Shown here: piece by piece, positions 1 to 64,000 of the stretch
Layout: the number at the start of each line of letters is the position of its first letter
Numbering within the stretch: position 1 is the first letter of the stretch
Origin: Alphaproteobacteria bacterium
GTDB taxonomy: Bacteria > Pseudomonadota > Alphaproteobacteria > MPNO01 > UBA830
Length of the DNA: 64,000 bases
Reading direction: 5' to 3'
Assembly (NCBI GenBank): GCA_964291215.2
Contig: OZ219791.1
Span: 608,001-672,000 of the forward strand
Made by a program: the position numbers and the translations under genes
Notes under the pieces: model-generated
Database searches by the model: none
Seen by the model: the letters and a program-made list of their open reading frames with translations, nothing else
What the model was told of the DNA's origin: nothing

Positions 1-483
1 CGCATCGAGATAACTCTCGATGAACGCATCGCTGACGTTCCGCATCTCCATGAGCGCGGTATCGGATGCCTGCCAAAGACGTCGACCGTCGCGCCACATC
101 ACCGCATAGCTGACAAGGCTATGCTGCCTGCCGCGCAGCGCCTTCAACTGTGCAGACGCCTCCATGCGCGTTGCCGGCTTGTCGTACTGGGTTTCCTCGC
201 ATTCCAGCACCTGGTCCGCACCCAGCACCATCCGTCCCGGATGCCTGCCCGAAACTCGTGAAGCCTTTGCATCCGCAAGGACTTCGGCGATGGTAGCGGC
301 CACAGCGTTCTCGGCACGCAAGCTTCGCTTAACTTTTTCCTCGTCGACAAGGGCCGGATCGACATCGAAAGGCACGCCGCACGCCTCAAGGAGAGCCTGT
401 CTGCTTCGGCTTGACGATGCAAGAACGATACGTTCCCCTGACGCACCGGCAAGCACCGGCAAGCTTTGTTCCGGTCTTTCCAT
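1..483 (-). CDS. maf: Maf-family nucleoside triphosphate pyrophosphatase (5' part; runs off the window edge)
   Basis: Not in the ORF track. Manual translation from ATG 483 gives MERPEQ...RIVLASSSRSRQALL...VDEEKVK...LADAKA...MVLGADQVL...DKP, carrying the Maf motifs LASxSxxR, GADQ and KP. Confidence 0.9.
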   Translation of the reverse strand, partial: MERPEQSLPVLAGASGERIVLASSSRSRQALLEACGVPFDVDPALVDEEKVKRSLRAENAVAATIAEVLADAKASRVSGRHPGRMVLGADQVLECEETQYDKPATRMEASAQLKALRGRQHSLVSYAVMWRDGRRLWQASDTALMEMRNVSDAFIESYLDA

Positions 484-619
484 CGATTTACACCTGCCGC
501 GCACCAGCCCGACGGAACTCTTACCCAGGCAAACGGTGCATATCGCCAGAATAGCCTGTTGAGAGACGAGGAAAAACGCACGCCACCAACGGAAAACGAA
601 AATTTGTTCCCGATCGCCC

Positions 620-895
620 GATTTGTTCCATATGTTTTCCAGAACTGAACCGATTTTGCCACAAGTCGGGAAAACCGGCTTGTCCACCACCCCATCAGCG
701 TGGCATTCACGGAGGTTCATCGCATGCAAAGGCTAACGTTGACGGCAGCCACCGAATTTTCAACATCTTATCCAACACATAATTCACCGAATGTTTCACT
801 TATGGATATCGTGTGCATAATCTTGTCATCCCCGGAATTCACATTCTCATACTACTACTGCTATATAGATTAATTCTTTTAAAAATTAATCTTTG
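620..895. other. Putative chromosomal replication origin (oriC): DnaA boxes, DnaA-trios and an AT-rich unwinding element
   Basis: TGTGCATAA at 812-820 (TTATGCACA on the minus strand). Degenerate boxes TTTGCCACA 655-663, TTGTCCACC 680-688, TTATCCAAC 768-776, TCATCCCCG 826-834 and GAATTCACA 835-843. ATA-CTA-CTA-CTG-CTA trinucleotides at 849-863 and an AT-rich tract at 861-893. Lies between maf and hemE, the usual alphaproteobacterial oriC position. Confidence 0.75.
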
Positions 896-898
896 CAG

Positions 899-2010
899 CT
901 ACCCTGGTACCCGACTGGGGCTGAATATGTAGTGACGTTGGTCGCGTGGGTGCCGTTTTGGGTGTCATCGAGTTGTTGATTCCGGGAGGCTTGCCTCTAT
1001 AGGCCGGGACAACGACGATCAGGGTCCCGGTCTTCAGCGTGCGGAACCAGGTCTCGATAACAGGACCCGGGAGGCCAGCCCGCAAACCTGGACGCCGGGA
1101 AGAAACCGATGATGGCAGATCACGCGCCTGATGTTGGCGGCGCGGGCGTCGGCAGACCATCCACTTGTCCCGCGCCCGCAGCTGCCAGGTCGCGAAGCCG
1201 ATCCCGCGTGCCGTGGTGCTGCGAGCGGACCCGATAGCGCATCTGGCCGCGCCTCCCGGAGCTGGCGATCGTCGGTGCCACCCACCGGCGAGACCGGACC
1301 GAGATCCTGCAGCAGGCGGGCGAGCCCGGTACGTCATCGGACGGGACGGCGGGCACGACGGTCGGGGACGCGCCGTGGCGGCGGAAGCTCGAGACCCACG
1401 CGCTTGGCGAGCGCCGGCAGCGCCTGCCGCCGACAGGCACGGACGACCAGGCGCGTTGCGCCAGCCGGTGCGCTCGCGTGACCAATGGACGGCAACCCGC
1501 CGCCGGAACCACAAGCTGCATCTCGTCTCGCTCGCACGATATCGACAAGGCGGAACCCCGGACCGTCTGTAGACAACCACGGAAAACACCATCGCGGACA
1601 CCCGCAAAAACCTTGCCAGGAAACATGGATGCTCGGGATTCCAGGTCGCCATCATCACCAGGTGCTTGTCCTCGCCGTCGCCGACCGGATCCACGGTGAC
1701 CTCGCCAGGCTCCTCCGGAGAACATGCGAGTGGCTTGTCGGTACAGTCCCGCTCAAGGGTGTCGAGGCCATGAGGCCTTGGTGGAGGAAGGACGATGCCG
1801 AGCGCCGAGGCAAGATCAGGTAGGGCCGCACGCGGCAAGGCACAGTTCACCCTTCGCGTTGCGTCAGTCCTCGCGCTCGCACAATCCCTGCGCCAAGGCG
1901 TGCTGCTCTCGGCAACCGATGTCGCCTTCAGCCAATCAACCGTCGTCGTGGACAGATGTCGAAAGTCAATTCTCATGCGCCACTATATAGGGCCTCATGA
2001 ACGTTGAAAG
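899..2010 (-). mobile_element. Decayed mosaic of DUF4338-containing IS4/Tn5-like elements
   Basis: The left end CTTTCAAC at 2010 and MRIDFRHLSTTTVDWLKA match the copies at 37281, 48264 and 52875. A second DUF4338-like fragment (WRNAPGRPCLSA...QMRYRVRSQHHG...GIGFATWQLRARDKWM) and the IS4 catalytic remnant IETWFRTLKTGT lie near 1020-1060. Many frameshifts. Confidence 0.75.
1477..1637 (+). repeat. ~160-bp dispersed repeat, copy 1 (probable end of an unidentified mobile element)
   Basis: CGTGACCAATGGACGGCAACCCGCCGCCGG...AAACCTTGCCAGGAAACATGGATGCTCG recurs in inverted orientation at ~56145-56292. Confidence 0.8.
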
Positions 2011-2093
2011 AGGCGCGGCTTTAACACTGGCTGACGCCAGCCGGACCGAAAAAAGCTCTCGCTTTTGATGCCACGCCGTGTCATATTGCCGGC

Positions 2094-2483
2094 ATGGATC
2101 AGACACCGCAGTTCGCCGCCCAGATTTCTCCTTGGCTGACACCGGTCGTCCTGCTGACCGTTCTCGGTCTCATGTGGCGCAGCATGCTGCGGCTCGAAGA
2201 CCGGCTCAGCAAGCGCATCGACGACACGAACAAGCGTATCGACGACACCAACAGGCGCATCGACGAAACCGCCGCCGCGCTCGTCAAACGCATCGACGAC
2301 ACCACCGCTGCGCTCGTCAAACGCATCGACGACACCACCGCCGCGCTTGGCGCACGCATCGACGGAATCGACAACCGGCTGCGGGCGCTTGAGACCGGCC
2401 AGGCGGAGATCAAGGGAAAGCTCGACTTCGTCGAAGCATACATCCTTGGACGCAACGCCCCCGGAACCGCGCCTGCGGAGTGA
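2094..2483 (+). CDS. Small membrane-anchored coiled-coil protein with RIDDT repeats
   Basis: Intact 129-aa ORF: hydrophobic N-terminal helix (WLTPVVLLTVLGLMW), then KRIDDTN heptads and (K/R)RID(D/E)T(T/A)AAL(V/G) 11-mers. A GGCGGCTC/GAGCCGCC hairpin follows the stop. Confidence 0.75.
   Translation: MDQTPQFAAQISPWLTPVVLLTVLGLMWRSMLRLEDRLSKRIDDTNKRIDDTNRRIDETAAALVKRIDDTTAALVKRIDDTTAALGARIDGIDNRLRALETGQAEIKGKLDFVEAYILGRNAPGTAPAE
2211..2372 (+). repeat. In-frame tandem repeat (2 x 21 bp, then 3 x 33 bp, then a partial unit)
   Basis: Units AAGCGCATCGACGACACGAAC and AAACGCATCGACGACACCACCGCTGCGCTCGTC. Confidence 0.9.
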
Positions 2484-2533
2484 TCCGGCGGCTCGGGGCG
2501 GCACGCATCCCGCATTGAGCCGCCTGTCCGCAT

Positions 2534-2905
2534 TCACCGAGCGAATGTGGACAGGACCGGATGAAGGGTTCGGCGCGGCCAGTCCCGCAGCAGGTCGTCG
2601 TACAACGCCGAGGGGCGGCCCGAGACCATCACCTGAAACGGCAGCCCCTTGAGCAGTTCAAGGAGTTCGACATGGTCGGTGTAGTCGTGACGGTACCGCC
2701 GGCCCGACCGGCGCGTCGCCTGCAGGGATCGCTGCAGACCAGTTCCGTGCCCCGGAACGCAAGGCCGGCCAGGAACGCGTGGGCGCCGGCGCTTCATCAG
2801 CACGCCGCCTCCGAGATGCGTTTCCACATACAGATCATGCGGGGGCCGGAGCCCCGGAAGCAGCTGGCACAGCCCGCTCGTCGCCTTCGATCCAAAGTAG
2901 CCCAC
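2534..2905 (-). pseudogene. Dam-like (alpha-class N6-adenine) DNA methyltransferase, degenerate
   Basis: GYFGSKATSG (motif X-like) and YVETHLGGG (motif I, SAM binding). A corrupted DPPY reads ELVCSDPC in another frame near 2720-2745. C-terminal RYRHDYTDH...VMVSG..SALYD is present. Internally deleted. Confidence 0.75.
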
Positions 2906-3029
2906 TGGCGGTCCCCATCGTTCTCGATGACCGTCACTGAACGAATCGGGCTGCAATGTCAAATCTCCACGAGAACCCGTTCGTTGCTCTACCCCGACAT
3001 CAAGCCGGAACCAGGGGGTGAGCAGTTAC
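2534..3029 (-). mobile_element. Left end of an IS66-family element carrying the methyltransferase (truncated copy)
   Basis: ~2790-3029 is a close copy of ~51909-52148. Both stop exactly at GGGGGTGAGCAGTTAC (GTAACTGCTCACC on the minus strand, a GTAA-type IS66 end). Confidence 0.7.
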
Positions 3030-3091
3030 TTTTATTCTCTGACAGATCCCGCTATGGCGGATGGCATGTCCGTTGTGATATTGCATCGTTC

Positions 3092-4126
3092 ATGAACCTC
3101 ACGCAAAAGCCCCTTCTTGCGGCCCTTGGTAACCGGAGAATGGATCCGCCTCCAATCTGGCTCATGCGCCAGGCTGGGCGGTACCTTCCCGAATACAGGT
3201 CTATGCGGGCCGGGGCCGGAAGTTTTCTGGATCTCTGCCTCGATCCGGCGAAGGCTGCCATCGTCACCCTCCAGCCGATCTCGCGCTTCGGATTTGACGC
3301 TGCGATCCTGTTCTCTGATATTCTCGTCGTTCCCCACGCTCTTGGCCAGAAAGTGGATTTCGAGACCGGGATAGGCCCGACGACCGTTCCCGTGAGGAAC
3401 GGTGGCGACCTGGCGAAGCTGTCGACGGAGCGGGTGCATGATCTCCTGTCTCCGGTATACGAGACCGTGGAACGGGCAGCGCACGGAATGCCCGACGATG
3501 TTGCGTTGATAGGCTTTGCCGGAGCGCCATGGACGGTTGCTACCTACATGGTCGAGGGTGGCGCCAGCCGCGACCATGCCGCGACAAGGGCCTGGGCGCT
3601 GGGCGCGCCCGAGGACTTCGAACGCCTGATCGACATGCTCGTGGAGGTTATCGCGGAGTTTCTCATCCGTCAGGTAGCTGCGGGTGCCGAAGCGCTCCAG
3701 ATCTTCGACAGCTGGGCAGGGGCTCTTTCGGCTCATGCCTTCGCGAGATACTCGCTGGAGCCGATCCGCAGGATTGCCGCCCGCATAAAGCGCACCTGTC
3801 CGCAGGTTCCGGTGATCGCCTTTCCTCGGGGCGTTCCGCTGCAGTTGCCGAGATTCGCGTCGGCCAGTGAAATCGACGCGGTCTCGATCGATCATACAAC
3901 CGATCCGCAATGGGTCGCCGAGCGTATACAGCCTGCAGTTCCGGTTCAGGGCAATCTGGATCCGGCGCTGCTGCTCACCGGAGGCGCCGAGATGGTCAGG
4001 GCGGCGCGGGAAATCGTCGAAACCTTCTCGGGCGGCGCCCATGTCTTCAACTTGGGCCACGGAGTTCTGCCCGCGACGCCGGTCGAACATGTCCGGGATC
4101 TCGTGCGGACGATCCGCGGAGAGTGA
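3092..4126 (+). CDS. hemE: Uroporphyrinogen decarboxylase
   Basis: PIWLMRQAGRYLPEY, FDAAILFSDIL, LIGFAGAPWT, VFNLGHG. The true start is ATG 3092; the ORF-track extension from 2561 runs through IS sequence. Confidence 0.97.
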   Translation: MNLTQKPLLAALGNRRMDPPPIWLMRQAGRYLPEYRSMRAGAGSFLDLCLDPAKAAIVTLQPISRFGFDAAILFSDILVVPHALGQKVDFETGIGPTTVPVRNGGDLAKLSTERVHDLLSPVYETVERAAHGMPDDVALIGFAGAPWTVATYMVEGGASRDHAATRAWALGAPEDFERLIDMLVEVIAEFLIRQVAAGAEALQIFDSWAGALSAHAFARYSLEPIRRIAARIKRTCPQVPVIAFPRGVPLQLPRFASASEIDAVSIDHTTDPQWVAERIQPAVPVQGNLDPALLLTGGAEMVRAAREIVETFSGGAHVFNLGHGVLPATPVEHVRDLVRTIRGE

Positions 4127-4132
4127 CGAGAC

Positions 4133-5158
4133 ATGCGTCGTATCGCCGTCATTGCCTTCAATCTTGGGGGCCCCGACCGTCCGGAAGCCGTGGAACCGTT
4201 TCTGAGGAACCTGTTTTCGGATCCATTCATCCTTCGCGTTCCGTGGCCGGTCCGCATCTGCCTTGCCTGGTTCATCGCCCGCCGGAGGTCGCGGATCGCG
4301 ACTGGAATCTATGACCGGATCGGGGGCGGCTCCCCGATCCTGGAGGAGACCCGGAAACAGGCGGAAGCGCTTGAACGGGAGCTGTCCGACAGCCAGGAAT
4401 CGTATCGCGTTTTCGTGGCCATGCGGTACTGGCACCCGATGGCGGAGGAAGTGGCCTTCGATGTCGCCGACTGGCAACCCGACGCCACGGTTCTTCTGCC
4501 GCTCTATCCCCAGTTCTCGACAACGACGACACAATCGTTCCTGAGCGCTTGGAAACAGGCCGTGGGCGTGGCCGGCCTCGCGGTTCCGGAGTCGGTGATC
4601 TGCTGCTGGCCGGAACTTGCAGGGTTCGTGGATGCCATGGCGCGACGGATATCGGACGCGCTCCAACGGTTGCCGGAAGGAACGCGGTCGCGAATCCTCT
4701 TTTCGGCTCACGGCCTGCCGCGAAAGTTCGTCGAGGACGGGGATCCCTACGCGGACCGGATCGCGCGGAGCGTGGCCGCCATCGTTGCCCGGTTACCGGC
4801 GCCCGATCACGTCATCTGCTATCAGAGCAGGGTTGGCCGCCTGGAATGGCTTCGGCCCTATGCGGAGGAGGAGATCAGGCGCGCCGGCGCCGAAGGCCTC
4901 TCGCTCGTGGTCGTTCCCGTCTCCTTCGTCAGCGAACACTCCGAGACCCTGGTCGAGCTTGACATCGACTATGCCGAGCTCGCGGCTTCGTGCGGGGTCC
5001 CGCACTATCTTCGCGTGCCCGCAGTCGGCGACGATCCGCTGTTCATTGCCGGTCTCGCCGGAATGGTGCGGCAGATCGCCGGGCCGGGTGTGGCCGCCGA
5101 GGGTGCTGCTTGCGGTTCGGGCTTCGGCTGCTGTCCGGCTGGAGCGGCCGGGACATGA
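4133..5158 (+). CDS. hemH: Ferrochelatase
   Basis: FNLGGP, AMRYWHP, LYPQFS, FSAHGLP, YQSRVG, SEHSETLVELD. Confidence 0.97.
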   Translation: MRRIAVIAFNLGGPDRPEAVEPFLRNLFSDPFILRVPWPVRICLAWFIARRRSRIATGIYDRIGGGSPILEETRKQAEALERELSDSQESYRVFVAMRYWHPMAEEVAFDVADWQPDATVLLPLYPQFSTTTTQSFLSAWKQAVGVAGLAVPESVICCWPELAGFVDAMARRISDALQRLPEGTRSRILFSAHGLPRKFVEDGDPYADRIARSVAAIVARLPAPDHVICYQSRVGRLEWLRPYAEEEIRRAGAEGLSLVVVPVSFVSEHSETLVELDIDYAELAASCGVPHYLRVPAVGDDPLFIAGLAGMVRQIAGPGVAAEGAACGSGFGCCPAGAAGT

Positions 5159-5598
5159 CGGTCGCCGGCCTTTATCCTTGGCTCAAGGCGCTTCACATCA
5201 TCAGCGTCATCGCGTGGATGGCGGCAATGCTCTATCTGCCGAGGCTCTTCGTGTATCATGCCGACGCCGAGTCGGGGTCGGACAAGTCGGAAACCTTCAA
5301 GATCATGGAACGGCGACTGCTGCGCGCGATCATGACGCCGGCAATGGTCGCAAGCCTCCTGTTCGGGGGAGCGCTGCTGCTGATGCCCGGAATCGTCGAC
5401 TGGCATGCGGGCTGGATGTGGATCAAGATCGTCATGGTCGCCGGCCTCCTGATCATCCATGAGCGGCTGGCCAGATGGCAGCGGGACTTCGCCCGCGACC
5501 GCAACAGGAAGACGGCACGGTTCTACAGGATGGTCAACGAGGTCCCTGCGGTCCTGGTCATCGCGACGGTCGTGCTTGCGGTCGTGAAGCCGTTCTAG
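5155..5598 (+). CDS. hemJ: Protoporphyrinogen oxidase HemJ
   Basis: WLKALHIISVIAWMA..LYLPRLFVYH, MERRL, NEVP...VVKPF. ATGA overlap with the hemH stop. Confidence 0.95.
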   Translation: MTVAGLYPWLKALHIISVIAWMAAMLYLPRLFVYHADAESGSDKSETFKIMERRLLRAIMTPAMVASLLFGGALLLMPGIVDWHAGWMWIKIVMVAGLLIIHERLARWQRDFARDRNRKTARFYRMVNEVPAVLVIATVVLAVVKPF

Positions 5599-5620
5599 CC
5601 GGGGAAAGGGGAGACATGCG

Positions 5621-6805
5621 GTGGCAGCGCAGAAGATACTGATCGTTGGCGCAGGTCTTGGCGGGCTGGCCGCCGCCGGGTGCCTGTTGCGGGCCGGCTA
5701 CGAGGTTGAGGTCTACGAGCAGGCTCCGGCGCTCGGGGAGATCGGCGCCGGCATCCAGGTCAGCGCGAACGCGATGCATGTCCTCGATCACCTCGGGATC
5801 GGCGGCGAGGTGTCGGCGCGGTCGGTCCGCCCGGCCGCTTACGTATTTCGCCTCCACGACACCGGGGAGGTCATCGACCGGTTCGCGCTGGCGGTCGATC
5901 ACGAGCGGATGCACAAGGCGCCCTACAACCAGATTCACCGCGCCGACCTGCACCAGCTGCTTGCCGGCGCGGTGATGAAGGCGGACCCGGACACGATCCG
6001 GCTCAACCGGCGGGTTATCGGGTTCGACGAGGACGGCAGCGGGGTCACACTCCATTTCGAGGGGCATCCGAGCATCAGGGGTGATCTTCTGGTCGGCGCC
6101 GACGGCGTCAAGTCGGTGATACGGGACAACATTTCCGGGCACGTGGAGGCGGAGTATACCGGCGATTCCGCATGGCGGCTCACGATTCCGCGTGAGAAGC
6201 TCCCGCCCGACTTCATGCCCGAGGTCATGTCGGTGTGGATGGGGCCGGGCAAGCATGCCGTCTCGTACTGGATCCGGAATGGAGATCTGCTCAACTTCGT
6301 CGGGGCGGTCGAGACGCCGGTCGCTACCGAGGAATCCTGGACGCTGAAATTTCCTTGGGAGGAATTGCGGGCCGATTTCGAGGAGTGGCACCGTGACATC
6401 GCGACGGTCATCGATCTTGCCGACCGCGAACAATGCTATCGCTGGGCGCTCTACCGGCGTCCGACGATAGACAACTGGAGCACGGCCCGCGCCACCATTC
6501 TCGGCGATGCGGCCCACGCAACGCTGCCCTACCTGGCCCAGGGCGCGGCGATGGCCATCGAGGATGGCGCCGTGCTTGCGCGTGCGCTGAAGCAGTGCGC
6601 CGAACCGGGCGAAGCGTTTCGCCTCTACGAGAGAAACCGCGCCAGCCGCACCGCGCGGGTCGTCAGCGCATCGGACTCCAACCGGCGGCTGTTCCATCTG
6701 GAAAGCGTGGAAGAGATCAAGCGGATCTTTGCCGAGCGTGACGAAGGGGACGACCGCAACAGCTGGCTTTATTCGTACAACCCGCTGACGGTCGAGCTGT
6801 CATGA
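5621..6805 (+). CDS. FAD-dependent aromatic-ring monooxygenase (salicylate hydroxylase-like, group A)
   Basis: GAGLGG, EIGAGIQ, GADGVKS, LGDAAH..LPYLAQGAAMAIED. Confidence 0.9.
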   Translation: MAAQKILIVGAGLGGLAAAGCLLRAGYEVEVYEQAPALGEIGAGIQVSANAMHVLDHLGIGGEVSARSVRPAAYVFRLHDTGEVIDRFALAVDHERMHKAPYNQIHRADLHQLLAGAVMKADPDTIRLNRRVIGFDEDGSGVTLHFEGHPSIRGDLLVGADGVKSVIRDNISGHVEAEYTGDSAWRLTIPREKLPPDFMPEVMSVWMGPGKHAVSYWIRNGDLLNFVGAVETPVATEESWTLKFPWEELRADFEEWHRDIATVIDLADREQCYRWALYRRPTIDNWSTARATILGDAAHATLPYLAQGAAMAIEDGAVLARALKQCAEPGEAFRLYERNRASRTARVVSASDSNRRLFHLESVEEIKRIFAERDEGDDRNSWLYSYNPLTVELS

Positions 6806-7960
6806 TCCGGACGGCAGGCCAAGAATTCTCCTGGCGATGATATTCCGCTGGATCTCGCTCGATCCGCCATAGATCGTTGCGCGCCGCGTCTGCAGCAGGA
6901 GCGACGCGGCGTCCGCGTGCTCTGTCCCGACGCCGCCTATCATCGCGCCATGAATGCCGGCCGCCTCGACCAGCAGGTCGGCGATCTTCTGCAGCAGCTC
7001 GGTGCCCGTGATCTTCAGGAGTGACGCCTCGACGCCGAGAGATCCGCCGGCATTGGCGATTTCGGCGGCGTGGGCGAACATGGCCGAAAACGCAACCACC
7101 TCGACATCGATGGCGGCCAGCCTGTCGCGGAATCCGGGATCGTCCATCGCTCCGCTCGACACCGCCGCCTCACGGGTGCGCCACAGGGCGTCATGCAGCA
7201 GCTGCGGGTTTGCGGTCACGAGCCGCTCGTGCGCGAGCAGGGCGTTAGCTATGCGCCAGCCGTCATGGAGGCTTCCGACGAGGTTCTCCATCGGCACGCG
7301 CACGCCGTCGAGGAACACCTCTGCGAACTCGTCATCCCCGGCAATGGTGCGGATCGGCCGCACCGTGACGCCGGGAGCGCGCATGTCAACCAGAACGAAA
7401 CTCAAGCCCGCTTGCTTGCGCGGCGCCTCAGGATCGGAATGCACGAGCGCGAACATCCAGTCCGCATGGTGGGCCCATGTCGTCCAGATCTTGGATCCGG
7501 TCACGATCAGATGTTCGCCGTCGATGTGCGCTGCGGTCGAGAGGCTTGCCAGGTCCGATCCGGCGCCCGGTTCGGAATAGCCCTGGCACCAGAGCTCGTC
7601 GCCAGAGAGGATTGGCGGGAGAAAGCGGCGCTTCTGGGCGCCGGTGCCGTGGGACATGAGGATCGGGCCTATATGGTAGAGGCCCTGCGCTGATATCTCC
7701 GGGGCTCCGGCCCGCGCGAGTTCCTCGCGGACTATGATCTGCCGGTCGAGTGTGTCCTCGCCGCCGCCATGCTCGCGCGGCCAGTGAAGCGCGATCCATC
7801 CCCGGTCATGGAGCCGGCGATGCCACCACATCGCGCGCTCGACGGATGGTCGCGTCGGAAGCCCCCGCAGATCGCCAGGCAGGTTGGCGTCGATCCAGGC
7901 CCGCACCTCGTCCCTGAAACGCGCGTCTTCGGGGCTGTCGTTCCGGAAACTGAAGGCCAT
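6800..7960 (-). CDS. Acyl-CoA dehydrogenase family protein
   Basis: WCQGYSEPGAGSDLASL, GSKIWT, TIYGGSSEIQRNII. Confidence 0.93.
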   Translation of the reverse strand: MAFSFRNDSPEDARFRDEVRAWIDANLPGDLRGLPTRPSVERAMWWHRRLHDRGWIALHWPREHGGGEDTLDRQIIVREELARAGAPEISAQGLYHIGPILMSHGTGAQKRRFLPPILSGDELWCQGYSEPGAGSDLASLSTAAHIDGEHLIVTGSKIWTTWAHHADWMFALVHSDPEAPRKQAGLSFVLVDMRAPGVTVRPIRTIAGDDEFAEVFLDGVRVPMENLVGSLHDGWRIANALLAHERLVTANPQLLHDALWRTREAAVSSGAMDDPGFRDRLAAIDVEVVAFSAMFAHAAEIANAGGSLGVEASLLKITGTELLQKIADLLVEAAGIHGAMIGGVGTEHADAASLLLQTRRATIYGGSSEIQRNIIARRILGLPSGS

Positions 7961-8003
7961 GGTCCGGCGCCGCGTTCACCGGCTTGTGGCCGGACGCGTC
8001 CGC

Positions 8004-8870
8004 TCATGCACGGCCGTGGACGCGGCCGAGAAAGGCAAGAACATCCGCGTTGAAGCGTTCGGCGTGCTCGATGTTCGGGCAGTGGCCGCATTGTTCGTAG
8101 ACATGGTGTTCGTTTTCGGGAATGCGCCGGGCGAGGTCTGCGGAATAGCCGGGCTCGCGCAGCGGATCGTTGGCGCCGGCGATGATGAGAACCGGCACCT
8201 TGATGCGTTCATAGGCCGTGTTGTCCGGCACCCCGAAACCCTGTTCGGCCCGCCCGTCGCCTTCCGGCTTCTTCTCCGGACGCTTGAGGCGCGGCGCCGA
8301 GGCGCATTCGAACGCGCCCGGCAGCAACGCGAGCTCCTGGCGCTTCGCGACATAAGCGTCGTCGTCGCCCCACCGTGGATCATGCAGCATCGCATGGAGC
8401 AAGTCGCGCATTGCTTCCGCCGAGCAGTCATAGGCGAGGAGAGTCTTTCTCTCCTCGGTCAACGGCGTGAAGCCGCCGCCCGAACACAGCACGGCGGACC
8501 GCACCGGGAGGATCGGCGGCGGGTCGGAGATTATTCGCGCAAGATTGGAGCCTCCCATCGAATTGCCGATGAAGTCGGCCTCGCGGATGCCGAGCACCTC
8601 GAAGAACCGCTTCATGTGGCCGTAGACCCGCCCGCGGGCATCGGCAAAGTCGTAGACCTTGTCGGTGCGGCCGAAGCCGAGCCAGTCGGGGGCGACCACG
8701 TGATAATGCGGCGCCAGCGACGGAATCGTGAATTCCCAGCTGATTTCCGCGGCGCCGCCGAACTCGCCGGAATGCAGGAGCGCTACGGTCGGCGCGTCGG
8801 GATCTCCGGCTTCGAGATAGTGTGTCGCGATGCCGTCCACCGCGACATGTCTGGAATGGATGTCAGCCAT
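8004..8870 (-). CDS. Alpha/beta hydrolase (meta-cleavage product hydrolase-like)
   Basis: PDWLGFG, nucleophile elbow GNSMGG, catalytic GHCP. Start at MADIHS. Confidence 0.9.
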   Translation of the reverse strand: MADIHSRHVAVDGIATHYLEAGDPDAPTVALLHSGEFGGAAEISWEFTIPSLAPHYHVVAPDWLGFGRTDKVYDFADARGRVYGHMKRFFEVLGIREADFIGNSMGGSNLARIISDPPPILPVRSAVLCSGGGFTPLTEERKTLLAYDCSAEAMRDLLHAMLHDPRWGDDDAYVAKRQELALLPGAFECASAPRLKRPEKKPEGDGRAEQGFGVPDNTAYERIKVPVLIIAGANDPLREPGYSADLARRIPENEHHVYEQCGHCPNIEHAERFNADVLAFLGRVHGRA

Positions 8871-8904
8871 TGTGCTCTCGTGACAAGGGCGCCCGGACGG
8901 ATGG

Positions 8905-10146
8905 TCAGCGGGCAAAGTCCACGGCTAGATTGTCTGCTTCCACGCGCTCGATGTCGGGCAGGCGGTTGCGCCTTTCCGCCATTTCGTCGGGGTCCCACCC
9001 GGCGGCGAGTTCGCGCAGCCGCGGATAGACCTCGTTGTTGAAGAGCGTCATGGAGCGCAAGGTCCGCTCGGCGGAAAGATGGCCGGCCTGGCCCATCATC
9101 AGGAGATGACCGAAGCCGCCCGAATACTCCCAGAAGGCCCTGATCTGCTCGAACACCTGGTCCGGGGTTCCCGCGAACACGTTGCCGCGGCGCATATGCT
9201 CCCCGAGCTCGGTGCTGTAGGCGGCGCCGGTGCCCGAGACGCGGGCGCCGCGCATGAGGCTGGCGCTGAGCTGCGGCGGATGATAGCCGGGCGGGTTTCT
9301 CCACTGTTCGGCGACCTTGTTGGCCTGCATGTACCACATCAGGTGGTTGGCGCCGTCCGTCGCTTCGCGCTCGTTGCCGCCGACATGGATCAGCGCGCAG
9401 TAGGCGAGGCGGTCAAGCGGCGCGTGGTTGCCGTGGAAGGCGCGGTAGTTTTCACGGTAGGCGTCGAAGATCGGCCGGACGCGGCCGTAACCGGCCAGGA
9501 ACACGGCGGCGACATGGCGGTGCCGCGCCACCGGTTTGGTGCTTCCGGCGCTTCCGGTCGTGATCCAGACCGGCGGGTGGGGCTGCTGCCACGGGCGCGG
9601 CCAGATGTTGACCTGGCGATGATGGTACCAGCGGCCCTCGAAGTTGAACGGGCCGTCATGGGTCGTCCACGCCTTGAGGATCAGGTCGTGGGCCTCCCAC
9701 AGGCGCTCGGTGCCCTTGTAGGGCAGGATGTTCGCCGCCGCCGCCTCGTAGGGCACGCTGCGGACGAAGCCGCATTCGAGGCGTCCCCTGGAGATGACGT
9801 CGACCATCGCCATTTCCTCGGCGACGCGAACCGGCTGGTTGCGGTTGGGGAGCGGGTTTCCGAGGATCAGCAGCCGCGCGCGCTCGGTCTGGCGGGCGAG
9901 GATGCCGAGCATGATGGGGGCGGCCGGGACCATGCAGGTCGCGGTCTGGTGGTGCTCGTTGAGCATGATCTCGAGTCCCAGCTCGTCCGCTGCGCACCAT
10001 AGGTCAAGATACTGGTGATAGAGGCGGCTGGCGTTTTCGGGATCGCAGAGCCGGTTTGGCAACTCGACGCGGATCGACTCGTAGCTGTCGGAGTCCGGAA
10101 GATCGGGATAGCAATCTTCCGTGAAGAACCAGGTCTTCAGGGCCAT
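8905..10146 (-). CDS. Luciferase-like (LLM class) flavin-dependent oxidoreductase, paralog 2
   Basis: NEHHQT, RVAEEMAMVDVISRGRL, PRPWQQPHPPVW, GTPDQV. Confidence 0.92.
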   Translation of the reverse strand: MALKTWFFTEDCYPDLPDSDSYESIRVELPNRLCDPENASRLYHQYLDLWCAADELGLEIMLNEHHQTATCMVPAAPIMLGILARQTERARLLILGNPLPNRNQPVRVAEEMAMVDVISRGRLECGFVRSVPYEAAAANILPYKGTERLWEAHDLILKAWTTHDGPFNFEGRWYHHRQVNIWPRPWQQPHPPVWITTGSAGSTKPVARHRHVAAVFLAGYGRVRPIFDAYRENYRAFHGNHAPLDRLAYCALIHVGGNEREATDGANHLMWYMQANKVAEQWRNPPGYHPPQLSASLMRGARVSGTGAAYSTELGEHMRRGNVFAGTPDQVFEQIRAFWEYSGGFGHLLMMGQAGHLSAERTLRSMTLFNNEVYPRLRELAAGWDPDEMAERRNRLPDIERVEADNLAVDFAR

Positions 10147-11241
10147 CGCGGCGGCGCTCCGAAACTGTGCCGACGGTCAGCGAACGAACTCGACTCCGAA
10201 ATTGCCAAGGTCGGCACCCTCCTTGTCGGCGATCGCCCGGCTGCGCTCGGCGACCTCCGCCGGGTCCGATGTCTCGGTGAGCTCGCGCAGCCGCGGGTAG
10301 ACCTCGTCAGCATAGAGCCGCATTGAATTTAGCGCGTCGTCGTCGGACAGGAAACCGGCCTGGCCCATGATCATCATGTGGCCGAAGCCGCCCGAATACT
10401 CCCAGAACGCCTTGATCTGTTCGTAGACCTGGTCCGGGGTTCCCGCGAATACGTTGCCGCGCGCCATCTGCTGGTCGAGGGTCGGATTGATCGGAACGCC
10501 GGAGCCGGTCACGCCGCGCATCACGGCCGCGGCGACGGCGGGCGGATGGTAGCCCGGCGGATTGCTCCATTCCGGCGGCACCTTGTTGGCTTCCATGTAC
10601 CACAGGAGCTGGCGGGCACCCTGTTCGGCCGTGCGCTCGTCCTCGCCGACATAGCACAAAGCGAGATAGGCCAGGCGGTCGAACGGCGCATGCGTGCCGT
10701 GGGTGGCAAGATAGGCGTTGCGGTAGCCGTCGAAGATGCTTCGGATCTTCGGATAGCCGGCGAGGAAGACGGCGCCGACATAGTCGTGTTCGGCGACCGG
10801 CACCGCTGTGCCGGCGCTCCCCATGGTGATCCAGACCGGCGGGTGGGGCTGCTGCCACGGGCGCGGCCAGATGTTGACCTGGCGATGATGGTACCAGCGG
10901 CCCTCGAAATTGAACGGGCCGTCATGGGTCGTCCACGCCTTGAGGATCAGGTCGTGGGCCTCCCACAGGCGCTCGGTGCCCTTGTAGGGCAGGATGTTCG
11001 CCGCCGCCGCCTCGTAGGGCACGCTGCGGACGAAGCCGCATTCGAGGCGTCCCCTGGAGATGACGTCGACCATCGCCATTTCCTCGGCGACGCGAACCGG
11101 CTGGTTGCGGTTGGGAAGCGGGTTTCCGAGGATCAGCAGCCGCGCGCGCTCGGTCTGGCGGGCGAGGATGCCGAGCATGATGGGGGCGGCCGGGACCATG
11201 CAGGTCGCGGTCTGGTGGTGCTCGTTGAGCATGATCTCGAG
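9560..11241. repeat. 416-bp near-identical direct repeat inside the two LLM genes (9560-9975 and 10826-11241)
   Basis: By-eye alignment found only two differences (AAGTTG/AAATTG and TTGGGGAGC/TTGGGAAGC). The flanking gene parts are clearly diverged. Confidence 0.93.
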
Positions 11242-11406
11242 GCCGATCTCGTCGCATGCGCACCACAGGTCGAGATAGCGGTTGTAGAGCTCGCTCGCCT
11301 TTTGCGGATCACAGTGGGCGTTGGGCAGATCGACGCGGATCGACCGGTAGCTGTCCTGGTCCGGCAGGTGGGGATAGCAGTCCTCGGTAAACCACCAGGT
11401 CTTCAT
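10177..11406 (-). CDS. Luciferase-like (LLM class) flavin-dependent oxidoreductase, paralog 1
   Basis: Same motifs as 8905-10146; tandem paralog. Confidence 0.92.
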   Translation of the reverse strand: MKTWWFTEDCYPHLPDQDSYRSIRVDLPNAHCDPQKASELYNRYLDLWCACDEIGLEIMLNEHHQTATCMVPAAPIMLGILARQTERARLLILGNPLPNRNQPVRVAEEMAMVDVISRGRLECGFVRSVPYEAAAANILPYKGTERLWEAHDLILKAWTTHDGPFNFEGRWYHHRQVNIWPRPWQQPHPPVWITMGSAGTAVPVAEHDYVGAVFLAGYPKIRSIFDGYRNAYLATHGTHAPFDRLAYLALCYVGEDERTAEQGARQLLWYMEANKVPPEWSNPPGYHPPAVAAAVMRGVTGSGVPINPTLDQQMARGNVFAGTPDQVYEQIKAFWEYSGGFGHMMIMGQAGFLSDDDALNSMRLYADEVYPRLRELTETSDPAEVAERSRAIADKEGADLGNFGVEFVR

Positions 11407-11421
11407 CGTTCGGTTCTCCCG

Positions 11422-12174
11422 TCAGCCGGCGAACGACAGCAGGTCGTCCACAAACCGGTCCGGCTGTTCCATGTAGGGGGCGTGGCCGGCTTCCTCAATG
11501 ACGGTCATCGTCGCGCCCGGGATCATCCTGCAGAAACCGCGGCCGTAATCCACCGACACCACGCCGTCGCTGGCGCCCCATATGAAGTGGGTGGGAATGG
11601 TGATCCGGTGAAGCCGTCCCCGCAGCTTGGGGTTGTGCATGTAGGGATCCCACGTATAGACGCCGAGGGCCATGCGGTTGGCGGCGACGGTCTCAAGCTG
11701 CGCTTCGGACATGTCTGCGAACCCGGGCATCTTCGACGGGGCGTGGAACATGAGCTCGGCCAGCCCTTCGCCTGGCACGGCGAACACGTCGGCAATGTCG
11801 CGGTCGTCGCGGCCGCCGACCTTGACGCCTACTGGGTCGACGAGGATCAGCCGCGACAGGCGCTCGGTCGTCATGGTCGCCAGTTCGGCAGCCACCCAAC
11901 CGCCCATCGAGCAACCGACAAGCAGCACATCCCTGAGGTCGAGTTCGTCGAGAAGGTCGAGATAAAGATAGACGAGATCGTCGACGCGATCGAAATGGTC
12001 GGGAATCCTGGTTCCCGCGAATCCCGGATGCACCGGCGCGATGATCTCGAATTTCTCGGCGAGGCGGGCGGCGAAGGGCATTCCGGCAACCGGTCCGCCG
12101 CCGCCATGCAGCATCAGCAACGGCGGGCCGGAACCCATCCGCGTCACGTCCAGGTCGATTCCCTGCAGCTTCAT
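11422..12174 (-). CDS. Alpha/beta hydrolase
   Basis: LMLHGGGG, HPGF, GCSMGGW, AGHAP. Start taken at MKLQG; an upstream ATG is possible. Confidence 0.88.
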   Translation of the reverse strand: MKLQGIDLDVTRMGSGPPLLMLHGGGGPVAGMPFAARLAEKFEIIAPVHPGFAGTRIPDHFDRVDDLVYLYLDLLDELDLRDVLLVGCSMGGWVAAELATMTTERLSRLILVDPVGVKVGGRDDRDIADVFAVPGEGLAELMFHAPSKMPGFADMSEAQLETVAANRMALGVYTWDPYMHNPKLRGRLHRITIPTHFIWGASDGVVSVDYGRGFCRMIPGATMTVIEEAGHAPYMEQPDRFVDDLLSFAG

Positions 12175-12324
12175 GCCGACATCCCGTACTGTTCGTATCT
12201 TTGTGGTCGGTGCCCGAAACGCTTCGAAAGCCGACATGCCTTGCAGCTGTATATCGCCCGCCGGATATCGAAGCAAGCTTTGCAACGGTGTTGCAGAGTC
12301 GTCGTCAAGCGGCTATACACGGCG

Positions 12325-12407
12325 CTCCCGGCTGCGGCGGCAATCGCCTTGCGCCGTCGGCGGGAGGAACGGCCCGGCTGAAGACCATGGGCATGCCGGG
12401 GCCGTTC
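12325..12407 (+). promoter_or_regulatory. Structured 5' leader of rpmI-rplT (two hairpins)
   Basis: CTCCCG...CGGGAG stem at 12325-12366, then GAACGGCCCGGC (12367) pairing with GCCGGGGCCGTTC (to 12407). Both lie upstream of the AAGGAG Shine-Dalgarno of rpmI. Confidence 0.45.
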
Positions 12408-12451
12408 GCGAGAGGTTCCGGAGAACGCTGGGTCCGGCAAAGGAGACGTAA

Positions 12452-12649
12452 ATGCCCAAGCTCAAGTCGAAAAGCGGCGCCAAGAAGCGCTTCGGCGTCA
12501 CTGCGCGCGGCAAGTTCAGGTCGAACTTCGCGAAGAAGCGGCACAACCTCCGCAAGCGCTCGCAGAAGATGAAGCGCAACGCGCGCGGCAAGCAGGTCAT
12601 CGCTGTGGCAGATGCCCGCGCCGTCAAGTCCTATCTTCCTTACGCCTGA
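12452..12649 (+). CDS. rpmI: 50S ribosomal protein L35
   Basis: [14 protein letters not shown], 65 aa, basic. Confidence 0.97.
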
Positions 12650-12663
12650 CGGAGGGACCAGCC

Positions 12664-13029
12664 ATGGCGCGGGTAAAGCGGGGCGTGACATCGCACGCCC
12701 GACACAAGAAGGTTCTCAGGAAGGCCAAGGGATATCGCGGCAGGAATTCGACCGCTTTCCGGGTCGCGATCGAGAAGGTCGAGAAGGCCGGTCAGTACGC
12801 CTATCGCGACCGGCGCAACCGCAAGCGCAGTTTCCGGGCGCTGTGGATCCAGAGGATCAACGCGGGCGTGCGCGAGCACGGGCTTACCTATTCCACTTTC
12901 ATGCACGGCATCAAGCGCGCCGGCATCGAACTCGACCGCAAGGTGCTGGCCGATCTGGCGGTGCGCGAGCCGGACGCGTTCGGGACCGTCGTCGAACAGG
13001 CGAAGGCGGCACTCGGCGACAGCGGCTGA
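12664..13029 (+). CDS. rplT: 50S ribosomal protein L20
   Basis: MARVKRGV...[19 protein letters not shown]...[10 protein letters not shown]. Confidence 0.98.
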
Positions 13030-13104
13030 GCCGGAACCCGCCACAGCGCTCTTTCCGCCGGACAGCCCGCGGCCGTTCCACCGCCCGCCAGGCAGAACAG
13101 CATC

Positions 13105-14202
13105 ATGGAGAATACCGACCGGCTGAGAGACGAGCTGCTCGCGCGGATCGCGGTTGCCGATCTCGGAGAGCTTGAGGACATCCGCGTCCGTGCGCTCGGA
13201 CGTTCGGGCCGCATCACCGAGCTGATGAAAGGCATCGGCGCACTCCCTGCCGACCGCCGCCGGACTGCCGGCCAGGAGCTCAACCAGGTGAAGGACGCGG
13301 TCGCGGGCGCCATCGAACAGAGAAAGGCCGGTCTCGAGGTCGAGGCGCTCGACCGCCGCCTTGCTCAGGATCGCGTCGACGTCACGTTGCCGGTGCGCCC
13401 CGAGGCGATCGGCCCCGTCCACCCCGTCGCCCAGACAATAGACGAGATGGTCGCGATCTTTTGCGAGATGGGTTTCACGGTCGCCGACGGGCCCCATATC
13501 GAGACCGACTTCAACAATTTCACGGCGCTCAATATCCCGCCGGAACATCCCGCGCGCCAGGATCACGACACCTTCTACCTCGCGCCCGGCGCGGACGGCA
13601 CACGGCGCGTGCTGCGCACCCATACGTCGCCGGTGCAGATCCGCACCATGATGGCGCAAGAGCCGCCGATCCGGATCGTCGTGCCCGGGCGCACCTTCCG
13701 CGCCGATCACGACGCGACGCATTCGCCGATGTTTCACCAGATCGAGGGGCTTGCTATCGGCCGCGACATCCACATGGGGCACCTCAAGGGATGCCTGATC
13801 GAGTTCTGCCGCGCCTTCTTCGCCGTCGACGATCTGCCGGTCCGCTTCCGCCCCTCCTACTTTCCGTTCACCGAACCCTCGGCCGAGGTCGACATAGGGT
13901 GCACGCGTGAAGGCGGCGGCCTCGCTATCGGACGTTCCGAGGATTCGACCGCCGCCGACTGGCTCGAGATCCTCGGCTGCGGAATGGTCAATCCCCGCGT
14001 CCTCGAGAACTGCGGAATCGATCCCTCGGTCTGGCAGGGCTTCGCCTTCGGGCTCGGGATCGAGCGGGCGGCAATGCTCAAGTACGGGATTCCCGACCTC
14101 CGCACCTTCTACGAGTCCGACATCCGTTGGCTCCGGCATTACGGCTTCACCGCACTGGAGAGCCCGAGTGTCGCGGCCGGATTCGCCGGGGGTGGGGCGT
14201 GA
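13105..14202 (+). CDS. pheS: Phenylalanine-tRNA ligase alpha subunit
   Basis: HPARQDHDTF, LRTHTSPVQ, HSPMFHQIEG, FRPSYFPFTEPS, GFAFGLGIER. Confidence 0.98.
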   Translation: MENTDRLRDELLARIAVADLGELEDIRVRALGRSGRITELMKGIGALPADRRRTAGQELNQVKDAVAGAIEQRKAGLEVEALDRRLAQDRVDVTLPVRPEAIGPVHPVAQTIDEMVAIFCEMGFTVADGPHIETDFNNFTALNIPPEHPARQDHDTFYLAPGADGTRRVLRTHTSPVQIRTMMAQEPPIRIVVPGRTFRADHDATHSPMFHQIEGLAIGRDIHMGHLKGCLIEFCRAFFAVDDLPVRFRPSYFPFTEPSAEVDIGCTREGGGLAIGRSEDSTAADWLEILGCGMVNPRVLENCGIDPSVWQGFAFGLGIERAAMLKYGIPDLRTFYESDIRWLRHYGFTALESPSVAAGFAGGGA

Positions 14203-16610
14203 AGTTCACCTTCGGCTGGCTCCGCGACCATCTCGACACCGACCGGTCGCTCGATGACATCGTCGACGCGCTCTCGATGATCGGGCTCGAGGTCGAGGGC
14301 GTGGAAGATCGCGCGAACGATCTCGGGGATTTCATGGTCGCCGAGGTGGTTTCGGCCCAGCAGCATCCCGACGCCGACCGCCTCCAGGTGTGCATGGTCG
14401 ATTACGGCGGCAGCGATCCGGTCCAGGTCGTTTGCGGTGCACCCAACGCGCGCGTCGGCATGAAGGGCGTGTTCGCGGCCGCGGGATCCTACATTCCTGG
14501 CCCCGGCATGACCCTGAAGAAATCGCGGATTCGCGGCCAGGAATCGAACGGCATGCTCTTGTCCGAGCGCGAGATGGGCCTGTCGGACGAACATGAGGGA
14601 ATTGTCGAGCTTCCCGCGGATGCCGTCGTCGGCACGGTGGCAGCGGACGCCATGGCGCTGTCCGATCCGACGATCGAGATCGGGCTGACGCCGAACCGTC
14701 CCGACTGCGCGGGCGTACGCGGCATAGCCCGGGACCTCGCTGCCGCGGGTCTCGGGCAGCTCAGGCCGCTCTCTGCGCCGGAAGCCGCCGGCGACTTTGC
14801 GCCCCCGGTCAGGTGGCGGCGGGATCTCCCGGCGAACACCGGTGACGCCTGTCCGCTGGTTGTCGGGCGTTACTTCCGCGATGTCTCGAACCGGCCCAGT
14901 CCGCAATGGCTGCAGCAACGGCTGCGCGCCGTGGGGCTGCGCCCCATATCGGCGCTCGTCGACATCACGAACTATGTCTCGCTCGACCTCGCCCGGCCGC
15001 TGCATGTCTTCGACGCCGACAGGCTGTCCGGCGATCTGGTGATGCGCCTGGCGCGCGATGGCGAAAGACTCGAAGCGCTCGACGGCGACGCCTATGCGCT
15101 CGATGACAGCATGACGGTGATCGCCGACGATAAAGGCGTGGCGGCGCTCGGCGGCATCATGGGCGGCGCTCCGTCCGGGGTCGCGGACGGGACGCGGAAC
15201 GTGTTTCTCGAGGTTGCCCTGTTCGACCCCGTGCGCACCGCCCGCACCGGGCGGGCGCTCGATATCCTGTCCGATGCCCGCTACCGTTTCGAACGCGGGG
15301 TCGACCCGGAGTCGGCGTACTGGGGCGTCCACGTCGCGACACGCCTGATCCTGGAACATTGCGGCGGCACGGTGTCCCACCTGACCGAGGCCGGCAAGAT
15401 GCCGCAATGGCAGCGCGAGGTGCGGCTGCGCAAGGCCCGGGTGCAGAGTCTCGGCGGGCTCGACGTTCCGGGCGAGGAGCAGGTCGCGATCCTCTCGACG
15501 CTCGGCTTCTCGCCAGTTGATGACGGCGAGGTCATCTGCGCGCAGCCGCCATCGTGGCGGCCGGATATCGACGGCGAGGCGGACCTCGTCGAGGAAGTGC
15601 TGCGTATCCGCGGCTACGACAACATTCCGGCCGCGCCCTTCGCTGCGCCGCAGACCGTGCCGCAGCCGGCATGGCCGGCTGCGCGGCGCCGGGAATCCAT
15701 GGTGCGGCGCACCCTGGCAGCGCGCGGCATGGCCGAGGCGGTCACTTTCTCTTTCATGAAGCGCGAGGTCGCGGAGCTTTTCGGGTTCGCCGACGAAACC
15801 TTGCGAATCGACAACCCGATCTCGGCCGATCTCGATGTCATGCGCCCGTCGATCCTGCCCAACCTGCTGGCGGCCGCCGCGCGCAATGCCAACCACGGGT
15901 ACCGGGACCTGGCGCTCTTCGAGGTCGGCCCGGAATATGTCGATGACAGTGAAACCGGCCAGGCGGCGGTGGCCGCCGGAATTCGCACCGGGTTGCAGGC
16001 GCCGCGCCACTGGTCCGAACCGGCGAGGGAGGCCGACCTGTGGGACGCCAAGGCGGACGCGCTGGCGGCGCTTGGCGCCGCGGGCGCCCCGGTCGGCAAC
16101 CTGCAGACCAGGCGCGACGCGCCGGGCTGGTTCCATCCCGGGCGCTCCGGCGTCCTGTGCCTCGGCCGCGATGTGCTCGCCGTGTTCGGCGACCTGCATC
16201 CGCGGGCGCTGGATGCGCTCGACCTGGAAGGCGCGGCGGTCGGCTTCGCGGTCTATCTCGACAGGGTTCCGGGGGCCAGGGGGCGCAAGAAGGCGACGAC
16301 CGCCCGCCCCCGCCCGACGCTGTCCGCGTTCCAGCCTATCCGCCGCGATTTCGCGTTCGTCGTCGAGGCGTCGATCGCGGCCGACGACATCGTGCGCGCG
16401 GCCACCGGCGCCGACCGGGCCATGATTGCCGATGTCGGCGTGTTCGATGTGTACGAGCACGAGCGGCTCGGCGACGGCCTGAAGTCGGTCGCCATCGCGG
16501 TCACGCTTCAGCCGGTGGAAAAGACGCCTACCGATGCCGAGATCGAGGCCGTGGCGGGACGGATCGCCGACGCCGTTGCGAAGCGGACGGGCGGCGTTCT
16601 CAGAACCTGA
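14199..16610 (+). CDS. pheT: Phenylalanine-tRNA ligase beta subunit
   Basis: GTG start overlapping the pheS stop; HPDADRL, VVCGAPN, TPNRPDC, RFERGVD, FHPGRS, RDFAFVV. Confidence 0.97.
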
Positions 16611-16641
16611 CATCCGGGGCAGGTCCTGCGGGACGGGAGTC

Positions 16642-18444
16642 ATGACCGATACCAGACATATCCGCAATTTCGCGATCATCGCGCATATCGACCATGGGAA
16701 GTCGACGCTGGCCGACCGCCTGATCCAGGAGTGCGGGAATGTCGACAGCCGCGAACTTCGCGAACAGATGCTGGATTCGATGGACCTCGAACGCGAGCGC
16801 GGCATCACCATCAAGGCCCAGACCGTGCGCCTCACCCATGCGGCGGCTGACGGCAGGACCTATCAGCTCAACCTCATGGACACGCCGGGACACGTGGATT
16901 TCACCTACGAGGTCTCGCGCTCGCTGGCGGCCTGCGAGGGGTCGGTCCTGATCGTGGATGCCAGCCAGGGGGTCGAGGCCCAGACGCTGGCCAACGCCTA
17001 CCTGGCGCTCGACGCCGAGCACGAGATCATTCCCGTGCTCAACAAGATCGACCTGCCGTCGGCCGAACCCGACCGCATATGCCAGCAGGTCGAGGATGTG
17101 GTTGGCCTCGACCGGGCAGATGTCCTCGCCGTGTCAGCCAAGACAGGCGACGGCATTGCCGAACTTCTCGAAGCGCTCGTGGAACGGCTGCCGCCACCGT
17201 CGGGCGACGCCGACGGGCCGCTCAAGGCCTATCTGGTGGATTCCTGGTACGACGCCTATGTCGGCGTGATCGTGTTGGTGCGGATGCGCGACGGCGTCAT
17301 CCGCAAGGGCATGCGGATCCGCATGATGGGCACTGGCGCCGCTCACCAGATCGACATGGTCGGCGTGTTCACACCGAAGCGGGAACCCGTGGAAGCGCTG
17401 GGGCCGGGCGAGGTCGGGTTCATCACCGCCTCGATCAAGACCGTTGCCGACGCCCGGGTCGGCGATACGATCACCGACGACCGCGTCCCGGCCGCGGAGC
17501 CGCTTCCCGGTTTCCGGCCGAGCGTCCCGGTGGTGTTCTGCGGGCTCTTCCCGCTGGATGCGGCGGACTACGAAGATCTGCGCGAGGGCCTGGCCAAGCT
17601 GCGCCTCAACGACGCGTCGTTCCATTTCGAGCTTGAGGGCTCGGCGGCGCTCGGACAGGGTTTCCGGTGCGGGTTTCTCGGCCTGCTGCATCTCGAGATC
17701 GTTCAGGAACGGCTGACCCGCGAGTTCGCCATCGACCTTGTGACGACGGCGCCGTCGGTAATCTACCGCGTGCACCTGACTGACGGCGCGTTCGAGGAAC
17801 TGCACAATCCCGCGGACATGCCCGACCCCGTGCGCATAGCCGGGGTCGAAGAGCCGTGGCTCCGTGCGACGATCATTGCGCCGGACGAACATCTCGGCGC
17901 GATCCTGAAGCTTTGCGAGGAGCGCCGCGGCGTCCAGCAGGAGCTGACCTATGTCGGCGGACGGGCGATGGTCGTCTACAAGCTGCCGCTGAACGAAGTC
18001 GTGTTCGACTTCTACGACCGGCTCAAATCGGTCAGCCGCGGTTACGCCAGCTTCGACTACCAGGTTACGGGCTACGAGAAGGGCGACCTCGTGAAGCTGT
18101 CGATTCTCGTCAACGGGGAGCCGGTCGACGCACTGTCGATGATCGTCCACCGCAGCCAGGCCGAACATCGCGGCCGCGCCGTCTGCGTCCGCCTCAAGGA
18201 ACTGATCCCGCGCCAGCTCTTCAGGATCCCGCTCCAGGCCGCGATCGGCGGCAAGGTAGTTGCCCGCGAGACGATCTCCGCCATGCGCAAGGACGTGACG
18301 TCCAAGTGCTACGGCGGCGACGTAAGCCGCAAGCGCAAGCTTCTCGAGCGCCAGAAGGAAGGCAAGAAGCGGATGCGCCAGTTCGGAACTGTCGAGATCC
18401 CGCAGTCCGCCTTCATCCAGGCACTGCGCATCAGCGACCAGTAG
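16642..18444 (+). CDS. lepA: Translation elongation factor 4
   Basis: [56 protein letters not shown]. Confidence 0.98.
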
Positions 18445-18452
18445 GGGCGGCC

Positions 18453-19571
18453 CTACCCCCAGACATCCTCGGCGACCTCGACAAGCCGCTCGAGCTTGGC
18501 GATCTCGTCGTCGATGGTCAGTTCGTTGCCCTCGACGGTTGACGAGAATCCGCACTGGGCGCTGACGGCCAGTTGCTCGAGCGGCGCGTGGCGGACGGCC
18601 TCGTCGATGCGTCGCTTGAGGCTGTCGGCGGATTCGAGTTCGGGATGTTTCGAGGTCATGATCCCGAGAACCACGGTCTTGCCGGGCGGCAGGAATCTCA
18701 GCGGCGCGAAGTCGCCAGATCTTTCGTCGTCATACTCCATGAAAAATCCGTCAACTTCGAGTTCGTTGAATAGGATGTCGGCGACCGGTTCGTAGCCGCC
18801 GCTTGCGACCCAGGCGCTCTTGAAATTGCCCCGGCACATGTGGACGGTAACTGCCATGTCGTCGGGCCGGCCGGTGATCGATGCGTTCAGGAGGCGGCAG
18901 TAGGTCCGCGGCAGCTCGTCCGGGTCCTCGCCCCTGGCGCGGGTCGCTTCCCGGATCGACTCGTCGCACAGATAGGCGAAGTTGGTGTCGTCGAGTTGCA
19001 GGTAGCGAAGACCGAGCTCGGCCAGCGCCATCATTTCCTCGTTGTAGACCTTCGCCAGATCGTCGTAGAAGGAGTCCAGATCCGGATAGGCGTTCCTGTT
19101 GATGGCCTCGCGCCCGCCGCGGAAATGCAGCATCGAGGGCGACGGAATGCAGACCTTGGGCGTGCGGCTGACCATGGATTTCAGGTAGTTGAAGTCTGTG
19201 GCCTGGATGTCGCGCACATGCCCGAGGCGCCCGGTCACGCCGATGGTTGGCGGACGGAACCCGACTTCGGTACCGTCGTCCTTGCGGAAATGGGCGACGA
19301 AGTTCCCTTCCCTGACTTCGACGCCGCTGATCTGCTCGAGAAAATCGAGGTGCCAGAACGTCCGCCGGAACTCGCCGTCCGTTATGCCCTGAAGACCGAC
19401 ATCTTCCTGCAGCTTGACGACATCGCGGATGCAGTTGTCCTCAACCGTGTGGAGCTGGCCGTCATCGATTTCGCCTCTGGCGTGCGCGTCGCGCGCATCC
19501 AGGAGTTCTGTCGGCCGCAGCAGGCTGCCGACATGGTCGGCGCGGAAAGGGGGAGCCTGGCCAAGTGTCAT
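18453..19571 (-). CDS. Cobalamin-independent methionine synthase II family (catalytic half only)
   Basis: RADHVGSLLRP, TDGEFRR, Zn ligands HMCRGN, EYD and QCGFSS. Confidence 0.9.
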   Translation of the reverse strand: MTLGQAPPFRADHVGSLLRPTELLDARDAHARGEIDDGQLHTVEDNCIRDVVKLQEDVGLQGITDGEFRRTFWHLDFLEQISGVEVREGNFVAHFRKDDGTEVGFRPPTIGVTGRLGHVRDIQATDFNYLKSMVSRTPKVCIPSPSMLHFRGGREAINRNAYPDLDSFYDDLAKVYNEEMMALAELGLRYLQLDDTNFAYLCDESIREATRARGEDPDELPRTYCRLLNASITGRPDDMAVTVHMCRGNFKSAWVASGGYEPVADILFNELEVDGFFMEYDDERSGDFAPLRFLPPGKTVVLGIMTSKHPELESADSLKRRIDEAVRHAPLEQLAVSAQCGFSSTVEGNELTIDDEIAKLERLVEVAEDVWG

Positions 19572-19731
19572 GTTCCGGTCTCCGGGTTGGCGGTCTTTGA
19601 CCGCAAGAGTATAGGGCCGGAATGATTGAGCGCAAAGCCGAATGCGGCAAATTTCCGGGATGCCCGGCGCTCCGGCGTCTCTGTCGCGCATCGATCTTGG
19701 CTGGTGTGCCCGGACAACGACGCCGCAATGA

Positions 19732-21060
19732 TCAGTCGGCGAACAGAAGACCGTTTATCGCTGCGAGCAGGGCGATCGCGACCAACCCGAATATTGCGCT
19801 AAAGAGAAGGTTGGGACCGAAGATCAGCTGTGTGCGCGAAACCCTGAACATCGCGCTTGCCGTGGCCACCGACACGGCGGTCACGCCCACCATCGAAGCG
19901 AACGCCCAGCCGACAAGCGCCGCCTCCATCATCACGAGATCGGCGACACCGGTGTCGACCGGCGAAAACGCGACCAGGACGACGATGATCGAGACCAGCT
20001 GGTGTATGCCGGCGAGCGCCGTCAGTGAAACGAAGCAGATGACGCAGGCGATCACGGCCCAGGGCGGCAGCGCAAGGGCGTCGATCATGGCGCTCAACCC
20101 TAGATCCCGGATCACGGCTTCGAGGATGCGTCCGAGCACCAGGGCTGTGGTGACGACGACGACCTCGTCGCGAACCAGACCGCAACCGGTCCAGGTGTCG
20201 GCGGCAAGCGCCCGCGCCCGCGTCTTGCCCCCGGCCAGCACGAGCGCTGCGAGGACCGGCGTTGCCGCGATCAGCGCGCCGAGCGTGCTCAGGCCGGCCA
20301 CGCCCGATAGAGCCGCGATCAGCAGCGCGCACAGCGCCACCGCAGGGATGATCGGTGCGTAGCCCCGCACGGCCCGCCACAGCGCGCCGGGCGCGATGCC
20401 GCGCCCCTGCATGGCGAGACCGATGACAAGTCCGACGGCCGCCATGCAGAGGCCGAGAGACATGATTTCCCAGGCCGGGACACCGGGAATCTGCTGGGCG
20501 GTGAATGCGGCCGCGACCCAGAAGGGCGACCACAGCGGAGCAAGACACAGGCCCCGCTGCGCGGCCTCGGCGGTGCGGCGTCTCGTCTCGTCGTCACGCT
20601 CCTGCTTGAGAATGGATCCCTGTATGGCGAGCACGCCGACGACGAGCACCGAGCCGACGACATGGGCGCCGACAAGGTAGGCTCCGAGGGCTTCCTTCTT
20701 CCCCAGGCCGGCAAAGACCGTCCGGGTGCGGCTGATCTCGGGGCGGCGGTCGGCGAGCGCGCGCAGCAGCACGATGGAGCCGAAGAATGCCATGAAGATG
20801 GCGCTGTTCTCGAAACCCCGGATGACGCTGTCCCCGAGATCCAGGAGGGCCGCGAGCGCTGCAGCTGCGATGGCGAGCGGTGCGCAGAGGAAGAAGGTTC
20901 CCCTGCGGATGCGGATCACCGTCAGGACGATGTAGGCGATCATCAGCATCCCGGCGACCCGGCGGAGTTCGGGTGCCGACCAGACCAGTTGCACGATTTC
21001 CATGAGCCAGAGGGCGACAAGAACCGGTTCGGGCCGGGAGAATCTCGCGAGTGATCGCAT
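19732..21060 (-). CDS. Polytopic membrane protein, putative transporter
   Basis: 442 aa with many hydrophobic helices and an LWSPFWVA motif; directly downstream of the CoA transferase. Confidence 0.7.
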   Translation of the reverse strand: MRSLARFSRPEPVLVALWLMEIVQLVWSAPELRRVAGMLMIAYIVLTVIRIRRGTFFLCAPLAIAAAALAALLDLGDSVIRGFENSAIFMAFFGSIVLLRALADRRPEISRTRTVFAGLGKKEALGAYLVGAHVVGSVLVVGVLAIQGSILKQERDDETRRRTAEAAQRGLCLAPLWSPFWVAAAFTAQQIPGVPAWEIMSLGLCMAAVGLVIGLAMQGRGIAPGALWRAVRGYAPIIPAVALCALLIAALSGVAGLSTLGALIAATPVLAALVLAGGKTRARALAADTWTGCGLVRDEVVVVTTALVLGRILEAVIRDLGLSAMIDALALPPWAVIACVICFVSLTALAGIHQLVSIIVVLVAFSPVDTGVADLVMMEAALVGWAFASMVGVTAVSVATASAMFRVSRTQLIFGPNLLFSAIFGLVAIALLAAINGLLFAD

Positions 21061-21155
21061 GCAGTCGTCGCGTCAGGTCGGTCCGGCGCGAAGCCTTTCG
21101 GGCGCAAGCGGGCCGTGGCGGCGGGTTCCGTGGTTCGGCGGAATGGCCGCCGGCG

Positions 21156-22364
21156 TCATATCACGCCGCGCGACGTCAGCTCCGCGATCTTCTCCGGCGA
21201 GAGTTCGGCGAGTTCGCCCCACACATAGCCGTTGTCCTCACCGAGCCGGGGTCCGGAATGGCGGATCGCGCCGGGCGTGCGCGACAGCCGTGGTGCGACA
21301 TTCTGCATGGCGACTTCGCCGAGTTCGGGATGGTGCACGCGGGTGATGCTTTCCCGGGCGCGGAAATGCGGATCCTCCAGCATTTCGGGGGCGCGGTAGA
21401 TCTTGCCGTTGGGGATGCCGAAGCGGTTCAGCCGTTCCTCGAGATCCGCAGCGGGAAAGCGTGCCGTCCACTCGGAGATCAGGTCGTCGAGGGCGGCTTG
21501 ATTGGAGCCCCGGGCCTGGTGAGTCGCGTAGCGCTCGTCCGTCGCCAGTTCTGGCCGGTCCATCGCTTTGGCCATTCGCGCCCAGACCGAGTCCTGATTG
21601 GCGCCGATGACGAGCCACACGCCGTCACGCGCCGGATAGACGTTGGACGGCGCGATCTTGGGCAGAAACGACCCCGTGCGTTCGCGTATGTAGCCGCCGA
21701 TGTCGTAATCGATGACCGTGCTTTCCATCATGTTCAGAACCGACTCGTAGATCGAGGCGTCGACGACCTGGCCGCGCCCGGTGAGCCGCGCCTGATGAAG
21801 CGCCATCACCGCGCCCAGGCACGCATGCATCGCAGCCAGCGAATCGCCGATCGAGATCCCGGCCCGGCTCGGCGGAAGCGACGGGTCGCCGGTGGTGTAG
21901 CGCAGCCCGCCCATCGCTTCGCCGATCGCGCCGTAACCGGTGCGCTCGGAATAGGGGCCCGTCTGGCCGAAACCGGACACGCGGACCATGATCAGGCGGG
22001 GATTGACGGCCGCGAGATCCTCGTATCCCAGCCCCCAGCGCTCCATCGTGCCCGGGCGAAAGTTTTCGAGCACGATGTCGGCGCCCTCCACCAGTTTCCT
22101 GACCAGATCCTGGCCGTCGGCCTCGCGCGCGTTGAGCGTTGCGGAAAGCTTGTTCCGGGCGAGCACCGACCAGAACAGGGCCTTTCCGTGGGGCTTCTCC
22201 TTGCCCCATTGGCGCATCGGGTCGCCGTTTCCCGGCTGTTCGAGCTTGATGACCTCGGCGCCGTGGTCCGCTAGCAACTGGCCACAGAACGGTCCCGCGA
22301 TCATGGTTCCCATTTCAATGACCCGGATGTCGGAAAGGGGTCCGGAACGGTTTTCTCCGACCAT
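21156..22364 (-). CDS. CaiB/BaiF family (class III) CoA transferase
   Basis: IAGPFCGQLLADHGAEVIKLE, NKLS, ENFRPG, SGFGQTGPY. Confidence 0.93.
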   Translation of the reverse strand: MVGENRSGPLSDIRVIEMGTMIAGPFCGQLLADHGAEVIKLEQPGNGDPMRQWGKEKPHGKALFWSVLARNKLSATLNAREADGQDLVRKLVEGADIVLENFRPGTMERWGLGYEDLAAVNPRLIMVRVSGFGQTGPYSERTGYGAIGEAMGGLRYTTGDPSLPPSRAGISIGDSLAAMHACLGAVMALHQARLTGRGQVVDASIYESVLNMMESTVIDYDIGGYIRERTGSFLPKIAPSNVYPARDGVWLVIGANQDSVWARMAKAMDRPELATDERYATHQARGSNQAALDDLISEWTARFPAADLEERLNRFGIPNGKIYRAPEMLEDPHFRARESITRVHHPELGEVAMQNVAPRLSRTPGAIRHSGPRLGEDNGYVWGELAELSPEKIAELTSRGVI

Positions 22365-22540
22365 CGTGCCGTCCTTGTCAGGGAGAGGGGGGCGTCGTGG
22401 AGGTGCCCGCCCATGTTTCCTGACTGGCCGTCGCGGGTCAAGTCGGCCCCACCGTGCCAATGCGATCCGCAGCCGCCGCATCCGTTTGCAAGCCTGCCAT
22501 CCGCGGCATATATCAGGATCGGGCAACCTCGAGAGGAAGA

Positions 22541-23470
22541 ATGATGGCGTCATCCGCAAACCGGATCGAGATCGTCGATGTCGGGCCGCGCGACGGGCTG
22601 CAGAACGAGCCCGTGACGCTCGATGTCGGGACGCGGGTGGCCTTCATCCGCAGGCTTGCCGGGGCGGGGGTGAGACGGCTCGAGGCGGCAAGTTTCGTGA
22701 ACCCCAAGCGAGTTCCCCAGATGGCCGGGGCCGAGGAGGTGTTCGAGGCGCTTGGCGACCGCGACGGGGTGACCTGCATCGGCCTCGTGCTGAACCGCCG
22801 CGGCCTCGACCGGGCGATCGCCGCCGGTTGCCGCGAGGTCAACTACGCGCTGGTCGCGTCTGACGCGTTCAGCCAGAGGAACCAGGGAACAACGATCGAA
22901 CAGGCCGTGGAAGTCTACAGGGACATAGCCGGCGCCGCGCGCGCCGCCGGCGTCCGATGTTCGCTGACGATCTCGACCGCGTTCGGCTGCCCTTTCCAGG
23001 GCGAGGTGCCGCCGAACCGGGTCATCGGGCTGGTCGCGGAGTGTGCCGACGAAGAACCTTTCGAGATTGCGCTTGCCGACACCATAGGCTGCGCGGTGCC
23101 GAGCCAGGTCGCCGACCTGTTCGGGGCAGTGATGGAACAGGTGCCCGCGGTGGCATTCCGGGCACATTTCCACAACACGCGGAACACCGGGCTTGCCAAC
23201 TGCTATGCGGCCGTCGAGTCTGGCATCCGCGTCCTCGACGCGTCCGCGGGCGGCATCGGCGGCTGCCCGTTCGCGCCGCGCGCCACCGGAAACGTGCCGT
23301 CCGAAGACCTTGTCTACATGCTTCACAGGATGGGATTCGAGACCGGCATCGATCTCGACAGGCTGATCGAAGCCGGGCTGTGGATCGGCGGGCAACTCGA
23401 CCATCCGGTACCTGCGATGCTCGGCCGGGCCGGCGTGTTCCCGCCGTCCGAGCCTCGGATGCAGGCTTGA
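22541..23470 (+). CDS. Hydroxymethylglutaryl-CoA lyase family protein
   Basis: VGPRDGLQNE, LADTIG, HFHNT, GGCPFAPRATGN. Confidence 0.93.
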   Translation: MMASSANRIEIVDVGPRDGLQNEPVTLDVGTRVAFIRRLAGAGVRRLEAASFVNPKRVPQMAGAEEVFEALGDRDGVTCIGLVLNRRGLDRAIAAGCREVNYALVASDAFSQRNQGTTIEQAVEVYRDIAGAARAAGVRCSLTISTAFGCPFQGEVPPNRVIGLVAECADEEPFEIALADTIGCAVPSQVADLFGAVMEQVPAVAFRAHFHNTRNTGLANCYAAVESGIRVLDASAGGIGGCPFAPRATGNVPSEDLVYMLHRMGFETGIDLDRLIEAGLWIGGQLDHPVPAMLGRAGVFPPSEPRMQA

Positions 23471-23494
23471 TCGGTGCCCGGCCTCGCTGCGCGC

Positions 23495-24034
23495 CTACAG
23501 GTTTCCGTCGTCGCCGTCGGGGTTGGTGAACGGCGCGCGCAGCCGGGCGCCGGCGCTCTCCCGCCAGTGCCCGAGCGCCCAGCGCACCGACGGGAACGCG
23601 AGGTCGTTCCAGGGTATGTCCGCCCACTCGAACAGCTCGAGTTCGAGCGTCTCCTCGCCGGCGGCGAACTCCCCGTCCTCCAGCCGCGCCCGATAGATCA
23701 GCTGAACTTGGCTAATGCGCGGGATGGTGTAGACCGCGAGCAGCCCGTCGATCGCGATGCGTGCGCAAGCCTCTTCGGCAGCCTCCCTTATCGCGCCGGC
23801 CTCCGTCGTCTCGTTGAGTTCGAGATAGCCGGCTGGAATGGTCCAGAAGCCGCGCCGAGGCTCGATGGCGCGGCGGCACAGCAATATCCGGCCGTCATGG
23901 GCGCAGACCGAGCCCACGATGACCTTGGGGTTCTCGTAATGGATGAACCCGCAATCCGAGCACACCAGCCGCGGACGGTTGTCCCCGTCCGGAGTCCGGC
24001 GCTCGAACGGGGAGGAAGATGATGATCGTGGCAT
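23495..24034 (-). CDS. NUDIX hydrolase with N-terminal zinc ribbon
   Basis: RLVCSDCGFIHYENPK and Nudix box GYLELNETTEAGAIREAAEEA. Confidence 0.9.
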   Translation of the reverse strand: MPRSSSSSPFERRTPDGDNRPRLVCSDCGFIHYENPKVIVGSVCAHDGRILLCRRAIEPRRGFWTIPAGYLELNETTEAGAIREAAEEACARIAIDGLLAVYTIPRISQVQLIYRARLEDGEFAAGEETLELELFEWADIPWNDLAFPSVRWALGHWRESAGARLRAPFTNPDGDDGNL

Positions 24035-24222
24035 GGCCGGAGGATGTCGCGCCCGGGCGGCCAGTGCAAGCGAACGCTCCTGCGGGTTCCAGACGCGCGG
24101 CGCCGAGTTCGGCCCGGCAAGCGCTGTTGCTGCCGGACGGCATGCTATAACGGGAGCGGGCAAGGTGCCGGATGTCCGCCGCTCCGGACGCGGCGGCGGC
24201 AGGTAGCCAGGAGAGGCCTTTC

Positions 24223-25263
24223 GTGAAAGCTCTCGTTCTTCATGAGGCAGGAGCGCCATTCTCGCTTGTGGAGGTCCCGGATCCGGCGCCCGGACCCGAT
24301 GACGCGTTGGCGAAGGTGATTGCCTGCGGTGCCGGGCTTACGATCCAGCACGTCAAGGCGGGACGCACCGAAGTCGGGTTCCCGCGGATCATCGGCCACG
24401 AGATCACCGGAGTTATCGAGGCCGTCGGGCGCAACGTTACCGGCCTTGCTCTCGGGGATCCGGTCACCGCGTACTTCTATCTGACGTGTGGACAATGCCG
24501 GTGGTGTCGGATCGGCCGCGAGACGCTGTGCACGAACTTCGGCGGGTATGTGGGCCGGGCCTGCGACGGCGGCTATGCAGAGCTGATCCGGTTGCCGGCG
24601 CGGAATTTCATCCCGCTGCCACCGGGACTGGACTGGCAGGGATCGCCAGCGGAAATCGGAGTTATTACCGATGCCATCGCGACGCCGGTCAAGGTGGTTC
24701 GCCATGCCGGGATTGCCGCCGGCGAGACGGTGGCGGTGTTCGGCGCCGGCGGCGGACTCGGCATCCACATGATCATGCTCGCGCGCTGGGCGCATGCCCG
24801 CGTCATTGCCGTCGAGATCGACGGCGGCAAACATGACGACTGCCGCCGGGCGGGCGCGGAACATTGCGTGAATCCGCACGAGGTCGATACCGTGGAGGCG
24901 CTGTGGGACCTCGGTGGCGGCAGCATTGACGTTGCCGTGGATTTCGTGTCGTCGAGGGGAACGCTGGAGGCAGGCGTGCGTGCGCTCGGACGTGGTGGAC
25001 GGCTGATAACCCTCGGCGGCGCCAGCCAGGCGTTCGAGGCGCAAGCGTCCGACATGCTCGAAAAGGAACTCGTGCTCATGGGCAGCCGTTACGCGACGCG
25101 GCAGGAGGTGATCGACTCGCTCGATCTCTGCGCCCGCGGCGAAATCCGGCCGCTCGTCACCGAGACCGTCGCCATGGACGGCGCCGAGGCTCTGCACGCC
25201 CGTATAGAGAAGGGGAAGGTCACCGGCCGCGCGGCCGTGATGATCGGCGACGCCGTTCCATGA
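24223..25263 (+). CDS. Zn-dependent alcohol dehydrogenase family protein
   Basis: GTG start after AGGAGAG; GHE, CGQCRWC...C, GAGGGLG. Confidence 0.9.
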   Translation: MKALVLHEAGAPFSLVEVPDPAPGPDDALAKVIACGAGLTIQHVKAGRTEVGFPRIIGHEITGVIEAVGRNVTGLALGDPVTAYFYLTCGQCRWCRIGRETLCTNFGGYVGRACDGGYAELIRLPARNFIPLPPGLDWQGSPAEIGVITDAIATPVKVVRHAGIAAGETVAVFGAGGGLGIHMIMLARWAHARVIAVEIDGGKHDDCRRAGAEHCVNPHEVDTVEALWDLGGGSIDVAVDFVSSRGTLEAGVRALGRGGRLITLGGASQAFEAQASDMLEKELVLMGSRYATRQEVIDSLDLCARGEIRPLVTETVAMDGAEALHARIEKGKVTGRAAVMIGDAVP

Positions 25264-25296
25264 TCTCCGGCGCGCGGCCGCGCTGGACGGGGTGAC

Positions 25297-27624
25297 GTGT
25301 TCGGGCAACGGATACCGCGGCGCGAGGACCCTGCCCTGCTGCGGGGCCGCGCCCGCTTCGTCGATGACATCCGGCTTCCCGGGATGCTGCATGCGGTTTT
25401 TCTCCGGAGCCCTCACGCCCATGCTCGCATCCGGCGCATCGATGCCTCGGCAGCCTTGGCCCGCCCCGGTGTCGTCGCGGTCTACACGGTCGACGACTTC
25501 CGCCCCTTCCTGACCGATCCGGTCATGCCGCTGGAACAGCCCTCGGGTGCGCTCCGGCAGTCGGTGAGCCCCTCCGTGCTCGCCGAGCGCGAGGTGCGCT
25601 ATGTCGGCGAACCGGTTGCCTGCGTCGCTGCCGAATCCCCCTACCTTGCCGAGGACGCGGCGGCGGCGATCGAGGTGGACTACGAAGCGCTGCCCGTCTC
25701 GGCGGATTACAGGCGCGCACTTGATGACGGCGCTCCGCCCGCGCATGCCGGCAGCCCGCATAATCTGGTGGCCGCGTTCACGCTTGCCTATGGCGACCTC
25801 GATGCGGCGTTTTCGGGGACCGCGCATGTCTTTCGCGAAGAGCTGCAACAGCACAAGGGCCTCGGCCACGCCATCGAGTGCCGCGGCGTGGCCGCCTTCA
25901 TGGACCGCCGCGACGGCGTGCTGACGGTGTGGTCAGGAACCCAGATGGCGCACCGCGCGCGGTCGGTGCTCGTGCAGATGCTCGGCATGCCGGAAGACCG
26001 GATCAGGGTCACGGCGCCGCATGTCGGCGGCGGCTTCGGACCCAAGTTCGTCTTCTACCCGGAAGAGGCGGCGGTTCCGCTGGCGGCGAAGCTTCTCGAC
26101 AGGCCGGTCAAGTGGACGGAGGACAGGCGCGAGCATTTTACGGCGGCAACCATGGAGCGCGACCAGCTGTGGGACCTTGAAGCCGCGGTCGATGCCGACG
26201 GGCGCCTGCGCGGCGTCCGTGGCGCCATGATTCACGATCATGGTGCCTACACGCCCTACGGCGTCAACCTTCCCTACAATTCGGCGACCAATTTCCTCGG
26301 GCCCTACGAGCTTCCGGCGCTGTCCCTCGACGTGCGGCTGGCGCTGACGAACATGACGCCGGTCACGCCGGTGCGCGGCGCCGGTCGTCCGCAGGGAACC
26401 TTCGCCATGGAACGCCTGATGGACCGCATCGCCCGCGAGCTCGGGCTCGACCGGGCAGAAGCGCGGCGGCGCAACATGATCCCGCCCGCGCGGATGCCCC
26501 ACGAAACTCCGGTCAGAACCCGCGACGGGTCCGCGATGACCTATGATTCCGGGGACTTCCCGGGCGCCATGGATGCGGCGCTTGCGCGCGCTGGCTACCG
26601 GGATTTCGGGAACCGGCAACGCGCTGCGCGCGCCGGGGGGCGGCATATCGGAATCGGCGTCGCGAACTATGTCGAGGGCACCGGGCGGGGGCCGTTCGAA
26701 TCCGCCATCGTCCGCGTCGCGCCCTCGGGCCATATCGCCGTCATGACGGGAGCGACCGATCAGGGTCAGGGCCTGTCGACATCGCTGGCGCAGGTCTGTG
26801 CCGCGCAACTCGGCGTGGATATCGAGCGGATCGACGTTGTTGCCGGGGACACGGCGCCGGTGGCGCTGGGGCTCGGTGCATTTGCGAGCCGCCAGGCGGT
26901 AACCGCCGGTTCTTCGGTCCACGTTGCCGCGGGCGCCGTGCGGGACAAGGCGCTGAAGGTGGCGTCGCATCTCCTCGAGGCGGCCGAGGAGGATCTCGAG
27001 CTGGACGGCGGCCGGGTCTCGGTCCGCGGCGCCCCGGCTCTCTCCGTCGGCCTCGGCGACATCGCCCGCGCCGTGCAGGGCATGCCGGGCTTCTCGCTTC
27101 CAGGCGGGGTCGAGCCCGGGATGGAGGCTGCGGCGCATTTCTCGCCGGAGACCCTGACCTACTGCCACGGCACCCATGTCGCCGAGGTCGAGGTCGACAC
27201 CGGCACCGGCCGGGTCGCGATCCTGAACTATGTCATCGTTCACGACAGCGGCCGCCTCATCAACCCGATGATCGTCGACGGGCAGGTGACGGGCGGCGCG
27301 GTGCACGGGCTCGGCTGCGCCCTCTTCGAACGCATGATCTACGACGATCACGGTCAGCCGCTGACCACAAATTTCGGGGAGTATCTCCTCCCTTCCGCCC
27401 CCGAGGCGCCGCGTTTCGACATCATCCACCAGGAAAGCCCCACGCCGCTCAACCCGCTCGGCGTCAAGGGTGCGGGCGAGGGCGGCGTCATCCCGGTTGC
27501 TGCCGCGATGTCGTCGGCCGTCGAGGACGCGTTGACGCCTTGGGGCGTGGTCATCTCCGAGCTGCCGATCAGGCCCGAACACCTCGTGGAGATGATTCGC
27601 AACGCGCCCGGTACCGGGGGATGA
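25297..27624 (+). CDS. Xanthine dehydrogenase-family molybdopterin-binding subunit (CoxL-like)
   Basis: RSPHAHARI, VGGGFGPK, PVRGAGRPQ, QGQG, GVKGAGEGG. Confidence 0.92.
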   Translation: MFGQRIPRREDPALLRGRARFVDDIRLPGMLHAVFLRSPHAHARIRRIDASAALARPGVVAVYTVDDFRPFLTDPVMPLEQPSGALRQSVSPSVLAEREVRYVGEPVACVAAESPYLAEDAAAAIEVDYEALPVSADYRRALDDGAPPAHAGSPHNLVAAFTLAYGDLDAAFSGTAHVFREELQQHKGLGHAIECRGVAAFMDRRDGVLTVWSGTQMAHRARSVLVQMLGMPEDRIRVTAPHVGGGFGPKFVFYPEEAAVPLAAKLLDRPVKWTEDRREHFTAATMERDQLWDLEAAVDADGRLRGVRGAMIHDHGAYTPYGVNLPYNSATNFLGPYELPALSLDVRLALTNMTPVTPVRGAGRPQGTFAMERLMDRIARELGLDRAEARRRNMIPPARMPHETPVRTRDGSAMTYDSGDFPGAMDAALARAGYRDFGNRQRAARAGGRHIGIGVANYVEGTGRGPFESAIVRVAPSGHIAVMTGATDQGQGLSTSLAQVCAAQLGVDIERIDVVAGDTAPVALGLGAFASRQAVTAGSSVHVAAGAVRDKALKVASHLLEAAEEDLELDGGRVSVRGAPALSVGLGDIARAVQGMPGFSLPGGVEPGMEAAAHFSPETLTYCHGTHVAEVEVDTGTGRVAILNYVIVHDSGRLINPMIVDGQVTGGAVHGLGCALFERMIYDDHGQPLTTNFGEYLLPSAPEAPRFDIIHQESPTPLNPLGVKGAGEGGVIPVAAAMSSAVEDALTPWGVVISELPIRPEHLVEMIRNAPGTGG

Positions 27625-27647
27625 GACCCGGAAGGTGCGGCGGCGGT

Positions 27648-29141
27648 TCAGGCGGCGCTGAACTGGCCGTGGAAAGCCAGCGGCAGCGGATAAGGCAGCC
27701 AGCCATAGGCCAGCGGTCCGTCCGCTATTCGGCGTGCGTCGAAGACGGTGATGCCGCTCACCCCGCGCTCATATGCGAGGACGGTGCCTACGAGCCAGCC
27801 GTCATCCTCCGCGCGGGCGTCCGGAGACGGCACGAAGACGTGTTCCTCGGGAAGGATTCCGGCAGCGAAGGTGAAGCTCTCCTCGGTTCCGCGTTCGAGG
27901 TCGCGCTTTGCAACCGACGGCAGGAGCCAATTCGGGTTGCCGGTGCCCGCCAGCATGTAGACGTAGCGGTTGCGCAGCCCCGTCAGGTGATCCGCGATGC
28001 GCGGAAACTCCGCGGGCCCGCTTTCCTCCTCGATTCGGGCCCGGCCGTCCGGGAACAGCGCGAACCTGGTGTAATGTTCGGGCGTGGCGGGGCTCAACCG
28101 GCCACGCATAACGTCGCGCAGCGAATCGGTGACGATGCGGGAGTCAGCGGCCACGCAGTGGTCGAAACGGATGACCCCGCGGGCGTCTTCCCAGCCGTTG
28201 CCGTGGTGGAAACCGAAGCCCGCCGGCAACTGCGCCCATCGCCGGTCACCAAAATCGTCCTTCGACACGACGAGCGCGCGGGAACCCAGCTCCGGGCGCC
28301 AGGCGTGGCTGTCGAGGAAGGTGCCCGCGCGTCCGTGCTCGTGAACGAGGGGCGGGATGACAATGACCAGGTGCCTGCGGGTCACGACGAAATCGTGGAC
28401 CATGCCGAGAGGCGCCACATGCACCGGTCTCGCCTTCACCAGCCGCCCGTCCGGTCCGATGTGATAGAGCAGCAGGACCGGCTTCTCTCCAAGCACGTAG
28501 CCGAAGGCCCAGACGGTGCCGTCGGCCTCGACCTTGGGATGCGCCGTGAAGGGCAGGCCTTCGAGGCCGTGGCCCCACGACTTGAACCCCGTCCATTCGA
28601 GGCTGTCGCGCGCGACGATGCTGGCCGAGCCGCCCTCCCAGAGCGCGAGGAGTTCGCCGTGGTGGTCGAGCACGGAGATGTTGGCGACGTTGACGTCGTC
28701 CGGCCGCCGGACCGGTGCGGCGTCCTCGACCGGCGTTGCGAAAGCCGTGTAGAGCCGCCGGCCCGCGGCGTCTTCGCGCCGGAGCTTGGGGGTCATCAGC
28801 ACCCGGCCGCGGTGCGAGACGCCGCTGCCGGTGAAGCGGAACTCCTGGAGCATCCCGTCGCCCTCGAACCAGTGGCCGTAGCGGAAGCCGTGGCGGTCAT
28901 GGACGGCGGGTCCGTTGCGGCGCAGCACGCCCTGGAGGTCCGGCGGCAGCCGGCCCTCGATGGTCAGGGCTGGGTGGTCGAGGCGGTCCGCGAGCGGTCC
29001 GGCCCAGCCCAGGAGCCGCGGGTCACTCCGGGGGGCAGCGGCGCCGTTTCTGCCGCCGGGCGCGGCGATTGCCGACAGCAGGGGAGCCGCGGCGACCGGG
29101 CAGCCCGCGGCGGCGAAGAGGAACTGTCTGCGATCCAGCAT
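27648..29141 (-). CDS. Carotenoid cleavage oxygenase family protein with Tat signal
   Basis: MLDRRQFL twin-arginine motif; RRNGP, HWFEGDGM; four Fe-ligand His contexts TAHPK, MVHDF, FHHGN, FHG; EDDGWL. Confidence 0.92.
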   Translation of the reverse strand: MLDRRQFLFAAAGCPVAAAPLLSAIAAPGGRNGAAAPRSDPRLLGWAGPLADRLDHPALTIEGRLPPDLQGVLRRNGPAVHDRHGFRYGHWFEGDGMLQEFRFTGSGVSHRGRVLMTPKLRREDAAGRRLYTAFATPVEDAAPVRRPDDVNVANISVLDHHGELLALWEGGSASIVARDSLEWTGFKSWGHGLEGLPFTAHPKVEADGTVWAFGYVLGEKPVLLLYHIGPDGRLVKARPVHVAPLGMVHDFVVTRRHLVIVIPPLVHEHGRAGTFLDSHAWRPELGSRALVVSKDDFGDRRWAQLPAGFGFHHGNGWEDARGVIRFDHCVAADSRIVTDSLRDVMRGRLSPATPEHYTRFALFPDGRARIEEESGPAEFPRIADHLTGLRNRYVYMLAGTGNPNWLLPSVAKRDLERGTEESFTFAAGILPEEHVFVPSPDARAEDDGWLVGTVLAYERGVSGITVFDARRIADGPLAYGWLPYPLPLAFHGQFSAA

Positions 29142-29152
29142 GGTGGGTGCCC

Positions 29153-29590
29153 CTAGTAGGAAAGCGCGAGTCTTGCCGGCACGGTGCCGGTCTCGCCGAC
29201 CACGACCGAGGCATCGGCGAAGCTGGGCGGTCCCATCACCCCGGCCGCGTCGTTGGCGAAACCGTACCCCTCCCGGGGGATGCCGAGGATGTTGGTGTCG
29301 AGCTCCTCGTTGGCGTTTTCGTCATGGAACGCGTTGACGGCGTAGCGTCCGGGCGCGAGGTCGCGGAAGGCCATGCGGACCGGTCCGCCGTCGGCAAGGC
29401 GCCAGCCGCCGGCGACCATGCCCGCGGCGTCAGGAAAGCTGACGTTGTCCACAGGCCTGTGGACGGCGACGTAGACCCGGCCCTGGTCTGAACGGATGCC
29501 CTCGACCTCTATGGCGAGGTCGCCGGCGGCAGCCGGCAGGGCGAGGAATGCGGCGGCAAGCAGCGCCGGTGCGGATCGGAGAAGCGGCAT
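29153..29590 (-). CDS. Secreted DUF2141-family protein
   Basis: Signal peptide (..LALPAAA), then PGRYAVNAFHDENAN.ELDTN.LGIP.EGYGFAND...GPPSF. Confidence 0.85.
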   Translation of the reverse strand: MPLLRSAPALLAAAFLALPAAAGDLAIEVEGIRSDQGRVYVAVHRPVDNVSFPDAAGMVAGGWRLADGGPVRMAFRDLAPGRYAVNAFHDENANEELDTNILGIPREGYGFANDAAGVMGPPSFADASVVVGETGTVPARLALSY

Positions 29591-29665
29591 CGGGTGTATC
29601 CTCCTCGGATGGTTGATAGTATGGCGCACTGCGGGCGGCGCGCCCTGTTCGGAACAGGATGTGGG

Positions 29666-30505
29666 ATGGAAACAAACGATTGCAATCGCGATTCCGCGAA
29701 CCGCGCCGGTTTTTCGCGGGATGCGCTCCATGTGCTGTTCACGATGCGCGAACTGCACCGGAGCCGGCGTTTCCGGAGCCATCTCGTGGCGCTGGTTGCC
29801 GCCGTCGCGGTCATTGCCTATCTCGCGCCGTTCGGCACCGGCGCGTTTCTCGGCCCCTTCGGGCTTGTCGGCTACTGGGGTGCGGCGATAGGCGTCAACT
29901 GGCTGATTGCCGTTGTCGTGATCTCCTTCAGCGTGCGCGTCATGGCGAAGGCGGAGAAACCGTCCTGGACCGGGACCGTCATCGGCGCGCTGGCCGCGGC
30001 GGTGCCCGGCACCGGCGTCGTCTTCGTGCTCGAGAGCGGGTTCGGACGAGCGATCGAATCTGCCGGCACTCTGCTCTATGTCTATTCCTGCGTGGCGCTG
30101 GTCATGCTCGTGGTCGGTTTTTTGGTGTCGCGGCTGATTGAGGAGCCCCTGCGCCGGACGGCCGAGCCCCAAGCCGCGCCGCGGAAGCCGGGAGGGGCGC
30201 TATTCCTCGAACGGCTCGCGCCGTCCCTAGGGCGCGAATTGCTTCATCTCCACATGCGCGACCACTACGTGGAAGCGCACACCGCCAAGGGGTCGGAACT
30301 GATCCTGCTGCGCTTCAGCGACGCGCTGCGCGAAGTCGACAGACTCGACGGCATGCAGGTACACCGTTCGCACTGGGTTGCGGCCCGGGCGGTGGCCGGC
30401 GCGTCCCGCCGGGGCGGACGCACGCTGCTCAGGCTGGTCAACGGCGCGGAGGTGCCGGTGAGCCGGACCTTCGCTCCGGCGCTGAGAGCGCGCGGCTGGA
30501 TTTGA
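29666..30505 (+). CDS. Membrane-anchored LytTR-family transcriptional regulator
   Basis: Four hydrophobic helices (LAPFGT..YW) plus C-terminal LytTR domain (DHYVE, QVHRSHWVA, VPVSRTF). Start is uncertain (29666 or 29744). Confidence 0.88.
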   Translation: METNDCNRDSANRAGFSRDALHVLFTMRELHRSRRFRSHLVALVAAVAVIAYLAPFGTGAFLGPFGLVGYWGAAIGVNWLIAVVVISFSVRVMAKAEKPSWTGTVIGALAAAVPGTGVVFVLESGFGRAIESAGTLLYVYSCVALVMLVVGFLVSRLIEEPLRRTAEPQAAPRKPGGALFLERLAPSLGRELLHLHMRDHYVEAHTAKGSELILLRFSDALREVDRLDGMQVHRSHWVAARAVAGASRRGGRTLLRLVNGAEVPVSRTFAPALRARGWI

Positions 30506-30527
30506 AGCACCGCCGCCGGCGCGGCGC

Positions 30528-30890
30528 TCAGGAAGCCCGGGACCGTTCCCCGAGGATCGCCTGCAGGCTCTCCTTTGGCGGCACGATGTCGGTGACGAGA
30601 TCGCGGACGAGCGTCTTGTTGGCAAGCGGCCCGACGGTCGTCCCCGTCGGGGACAGGCGCGCGGTGCAGGCATAGCGGGTGTGGCCGTCGACGGCCACCA
30701 TGCATTCCTTGCAGGCGTTGGCGTTGATGCAGCTGTAGCGGAACGCGATGGTCGAATCGACGTGGGTGCGCAGCCACACGATTGCGTCGAGCACCGACAT
30801 GTCCTCGTGATAGGGGACCTGGTGGGTTTCGAAGCGCGGCTCCTCGCCCGGAGCGCCGCGCTGGATGACGACGGATACAGCCCGGGTCAC
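30528..30890 (-). CDS. Stand-alone 2Fe-2S protein resembling the SdhB/FrdB N-terminal domain
   Basis: SVLDA...D.TIAFRYSCINANACKEC...C, RDLVTD; no 4Fe-4S/3Fe-4S domain. Confidence 0.85.
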   Translation of the reverse strand: MTRAVSVVIQRGAPGEEPRFETHQVPYHEDMSVLDAIVWLRTHVDSTIAFRYSCINANACKECMVAVDGHTRYACTARLSPTGTTVGPLANKTLVRDLVTDIVPPKESLQAILGERSRAS

Positions 30891-32608
30891 GGCGCGGCCT
30901 CCGCCGCAAGCGATTCCCCGGCGCTGCGGGCCACGGGGGGAAACCCGGCCTCCAGCTCGCCGTTGCCGTCGAGATGGAGGAGTTGGTTGCGTTCCTGGCC
31001 CGGATCGGTTTCCGGGAAATCCTCGCGCTGATGCGCGCCCCGGCTCTCGGTGCGGTTGAGCGCTGCAAAGGCGACGGACTCGGCGACGAGGAGCGCCGAG
31101 CGGAGATCGTGCCAGTCCTGGAGCGCGAGGTTGAAGGCGATGCCTTCCGGCGGCAGGAGATACCGCAGATCGTGGCGCATGGTGTGGATCCTAGCGAGCG
31201 CCGCCTCGATCCGTGCGCCGGTCCGGAGCACGCCGACATTTTCCCACATCAGCCGCTGCAACTCCGCCCACATCTCGCCGAGCGCGGCCCCGGCGCTTTC
31301 GGCCTGCTGCCCGCTGCTCTCTGCCCGGATCCGGTCAAGGCAGCGCGCCGCGTCGTCGTCGGACCATGTGCGCTGGCGTTGCCCGGCGCGGGCGGCTGCG
31401 AACCTGCCGGCCCGCTCGCCGAACACGAAGGCCTCGGGGATGGCGTTGCCGGACAACCGGTTGGCGCCATTTGCTCCCCCGACGGCCTCGCCAGCGGCGT
31501 AGAGGCCGGGCACCGACGTTTCCATGCGTTCGTTCACCTCGACGCCGCCCATGTGGTAATGCGCGATCGGAGAGACTTCGATCGGGCGCCTGGTGAGATC
31601 GATTCCGTTGTCTGCGAGCCGGTCGATGACAGGGCCGAACGCCGCGCGCAGCTCGTCTTCCGGAATGTGCTCGAAGCTCAGGTAGACGCCACCGTTCTCG
31701 GTCGCGCGGCCGGCTTCGGCTTCCTTGGTGATGCCGTAGGAGATGATGTCGCGCGTCGTCACGTAGCGGCCCTCGTCGGCGCCGCCATAGGCGTGGACGA
31801 ACTCCTCGCCCTTGGCGTTCAGGAGCCGGCCTCCGAGCTTGTAGCGGAACGGGTCCCACATGATCGGATCCATGCCGACGAGGCGCGGGGCGAGGTGGCC
31901 GATCGGAAAGAACTGTGGAAACTCCATGTCGAGAAGACGCGCCCCGGCGCGAAGCGCCAGGGCGTAACCGTCCCCGTTCATGTTTGCCGAGGCGCTGTTG
32001 CGCTGGTAGATCCGGGTCAGGCCGCCGGCCGCCAGCACTACGGCGGCGGCGGAAACTGCAACCGGTAATCCGTCGTCGAGGGCGAAGCCGACGGCCCCCG
32101 CCGCAGCGCCGTCGGCGACCACGACATCGTTGATCGCGAGTCCGCTGATCCGCGTGATGGTCTCGCTGCGTGCGACCTGTGTGCGGAGGCACTTGGCGAC
32201 CGCCGGGCCGGTGTTGAGGAAATCGACATAGACGCAGCGCGGGGCGCTGTGGCCGGGCGCGGTGACGCCGACGATCTTGCCGTCACGCTGCGCCCAGCCG
32301 ACCTTCCAGCGGTCCATCTCGCGGATCCGCGTCACCGCCTCCTCGCAGAGGATGGCGGCAAGCGTTTCGTTGCAGAGCCCGCGGCCCGCCTCAAGCGTGT
32401 CGCTGAGATGGTCCGTCCAGTGGTCGGGATGGTGCTCGCCGAGGGCGGCGGCGGTCGTCATCTGCGCCATGATGGTGGCGCCGCCGCGCCCGATCATGCT
32501 CTTGTCGGCAAGGATGACGTTGGCGCCGTTGCGCGCCGCTGCGATCGCGGCGTACATGCCGGCGCCGCCGGCGCCGACCACAAGCACATCTGTCTCGAGA
32601 TGAATCAT
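30887..32608 (-). CDS. SdhA/FrdA/NadB-superfamily flavoprotein
   Basis: GAGGAG, HYHMGG, GANRLSGNA, ESRGAH.REDFP. Confidence 0.9.
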   Translation of the reverse strand: MIHLETDVLVVGAGGAGMYAAIAAARNGANVILADKSMIGRGGATIMAQMTTAAALGEHHPDHWTDHLSDTLEAGRGLCNETLAAILCEEAVTRIREMDRWKVGWAQRDGKIVGVTAPGHSAPRCVYVDFLNTGPAVAKCLRTQVARSETITRISGLAINDVVVADGAAAGAVGFALDDGLPVAVSAAAVVLAAGGLTRIYQRNSASANMNGDGYALALRAGARLLDMEFPQFFPIGHLAPRLVGMDPIMWDPFRYKLGGRLLNAKGEEFVHAYGGADEGRYVTTRDIISYGITKEAEAGRATENGGVYLSFEHIPEDELRAAFGPVIDRLADNGIDLTRRPIEVSPIAHYHMGGVEVNERMETSVPGLYAAGEAVGGANGANRLSGNAIPEAFVFGERAGRFAAARAGQRQRTWSDDDAARCLDRIRAESSGQQAESAGAALGEMWAELQRLMWENVGVLRTGARIEAALARIHTMRHDLRYLLPPEGIAFNLALQDWHDLRSALLVAESVAFAALNRTESRGAHQREDFPETDPGQERNQLLHLDGNGELEAGFPPVARSAGESLAAEAAP

Positions 32609-32982
32609 GCGCGGGATCCGCTGGCGCGCGGGACCTCTGGTCCGGGCGCACGACACGACGGCCGCACACCGCGGCCGCAGGGGAAGCCGGAGTCGGCGCG
32701 TGCCGCCGTCTCCGGGCTCGATCAACCGGTCCGGCCCGAAGGACCGCCCGAGACGCGTCTATAGCACAGGAGCATCGCGGTTCTCCAGCCGCGCCGTTGC
32801 CGCAGCGGTGCACCAAGGCTTGAATCGCGCGGCGCGGCCGATAGATTAGCGTGTCCCTGCGGATGGTCCGCGGCTGCGTTCCGATGTCCTCCGGCCCGTG
32901 CCGAGGCCGCTTCGTAGGGCGACCCTTGCCACCTTGACGCGGTTGCCGGCCGGCCTCCGCGGCTAGCAGGAAGCTTTGCGCC

Positions 32983-34980
32983 TTGTCAGATTCCTCCCCT
33001 TCCGCAGACATTGATCAGGGCCGCCTAGCCAACGCGGTCCGGGTGCTGTCGATGGATGCCGTGCAGGCCGCGAACAGCGGCCATCCCGGCATGCCGATGG
33101 GTGCGGCCGATATCGCGACCGTGCTGTTCACCCGCTATCTCCGCTTCGATCCGGCGGATCCCGACTGGCCGGACCGCGACCGTTTCGTGCTTTCGGCGGG
33201 GCATGGCTCGATGTTGCTCTATTCGCTCCTCCATCTTGCCGGCTATGCCGAGATGACAATCGAGGAGATCCGGAATTTCAGGCAGCTCGGGAGCCGCACG
33301 GCCGGACACCCGGAATACGGCCACGCCGGTGGCGTGGAGATCACCACCGGCCCGCTGGGGCAGGGGCTGGGCGCGGCAGTCGGCATGGCGGTCGCCGAGC
33401 GGTCAATGAATGCGCGTTTCGGCGACGGTCTCGTCGACCACCGGGTCTGGGTGCTTGCCTCGGACGGCGACCTCATGGAGGGCGTCAGCCACGAGGCGGC
33501 TTCGCTGGCCGGCCATCTCGGTCTTGACCGGCTGACGGTGTTCTACGACAACAATGCCATATCCATCGACGGCGGCACCGAACTCAGCCTCTCGGACGAC
33601 GCGGCAAAGCGTTTCGAGGCCTATGGCTGGGACGTCCGCCGCTGCGACGGGCATGACCCCGAAGCCATCGCCTTGGCGATCGACGCCGCGCTGTCGGCTT
33701 CCGCGCCGTCGCTGATAGCTTGCCGCACCACCATCGGCCATGGCGCGCCGACCAAGGCGGGCACGGCCGGATCCCACGGTGCTCCGCTGGGGGACGAGGA
33801 GATTGCCGGTGCCCGGGCGGCCCTGGGCTGGCCGCATGCGCCATTCGTCGTACCCGACGACATCCTGGCGGCATGGCGGCGCGCAGGACGCCGCGGCGCG
33901 GCGCTTCGCGAAGCTTGGGCAGAAAGATGCGCGGGCTCCGACCTTGGGACGGAATTCACGCGCGCGGTCTCGGGTGCGCTTCCCGAGGGCTGGGACAGCG
34001 CGATCCTTGAGCTCAAGCGCTCATTCTGCGACGAGAGCCCGTCGCTGGCGACACGGGCGTCGTCGGGCCGGGTGCTCGACGCTGTTGCGCCGGCGCTTCC
34101 CCATGTCATCGGCGGATCGGCGGACCTGACCGGGTCCAACAACACGTTGGCGGCGGGGATGCGCCTGGTTTCGCGTGAGGAACGCGGCGGCAATTACATA
34201 CACTACGGGGTGCGTGAGCACGGCATGGCGGCCGCGATGAACGGCATGGCGCTGCATGGCGGCGTGCTTCCCTACGCGGGCACGTTCCTGATCTTTTCCG
34301 ACTATCTGCGGCCCGCCGTACGCCTTGGTGCGCTGATGGGGCTGCAGGCGATCCATGTGCTGACCCACGACTCGATCGGTCTCGGGGAAGACGGGCCCAC
34401 CCACCAGCCGGTGGAGCATCTCGCCAGTCTGCGGGCAATGCCGGGGCTGCACGTCTTCCGGCCGGCCGACGCCGTGGAAGTTGCGGAATGCTGGCAGCTG
34501 GCGCTCGCGCGCCGTGAAGGCCCGTCGGTCCTCGCGCTGACGCGGCAGGGCGTACCGGCGTTGCGCAGGGAGTTTTCCGCGGCCAACCGCTGCCAGGAGG
34601 GAGCGTACGTCTTGGCCGAAGCCGGCGGTTCAGGCGCCCGGCGGGCGACACTGCTCGCGACCGGATCCGAGGTCGCGATTGCCGTCGAGGCGCGGGAGAT
34701 GCTCGAGGCCGACGGCATTCGGACCGCCGTCGTGTCCATGCCGTGCTGGGAGCTGTTCGAGCGCCGGGACGATGCGGACAGGGACGCGGTGCTCGGGCCC
34801 GGAACGGTCCGCGTCGCCGTCGAGGCGGCGGTGCGGCTGGGATGGGACCGCTGGATCGGCGCCGACGGTGGGTTCGTCGGCATGAACGGGTTCGGCGCCT
34901 CGGGGCCGGCAAAGGAACTCTATGCGCATTTCGGGATCACCGCGGCCGCGGTTGCGGCCGAAGTCAGGAAGCGGCTCTGA
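32983..34980 (+). CDS. tkt: Transketolase
   Basis: [44 protein letters not shown]. Confidence 0.98.
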
Positions 34981-35026
34981 CCGGACGGATGATGCGTTTC
35001 CGGGCTGCAATGAAAGGAAAGGGAAG

Positions 35027-36037
35027 ATGACGGTAAAGGTAGCAATCAACGGCTTCGGCCGCATCGGCCGGCTGACGCTGCGGGCGGCGCTCGAGGCCGG
35101 GCGGGAGGATCTCGAATTCGTCGCCATCAACGATCTCGGCTCTGTCGAAATGAATGCGCATCTTCTCCAGTACGACACGACGCACGGCCGCTTTTCCGGG
35201 AAGGTGAAGCGTACGAAGACCGGGCTTGACGCCGGCCGCGGCGTGATCAGGGTCCTTGCCGAACGGGATCCCGAGAAGCTGCCTTGGGGCGATCTCGGCA
35301 TCGATGTCGTGCTCGAATGCACCGGCCTGTTCACAAAACGCGAACAGGCTGAAAAGCACCTCGCGGCCGGAGCGAGGAGAGTGCTGATCTCGGCGCCGGC
35401 GACCGGCGAGGACCTGACGGTCGTGTACGGCGTTAACCACGACCGGCTCCGCAAGGCGCATACCATCGTGTCAAACGCGTCCTGCACCACGAATTGCCTC
35501 GCGCCGGTGGCGGCGGTGATGCACGATGCCATCGGCATCCGCCAAGGCTACATGACGACAGTGCATGCCTATACCGGTGACCAGCGCATCCTTGACACGC
35601 TGCACAGCGACCCACGCCGGGCGCGGTCCGCGGCCCGCTCCATGATTCCGACCTCGACCGGGGCGGCCAAGGCGGTCGGCCGCGTGCTGCCGGGACTGGA
35701 CGGAAAGCTCGACGGCACCGCGGTTCGCGTGCCGACGGCCAACGTGTCGATGATCGACTTCAAGTTCGTGCCCGGCCGCAAGACGACGGTCGAGGAAGTC
35801 AACGCTGCCGCCCGCAAGGCGGCGCGCAGCCGCCGCCTCAAGGGGATCTTGGAGATCAACGCGTTGCCGCTGGTGTCCGAGGACTTCAACCACGACCCCG
35901 CCTCGTCGGTGTTCGACGTGACCCAGACTCAGGTGATTGAGGGCAATCTCGTGCGTGTCCTGAGTTGGTACGACAACGAGTGGGGGTTCTCGAACCGCAT
36001 GCTTGACACGGCCGCGGCGATGGGGCGTCTCGGCTAG
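35027..36037 (+). CDS. gap: Glyceraldehyde-3-phosphate dehydrogenase
   Basis: [30 protein letters not shown]. Confidence 0.98.
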
Positions 36038-36082
36038 GCTGGCGCGGCGCCCGGACCTGCTGCGGCTACGGACGGCGGAAAG

Positions 36083-37273
36083 ATGCCTAGGCGCGCGCTC
36101 GACGATATCGCGGTGTCGGGCAAGCGGACCCTCCTGCGCGCCGACCTCAACGTTCCGGTCCGGGACGGGGCGGTTGCCGATTCAACCCGCATCGACAGGC
36201 TGGCGCCTACCATTCTGGAGCTGGCGGATGCGGGGGCGAAGGTGATCGTGGCTTCGCATTTCGGCCGGCCGGCCGGCCGGCCGGTTCCGGAGATGTCGCT
36301 GGCGCCCCTGGCCGCACTACTTTCGGCGGCGCTCGGGGGGAAGCCGGTGGCGTTCGTCGCTGCCACGGTCGGGCCGGAAGCGGAACGGGCGGTCGCTGCG
36401 GCGGAGCCTGGAGATGTCCTCCTTCTTGAGAATCTCCGCTTCCATCCCGGGGAGGAGGCGAACGATCCAGAGTTTGCAGGAAAGCTTGCGTCGCTCGCCG
36501 ACATCTATGTCAACGACGCCTTCTCGGCATCGCACCGGGCGCACGCCTCGGTCGTCGCCCTCGCGCACCTGCTGCCGGTGGCGGCGGGACGGCTGATGGA
36601 GGCGGAAATCGGCGCGCTCGAGGCGGCGCTCGACAATCCCGCTAGGCCGGCTGGCGCCATCGTCGGGGGGGCCAAGATCTCGACCAAGCTCGATCTTCTC
36701 GGCAACCTGACCGAACGGTTCGACATGCTAGCGATCGGCGGCGCCATGGCGAACACCTTTCTTCATGCGCTCGGCACCGATGTCGGCGCGTCGTTCTGCG
36801 AGCGCGCCATGGCGGACACCGCGCGGTCCGTGCTGGCACGGGCCGACGCTTCGGGATGTGAGATCGTGCTGCCGTCCGATGTTGTCGTTGCCCCGGAACT
36901 CGCCGATGGCGTTCCCTCGGAGGTGGTGCCGGCCGGCGGCGTGCCTTCGGGGATGATGATCCTCGATATCGGCCCCGGCAGCGCCAACGCTCTTGCGGTC
37001 CGGCTGGGCAGCCTGAAGACGCTGATATGGAACGGCCCCCTGGGCGCGTTCGAGACACCACCCTTTGAGGCCGGGACGATGCAGGTTGCGCGCATTGCCG
37101 CCGATCTCACGCGGCACGGCCGGCTGCACAGCGTGGCTGGGGGCGGCGACACCGTGGCCGCGCTCTCCGCCGCCGGTGTCCTCGACGAGCTCTCCTACGT
37201 GTCGACCGCCGGGGGCGCCTTCCTGGAATGGCTTGAGGGCAAGACGCTGCCCGGGGTGGCGGCGCTGGAGTGA
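36083..37273 (+). CDS. pgk: Phosphoglycerate kinase
   Basis: RADLNVP, SHFGRP, LLENLRF, WNGPLG, GGGDT, STAGGAFLE. Confidence 0.97.
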   Translation: MPRRALDDIAVSGKRTLLRADLNVPVRDGAVADSTRIDRLAPTILELADAGAKVIVASHFGRPAGRPVPEMSLAPLAALLSAALGGKPVAFVAATVGPEAERAVAAAEPGDVLLLENLRFHPGEEANDPEFAGKLASLADIYVNDAFSASHRAHASVVALAHLLPVAAGRLMEAEIGALEAALDNPARPAGAIVGGAKISTKLDLLGNLTERFDMLAIGGAMANTFLHALGTDVGASFCERAMADTARSVLARADASGCEIVLPSDVVVAPELADGVPSEVVPAGGVPSGMMILDIGPGSANALAVRLGSLKTLIWNGPLGAFETPPFEAGTMQVARIAADLTRHGRLHSVAGGGDTVAALSAAGVLDELSYVSTAGGAFLEWLEGKTLPGVAALE

Positions 37274-37280
37274 GACCGGC

Positions 37281-38415
37281 CTTTCATCCCAACACCGTTA
37301 ACTCTTGGTTCATGAGGCCTTATATAGTGGCCCATGAGAATTGGCTTTTGACATCTGTCCGCGACGACGGTTGATTGGCTGAAGGCGGCGTCGGGGGTGA
37401 GAGTCTCATATGGCACAGTTGCAGGCTCAGTACCATTTGTTCATCTCATGCGGCCAGTGCCGAGGTGTGATTTGGGCTGATGTTGTCGTTGGCTGGTGCG
37501 TCGTCTGCACCGATCATGGCCGTCCACGCGCTCTCGAAGCGGCCGGATTCGAGCAGGGCGCGGAAGGTGATTGTCCGCCGACGATGCGCCAGTGCATGCC
37601 GGAGCGTTTCATGCGCTGTGTGACGAGGGTCTTGTTTGCCGCCTCGACAATTCCCGAGCCGGTTGCTTCAGCGCGTGGTAGCGCATTCGGTGGCGATGCT
37701 TGCGGAAGAAGGACAGTTCCCTGTCGACATCGGCCCGTTGGCTCCGCGGTGTCGCGAAGGTGGCGCAGCGCCCGGATCACCTGTCGATGCCGCGGGGGTC
37801 GTGGCAAAATCCTGTCCTGAAACGGGCGATTGTCACGAAAATCCGTTTTTGCCGCTGCCTCGCGACCGCACAACCATGTTAAGTCAATGACCTGGATGCG
37901 CCATACGAGAACTGCACCCCCTGCACCACCGGCCAGCACGGCTGACACGCGATGTCGGCGCGGGTTGCCAGATCGCGTTGCAGACCCGTCCCCACAGGCC
38001 GGAAAGTGGGGCTGAAGCCGAAGACCAATCGGAGCCCGCACATCCGGTCATCGGCAGCGAGCGAGGGAAGGTGGCAAGAGAAGATGCCTGACCCGAACGC
38101 CGTCAGGAAAAACAATTCGTGATCAGTAGGGGTGCACGACGATCTCACGCTGCTAATCCAGCGGCGACCGGTGAGATTTTTCGGTCTGCGTCGCGCTGCA
38201 ATCGTGCCGCCAAGGCTCAATGAGACCTTCTCGGCGCGAAAAATTGCGATCAAGAGGCGATCTGTGATGACGCGAGCCCCAACGCACTCGGATTTCGCGT
38301 CTCGGAATCAGCATAGGATCACCGTGGTAGGAGTGAGTAGATACTCGAAATCTACCGAAAAATGCGGACACTCGATATGCTGGAATCAATGGAGTTAACA
38401 GTGTCAGGTTGAAAG
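37281..38415 (+). mobile_element. Internally deleted DUF4338-IS4 element (both ends retained) with nested fragments
   Basis: Left end CTTTCATCCCAACACC plus ~110 bp matching 48264/52875; right end ...AACAGTGTCAGGTTGAAAG. The flanks GAGACCGGC and GAGGCCGGC match at 8 of 9 positions (target duplication). Confidence 0.75.
37394..37920 (-). mobile_element. ISKra4-like transposase remnant
   Basis: GSGIVEAANKTLVTQRMKRSGMHWRI.GGQ C-terminal motif. Imperfect inverted ends GGGGTGAGAGTCTC (37394) and GAGAACTGCACCCC (ending 37920). Confidence 0.6.
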
Positions 38416-38459
38416 GAGGCCGGCGGTGCGGCGTCCGCCGCGCCGCGTGTCAGAGGATC

Positions 38460-39194
38460 TCAACTACGGGCGTTTTCGTCGATGAAGGCGTCGATTTCCG
38501 TCGGGGTCATCGCGTTGCGGAACATTTCAGCGCGCATGCGGACCCGTTGCATGCTGATGGCGCGGATGGCGTTGGTCATGTGCGCAATGTCCTCGTCCGA
38601 GGAAATCAGCCCGACGCAGGCCTTGGCCTGTTCTGCGTAGTGGTCCTTTTCGTCGTCATAGATGATCTGCATGGCCTTCGCGGTCATGTCGTTGACGACG
38701 GATCCCGAGAGCCTGGCGCCTTCCCGGAACAGCCGCGCACCGCCACCCTCGGTAAAGCCGACTGCGGCCCGGGTCAGCTCATCGCCGCCGTCGACGTAGC
38801 TCCGCCTCAATTCACCGAGCTCCCTTTCTTCTGGCAGCCGGACCGTGTCTTCGGGCGCGATCCTGCGGCCCACGAGATGTTCGAAAATATCCGCAAGAAG
38901 CACGTAGTGATTGAACTCCTGGGTCAGCTGCATGAGCAGGAAATGGTAGTCGTGGCGGTCGATGGACCTGTCGATTTCCGGGAAGCGGTCGGCGAGTTCC
39001 TTCAGCTCCCTGTGCAGCCCGTTGAAATAGCCGTCGACGGGATTGAGCTCCTTCCAGAGCTGCGCCCGCAGATAGAACACGTGGTCCTCATCGGTGGCCC
39101 CGGCGAAGAAGCGCCTGGCGATCTCGCCCTCGCACTCCCAATAGGGCCAGGCCGTGTCGACAAGTGTCTGTTCGATGTCGGCAGTCATCACCAT
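38460..39194 (-). CDS. Ferritin-like di-iron carboxylate protein, uncharacterised
   Basis: Ligand-type pattern WKE...EFNH...TEGG...DEKDH (E, ExxH, E, ExxH). AGGAG lies a few bases upstream of the Met-Val-Met start. Confidence 0.7.
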   Translation of the reverse strand: MVMTADIEQTLVDTAWPYWECEGEIARRFFAGATDEDHVFYLRAQLWKELNPVDGYFNGLHRELKELADRFPEIDRSIDRHDYHFLLMQLTQEFNHYVLLADIFEHLVGRRIAPEDTVRLPEERELGELRRSYVDGGDELTRAAVGFTEGGGARLFREGARLSGSVVNDMTAKAMQIIYDDEKDHYAEQAKACVGLISSDEDIAHMTNAIRAISMQRVRMRAEMFRNAMTPTEIDAFIDENARS

Positions 39195-39535
39195 CTCCTG
39201 TTGCGTTCGACCGCCGGCATTATAAGGGGATTGGTCGGCAGCCGGCAGATCCCGCGGCGGAATTCCGCTGCGGCCTCGCGATTGTGGCGATCGTCCCTGC
39301 TTCGGCGCTATCCGCTGGAATTCATGGCGACGAAAACAATTTGCCGGCCGGGTTGATTTCTTGTCCCTGGGCCTCTATTTTTGCTCGATCGACAGGAGAC
39401 GACGCGGCATAGTGCGCCCTTCATACTTGCCGTTACACGTCAGACCGCCTCTCCATTTGCGAAGGCTGTTCACTGTCCGGCCTCCGCGACTTTTGTAGCA
39501 CCTCTCCCCCCTCTCTTCACCATTCGGCTGAAGTC

Positions 39536-40792
39536 ATGAATTTGCAGGAACTGAAACAGAAGGCACCCGCGGACCTGGTTGCGGAAGCCGAGGAACTCAA
39601 GATCGAGAACGCGTCAAACCTGCGCAAACAGGACATTATGTTTGCAATCCTCAAGCAGGTTGCCGAGAACGGGGACGCCATCTCAGGCATCGGGGTTCTC
39701 GAGATTCTCCAGGACGGGTTTGGCTTTCTCCGTTCCCCCGAGGCCAACTACCTGCCGGGGCCGGATGACATCTATGTTTCGCCGAGCCAGATCAGGCGCT
39801 TCGGGTTGCGCACCGGCGACACCGTTGAGGGGGAGATCCGCGCGCCGAAGGACGGAGAACGGTACTTCGCGCTGCTCAAGGTCGGCAGGATCAATTTCGA
39901 CGAGCCGGAGAAGGTTCGCTACCGGATCAATTTCGACAACCTGACGCCGCTCTATCCCGACGAGAAACTCGAGCTGGCGCCTTCGAATCCGGTGTTAACC
40001 GACATGACTCCGCGCGTGGTCGACCTCATATGTCCGCTGGGCAAGGGGCAGCGTGCGCTGATCGTGGCGCCGCCGCGCACTGGCAAGACGATGATGCTGC
40101 AGTCGATCGCCGCGGCGATCACCTCCAGCCATCCCGAGGTCTATCTCATCGTGCTGCTGATAGACGAGCGGCCCGAGGAGGTCACCGACATGCAAAGGTC
40201 GGTCAACGGCGAGGTCATCAGTTCGACGTTCGACGAACCGGCATCGCGTCATGTCCAGGTGTCTGAAATGGTGATCGAAAAGGCCAAGCGGCTCGTCGAG
40301 CACAAACGCGATGTCGTCATTCTTCTCGATTCGATCACGCGTCTTGCGCGTGCCTACAACACGGTCGTGCCGTCGTCGGGCAAGGTGCTGACCGGCGGTG
40401 TCGATGCCAACGCGCTGCAGCGCCCGAAGCGTTTCTTCGGAGCGGCCAGGAACATCGAGGAAGGCGGATCGCTGACCATCATCGGCACCGCGCTCGTCGA
40501 TACCGGCTCGCGCATGGACGAGGTCATTTTCGAGGAATTCAAGGGGACCGGCAATTCGGAAATCATCCTTGACCGCAAGCTTTCTGACAAGCGCACCTTT
40601 CCCGCCATGGACATCACCAAGTCCGGTACGCGCAAGGAAGAGCTCCTCGTCGAAAAGAACATCCTTTCCAAGATGTGGGTCCTGCGCCGCATTCTCACGC
40701 CGATGGGCGTGGTGGACGCGATGGAATTCCTGCTCGACAAGCTCAAGGGCACCAAGTCGAACGACGAGTTCTTTGCATCGATGAATCAGTAA
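39536..40792 (+). CDS. rho: Transcription termination factor Rho
   Basis: [50 protein letters not shown]. Confidence 0.98.
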
Positions 40793-41131
40793 GGGACTCC
40801 AGCTCCGCTATGGGCGGCTGCAACGGATAGCGCCCGGAGCCTGAGCAAACACCGATCGACCCCCTGACAGAACAGCCTGTTTGACATCGTGGAGGGGAAG
40901 TCGTGATTTGCGGTCGACGCCAGTCCCGGCTTGATCTCTACCGCCAGGGAACTGCTTCCGGGATTCGGCGTGCGCCTCGACGGTTTCGGGACGGGTTTCG
41001 CACCTCAACCCATGGCTTTTCGGTGTTGGCGCACATTCCATAGCGCTTGCCGACGCTGCCTTGCTGTTCGTGCCCCTGCGAGCGGGCAGACAGCCGCGAA
41101 GTCGGTATTCTTCACCGGCGATGAGCCGGAG

Positions 41132-42106
41132 TTACGGCTCCAGAACGATCGATCCCATCGTCTTCCGTCCGGCCAGATCGCGATGTGCGCGGGCGGCTTC
41201 GCGTAGCGAATACTTGTGATTGACCTGGATCTTGACGGCACCGGACTTGATGACCTTGATGACGTCATTGGCCATCTTCTTGGTCTCCTCCGGCGAGTTG
41301 GCGAAGTGGAACAGCGTCGGCCGGGTCATTAGGAGCGAGCCTTTCTGCGCGAGGATCGACGGGTCCATCGGCGGGATCGGGCCGGAAGCGTTACCGAACG
41401 AAACGAACAACCCGCGAGGCCTCAGGCAGTCAAGCGACGCGGGCCATGTCGCCTTGCCAATGGAATCGTAGACCACCGGCAGCATCTCGCCCTTGGTTAC
41501 CTTGCGCACCCGGTTCACGAAGTTCTCACGCGTGTAGATGATCGGGTAATCGCAGCCGTTGGCCTTGGCGAGGCGCGCCTTTGCCGGCGAACCGACGGTG
41601 CCGATGACGGTGGCACCGAGGTGCTTCGCCCACTGGCAGAGAATGAGGCCGACGCCGCCGGCGGCGGCATGGATGAGAATGGTGTCCTTGGCCGACACCT
41701 TGTAGATGCTGCGGATCAGGTACCGGACCGTCATTCCCTGTAGCATCATCGAGGCCGCGATGTCGCTCGGGATGTCGCGGGGAACCTTGACGAGCTTGCC
41801 GGCGTCGATGTTGACGGCTTCGGCGTAGCAGCCGCTTCCTGCAGTGCCCGTTGCGACACGGTCTCCGATCCTCAATCCGGACACACCCGATCCCACTGCC
41901 TCTATCTCTCCGCACATCTCTCCGCCGGGGGTGAACGGCGTCTGCATCGGATAGAGGCCCGAGCGCTGGTAGATGTCGATATAGTTCACCCCGATCGACT
42001 GGGTCCGCACCGTCACCATGTTCTTGCCCGGGCGCGCGATGTCGACATCGCGCCATTTCATGGCCGACGGTGGGCCGGGTTTGTCAACCACGATTGCTTT
42101 TGGCAT
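41132..42106 (-). CDS. qor: NADPH:quinone oxidoreductase (zeta-crystallin type)
   Basis: GVNYIDIYQRSGLY, HAAAGGVG, FGNASGP, KGSL..TRP. Confidence 0.9.
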   Translation of the reverse strand: MPKAIVVDKPGPPSAMKWRDVDIARPGKNMVTVRTQSIGVNYIDIYQRSGLYPMQTPFTPGGEMCGEIEAVGSGVSGLRIGDRVATGTAGSGCYAEAVNIDAGKLVKVPRDIPSDIAASMMLQGMTVRYLIRSIYKVSAKDTILIHAAAGGVGLILCQWAKHLGATVIGTVGSPAKARLAKANGCDYPIIYTRENFVNRVRKVTKGEMLPVVYDSIGKATWPASLDCLRPRGLFVSFGNASGPIPPMDPSILAQKGSLLMTRPTLFHFANSPEETKKMANDVIKVIKSGAVKIQVNHKYSLREAARAHRDLAGRKTMGSIVLEP

Positions 42107-42160
42107 AGCAGAGTCCTTCTCAGTGGCAGCGCCTTGCGGGGCTGCCTGCAGAGGGCGGCG

Positions 42161-42865
42161 TCAGGCGAGCGTATTCCTGAACAGTTTGGCCGTCCTCGAA
42201 TTGGCGGTCGCGGCAGCATCTTGGTCGTAGTGTTCACCGCCGGCGCGGGCAAATGCGTGATTGACGCCGGGATAGGAATAGACCGTCACCTTCGGGTTGT
42301 CGCCGAGCGCCGACCTGATCTTTTCCTGAGCTTCGGGCGGGCAGTAGTCATCGCCCTCGGCGAGGTGCAGAATGAGCGGATTGCGGATGCTGGACGCGGC
42401 ATCGAGCAAGTTTTCTATCTGGACCGGGTAGTATCCCGAAGCGGCATCAGCGTCGGTGTAACAGGCGGTCGCATAGGCGAGGCTGCCCCCCAGGCAGTAA
42501 CCGGCTGCCCCGACCTTGCCCGTGCAGCCGTCGAGGCCGCGGACGGCGGAAATGGTGGCTTGGATGTCGGCCACGCCCTGTTCGAAAATGGGCAGGAACG
42601 CGTTCATCAACTCGAAGGCGCGATCCCATTCGGCCTGGGTCTTGTCGGTCAGCTCGACACCCGGCTCGATGCGCCAGAAAAGGTCCGGACAGACGGCGAT
42701 GTAACCTTCGTCGGCATAGGCGTTGCAGACTTCGCGCAGGAACTGATTAACTCCGAAGATTTCCTGAAGGATCACGACTCCCGGCCCGCTTCCTCCCGCG
42801 GGGGTCGCGCAATAGGCCGTGAAGGTCCCGCTGCCGTCGGTTGCCTCGATGGTCAGATCAGCCAT
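42161..42865 (-). CDS. Dienelactone hydrolase family protein
   Basis: QEIFGVN, PDLFWR, GYCLGG, HAFAR. Confidence 0.93.
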   Translation of the reverse strand: MADLTIEATDGSGTFTAYCATPAGGSGPGVVILQEIFGVNQFLREVCNAYADEGYIAVCPDLFWRIEPGVELTDKTQAEWDRAFELMNAFLPIFEQGVADIQATISAVRGLDGCTGKVGAAGYCLGGSLAYATACYTDADAASGYYPVQIENLLDAASSIRNPLILHLAEGDDYCPPEAQEKIRSALGDNPKVTVYSYPGVNHAFARAGGEHYDQDAAATANSRTAKLFRNTLA

Positions 42866-43014
42866 GAATTTCCTCCGTCATTTTCGGAATCGCGCGGATT
42901 CTCGCTCGCCATAGCCGCTTACGTTGCAGCAAAGCGTACCAGAAATGTCGAATATAACAGTCAGATAACGGCTTGTCATGCGCTGGCGCCAAAAAAAGCC
43001 GGCAGCATGCGATT

Positions 43015-43458
43015 TCAGGCCGGCCTCTCCAGTGCAAGGAGGAATGTCTTGGTTCGCAAGCCGCCATGACCGGAATATCCGCCGTTTCCGCCGCGCGCCA
43101 CGACCCGGTGGCAAGGCACGATTACCGGAATCGGGTTGGCGCGGCAGGCCCCGCCCACGGCGCGCGCCGAACTGCCGAGCCTTTGCGCGAGTGCCCCGTA
43201 TGTCGCGGTTTCGCCATACGGGATGGCGGACATCGCTTGCCACACGCGCTTCCCGAAATCGCTGCCCTCGGGTTTCAGGGGAAGGTCGAAGCGGGTCAGT
43301 TCGCCGGCGAAATACTTGCCGAGTTGCTGCGACGCCTCATGGAGAAGCAGCGTTGGCGCGTCATCGGCGGCGTCATCCCACCCCAGCCGGACAATGTGGC
43401 CCCTGTCTTCACAAATCGTAAGCGGGCCGAGCGGCGAGATGGTATTCAGCACAGCCAC
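43015..43458 (-). CDS. ogt: Methylated-DNA-protein-cysteine methyltransferase
   Basis: IPYGETATYG, ARAVG.AC..NP, PCHRVV. Confidence 0.93.
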   Translation of the reverse strand: MAVLNTISPLGPLTICEDRGHIVRLGWDDAADDAPTLLLHEASQQLGKYFAGELTRFDLPLKPEGSDFGKRVWQAMSAIPYGETATYGALAQRLGSSARAVGGACRANPIPVIVPCHRVVARGGNGGYSGHGGLRTKTFLLALERPA

Positions 43459-43461
43459 CGG

Positions 43462-45510
43462 TCAGGCCCCTTCCAGATGGGAGCGCAACGCATCGGTGCC
43501 GGTGAGCGGCAGGGAGCAGGTCTGGCCGACGCAGACATAGGCTGCGGCCCGGCCCTCGACCGGCCCCTTTCCGGCGGCCACATGGCGGTCGGGAAGCGCG
43601 TTTCCGGAATGGGCCGGGACAATGAGCTTGTTCTGGCCGGCGGCCTGCCATGCGGTTGCTGCGAGCGCCCGCGAATCCGCATCGTCGGGGTCACCGGTGA
43701 TGACGATCTGGGTGCAGCTCTGCAGAAGCTCGTTGGCGCAGAGCAGTCCCGCGTATCCGAACACGTTGTTCGCGGTCTCCGCGACGAAGGCTGCGATCAC
43801 GGCTTCGGCGCGTTCGCGGAAGGAGTCGTCGCCGGTCAGGTAATGGAGCCGGGCGAGCACCGCCGCCATGATGCCGTTGCCCGCCGGCGTGGCGTTGTCG
43901 GCTGCGGTTCTCGTGCGGACCAGCAGCGCTTCCGCATCGTCTGCGGTGAAGAAGTAGCCGCCGTTCCGTTCGTCCCAGTAGTGGGCGTCCGCCGCGTCCG
44001 TCCAAGCGCGGGCGCAGTCGGCGTAGTCGGTATCGCCGGTTACCTCGAAGAGAGTGAGCGCCGCGCGCGCCATGTTGGCGTAGTCATCAATAGTGGCGGC
44101 ATGCTTGAGAATTCCCTTGCGCCAGGAGTGCCCGAGCCGTCCTTCGTTGAACATGTGCTCGCGGACGAAACGGAAAGCGTTCGCGGCAGCGGCCAGCCAG
44201 TCCGGGTTGTCGAACACCATGGCGGCCCGGGCCATCGCCGCGATCATGAGGCCGTTCCAGTCGGCCAGCACCTTGTCGTCCCACCCCGGCCAGACGCGCC
44301 GGTCGCGCACCGCGCGGAGCGCCTCCCTGGACGCCGCGAGCGCAGCTTCCTGTTGCGGATCCAAGAGATCCGGGCGGGCGGTGCGGTTGAGGATGGACGA
44401 ACCTTCCCAGTTGCCGCCGGGCGTGACGTCGTAGATGTCCTTGAAGAGCGGGGCGCTGTCCCCGAGAACGCTGTCGATCTCCTCGGCCGACCACACGTAG
44501 AAGCGGCCCTCTTCGCCCTCCGAATCCGCGTCGTAAGAAGCGGCAAACGCGGCCATGCCATCCCCGGTGCCAGGAGCCACCATCTCGCGCAGAGTCCACT
44601 CGATGGTCTCCGCCGTCCGCTGCGCATAGAGCGGGTTCCGCGTCGCCTGCCACGCCGAGACCAGCAGGTCGACGATCTGTGCATTGTCGTAGAGCATCTT
44701 CTCGAAATGCGGAACCAGCCAGCGGTCGTCTGTCGAATAGCGCGCGAAACCGCCGCCGAGGTGGTCGTATATCCCCCCCAGGCACATCTTCGTCAGGGAC
44801 AGCAGGACGGCGTCCCGCAGCATCTCGTTGCCGGAGCGCAGGTAGCTGCGCCAGAGAATCTCGAGGATCGGCGGATTGGGAAATTTCGGAGCGCGGCCGA
44901 AACCGCCATGGACCATGTCAAACTCGCGCACCAGGCGCTTGGCCGCACGGTCATTGTGGGCAAGCGGAATAGTGCCGTCCCCGCCCGCGCCCGGCGTTTC
45001 GGGGGTCCAGATCCGGCGCAGCCCCTGACCGAGTGCTGACGCTGCTTCCAGCGCGTTGTCGCGCTTGTCCTTCCAGTGTTCGGAAATCGCGGCCAGCACC
45101 TGCGGGAAGCCCGGACGCCCGAAACGCGGCGACGGCGGAAAGTAGGTACCACCCCAGAACGGTGTGCCGTCCGGCGTCAGGAACATCGTCAGCGGCCATC
45201 CGCCCTGCTGTCCGGTTAATTGAAGGGCATGCTGGTAGATGGTGTCGATGTCGGGGCGTTCCTCGCGGTCGACCTTGACGTTGACGAAATGGCGGTTCAT
45301 GAGTTCCGCGATCCCGGCGTCCTCGAAACATTCGTGCGCCATGACATGGCACCAGTGGCATGCAGCATAACCGACCGACAGAAGTATGGGCCGATCCGTT
45401 GCCTCGGCTTCGGCCAGCGCCTCGGGGCCCCAGCCGTGCCAGTGGACGGGATTGTCTGCATGCTGAAGAAGATAGGGGCTGGTCTCTTCAACGAGGCGGT
45501 TGCGGGACAT
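43462..45510 (-). CDS. Thioredoxin-domain protein (YyaL/SSP411 family)
   Basis: [49 protein letters not shown]. Confidence 0.93.
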
Positions 45511-45784
45511 GGGCGGCCTCCCTCCTGGTTCGGAAGGCGGCTGGACTGCGCGACCCTCGGGAGCTAGCGGAGCATAGGGCACCCGGGGCGTCAAGCCCAT
45601 CGCCACGGATACAGGATCGCTGGCTCTCCTCGAACGGAGGGGCGCATGTTTGCGCGCGCATCAGTATGTGCATCTACACATATTTAAAGGGCCGCGGCGT
45701 CTTCCCACGACCGGCGGCGGGATGCGGAGCTGCCGTTCGGGGTGCCGGCCGTGCGCCGGGGCTCGAACTCGGTTCAGGGGCCGC

Positions 45785-47116
45785 ATGACGTCCGATGACA
45801 CCATCTTTGCGGTCGCGACGGCGCCGGGCCGCGCCGGGGTGGCCGTCATCCGCCTTTCGGGGCCGGTGGCCGCCCGTTCCGCGTGCCGGCTCGCGGGTTT
45901 GGCGGAACCGCCGCCGCCGCGCCGCGCCGCGCGCTGTCTGCTGCGAGCGCCGGACGGCGGCGGGGAACTGGATGACGGGCTGCTTTTGTGGTTCCCGGGG
46001 CCGGCGAGTCTGACCGGGGAGGATATGATCGAATTCCATATCCATGGCGGCCGCGCGACCGTCGAGGCGGTATGCGACGCCCTCGCGAACGAGGCCGGGC
46101 TCAGGCCGGCGGAGCCCGGAGAGTTCTCGCGGCGCGCCTTCCTTGCCGGCAAGCTCGATCTCGCCGAGGCCGAGGCGCTCGCCGATCTCGTCGATGCCGA
46201 GACCGAGGGGCAGAGACGCCAGGCCCTGCGGCAGCTGCGCGGCGGGCTGTCGGCCCGGCTCGAGGCGTGGCGCGCTGAGCTGATCGGGATTGCGGCACAT
46301 GTCGAGGCCGACATCGATTTTTCGGACGAGGAGCTGCCGCCCGGCACGGCGTCCTCGGCGATCGCCGCGATCGCGGGCCTCGAGGCCGGGATCAGGGAGT
46401 TCCTGGATGACAGCCGCCGCGGCGAACGCCTGCGCGACGGTTTTCACATCGCGATCGTCGGTGCGCCCAATGCCGGGAAGTCGTCGCTCCTCAACGCGAT
46501 TTCGGAACGCGATGCGGCCATCGTCTCGGACACCGAGGGGACGACCCGCGATGTCATCGAGGTCCGTCTCGATCTCGGCGGCTGGCCGGTAATTCTCGCT
46601 GACACGGCCGGCCTGCGTCACGCGTCGTCGCAGATCGAACGTGAGGGCGTGCGGCGCGCGCGGCAGCGGGCGCAGGATTCCGACCTCAAGGCGGTGGTCT
46701 TCGACGCAACCCTTGCGCCGGATCGGGCAAGCGTCGAACTTCTCGACGACAGGGCGATCGCGATCGCGAACAAGTCGGATCTGTCCGCTCATCGGCCGGC
46801 AGAGATCGCCGGGCTTGCGGCCATTGCGGTTTCCGCCCGCACCGGCGCCGGGCTCACGCGCCTGCTGCGCTGTCTCGAGGAGCGCGCGGCCGAAGCGATG
46901 ACGGTCGGCACGGAAGCGCCGCTGACCCGGCTCCGCCACCGCCTGGCGCTGGATGAATGCGTAAATGCGCTGGCGCGTGCACGGTCGGCTGATGCTAGCG
47001 AACTGGTTGCGGAAGACCTCAGGCTTGCGGCGCGTGCGCTCGGGCGGGTGACCGGGCGGGTCGATGTCGAGGACTTGCTTGACATCGTGTTTGCAGATTT
47101 CTGCATAGGCAAATAG
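45785..47116 (+). CDS. mnmE: tRNA modification GTPase MnmE
   Basis: GEFSRRAF, GAPNAGKSSL, GTTRD, DTAG, NKSD, C-terminal FCIGK. Confidence 0.97.
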   Translation: MTSDDTIFAVATAPGRAGVAVIRLSGPVAARSACRLAGLAEPPPPRRAARCLLRAPDGGGELDDGLLLWFPGPASLTGEDMIEFHIHGGRATVEAVCDALANEAGLRPAEPGEFSRRAFLAGKLDLAEAEALADLVDAETEGQRRQALRQLRGGLSARLEAWRAELIGIAAHVEADIDFSDEELPPGTASSAIAAIAGLEAGIREFLDDSRRGERLRDGFHIAIVGAPNAGKSSLLNAISERDAAIVSDTEGTTRDVIEVRLDLGGWPVILADTAGLRHASSQIEREGVRRARQRAQDSDLKAVVFDATLAPDRASVELLDDRAIAIANKSDLSAHRPAEIAGLAAIAVSARTGAGLTRLLRCLEERAAEAMTVGTEAPLTRLRHRLALDECVNALARARSADASELVAEDLRLAARALGRVTGRVDVEDLLDIVFADFCIGK

Positions 47117-47399
47117 GCGATGCCCGGAGAATCCCCAAGCTCCTGCCGCTGGCCGGCCCGAATAGCCGGGGCTTGCGGCGCCATGTCCGCCTCCTTCCTG
47201 TAAGCGTTCGTTCGTGCGGTGAGGTGTTGTTGTTTTCGTCCGTTTGACGGGCTTTTGTCAGGGAGTTCCAGCGTCACCCGGAGCGGTTTCGTGCACCGGG
47301 ATGCGCGGTGAGGGGCACTGGCGCCATGCCGTGTTTTCCGCGTTGGTTGCGGTTTTGTCCCGGCGCTGCGGAGGAGGAGCTGAGCACCATCCCGTGCCG

Positions 47400-47880
47400 G
47401 TTGCAGGGGTCTGAGGGTCCGCTCCATGCGGAGCGGGCCAGATGTCCTTCTTCGGCTTCTGTCATGTCGGTCGTAGCGGCCGCTGGTTGTTCCGACGCGG
47501 CCGGCAGACGCCGCGGCGCGGGACCAGGGTCTCGCAGGGCACGGGCGGGGTGTTGCAGCGCGCGGTCCATGCGGCGTTCGAGAAGCAGCGGCTCGCCGTT
47601 TCGGTCATGGACCGCGTAGCGCATCTGCGCGCCGACCAGGCGCGTGTATCCGAGGCAGTGTCAGCGGACGACGAACTCGTTCCACAACCGGCCTTCCCGG
47701 GTGCCCACGATCCGGAAGTCGGCGGGCGGAGCTCGTCGAGGGTCTTCGGGGCGGCGGCTCGGTGTCCGACGTGATCAGCTTCGGGGCTGGCGGCGGCAGA
47801 AGGCGCGGGCGATGGGGTCCGCTCCGTGATCGTCGCAGCACTGCGCGACCATGAAGTCGCGCCCTCGACCTCACGGCGGC
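47400..47880 (-). pseudogene. Stand-alone DUF4338 (DruA-like) gene remnant inside the IS66
   Basis: Manual translation across frameshifts: REGRLWNEFVVR*HCLGYTRLVGAQMRYAVHDRNG...PVPCET...SGRYDRH...PKKDIW. Confidence 0.7.
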
Positions 47881-48263
47881 GCCGCGAATCTCCGCCGCCT
47901 CTCCGGGCTCACGGCAACCAGGGCGACAGATCGCCGGGCCGCCGTTCTCCGCGCAGGCGCCAGCGCAGAACATCGAGGCCGCTCCTCGCGACCGTGCCGT
48001 GTACATGACAGCCGTCCATGCTGTCGGAACCGAAGCCGGGCTTCCGCCCGGGCCCCTGAGGGCCCTTTCCCCGAAATTGTTGTCCATGGTCGACGAACAC
48101 GCGATGGTTGAGCGCAGCGGCCTGCCTTCCGGCGCCACTTTCGGAAGCCTCGGCGCTTCCGCAAACAGCGACCGCAGTCTCCGGCGCCGCCTGCGCGGCC
48201 TCGAACGTCGCCGGAAGCAAGGCAGTCGAGCCGTGTTCAGGCGGCAGATCTCCGCGATCGATC

Positions 48264-50381
48264 CTTTCAACCGGACATGCTTAACTCGTTGTTCATGAGG
48301 CCGTACATGATGGCCCATGAGGATCGGCTTTCGACATCTGTCCGCGACGACGGTTGACTGGGCGGCGTCGGCTGCCGAGGGCAGCACCCGCTCGTCCCTG
48401 GCGCGGGGATTGTGCGAGCGCGAGGGGTGGCGCAACGCGAAGGGAGAGCTGTGCCTTGCCTCGGCACGCGCGGGTCTGCCTGATCTTGCTGCGTCGCTCG
48501 ACCTCGTCCTTCCTGCGCCCAGACCTCATGCCTTCGACACCCTTGAGCGGGACTATCCCGACCGAGCACTGGCCGGTACCCTGGAGGACCTTGGAGAGGT
48601 CACCGTAGAGCCGGTCGGCGAGGACAAGCGCCCGTTCGATGATGGCGACCTGGCATCCCGAGGCGTGTGCACCCGGGGCCCGTGTGAGCTATTGGATCAC
48701 CTCGTCGCGCCTCGGCGGCTTGGTGTTCGGTGCGGCGAGTTGGCACCAGAAGGCGCGCGACGACTTCTGGTCCCAGGGAGCCCGTGTCCTCGGCGAGATC
48801 GTCAACAACGATCGCTTTCTGATTCTTCCGTCGGTACATGTGCAGGAGTTGGCCTCCCATGCCTTGGCCTGCCGGCGTCTGGCTGCGGACTGAGAAGTAC
48901 GGGGTGAGGCCGGTACACGTATGTGGGTCCCGAGCACAGCGGCGTGAGCTACCGGGCGGCGGGCTGGGAGCGCTGTGAGAAGACGACCTCGGGTCGACCT
49001 CCCGGGGCCACGGGCCCGGGCGTGCAGCGCGCGGTGTGGATGAAGCCCCTGGCGCGCCGTGCTGTGCCGGGAGCGTGTCTTGGGCCAGGCGGCGCCCCTG
49101 GTCGGTGATGACCGTTGGGCGATGCGGGAGTACGCCCGCAGCCGCCACAGTGACGTGCGCATCCGCGAGCGCCTGATCACCATGGGCGTGGAACGATCGT
49201 CCCGGAGAGATCCTGCCGACGATCTTCCCCGGCGAGGCGGAGCAGAAGGCGGCCCTGTTGTCGAATCCGAGGGTGATCATATCCTCGAGGGGCATCAGGA
49301 AGCGATGGTGGAACGCTGCCGTGCGCAGCACCTGATCCTTCCAGGACACGACATTCTTGAATTATCGTGGTTTGAAGGCGGGTCTTGTCGACATCGGCGG
49401 CTCGGGCATGGCGGCCCATGTCGGGGTTGCCTTCAGCGAAGGCGGCTCATCCCTCGGACTGTTCCATCTCGACGCCGACTTCCGTCTCGAGCCAGAAGAA
49501 GGACGAGGTAGACGACAAGGAGAGCCGGCGGATACGACAAGGAACTGGCCTGTCCTTCGACAAGGGTGCTGGTGATCTGTGACCGTGAAGGTGACATCTG
49601 GGACCTGCTGGCCCGGAGCACGAGTGCTGGTGCGCGTCCGGCGCTCGACACGGCGCCCACTGCAACGGGCGCATGCCGGGACCTTTGGAACTCCATGGCC
49701 GATGAGCCGTGCATCGCCACGAAGATGATCGACATCGAAGCCTGCGGAGGGCCGCGTCGCCGCAAGGAGCGCAAGGGCCTCGAAGTCCGCGCGGCAAGGG
49801 TCGACCCGCCGGACCAGAAGCCCCGGGGAACGCCGCCGCTCTCCATGATGGCGAGTCACGGAACTCGACCCGCCCGCGATCCTCTCGACTGGATGCTGCT
49901 CACCACCGAAGGCGACGGCACCGCAGCCGATGCTCTCAAGACCGTCTCCTTCTACGAGAGGCGATGGTGGATCGAAGAGTACTTCAAGGCCCTGAAGGTC
50001 GGCACACGGATCGAGGACCGGCCAGGCCGACGATCTGAGGAAGTGCCTGGCCTTCGACGCCATCACCGCATGCCGCGTCATGAGCGTCTCGCACGCCCGA
50101 CACCCCGGCCCGTCACATCGTCCACCGCGACGAGATCACGGTCCTTGCCCTCCACAAGACCGGCCGACAGCGCACGCCGCGTGGACCTCCCGAACCGACC
50201 AGCCTTCGCCGTCGAAGTCGCACGCTTGGCAGGCTTCATTCCCAGAAAACGCCAACCCCTGCCGGGAACCGAGAAACTCTGGCAGGGATACAAACTCCTT
50301 CTCAACTTCGTCGAACATCACCGAACCATGCGGAAACTCGATATGCTGAAAGAAATGGATTTAACAGTGTCCGGTTGAAAG
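48264..50381 (+). mobile_element. IS4/Tn5(IS50)-like element encoding a DUF4338-transposase fusion, pseudogenised but with intact boundaries
   Basis: TIRs CTTTCAACCGGACA (48264) and TGTCCGGTTGAAAG (50381). Perfect 10-bp TSD GCGATCGATC at 48254-48263 and 50382-50391. VNNDRFLILPSV, ICDREGD, YERRWWIEEYFKALK (Y-2-R-3-E-6-K), LAGF...PG..KLWQG. Confidence 0.9.
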
Positions 50382-51184
50382 GCGATCGATCCATTCCCAC
50401 CCCTCCAGCTGCGGCCGGCGCAGTCCGGAAGGTCGCGCCGACAATGCGCCCGACAACAGCACAGGATGATGAAGGGCCACAGGCGCGCCAGCTTCTTGCA
50501 GGCGCCGTAGCGGTCGCAGACCGGATACATGGGGGCCGTCCGCGAACAGCTTCGCCGCGATCTCGGCGCTGCGCGAGGGAGAGAACCGCGTCACGGCTGA
50601 CCGATGTCCGGAGCCAGGCGCGACTTCCGGACCTCCCTCAGGGCCCGGATGCATCGGCATGGCGCAGACCCCGGTGCGCGAGGATCGCGTCCCGAAGCGG
50701 CTCGAACAGGGGCAGCATCCGGCTCGCTGGCCAGCGTTCCCGGCGAAAGCCCCTGGACGCGGCGCAAGGGCCGCATGCACGCGCTCGTGCAGCACATGCG
50801 TCCACACCCGAATGCGGTGCCGGGAAACAGCCGCCACCGGTGGACCGGGGCAGTCACGGCCCCGGCGGACAATCCGCCGCTTTTGATCTCGATGATCCTG
50901 GTGCGAACCGTTGGCAACGCAGCACGAGCAGGCGTCCTCCGCCACCTCCAGCCGCTCCTCCACTTCCTCGAGCGCCGGCCGCGGCCAGGAGTGCCGCGCT
51001 GCTGGCCGCGCTTCGATGACGCCCGCTGCCTCTTGTCGCTCTTGCGCCCGTACATCGACGACCTGTTCGAACGAAGCTTGTCGTTCTCCGCCTCGACCCT
51101 TCAGAACCTTCATCGCGGTCTTCAGGCTGGCATTCTCCATGCGCAGCGATACCACCGTCGACCGCTTTTGCGCCCATGTACGAG

Positions 51185-52148
51185 GCCCAGGACGCCCTTG
51201 TAGCACGGGCCGATCTCTTGCCCGCGCTTGCGGTGCGGGAACTTGCACGTCAGGGTCCCATGACATGGAGCCACTTACTGTTGATCCGAAATCCGGTCTT
51301 GTCGACATCGGGCGTTGCAGGAGGTGCGCCACGGCGGCCTCCTCCCATGACGCATCGTGAAAGCATAGCCGAGGCCTCGGAGAGCTTGATGCCGGAGATC
51401 GCCTGCACGAACGCGACGGCACGGCGCAGGGACAGCATTTGGGCGACCAGCAGGTTGATGACGAGGGCCTGAATGCCGTACTGCACGGGATGTTGTCGGG
51501 GAACCGGCCCCGGGCCTTGCACTTCGGGCATTCCTCGGCGTCGACGCGGCGCGACCTCGAACACGATGTCGTGCGGCGCTCCCGATCGACGGGGCCGTCG
51601 ATGTCAGCGCCGCAGGCGTCGCAGGCCGCGACCGTCTCCTCGACGATGGTCTTGCGCAGGTTGTCGCCCATCTGCCGGTTCGGCTTCGGGCCCTTGCCGT
51701 TGCTTCCGGCACGCTCTTGTCCGTCTGTGACGGCGGCAGACCGGAGTTCCGGCTCGTGCGTGGTCTTCTCCAGAAGGACGACGATGAGGATGTCGAGCAG
51801 GATGACGAAGACGCGGATCACGGCCTCTTTCGCCACCTTGCCGGCAGCGCCGCGGTCTTGGCCGCTTCGAACTCCTCGCGCGCCGCCCGTCGCCATCACC
51901 CGGCCTTGCGCTTCATCAGCGCGCCGCCTCCGAGATGCGTTTCCACATACAGATCATGCAGGGGCTGGAGCCCCGGAAGCAGCTGGCACAGCCCGCTCGT
52001 CGCCTTCGATCCAAAGTAGCCCACTGGCGGTCCCCGTCGTTCTCGATTACCACCACTAAACGAATCGGCCTGCAGTGTCAAATCTTCACGAAAACCCGTT
52101 CGTTGCTCTACCCCGACATCAAGCCGGAACCAGGGGGTGAGCAGTTAC
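51185..52148 (-). mobile_element. IS66-family element: left end, Dam-like methyltransferase fragment (GTG at 52024), then transposase remnant
   Basis: GTAACTGCTCACC end at 52148; GYFGSKATSG..YVETHLGGGALMKRK; then LLEKTT, NSGLPPSQTDK, CDACG, CPKC, DKTGFRINSKWLHV, HRKRG. Confidence 0.75.
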
Positions 52149-52810
52149 GTGCCAACTTGGGAAAAGACAATCGGCGTGGTCACCGGAGCCCAAAGGCAGA
52201 GTTGGTACGAAGTTACCGTGACAGGGCAGGAGGCCATGCCGGCCCGACCCCGATGCCCCTGCGCAGGGATGCGGCGGTCGCGGCCGCCCGCATGATCGAT
52301 GCCGTTAACCGGCTTGGCCATGCCTTTCCGCCCGACGCCTGCGCGACCGTCGGTTTCATCGATTCGAGTCCGAACTCGCGCAACACGATTCCCGGCCGGG
52401 TCTTTTTCACCATCGACCTGCGCCATCCGGATGACGTGACGCTGGCAACGATGTGCGGCTGCCTGCGGGCCGATCTGACTGGGATCGCAGAGGCCGCAGG
52501 CTGCGTCGTCGAGATCGCCGATTTCTGGGAATTCCCGGCCACACCGTTCGACGAAACCTGCGTTTCCGCCGTGCGCAGCGCTGCCGGGCAGGGCGGTTAT
52601 CGCTGGCGCGACATTGTCTCCGGCGCCGATCACGACGCCGTCTACATCGCTCGTATCGCTCCGGCCGCCATGATCTTCATCCCGTGCGAGGGCGGCATCA
52701 GCCACAACGAATTCGAGAACGCCGTGCAGGCGGACTGTGCCGCTGGCGCTCAAGTACTGCTTCAGGCTGTGCTCGACCGTGCGACGGGCTGCGACAGCGC
52801 AGGGATCTGA
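52149..52810 (+). pseudogene. M20-family Zn amidohydrolase (N-carbamoyl amino acid hydrolase-like), 5'-truncated
   Basis: IGVVTGAQ..WYEVTVTGQE / HAGPTPM..RRDA, NTIPG, SGADHDA, GISHN. The N-terminal half is missing at the IS66 junction and there is a frameshift near 52235. Confidence 0.85.
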
Positions 52811-54935
52811 ACGGCGCCAACTCCGAGAGCGGGGAAGCCGCCATGGCTGGGCGCGCTTGGGGTGATATTCTTGCCTTTCAACCCAATACCATCGACTCTT
52901 CGTTCATGAGGCCTTATATAGTGGCCCATGAGAATTGGCCTTCGACATCTGTCCGCGACGACGGTTGATTGGTTGAAGGCGGCGTCGGTTGCCGAGGGCA
53001 GCACGCCCTGGCGCAGGGATTGTGCGAATGCGAGGACTGGCGCAACGCGAAGGGCGAGTTGTGCCTTGCTGCGTGCGGCCCTGCCTGGTCTTGCCTCGGC
53101 GCTCGGCATCGTCCTTCCTGCACCAAGGCCTCATGGCTTCAACACCGGAATCGTCGAGCGGGACTATCCCGACAAGGCACTCGCATGTCCTCTGAAGGAC
53201 CTTGGCGAGGTCACCGTGGAGCTGGTCGGCGACGGCGAGGACAAGCGCTTGGCCCGGTCGATGATGGCGACCTGGCATCCCGAGGGCGAGGCGCGCGCAC
53301 CCGGCGCCCGGGTGAGCTACTGGATCACCTCGTCGCGCTACGGCCGCCTCGGCGGCTTGGTGTTCTGTGCGGCCAATTGGCATCAGAAGGCGCGCGACGA
53401 CTTCATCGGCTGGTCCCAGGGAGCGCGTGATGTCCACCTCGGCAAGGTCGTCAACAACGCTCGCTTGCTGATACTTCCGTCGGTGAATGTTCCGGAGCTG
53501 GCCTCCCATGTCCTGGCTCGTGCTTGCCGGCGGCTTGCCGCGGACTGGCACGAGAAGTACGGCGTGATGCCGGTTCTGGCCTACACCTATGTGGGTCCCG
53601 GGCACACCGGCACGAGCTACAGGGCGGCAGGCTGGGAGCGTTGTGAGAAGACGACCTCGGGTCGACCTCCCGGGGCCACCGACCAGGGTGTGCAGCGCGC
53701 CGTGTGGATGAAGCCCCTGGCGCCTGACTGGCAAGACGTGCTGTGCCGGGAGCCCAGGCGTGTCATGGGCCAAGCTGCCCCCCTTGTTGATGATGACAAG
53801 ACCGACTGGGCGATGAGGGAGTACGGCCGTAGCAACCACAGTGACGTGCGCATCCGCGACCGCCTTGTCACCATGGGCGTGGAACGATCGTCCCGGAGAG
53901 ATCCTGCCGATGATCTTCCCCGGCGGGGCGGAGCAGAAGGCGGCCTACCGTTTGTTGTCGAACCCCAAGGTGACGATGGACCATATCCTCGAGGGGCATC
54001 AGGAAGCGATGGTGGAGCGCTGCCGTCCGCAGCGCCGGATCCTTGCCATCCAGGACACGACGTTCCTGAATTGCAATGGCCTGGAGGCGGGTCTTGCCGA
54101 CATCGGCGGCTCGGGTGCCCTTGGCATTGCGGCCCATGCCGGGGTCGCCTTCACCGAAGGCGGCTGTGCCCTCGGCCTGTTCCATCTCGACGCCGATTTC
54201 CGTCTCGATCCGGATCACGAGGAGGACGACAAGGAGAGCCGGCGCTGGCTCGACGGGTACGACAGGGCCGTGGAACTGGCCGCGGCCTGTCCCTCGACAA
54301 AAGTGCTGGTGATCTGTGACCGTGAAGGCGACACCTGGGACCTGCTGGCCCGGAGCACTGAGCATGGGGCTGGTCTGCTGGTGCGCGTCAGGCGCTCGAC
54401 ATGCCGCCGCGTGGTCACCGCAACGGGCGCGCACCGGGACCTTTGGGACCACATGGCCGATGAGCCGTGCATCGCGACCAGGCCGCTCGACATCGCAGCC
54501 TGCGGAGGGCTGTGCCGCCGCAAGGAGCGCAAGGGCCTCGAAGTCCGCACGGCAAGGGTCGACCTTGCGCCACCGGACCGGAAGCCCCGGGGAACGCCGC
54601 CGCTCTCCATGATGGCCGTACACGTCACGGAACCCGACCCACCGGCAGATCCCCTTGACCGGATGCTGCTCACCACCGAAGGCGACGTCACCGCTGCCGA
54701 TGCCCTCGACACCGTCTCCCTCTACGAAAGGCAATGGCTGATTGAAGAATACTTCAAGGCCCTGAAGGTCGGCACACGGATCGAGGACCGGCCAGGCCGA
54801 CGACCTGAGGAAGTGTCTGGCCTTCGACGCCATCACCGCCTGCCGCGTCATGACCGTCGAGCGTCTCGCACGCCGGCCAGCCGCATCGTCCACCGCGACG
54901 AGATCACGGCCCTGAACAACTACAAGATCGCTAAA

Positions 54936-56801
54936 TAGTGCCCGCGCGGAAAAGACCGTTTTGGCTGAGATTCCGGCGAAATTTCTGGTTTGATCGCCCT
55001 TCCGGGTCCCGCTCCGTTTTCGGGGGGATTCCTGCTGATTCGCGACGGTATCAGGGCTCTTCCAGCCGAGAAGCCGGACGAGCGGCTCCGTTCCCGCTCT
55101 CGGCGGGTGGGTGGGGTAGAGGGACGCCGCCGTCAGGCGGCGCGTTTTCGTCGTCGTCGGGCCCGTCTGTGCAACAGCAGGCGGTGGACATTGAAGGCGA
55201 CCATGGACAGCGCCACCATCCGCGCAAAGCCGTCCGCCCCACAGGACCTGGTCCATGCCGCGTTGCTCAAGATTGTTGATCGCCGACTTCACGTGCTGTC
55301 GGCGCGTCTCCCGGAACGTCGGGTCAGCTTCCCGGTCCACCCGACCAAGCTTTCTCTTCTTCGGCAGCGCGTCCAGCAGTTCGTCCAGTGCAATCCGAGG
55401 GCTGTGGAAACCGCGATCGAAACTGCACAGGTCGGGGAAGCGAGCCTGTGCTTCCCGGATCATGGGCACCGCATGGTCCACGTCACTGCCCTCCCACAGG
55501 ATCCGGTGGTGCAGGAGGAAGCCGTGCTGGTCCTCCAGCACGGCCACCGGCACGCCGAGTTCCACCGGCACTTGCCTTTCACGCACCAGCGCTCCTCGAA
55601 GATCGAAAACACCTTCTCTTCCTGCGGGATCTTCTCGCCTTAGGCGGCGGTCTACTTGGTCGATCTGCCGGCGGGCATGGTACGACTGGATCTTGAGAAT
55701 TCTCAAGGCTCCGACGCCTTTCTCCACAAGTGCCGGAACCGTCTCCTGCGCTCCAACTCCCGGCTGTCGTCGAGGTACCATCCTCCGAAGAGGCCCGCCA
55801 GATCTCTTCTGAAAGCGCTTCCCGCGGCTCCGATGCTGCCACTGCCGTCACCCCCGCGAGCACGGCTGCGCACCAGACAACGCATCGCATCCCACAGCAG
55901 GTTGACGTCCGTCGGGTAGTGCACCACGAACGAATCGCAGCGGCCCCGCAAGGGACCTTGCCGCTCTTGCGGACCATCGCATGGCCGCTCTCCGCCACCA
56001 GCTGCGATACCTTCTCTAGCACTTCCGGCGTCAGATGGCTCACGTTCTCCAGCACCGTCCGATAGCTGTACCTCGTGTTGTCCCGGATATCGCCGTGGTC
56101 CGGGAACTTCCGAACCGTCTCGTTCACCAGTTCGTGCAGATGATCGAGCATCCATGTTTCTTGGCAAGGTTTTTTGCGGGTGTTTGTGGTGATGTTTTCT
56201 GTGGTTGTCCACAAGCGGTGTGGGATTTGCTCTGCGAGCGAGGCGGCATGAAGCTTGTGGTCCCGGCGGCGGGTTGCCGTCCATTGGTCACGTGAACGCG
56301 GCTACCTTGCCGTCCCCGGGCATGGTAACGTGACTGTCTGGGTTCCAGGTGTCCCAAGGCGGTTCGGTCTCCTCGATGTCGGCCTCGACGATGATCTGCA
56401 GACATTCTCCCCAAGTCGTGTCGTAGAGGGAGACTGTCGATACAGTGCTTCAGGAGACCCATCACCAGGATCTTCCACTGCGCCGGGACGCCCTTTCCTG
56501 TGGGACACTCTCGGAAGAATCCCCTCCTCCAGGATCCTGAACAGCCGGGTCGGCATACACGTGCTGAATCCCGCGCATGTCATCCCGCGGGTCTTTGCTG
56601 AGATCGATCTTCTCGATCGCAACCTGGCCCAATTCCAGCTGCGGAACGTTTCGCATGGCAATTCTCGCGAAGTTTTCCGAAAATCCGGCGGATTCCCGGT
56701 CTGATCGGCCAATTCCCGCCCCAAAGCGGGATTATTCGTCCCCTTCAAATCACGATTTCACCAAAAAAATCAAGCGATTTTATATTTTTCCGCAGGCATT
56801 A
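54936..56801 (-). mobile_element. Decayed ISNCY (ISDol1-like) transposase element
   Basis: Imperfect inverted ends TAGTGCCCGCGCGGAAAA and TTTTTCCGCAGGCATTA. Remnants VELGVPV.VLEDQHGF.LHH, CSFDRGFHSP, SAINNLE.RG, RCDSFVV, HYPTDVNLLWDA. Confidence 0.7.
56145..56292 (-). repeat. ~150-bp dispersed repeat, copy 2
   Basis: Reverse complement of the 1477-1637 segment; it interrupts the ISNCY-like transposase. Confidence 0.8.
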
Positions 56802-56974
56802 GTTACAATTACCGAAAAATGCGGACACTCGATATGCTGAAATCAACGGACTCTATAGTGTCAGGTTGAAAACCCGGCGGCTTCGTTCCGGGTCGCCGCC
56901 GCGGGCGCCAGGCGCAGGGACCCGCGGTTGCGGCCCGTGGGCCGTCGGCTCCGGAAAGCGCGGCCCCGTGGACA

Positions 56975-57300
56975 GCCCGGTCAGTGTTCGTGGCCTGTAT
57001 TCTCCGGATCCGGTCCGGCCAGGTCGATCGGATGCAGGCCAGGATGTCCCAGATCTCGTCACCGGTCAGGACATCGCCAAGGCTGGACATGCCGCTCTTG
57101 AACCGGATAATGCCCCGCGCCTCCATCAGGACCTCTCCGCCGAATTTGGTGTAGTCGAAGAGAAGCTGATTGTCGTGGTGCCAGGTGTGGCCGCTCGCAT
57201 CGTGCGGCGGCGTGCTGTTCCGGTTCCGCACCGTCGCCTTCCTGCCCCAGAATCGCGCTCGGCGAGCCCTCCACATGTCGCCGTGATGTGGTGTTCGCGA
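56975..57300 (-). pseudogene. c-type cytochrome remnant
   Basis: PPHDASGHTWHHDNQLLFDYTKFGG...SGM......L...EIW.IL..I.STWP is typical of a small cytochrome c family. The signal peptide and CxxCH motif are not readable. Confidence 0.7.
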
Positions 57301-57323
57301 CTCCTGGGTCAGGCTGTCAAGGC

Positions 57324-58085
57324 TCATTGCACCAGTGGTATCTCCGTAGCGGCGATGTCGTAGCCGGAAATCCGGGCGCTCCCCGCGAGCAGCTGAACGT
57401 ATTGCCGGAAGGCCCGTCGCCAGGACGCCTCCTTCAGGTAATCAGCGACCTTGTCGGCAACCGCTTCGTAGGGGAGTGCCCGGCCGGGCAGGCACTTGTC
57501 AACGCGCACGACATGGATGCCGTAACGCGTCTTCACCGGCACCGGCGAGATCTGTCCGCTTTCCAGATTGAACAGGAAGGTCTCCATCTCCGGCACCGTA
57601 TCGCCGCGCGAAACCTGACCGAGCCGGCCTTCGCTCTGTTTCGAGTCGCAGGCCGAATGCGCCCGCGCCAACTCGCCGAAGCGGTCCGGGGTCTCGTTCA
57701 GCGCTTCGATCAGGTTCTGGGCCTGAGCCTCCGCCCTTTTCCGCCCCTCCTCGTCTTCCGGCGGGGCGGCGAGCAGGATATGCGCGGCCTCGACCAGGTC
57801 CGGGCTGCGGAATCGCGCGCCGTTGTTCTCGTAGTAGCGGCGGCATTCGGCGTCCCCGGGCTCGGGGATGTCCACTTCGCGCTCAATCACCGCGCGGAGC
57901 GCCGCCGCTTCGTCCTCCTCGTCGATTCCGACTGCGCGCGCCCGATCCAGCAGGAGCGCACGAATCACCAGCCATTCAGTGGCGGCGTGCCGCGCCGCGG
58001 GGGCGTCTTCGGCCGGGTGATACTGCATCTCGCGCAGGATATCGTCCTCTGCGATGAGCCGGTCATTGACTCTGATCTCGCCCAT
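57324..58085 (-). CDS. PpiC/parvulin-type peptidyl-prolyl isomerase associated with the nar operon
   Basis: EMQYHPA, AHIL, LARAHSAC.S...GRLG, TRYGIHVV. Confidence 0.9.
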   Translation of the reverse strand: MGEIRVNDRLIAEDDILREMQYHPAEDAPAARHAATEWLVIRALLLDRARAVGIDEEDEAAALRAVIEREVDIPEPGDAECRRYYENNGARFRSPDLVEAAHILLAAPPEDEEGRKRAEAQAQNLIEALNETPDRFGELARAHSACDSKQSEGRLGQVSRGDTVPEMETFLFNLESGQISPVPVKTRYGIHVVRVDKCLPGRALPYEAVADKVADYLKEASWRRAFRQYVQLLAGSARISGYDIAATEIPLVQ

Positions 58086-58092
58086 CGTCGCG

Positions 58093-58803
58093 TCAGGCTG
58101 CCCGCCGCCCGTCGCGGCTGCGGACCACCTGATAGCCGCGGCGCCCCAGATAGCCGACCGGCGCGCTCCAGATATGGACCAGCCGGCTGAACGGGAAGAT
58201 CAGGAAAATCGTGATGCCGAGAAAGATGTGCGCCTTGTAGACCCAGGCTACATCGACGACATGGATCGCGGCGTCGGCCTGGAAGGTGACGATCTTCTGG
58301 GCCCACAGCGACAGCGCGACCATGACCTCGCCGCCTTCGCGGTGCGCCCACGAGAACGGCAGGGTCGCCATGCCGAGCACGAGTTGCAGCCAAAGGAGGG
58401 CCAGGATCGCGATATCCATGGCGCTCGACGTCTTGCGGATGCGGGGGTCGAACAGGCGCCGGTGCAGGAGCATGGTCAGGCCGACAAAGCACACCGCGCC
58501 GAAGAAACCGCCGGCGGCGATTGCCAGCACCTGCTTGGCACCGGAGCTGAGGCCGAGGGCGTGGTAGATCTCCTGCGGGGTCAGCAGGCCGACGAGATGC
58601 CCGAAGAAGAGAAGCAGGATGCCGACATGGAATAGCACGCTGCCTACGATCAGCTGCCGGCGCCGCAGCAACTGGCTGGATCCGCTGCGCCAGGTGTATT
58701 GTTCGCGGTCGAAACGGATCAGGCTGCCCGCCAGGAACACGGTCGCCGCAAAATACGGGTAGTAGCCGAAGACGAGGATGTGAAACCAGTTACCCATGAT
58801 CAT
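58093..58803 (-). CDS. narI: Respiratory nitrate reductase gamma subunit
   Basis: YPY, RFDREQYTWRSGSSQLL, LFHVGI, GHLVGLLTP, FPFSRLVH. Confidence 0.96.
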   Translation of the reverse strand: MIMGNWFHILVFGYYPYFAATVFLAGSLIRFDREQYTWRSGSSQLLRRRQLIVGSVLFHVGILLLFFGHLVGLLTPQEIYHALGLSSGAKQVLAIAAGGFFGAVCFVGLTMLLHRRLFDPRIRKTSSAMDIAILALLWLQLVLGMATLPFSWAHREGGEVMVALSLWAQKIVTFQADAAIHVVDVAWVYKAHIFLGITIFLIFPFSRLVHIWSAPVGYLGRRGYQVVRSRDGRRAA

Positions 58804-59504
58804 GCTCCGTCCCGTTCGCCGCCGCGTGCGGCGAACGTGAGTTCCGCCATGCGGTTGAGAGTGTCGCGCACCGCCCCGCACGCGCCGTCGCCGGTGCCGG
58901 CAAAGGCCGGTGCTTCCTCCCAATCCTTGTCGATCTCCGCAGCTTCCTCCGCGGGCGGCTTGTCGTGCTCCAGCAGGCCCTCCACCACGGCGCGATCCGG
59001 TTTTCTGCCGGCCAGCTCCTCGAGCGCCTGGAAGATTCCGGCATAGTCGCTATGGCGACGCTCCAGCCGGATGCGGATCGCGGCGAGGATATGGGCCACA
59101 TCCGACAGCAGTCCGGCCGCTTCCTCGGGCTCGGTCAATGACAGGAATTCGAGGAAGAGCGGCAGATAGTCGGGCAGTTCGTTGACGTCAATGCTGTAGC
59201 CGTGCGCCTCGTAATGGGCCGCCAAGTTTATCATTGCCTGACCGCGATCGCGGGATTCGCCGTGGATGTGCTCGAACAGGTGAAGAGACAGGCTGCGCGA
59301 CCGGTCGAACAGGCCGACATAGGTCTCCTGCGTCGTCAACAGATCGCCGAGTCCGAGTCGTGCTGCCAGCCCGTCGATCGCGGTCCGCCCGCGCCGGGAC
59401 AACCGTTTCTCCGCATTGACGATCGCGGCGATCTCGCCCGCCGCGCCCGCCAGCTCGGCGGTCGGGTATTGCAAGAGCGCGCCGAGGGCGCGGTAGATTT
59501 TCAT
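58800..59504 (-). CDS. narJ: Nitrate reductase molybdenum cofactor assembly chaperone
   Basis: LLQYP, YVGLFD, SLHLFEHIHGESRDRGQAM, ELPDYLPLFLEF. Confidence 0.96.
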   Translation of the reverse strand: MKIYRALGALLQYPTAELAGAAGEIAAIVNAEKRLSRRGRTAIDGLAARLGLGDLLTTQETYVGLFDRSRSLSLHLFEHIHGESRDRGQAMINLAAHYEAHGYSIDVNELPDYLPLFLEFLSLTEPEEAAGLLSDVAHILAAIRIRLERRHSDYAGIFQALEELAGRKPDRAVVEGLLEHDKPPAEEAAEIDKDWEEAPAFAGTGDGACGAVRDTLNRMAELTFAARGGERDGA

Positions 59505-61045
59505 CACTCTGCCGCCGCGCCGACCGAGCGCCCGCCGGCGCTCGGCCCCACCCGCACGTCGTGGCTGAACAGGTCGATCTTGTCGCCGCCGCCGCTGCAC
59601 CCGTCGCCAAAGCTGAAACCGCACTCGCCGCGCAGGTCGAACGCCTCTTCAGCATATTCGCGATGGGTGGTCGGGATCACGAACCTGTCCTCGTAGTTGG
59701 CGATCGCCATGGTCTGGTACATGTCCTCGATGTCGGTCTCGGTCAGCCCGACCTGCTCCAGGGCGCGAGTTTCCCGCCGTCCGTCGACATGCTTGGCGCG
59801 CATGTAGACCCGCATGGCCAGCATCCGTTCCAGGCCCAGCCTGACGGGCCCTTCGTCGCCTGCAGTCAGCATGTTGGCAAGGTACTTGAGCGGTATGCGG
59901 AGCTGGGACACGTCAGGGATCAGCCCCTCCGAGCCCAGTATTCCGGTCTCTGCCGCCGACTGGATCGGGGACAGCGGCGGTACGTACCAGACCATCGGCA
60001 GGGTACGGTATTCCGGGTGCAGCGGGAAGGCGACTTTCCAGTCCATTGCCATGCGATAGACCGGCGAGCGCTGCGCCGCATCGATCCACGCCTGCGGCAC
60101 CCCGTCCCGGAGTGCCTGCCGGATCACCTCGGGATCGTGGGGATCGAGAAATATGTCGAGTTGCGCACCATACAGATCCTGCGGGTCCGCCGCCGCCGCC
60201 GCGGCTTCGATCCGGTCGGCATCGTACATCAGCACGCCGAGATAGCGGATGCGTCCGACGCAGGTCTCGGAACAGACGGTCGGTTCCCCCGCCTCGATCC
60301 GCGGATAGCAGAAGATGCACTTCTCCGATTTGCCGGATCGCCAGTTGTAATAGATCTTCTTGTAGGGGCAGGCCGAGACGCACATGCGCCAGCCGCGGCA
60401 CTTGTCCTGGTCGATCAGGACGATGCCGTCCTCCTCGCGCTTGTAGATCGCTCCCGACGGGCAGGCAGCGACGCAGGAGGGGTTCAGGCAATGCTCGCAC
60501 AGCCGCGGCAGGTACATCATGAAGGTGTTCTCGAACTGACCGTAGATTTCCTTCTCGACCGCTTCGAAATTCACGTCCTTGCTGCGCTTGTCGAATTCGC
60601 CGCCGAGAATTTCCTCCCAGTTCGGCCCCCACTGCACCTTTTCCATGCGTTTGCCGCTGATCAGCGAGCGCGGGCGCGCCGTCGGCGGGGTCCGCGACTC
60701 CGGTGCGTCCTGCAGATGCTCGTAATCGAAGGTGAAAGGTTCGTAATAGTCGTCGATCTGCGGCATGTCCGGATTGGCGAAGATCTTCGCCAGGATGCGC
60801 AGCTTGCCGCCCATCTTCGGCGCGATGCGGCCGTTTCTCTTGCGCACCCAGCCGCCGTTCCAGACATCCTGGTTCTCCCATTCCTTGGGATAGCCAACGC
60901 CCGGCTTGGTCTCGACATTGTTGAACCAGGCGTATTCCATGCCCTCGCGGCTGGTCCAGACGTTCTTGCAGGTCACCGAACAGGTATGGCAACCGATGCA
61001 CTTGTCGAGGTTCAGGACCTTGCCGATCTGCGCACGAACCTTCAT
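59504..61045 (-). CDS. narH: Respiratory nitrate reductase beta subunit
   Basis: NLDKCIGCHTCSVTCKN, PRLCEHCLNP.C, CRGWRMC, KCIFCYPR. Confidence 0.98.
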   Translation of the reverse strand: MKVRAQIGKVLNLDKCIGCHTCSVTCKNVWTSREGMEYAWFNNVETKPGVGYPKEWENQDVWNGGWVRKRNGRIAPKMGGKLRILAKIFANPDMPQIDDYYEPFTFDYEHLQDAPESRTPPTARPRSLISGKRMEKVQWGPNWEEILGGEFDKRSKDVNFEAVEKEIYGQFENTFMMYLPRLCEHCLNPSCVAACPSGAIYKREEDGIVLIDQDKCRGWRMCVSACPYKKIYYNWRSGKSEKCIFCYPRIEAGEPTVCSETCVGRIRYLGVLMYDADRIEAAAAAADPQDLYGAQLDIFLDPHDPEVIRQALRDGVPQAWIDAAQRSPVYRMAMDWKVAFPLHPEYRTLPMVWYVPPLSPIQSAAETGILGSEGLIPDVSQLRIPLKYLANMLTAGDEGPVRLGLERMLAMRVYMRAKHVDGRRETRALEQVGLTETDIEDMYQTMAIANYEDRFVIPTTHREYAEEAFDLRGECGFSFGDGCSGGGDKIDLFSHDVRVGPSAGGRSVGAAAE

Positions 61046-64000
61046 TCCACTGCCTCCATCGAGGTGGGCCGGTAGGGGCCTTCCATCCAGTCCACCGTCT
61101 GCATCTTGCGCACGATCACGAACTCGTCGCGGTTCGAGCCGACGGTGCCATAGTAGTTGAAACCGTAAGATTGCTGGGCGTAGCCGCCGACCATGTGGGT
61201 CGGCTTGACCGTGGTCCGGGTCACGGAGTTGTGGATCCCGCCGCGCCCGCCCGTCACCTCGCTGCCGGGCACGTTCACGATCTTTTCCTGAGCGTGGTAC
61301 ATCAGCGTCATGCCCTCGGGCACGCGCTGGCTGACTACCGCGCGCGCGACCAGCGCACCGTTGGTGTTGTAGGCCTCGATCCAGTCATTGTCCTCGACGC
61401 CGATCTTCCGGGCGTCGGTTTCGCTGACCCAGACGATCGGGCCGCCGCGCGAAAGCGTCAACATCAGCAGGTTGTCGGTATAGGTGCTGTGGATGCCCCA
61501 TTTCTGGTGCGGGGTGATGAAGTTAAGCACAACCTGTGGGCTGCCGTTGTCCTTGTCGTCGATCAGCGGTCGGATTGTCTTGGTGTCGATCGGCGGCTTG
61601 TAGACACAGAGCTGCTCGCCGAAGGCGCGCATCCACAGATGGTCTTGGTAGAGCTGCTGGCGGCCGCTGAGCGTGCGCCAGGGTATCAACTCGTGCACGT
61701 TGGTATATCCGGCGGTGTAGGTGACATGTTCCGCCTCCACGCCGGACCAAGTCGGCGACGAGATGATCTTGCGCGGCTGCGCCTGCAGGTCGCGAAAGCG
61801 CAGCTTGTCCTCCTCGCGGGCCGCCGCCAGATGCTGGTGCGCGCGCCCCGTCGATTTGCCCAGCGACATCCAGGCCTTGACTGCCACATGGCCGTTGGTC
61901 TCGGGCGCCAGTGCCAGCACGACCTCGGCGGCGTCGATATCGCTGTCGATCTTCGGCAGGCCCTGCGAGACGCCGTCCTCGCGCACCACGCCGTTCAACC
62001 GCTCAAGGAACGTGACCTCGTCCTCAGTGTTCCAGTTGATGCCCTTGCCGCCGTTGCCCGCCTTGGCCATCAGCGGTCCCAGCGCGGTGAATTTCTTGTA
62101 GGTGTTCGGATAGTCGCGTTCGACCACCACCATGTTGGGCATGGTCTTCCCCGGCGCGGGTTCGCACTCGCCTTTCTTCCAGTCCCTGACCTCGGTCGCC
62201 TGGGCCAGTTCCGCCGGGGTGTCGTGCAGGGTCGGCGCCAGCACGAGGTCGCGCTCGACGCCGAGCACGCCTTCGGCGATCTCGGAGAACTTCTTTGCGA
62301 TTCCCTTGAAGATCTCCCAGTCGCTGCGGGACTCCCACACCGGATCGACCGCAGCCGACAGCGGGTGGATGAAGGGATGCATGTCCGAGGTGTTGAGGTC
62401 GTTCTTCTCGTACCAGGTCGCCGTCGGCAGCACGATGTCGGAGTAGAGACAGGTCGTCGACATGCGGAAATCGAGCGTGACCAGGAGATCGAGCTTGCCT
62501 TCGGGCGCGGCGTCGTGCCACGCGACCTCGACCGGTTTCCGGCCTTCGGTTTCGCCGAGATCCTTGCCCTGCACGCCGTGCTGGGTGCCGAGCAGGTGTT
62601 TCAGGAAATACTCATGCCCCTTGCCGCTGGAACCCAGAAGGTTGGAACGCCACACGAAAAGATTGCGGGGCCAGTTCCGGGGATCGTCGGGATCCTCGCA
62701 GGACATGCGCAGGGTGCCGGCCTGGAGCGCGGTGACCACCGCCGCGACCGGATCCTCGTCGCCGGCGGCTCGGGTCACCTGCAGCGGGTTGGTCTCGAGT
62801 TGCGGTGCGGAAGGCAGCCAGCCCATGCGTTCGGACCGCACGTTGAAATCGATGAGGCTCAGGGCCTCCCATTCGCCTTCGGGGGCAAGCGGCGAGATAA
62901 TCTCGTCGACATCCAGCTTTTCGTAGCGCCACTGGTCGGTATGGCTGTACCAGAAGGAAGTGCTGTTCATGTGCCGTGGTGGACGGTTCCAGTCCAGCGC
63001 GAAGGCAAGCGGCAGCCAGCCGGTCTGCGGGCGCAGCTTTTCCTGGCCCACATAGTGCGACCAGCCGCCGCCGGACTTGCCGACGCACCCGCACATCACC
63101 AGCATGTTGATGATGCCGCGGTAGATCATGTCCATGTGGTACCAGTGGTTGAGGGCTGCTCCGACGATGACCATCGAGCGGCCCTCGGTCTTGTGCGCAT
63201 TTTCCGCGAACTGGCGGGCGACGGCGATCACCTTGTTGGGCGCGACCCCGGTGATGCGTTCCTGCCATGCTGGGGTGTAGGGCATGTCGTCGTCGAACGA
63301 CTCGGCCACGTTGTCGCCGCCGAGGCCGCGGTCCAGCCCGTAATTGGCGACGAACAGATCGAACACCGTGGCGACCAGCGCCTCGCCGTTGCGTGTCGCG
63401 ACCTTCATCACCGGCACGTTGCGCCAGAGTACCTCGTCGTGATCGGTGCCGGCGAAATGGTTGTGCGCGGTGTTGCCGAAATAGGGGAAACCGACCGATG
63501 CGACATCGTCCCTGATGTCGATCAGGCTCAGCCGCAACCTGGTGGCCGCGCCGTCGGCGCCGTCCTTTTCCTCGATGTTCCACTTGCCGGCCTCGCCCCA
63601 GCGAAAGCCGATCGACCCCACCGGGCAGACCAACGAGTCGTCGCGGCTTTCGTCCACGGCGATGGTCTTCCATTCGGGGTTGTTGGATTGTCCCAGCGCG
63701 TCCGTCAGGTCCGACGCTCGCAGCATGCGGTCCGGCACGTGGCCGCCGCCGGAGTCGCGCAGGGTGACCAGCATCGGCATGTCGGTGTAGCGGCGGCAAT
63801 AGTCCTCGAAATACGCGCTTTTGCCGCCGAGATGCCATTCCCTGAGGATGACGTGCCCCATCGCCATCGCCATCGCCGCGTCGGTGCCTTGCTTGGGGTT
63901 GAGCCAGATGTCGGCGAATTTCGACGCCTCGCTGTAATCGGGCGTGACCGTCACCGTGGTTGCGCCCTTGTAGCGAACCTCGGTCATGAAGTGGGCGTCG
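61042..64000 (-). CDS. narG: Respiratory nitrate reductase alpha subunit (3' part; starts beyond the window)
   Basis: DAHFMTEVRYKG, GGWSHYVGQEKLRP, WRSNLLGSSGKGHEYF, TPHQKWGIHSTY, FNYYGTVG.NRDE. Confidence 0.98.
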   Translation of the reverse strand, partial: DAHFMTEVRYKGATTVTVTPDYSEASKFADIWLNPKQGTDAAMAMAMGHVILREWHLGGKSAYFEDYCRRYTDMPMLVTLRDSGGGHVPDRMLRASDLTDALGQSNNPEWKTIAVDESRDDSLVCPVGSIGFRWGEAGKWNIEEKDGADGAATRLRLSLIDIRDDVASVGFPYFGNTAHNHFAGTDHDEVLWRNVPVMKVATRNGEALVATVFDLFVANYGLDRGLGGDNVAESFDDDMPYTPAWQERITGVAPNKVIAVARQFAENAHKTEGRSMVIVGAALNHWYHMDMIYRGIINMLVMCGCVGKSGGGWSHYVGQEKLRPQTGWLPLAFALDWNRPPRHMNSTSFWYSHTDQWRYEKLDVDEIISPLAPEGEWEALSLIDFNVRSERMGWLPSAPQLETNPLQVTRAAGDEDPVAAVVTALQAGTLRMSCEDPDDPRNWPRNLFVWRSNLLGSSGKGHEYFLKHLLGTQHGVQGKDLGETEGRKPVEVAWHDAAPEGKLDLLVTLDFRMSTTCLYSDIVLPTATWYEKNDLNTSDMHPFIHPLSAAVDPVWESRSDWEIFKGIAKKFSEIAEGVLGVERDLVLAPTLHDTPAELAQATEVRDWKKGECEPAPGKTMPNMVVVERDYPNTYKKFTALGPLMAKAGNGGKGINWNTEDEVTFLERLNGVVREDGVSQGLPKIDSDIDAAEVVLALAPETNGHVAVKAWMSLGKSTGRAHQHLAAAREEDKLRFRDLQAQPRKIISSPTWSGVEAEHVTYTAGYTNVHELIPWRTLSGRQQLYQDHLWMRAFGEQLCVYKPPIDTKTIRPLIDDKDNGSPQVVLNFITPHQKWGIHSTYTDNLLMLTLSRGGPIVWVSETDARKIGVEDNDWIEAYNTNGALVARAVVSQRVPEGMTLMYHAQEKIVNVPGSEVTGGRGGIHNSVTRTTVKPTHMVGGYAQQSYGFNYYGTVGSNRDEFVIVRKMQTVDWMEGPYRPTSMEAVE

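Follow-up and report, generated by a model that had tools for sequence, protein, structure and literature searches.

Insertion sequences are usually regarded as carrying a transposase alone, and the chemistry of Mom, from phage Mu, a Gly-tRNA-dependent N6-adenine modification of dsDNA, was solved only recently. Within the IS4 family, the IS50 subgroup is recognised by its D(60-110)D(100-150)E triad, a Y(2)R(3)E(6)K signature, a single-ORF transposase of Tn5 fold and 8-9-bp target duplications. IS50 elements proper, 1.35-1.55 kb (1350-1550 bp) long, move without a DUF4338 domain (PMC2266710, excerpts including Table 1). DUF4338 is the domain of the Druantia type I protein DruA, according to part of PMC7251935, and excerpts of PMC10853773 call it a GNAT and propose that it targets proteins as a co-effector. 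For Mom, residues H58, R111, S124, D149 and R151 matter for activity and an HTH-like insertion is essential (section 13 of PMC13219725); the Mom paper states that the substrate is not predictable from the structure.

The DNA analysed here, termed the window, is a 64,000-nucleotide stretch of an alphaproteobacterial contig. The original prediction described four related copies with left ends at 2010 (minus strand), 37281, 48264 and 52875 that share the terminus CTTTCA(A/T)C; all four ends are present, with about 20 nt missing just inside that at 2010. All four copies are dead members of one IS4/IS50-type family. One is full length (48264-50381, plus strand, 2118 bp, start codon at 48317), with both inverted repeats intact, and a frameshift-aware alignment to the relative P0125 covers amino acids 1-772. 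It is flanked, as had been claimed, by a perfect 10-bp target duplication, GCGATCGATC (48254-48263 and 50382-50391, both plus strand), which is seen in the sequence and at an empty-site joint: contigs from three of three runs join 48253 to 50382, skipping 2128 nt (2118 + 10). The joined contigs come from further copies of the multi-copy repeat into which the element inserted. The predicted Tn5-like C-terminal motif was recovered in this copy as a weak Dimer_Tnp_Tn5 match (E 0.021). The copy at 37281-38415 (plus strand) has been hollowed out, with a 114-nt left end and a 71-nt right end enclosing other repeats, and its 8/9-bp duplication was confirmed (GAGACCGGC/GAGGCCGGC, eight of nine positions identical). 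The copy at 2010 is a 5′ fragment on the minus strand (1632-2010) with approximately the first 120 codons of the family.

The remaining copy (52875-54935, plus strand) has the least damaged 5′ part and lacks its 3′ end. Its open reading frame at 52928-54319 holds the Pfam DUF4338/DruA match, a Mom-like GNAT core (53213-53587, plus strand; amino acids 96-220, E 8.3e-21), and, as proposed, passes without a frame change into the Tn5 DNA-binding region. After a shift near 53875, a second frame (53841-54938, plus strand) supplies the remainder of the DNA-binding domain together with the DDE core, with 178.8 bits against NCBIfam NF033590 (IS4_3; cut-off 160). The damage goes beyond the single frameshift first suggested, as there is a compensated frameshift pair at 53005-53071 and there are more breaks at 54792 and 54869. 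The 3′ part was cut at 54935 by a multi-copy ISNCY-like insertion, which with other debris occupies 54936-56801 (119 BLAST hits in the genome; no strand assigned); a longer copy of this insertion matches NF033593 at E 7e-38, under that model's cut-off. A right-end remnant of the family follows (56802-56871, plus strand, repeat D9) and ends in TGAAAA, with no target duplication matching the 52875 left end. The span originally given, 48264-54935, does hold two copies, but the DNA between them (50382-52874) consists of other repeats and an M20 peptidase fragment. An Rfam search of the window gave no match, and no promoter was predicted by a sigma-70 scan at the left end at 52875.

The local copies were killed by many 5-7-nt deletions. 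Against the relative L049, to which it is 96% identical, the 48264 copy shows no insertions and 38 deletions, of which 30 span 5-7 nt; the 52875 copy shows 11 deletions against the same relative. The idea that these are assembly artefacts was rejected because independently assembled contigs bridge the sites at 48788, 49529 and 49541 without difference. Deletions of 5-7 nt are in excess across the window's genome. The data do not support a causal role of the Mom-like domain, as the 5-7-nt peak is missing from two genomes in which the same element is abundant. Ku-type end joining was also considered, and Ku was found in none of the five genomes searched.

The search for intact copies of the window's own subfamily in the same genome found none. 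P0001, a fusion of 772 aa, is only distantly related (about 30%), and may itself have small in-frame gaps. In other Alphaproteobacteria the family has intact relatives of about 2.35 kb (2.33-2.38 kb), mostly with 9-bp duplications and with a single reading frame of about 760 aa that comprises a helical module, DUF4338 and a Tn5-type transposase; the close relatives P0123-P0129 are 73-81% identical. The predicted intact fusion therefore exists elsewhere, and among the P0001 homologs listed, DruA and Tnp_DNA_bind occur together in 118 of 120. Frames of at least 748 aa are open in 16 of the 22 loci having both ends. Target duplications at the 22 loci are perfect over 9 bp (12 loci) or 10 bp (one), contain one mismatch (two) or are lacking (six), and one locus lies at a contig end. 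A search of the Atlas with the N-terminal helical module of about 65 aa returned, at 0.90, only unnamed 'mobile element protein' clusters.

Triad, motif and single reading frame are those of the IS50 subgroup. P0124 has the triad (D382, D474 and E619, hence a D(91)D(144)E spacing) and the Y(2)R(3)E(6)K motif (Y612, R615, E619 and K626), and the three triad residues are kept in 44, 43 and 43 of the 44 members of the window's branch. The Tn5-type transposase lies in a single ORF scoring 278-292 bits with NF033590, and Foldseek aligns the Tn5 fold (PDB 1MUH, 4DM0) over about 470 columns (E 2e-28). The ends start with CT as in IS50 and match the subgroup consensus CW------Y---CA-A--W at six of seven positions, A16 being the exception. 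Unlike IS50/Tn5, the fusion elements are approximately 900 bp longer, because of an N-terminal module of about 290 aa, and some have 10-bp duplications.

That module shares a Pfam domain (PF14236) with Druantia type I DruA, but only over profile positions ~50-225 of 297. A Druantia type I system, in which druA shares an operon with druB, druC, druD and the gene for the DruE helicase, was rejected: the element is one frame inside an insertion sequence, no druB-E genes appear beside it, and in the helicase search the genome's sole PF09369 match lies at C2:2977327, 2.3 Mb from the window. The PADLOC DruA models gave weak scores (E 0.0005-0.007) on four of six DUF4338 proteins and missed the other two. 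With 41 Pfam DruA matches in the window's genome, DUF4338 transposase genes may be miscounted as Druantia defence genes. The DndF proteins in the excerpts of PMC10853773 likewise have DUF4338 as a variable N-terminal add-on, already called GNAT, but there the partner is a phosphorothioate-restriction protein and not a transposase, and protein targets are proposed.

The GNAT/Mom-like fold that had been foreseen is borne out on predicted models (pLDDT 87), with Mu Mom as the nearest solved structure. When the model of the relative P0131 was compared with 48,161 chains, Mom (8bv8) ranked first with Z 15.1, the next chain reaching 12.1, and the two superpose with rmsd 2.9 over 160 aligned residues at 13% identity. 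A Foldseek search with a full-length model gave Mom as the first GNAT match, and a further structure search placed Mom second by E-value with the top query TM-score. The original prediction had named three outcomes as counting against it (unlinked genes in intact homologs, no GNAT-like fold, and no DNA modification or phenotype on expression); as the fusion is intact elsewhere and the fold is GNAT, two of the three came out in its favour. At the sequence level, phrog_1384 ('Mom-like DNA modification protein') is matched by 15 of 22 proteins (best E 5e-06), while Pfam Mom (PF25680) matches six of 55, none above the cut-off (best 25.8 bits vs 27.1), and does not match the window's ORF 52928-54319. 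A sequence search of solved structures with A2 returned nothing at E 10, hhalign of profile A2 against Mom alone was not significant (probability 0.24), and Mom against the GNAT-core profile gave no score (E 1.6).

Ordinary protein and small-molecule acetyltransferases trail Mom at Z ~12, and this ranking bears on a reading that we consider unlikely, in which DUF4338 acylates protein or tRNA and not DNA, as a defence, toxin or addiction cargo that benefits its host or resists loss of the element. Scores of Z 11-12 are reached by many GNATs related to protein or tRNA, such a role is proposed for DUF4338 fused to DndF (PMC10853773), and the place of the domain in Druantia type I, as that of DruA (PMC7251935), also suggests it. 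Mom, however, lies 3 Z units higher, and the PADLOC DruA models are weak or absent, as given above. The 2.35-kb element is filled by one frame and has no antitoxin gene, and a toxin is hard to square with 41 matches in the window's genome and 70 in genome G002.

DUF4338 probably has equivalents of Mom's H58, R111 and S124, inferred by motif position, as well as the G-x-x-Y-x-A-x-x-W/F motif. In P0124 the putative equivalents are H121, R183 and S197, and all 191 of 191 full-length fusions have the same three residues. In the window, the motif YTYVGPGHTGTSYRAAGW (53582-53635, plus strand) aligns to a 21-letter stretch of Mom, in a profile alignment that covers that stretch alone with probability 0.24. 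The motif quoted in the original prediction has G at the position of Mom's essential Asp149. That position is G in 34, A in six, S in two and D in two of the 44 members of the window's branch, and D or E in 132 of 147 fusions outside it. The Arg151 position is mostly H within the branch (R in four of 44), and within the P0001 clade 116 of 117 members have Leu at the Tyr159 position. The motif has been remodelled from E-T-F-V-D-x-x-R to Y-T-Y-V-G-P-x-H in the window's branch, so its chemistry or target is probably unlike that of Mu Mom. Other differences from Mom are the helical module, an ARDxFIGWS insert, the transposase partner and the scores under the Pfam cut-off; the HTH-like insertion (Mom 175-209) appears absent as well, because the alignment takes in 160 of 202 residues, over chain range 37-229. 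For the window's branch, loss of the Asp149 position and the apparent absence of this insertion argue against plain Mom activity.

DUF4338 may instead be a non-catalytic or re-purposed binding module that keeps Mom's nucleic-acid-binding cleft and steers or regulates the transposase without leaving a mark, at least in the window's branch, with target capture, end protection or sensing of tRNA charge as possible roles. The domain is still under selection although 42 of 44 branch members have lost the Asp149 equivalent and 40 of 44 that of Arg151, this D-less branch includes copies that multiplied recently and have perfect duplications, and a full-length model with pTM 0.84 suggests a fixed domain packing. 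We regard this as fairly unlikely; the pocket residues H, R and S do not vary in 191 of 191 fusions, and the module is also found as a gene of its own closing IS66-like elements and attached C-terminally to IS66 transposases, which suits a diffusible enzyme better than a tethered guide.

From pairwise comparisons, selection on the GNAT module is like that on the DDE core. Across three intact pairs (drawn from L022, L023, L024, L031, L038 and L041), dN/dS is 0.30, 0.29 and 0.42 for the GNAT domain vs 0.32, 0.37 and 0.41 for the core, and identity in the window's branch is 0.605 vs 0.548. That DUF4338 is a neutral passenger, acquired once, is thereby largely refuted and very improbable, even though every copy in the window is dead and IS50 itself moves without the domain. 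Its stable partnership with several unrelated transposases also speaks against this idea. A transposase domain, of five kinds, is found in 47 of 55 long DUF4338 representatives, the module being also carried on IS66, ISAs1, IS630 and ISAzo13 transposases, with an ISAs1 fusion in the window's own genome. The GNAT tree, a quick search that left out true DruA and Mom, follows transposase family (11 label changes vs 33.2 when shuffled). Altogether there are 8,562 DUF4338 representatives at E 1e-10, stand-alone forms included.

Our preferred reading, which we put at slightly less than an even prospect, is that these are dead IS4/IS50-type copies whose intact form joins a Tn5-type transposase to a predicted Mom-like GNAT that is likely DNA-binding and would acylate a base nearby. 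Besides moving, the element would likely mark DNA or bind it, although the window's branch is without one residue required by Mom. Transposition would be by cut-and-paste, as in Tn5, and the DUF4338 domain would acylate a base close to the transposase's position, with an aminoacyl-tRNA as putative donor and N6 of adenine as putative acceptor, by analogy with Mom. Joining to an end-binding transposase would keep the modifying activity local, and the mark could protect element and vector against restriction when they enter a new host, or could control the element's own transposition. From the original prediction, a real fusion and a GNAT nearest to Mom remain; the Asp149 position is lost in the window's branch.

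It is possible, though doubtful, that at least five unrelated IS families have a Mom-type DNA hypermodification writer of their own, in this case fused to a Tn5-type transposase, and that the window's branch represents a new acyl chemistry or target. Among the titles and abstract openings searched, no DUF4338- or Mom-transposase fusion was found; Iyer et al. (2009, 2013), which reportedly cover Mom families, may mention such fusions. If the proposal is true, a conserved enzyme-like module would let thousands of insertion sequences counter host restriction or regulate themselves, and a Tn5-type transposase that marks DNA at its binding site would be a useful tool.

The DUF4338-transposase fusion is real. 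Residues 46-321 of the 52928 frame were used as a query; of 7,994 proteins scored, 168 were returned, and the closest full-length relatives among these 168 (P0123-P0126, P0128 and P0129) are 757-776 aa long and 73-81% identical. When GTDB genomes were scanned with P0125, 40 loci were found in four Alphaproteobacteria MAGs. The intact fusions anticipated by the original prediction do exist elsewhere, as 16 of the 22 near-full loci examined carry an open frame of at least 748 aa; element size in this set is mostly 2,334-2,375 bp, and 12 of the 22 have a perfect 9-bp duplication. Several near-identical copies in the comparison genome OY763008 each have different duplications, which argues for recent movement. 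An AlphaFold model of the intact relative P0124 (77 sequences, pLDDT 89, pTM 0.84) matches Tn5 transposase with an E value of 2e-28. Compared with the IS50 subgroup as defined in PMC2266710, the element is alike in triad spacing, YREK motif and duplication length, agrees at 6 of 7 positions of the end consensus, and differs in size. No paper on a DUF4338- or Mom-transposase fusion was found in a literature search covering listed titles and abstracts from mostly non-subscription sources, and the architecture is already visible in databases through the JGI name of P0231. What the window contributes is a branch lacking a signature Asp, together with a deletion signature.

The window (G000:C2:608001-672000) lies within a 6.15-Mb genome in which 69 loci match the two larger copies by BLAST, ranging from ends to near-full elements. 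All four left ends claimed for the window are present, and none of the four copies could produce a transposase. The perfect 10-bp duplication flanks the 48264-50381 copy, which also has both inverted repeats and is inserted within another multi-copy repeat; contigs from all three of three runs contain that repeat without the element, skipping 2118 + 10 nt. The 8/9-bp duplication is borne by the 37281-38415 copy, of which only the ends remain. The 52875 copy has an open DUF4338 domain, and its DDE core lies in the adjacent frame, as described previously; it carries 11 deletions relative to L049, a 96%-identical relative of the 48264 copy, and is cut at 54935. The multi-copy repeats at 47300-48263, hosting the 48264 copy, and at 50382-52150, following it, give 30-311 BLAST hits, and the frames tried in them gave no family match. 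Behind the 2010(-) fragment, positions 1061-1635 (-) hold an ISNCY-like element end and a DUF4338-IS4 relic, which is of a second, more distant subfamily. Separately, two direct repeats at 9068-11053, 82-92% identical and ~1.27 kb apart, are probably a tandem gene duplication.

At 96% identity to L049, the 48264 copy shows 38 deletions and no insertions, with 30 of the deletions measuring 5-7 nt. Just 9 gaps separate it from its sister copy L008 (G000:C2:1772718-1774837), which has most of these deletions in common yet possesses its own 9-bp duplication, so an already-dead copy was probably mobilised in trans; gene conversion is an alternative source of the likeness. The excess of 5-7-nt deletions is genome-wide. 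About 30% of G000 consists of multi-copy repeats, and in 120 of 729 repeat blocks sampled, 594 of 941 distinct gaps are of 5-7 nt, versus 66 of 2-4 nt. Across 289 kb of single-copy DNA, 35 stretches of 5-7 nt are missing from G000 (23 of them of 6 nt) versus 6 from the comparison genome G001, in a pairwise count not polarised by an outgroup. The same peak appears in G002 (loci L062-L091; 87/133) and weakly in G004, and is absent from OZ220465 and OY763008. The deletions were seen again in independent contigs. Microhomology at the deletions exceeds chance, yet is missing in 22-36%. Ku was found in none of the five genomes searched. MutS was found in G000, and PMC8235422 has MutS dealing with loops of at most 4 nucleotides; this limit could explain the lower edge of the peak at 5, and the lower edge alone.

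The GNAT-like fold proposed for DUF4338 is borne out by modelling, in that residues ~95-275 are predicted as GNAT, a term already applied to DUF4338 in PMC10853773. When the domain model P0131 (pLDDT 87) was compared with 48,161 solved chains, Mu Mom ranked first (Z 15.1, rmsd 2.9, 160 aligned), and ranks 2-50 were other GNATs (Z 12.1-10.6). In Foldseek, Mom led the GNATs when the full model was the query and came second for the domain model, and 15 of 22 members matched the Mom-like PHROG 1384. According to PMC13219725, Mom uses Gly-tRNA on dsDNA and requires H58, Y59, R111, S124, D149, R151, Y159 and an HTH-like insertion. Matched by their place in the motifs, P0124 residues H121, R183, S197, G227 and Y235 are taken as the putative equivalents of H58, R111, S124, D149 and Y159; the tool alignment covers the last stretch only and is not significant. 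The H, R and S do not vary among 191 fusions of at least 690 aa (P0113 excluded). At the D149 position, 132 of 147 fusions outside this window's branch have D or E; within the branch (n=44) it is G in 34, A in 6, S in 2 and D in 2, and 36 of the 44 have a new conserved His three places further on. The Mom-like motif of the original prediction is thus real, minus its signature Asp. That the domain serves as a non-catalytic guide or regulator is a reading we consider unlikely.

Within this branch, mean identity stands at 0.605 in the GNAT part versus 0.548 in the DDE core, and dN/dS from simple counting over valid pairs (three pairs of intact copies) comes to 0.29-0.42 versus 0.32-0.41. The domain is maintained by selection; a neutral passenger is highly improbable. 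At a threshold of E 0.001, 13,849 representatives matched in a profile search. Domains were scanned in the 55 new representatives of at least 400 aa among the 150 matches listed: 31 have Tn5-type domains, 10 DDE_Tnp_1 only, four IS66, one ISAzo13 and one IS630-type DDE_3, with no transposase domain in 8, all counts coloured by a profile biased to Tn5-type members. Single representatives join DUF4338 to guanylate cyclase, MORN repeat or DUF6788 (P0311, P0354, P0367), and may be read-through artefacts. Pfam DruA matches in G000 number 41. Loci there (L001:2688-5003, L003:2689-4698, L004, L005, L006) include a distantly related DUF4338-Tn5 fusion of 772 aa, another that joins DUF4338 to ISAs1, and stand-alone DUF4338 genes following a frame that reads, in translation, as IS66-like. 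At L005:3692-6273, adjoining an IS, a putative patatin-like gene precedes a regulator of putative HTH/peptidase type and a small, putatively PIN-like gene. A quick tree built from 75 GNAT cores leaves every one of the 38 Tn5-type members outside a clade (96% support) of the other families, and shows this window's branch as long and derived. A search of 41 related genomes found the domain in 5, a patchy pattern expected of a mobile gene. Defence or toxin cargo acylating protein or tRNA is a rather unlikely role for it.

GANTC, with a variable middle base, occupies inverted-repeat positions 20-24 (e.g. window 52894-52898; L022-L056). Copies from other genomes (~five lineages) carry it in 21/22 right and 13/22 left ends, against only 4/21 and 9/22, respectively, in G000, which encodes a homolog of CcrM (E 6e-143 to 6PBD). 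IS50 is under Dam control, and by analogy cell-cycle methylation may possibly control this element. Transposition is probably Tn5-like. Our tentative preference, at somewhat less than even confidence, is that the added domain would bind DNA and, as Mom does, pass an acyl group to a base near transposase-bound ends or new insertion sites. Such a mark would guard the element against restriction or act as a gate on its activity.
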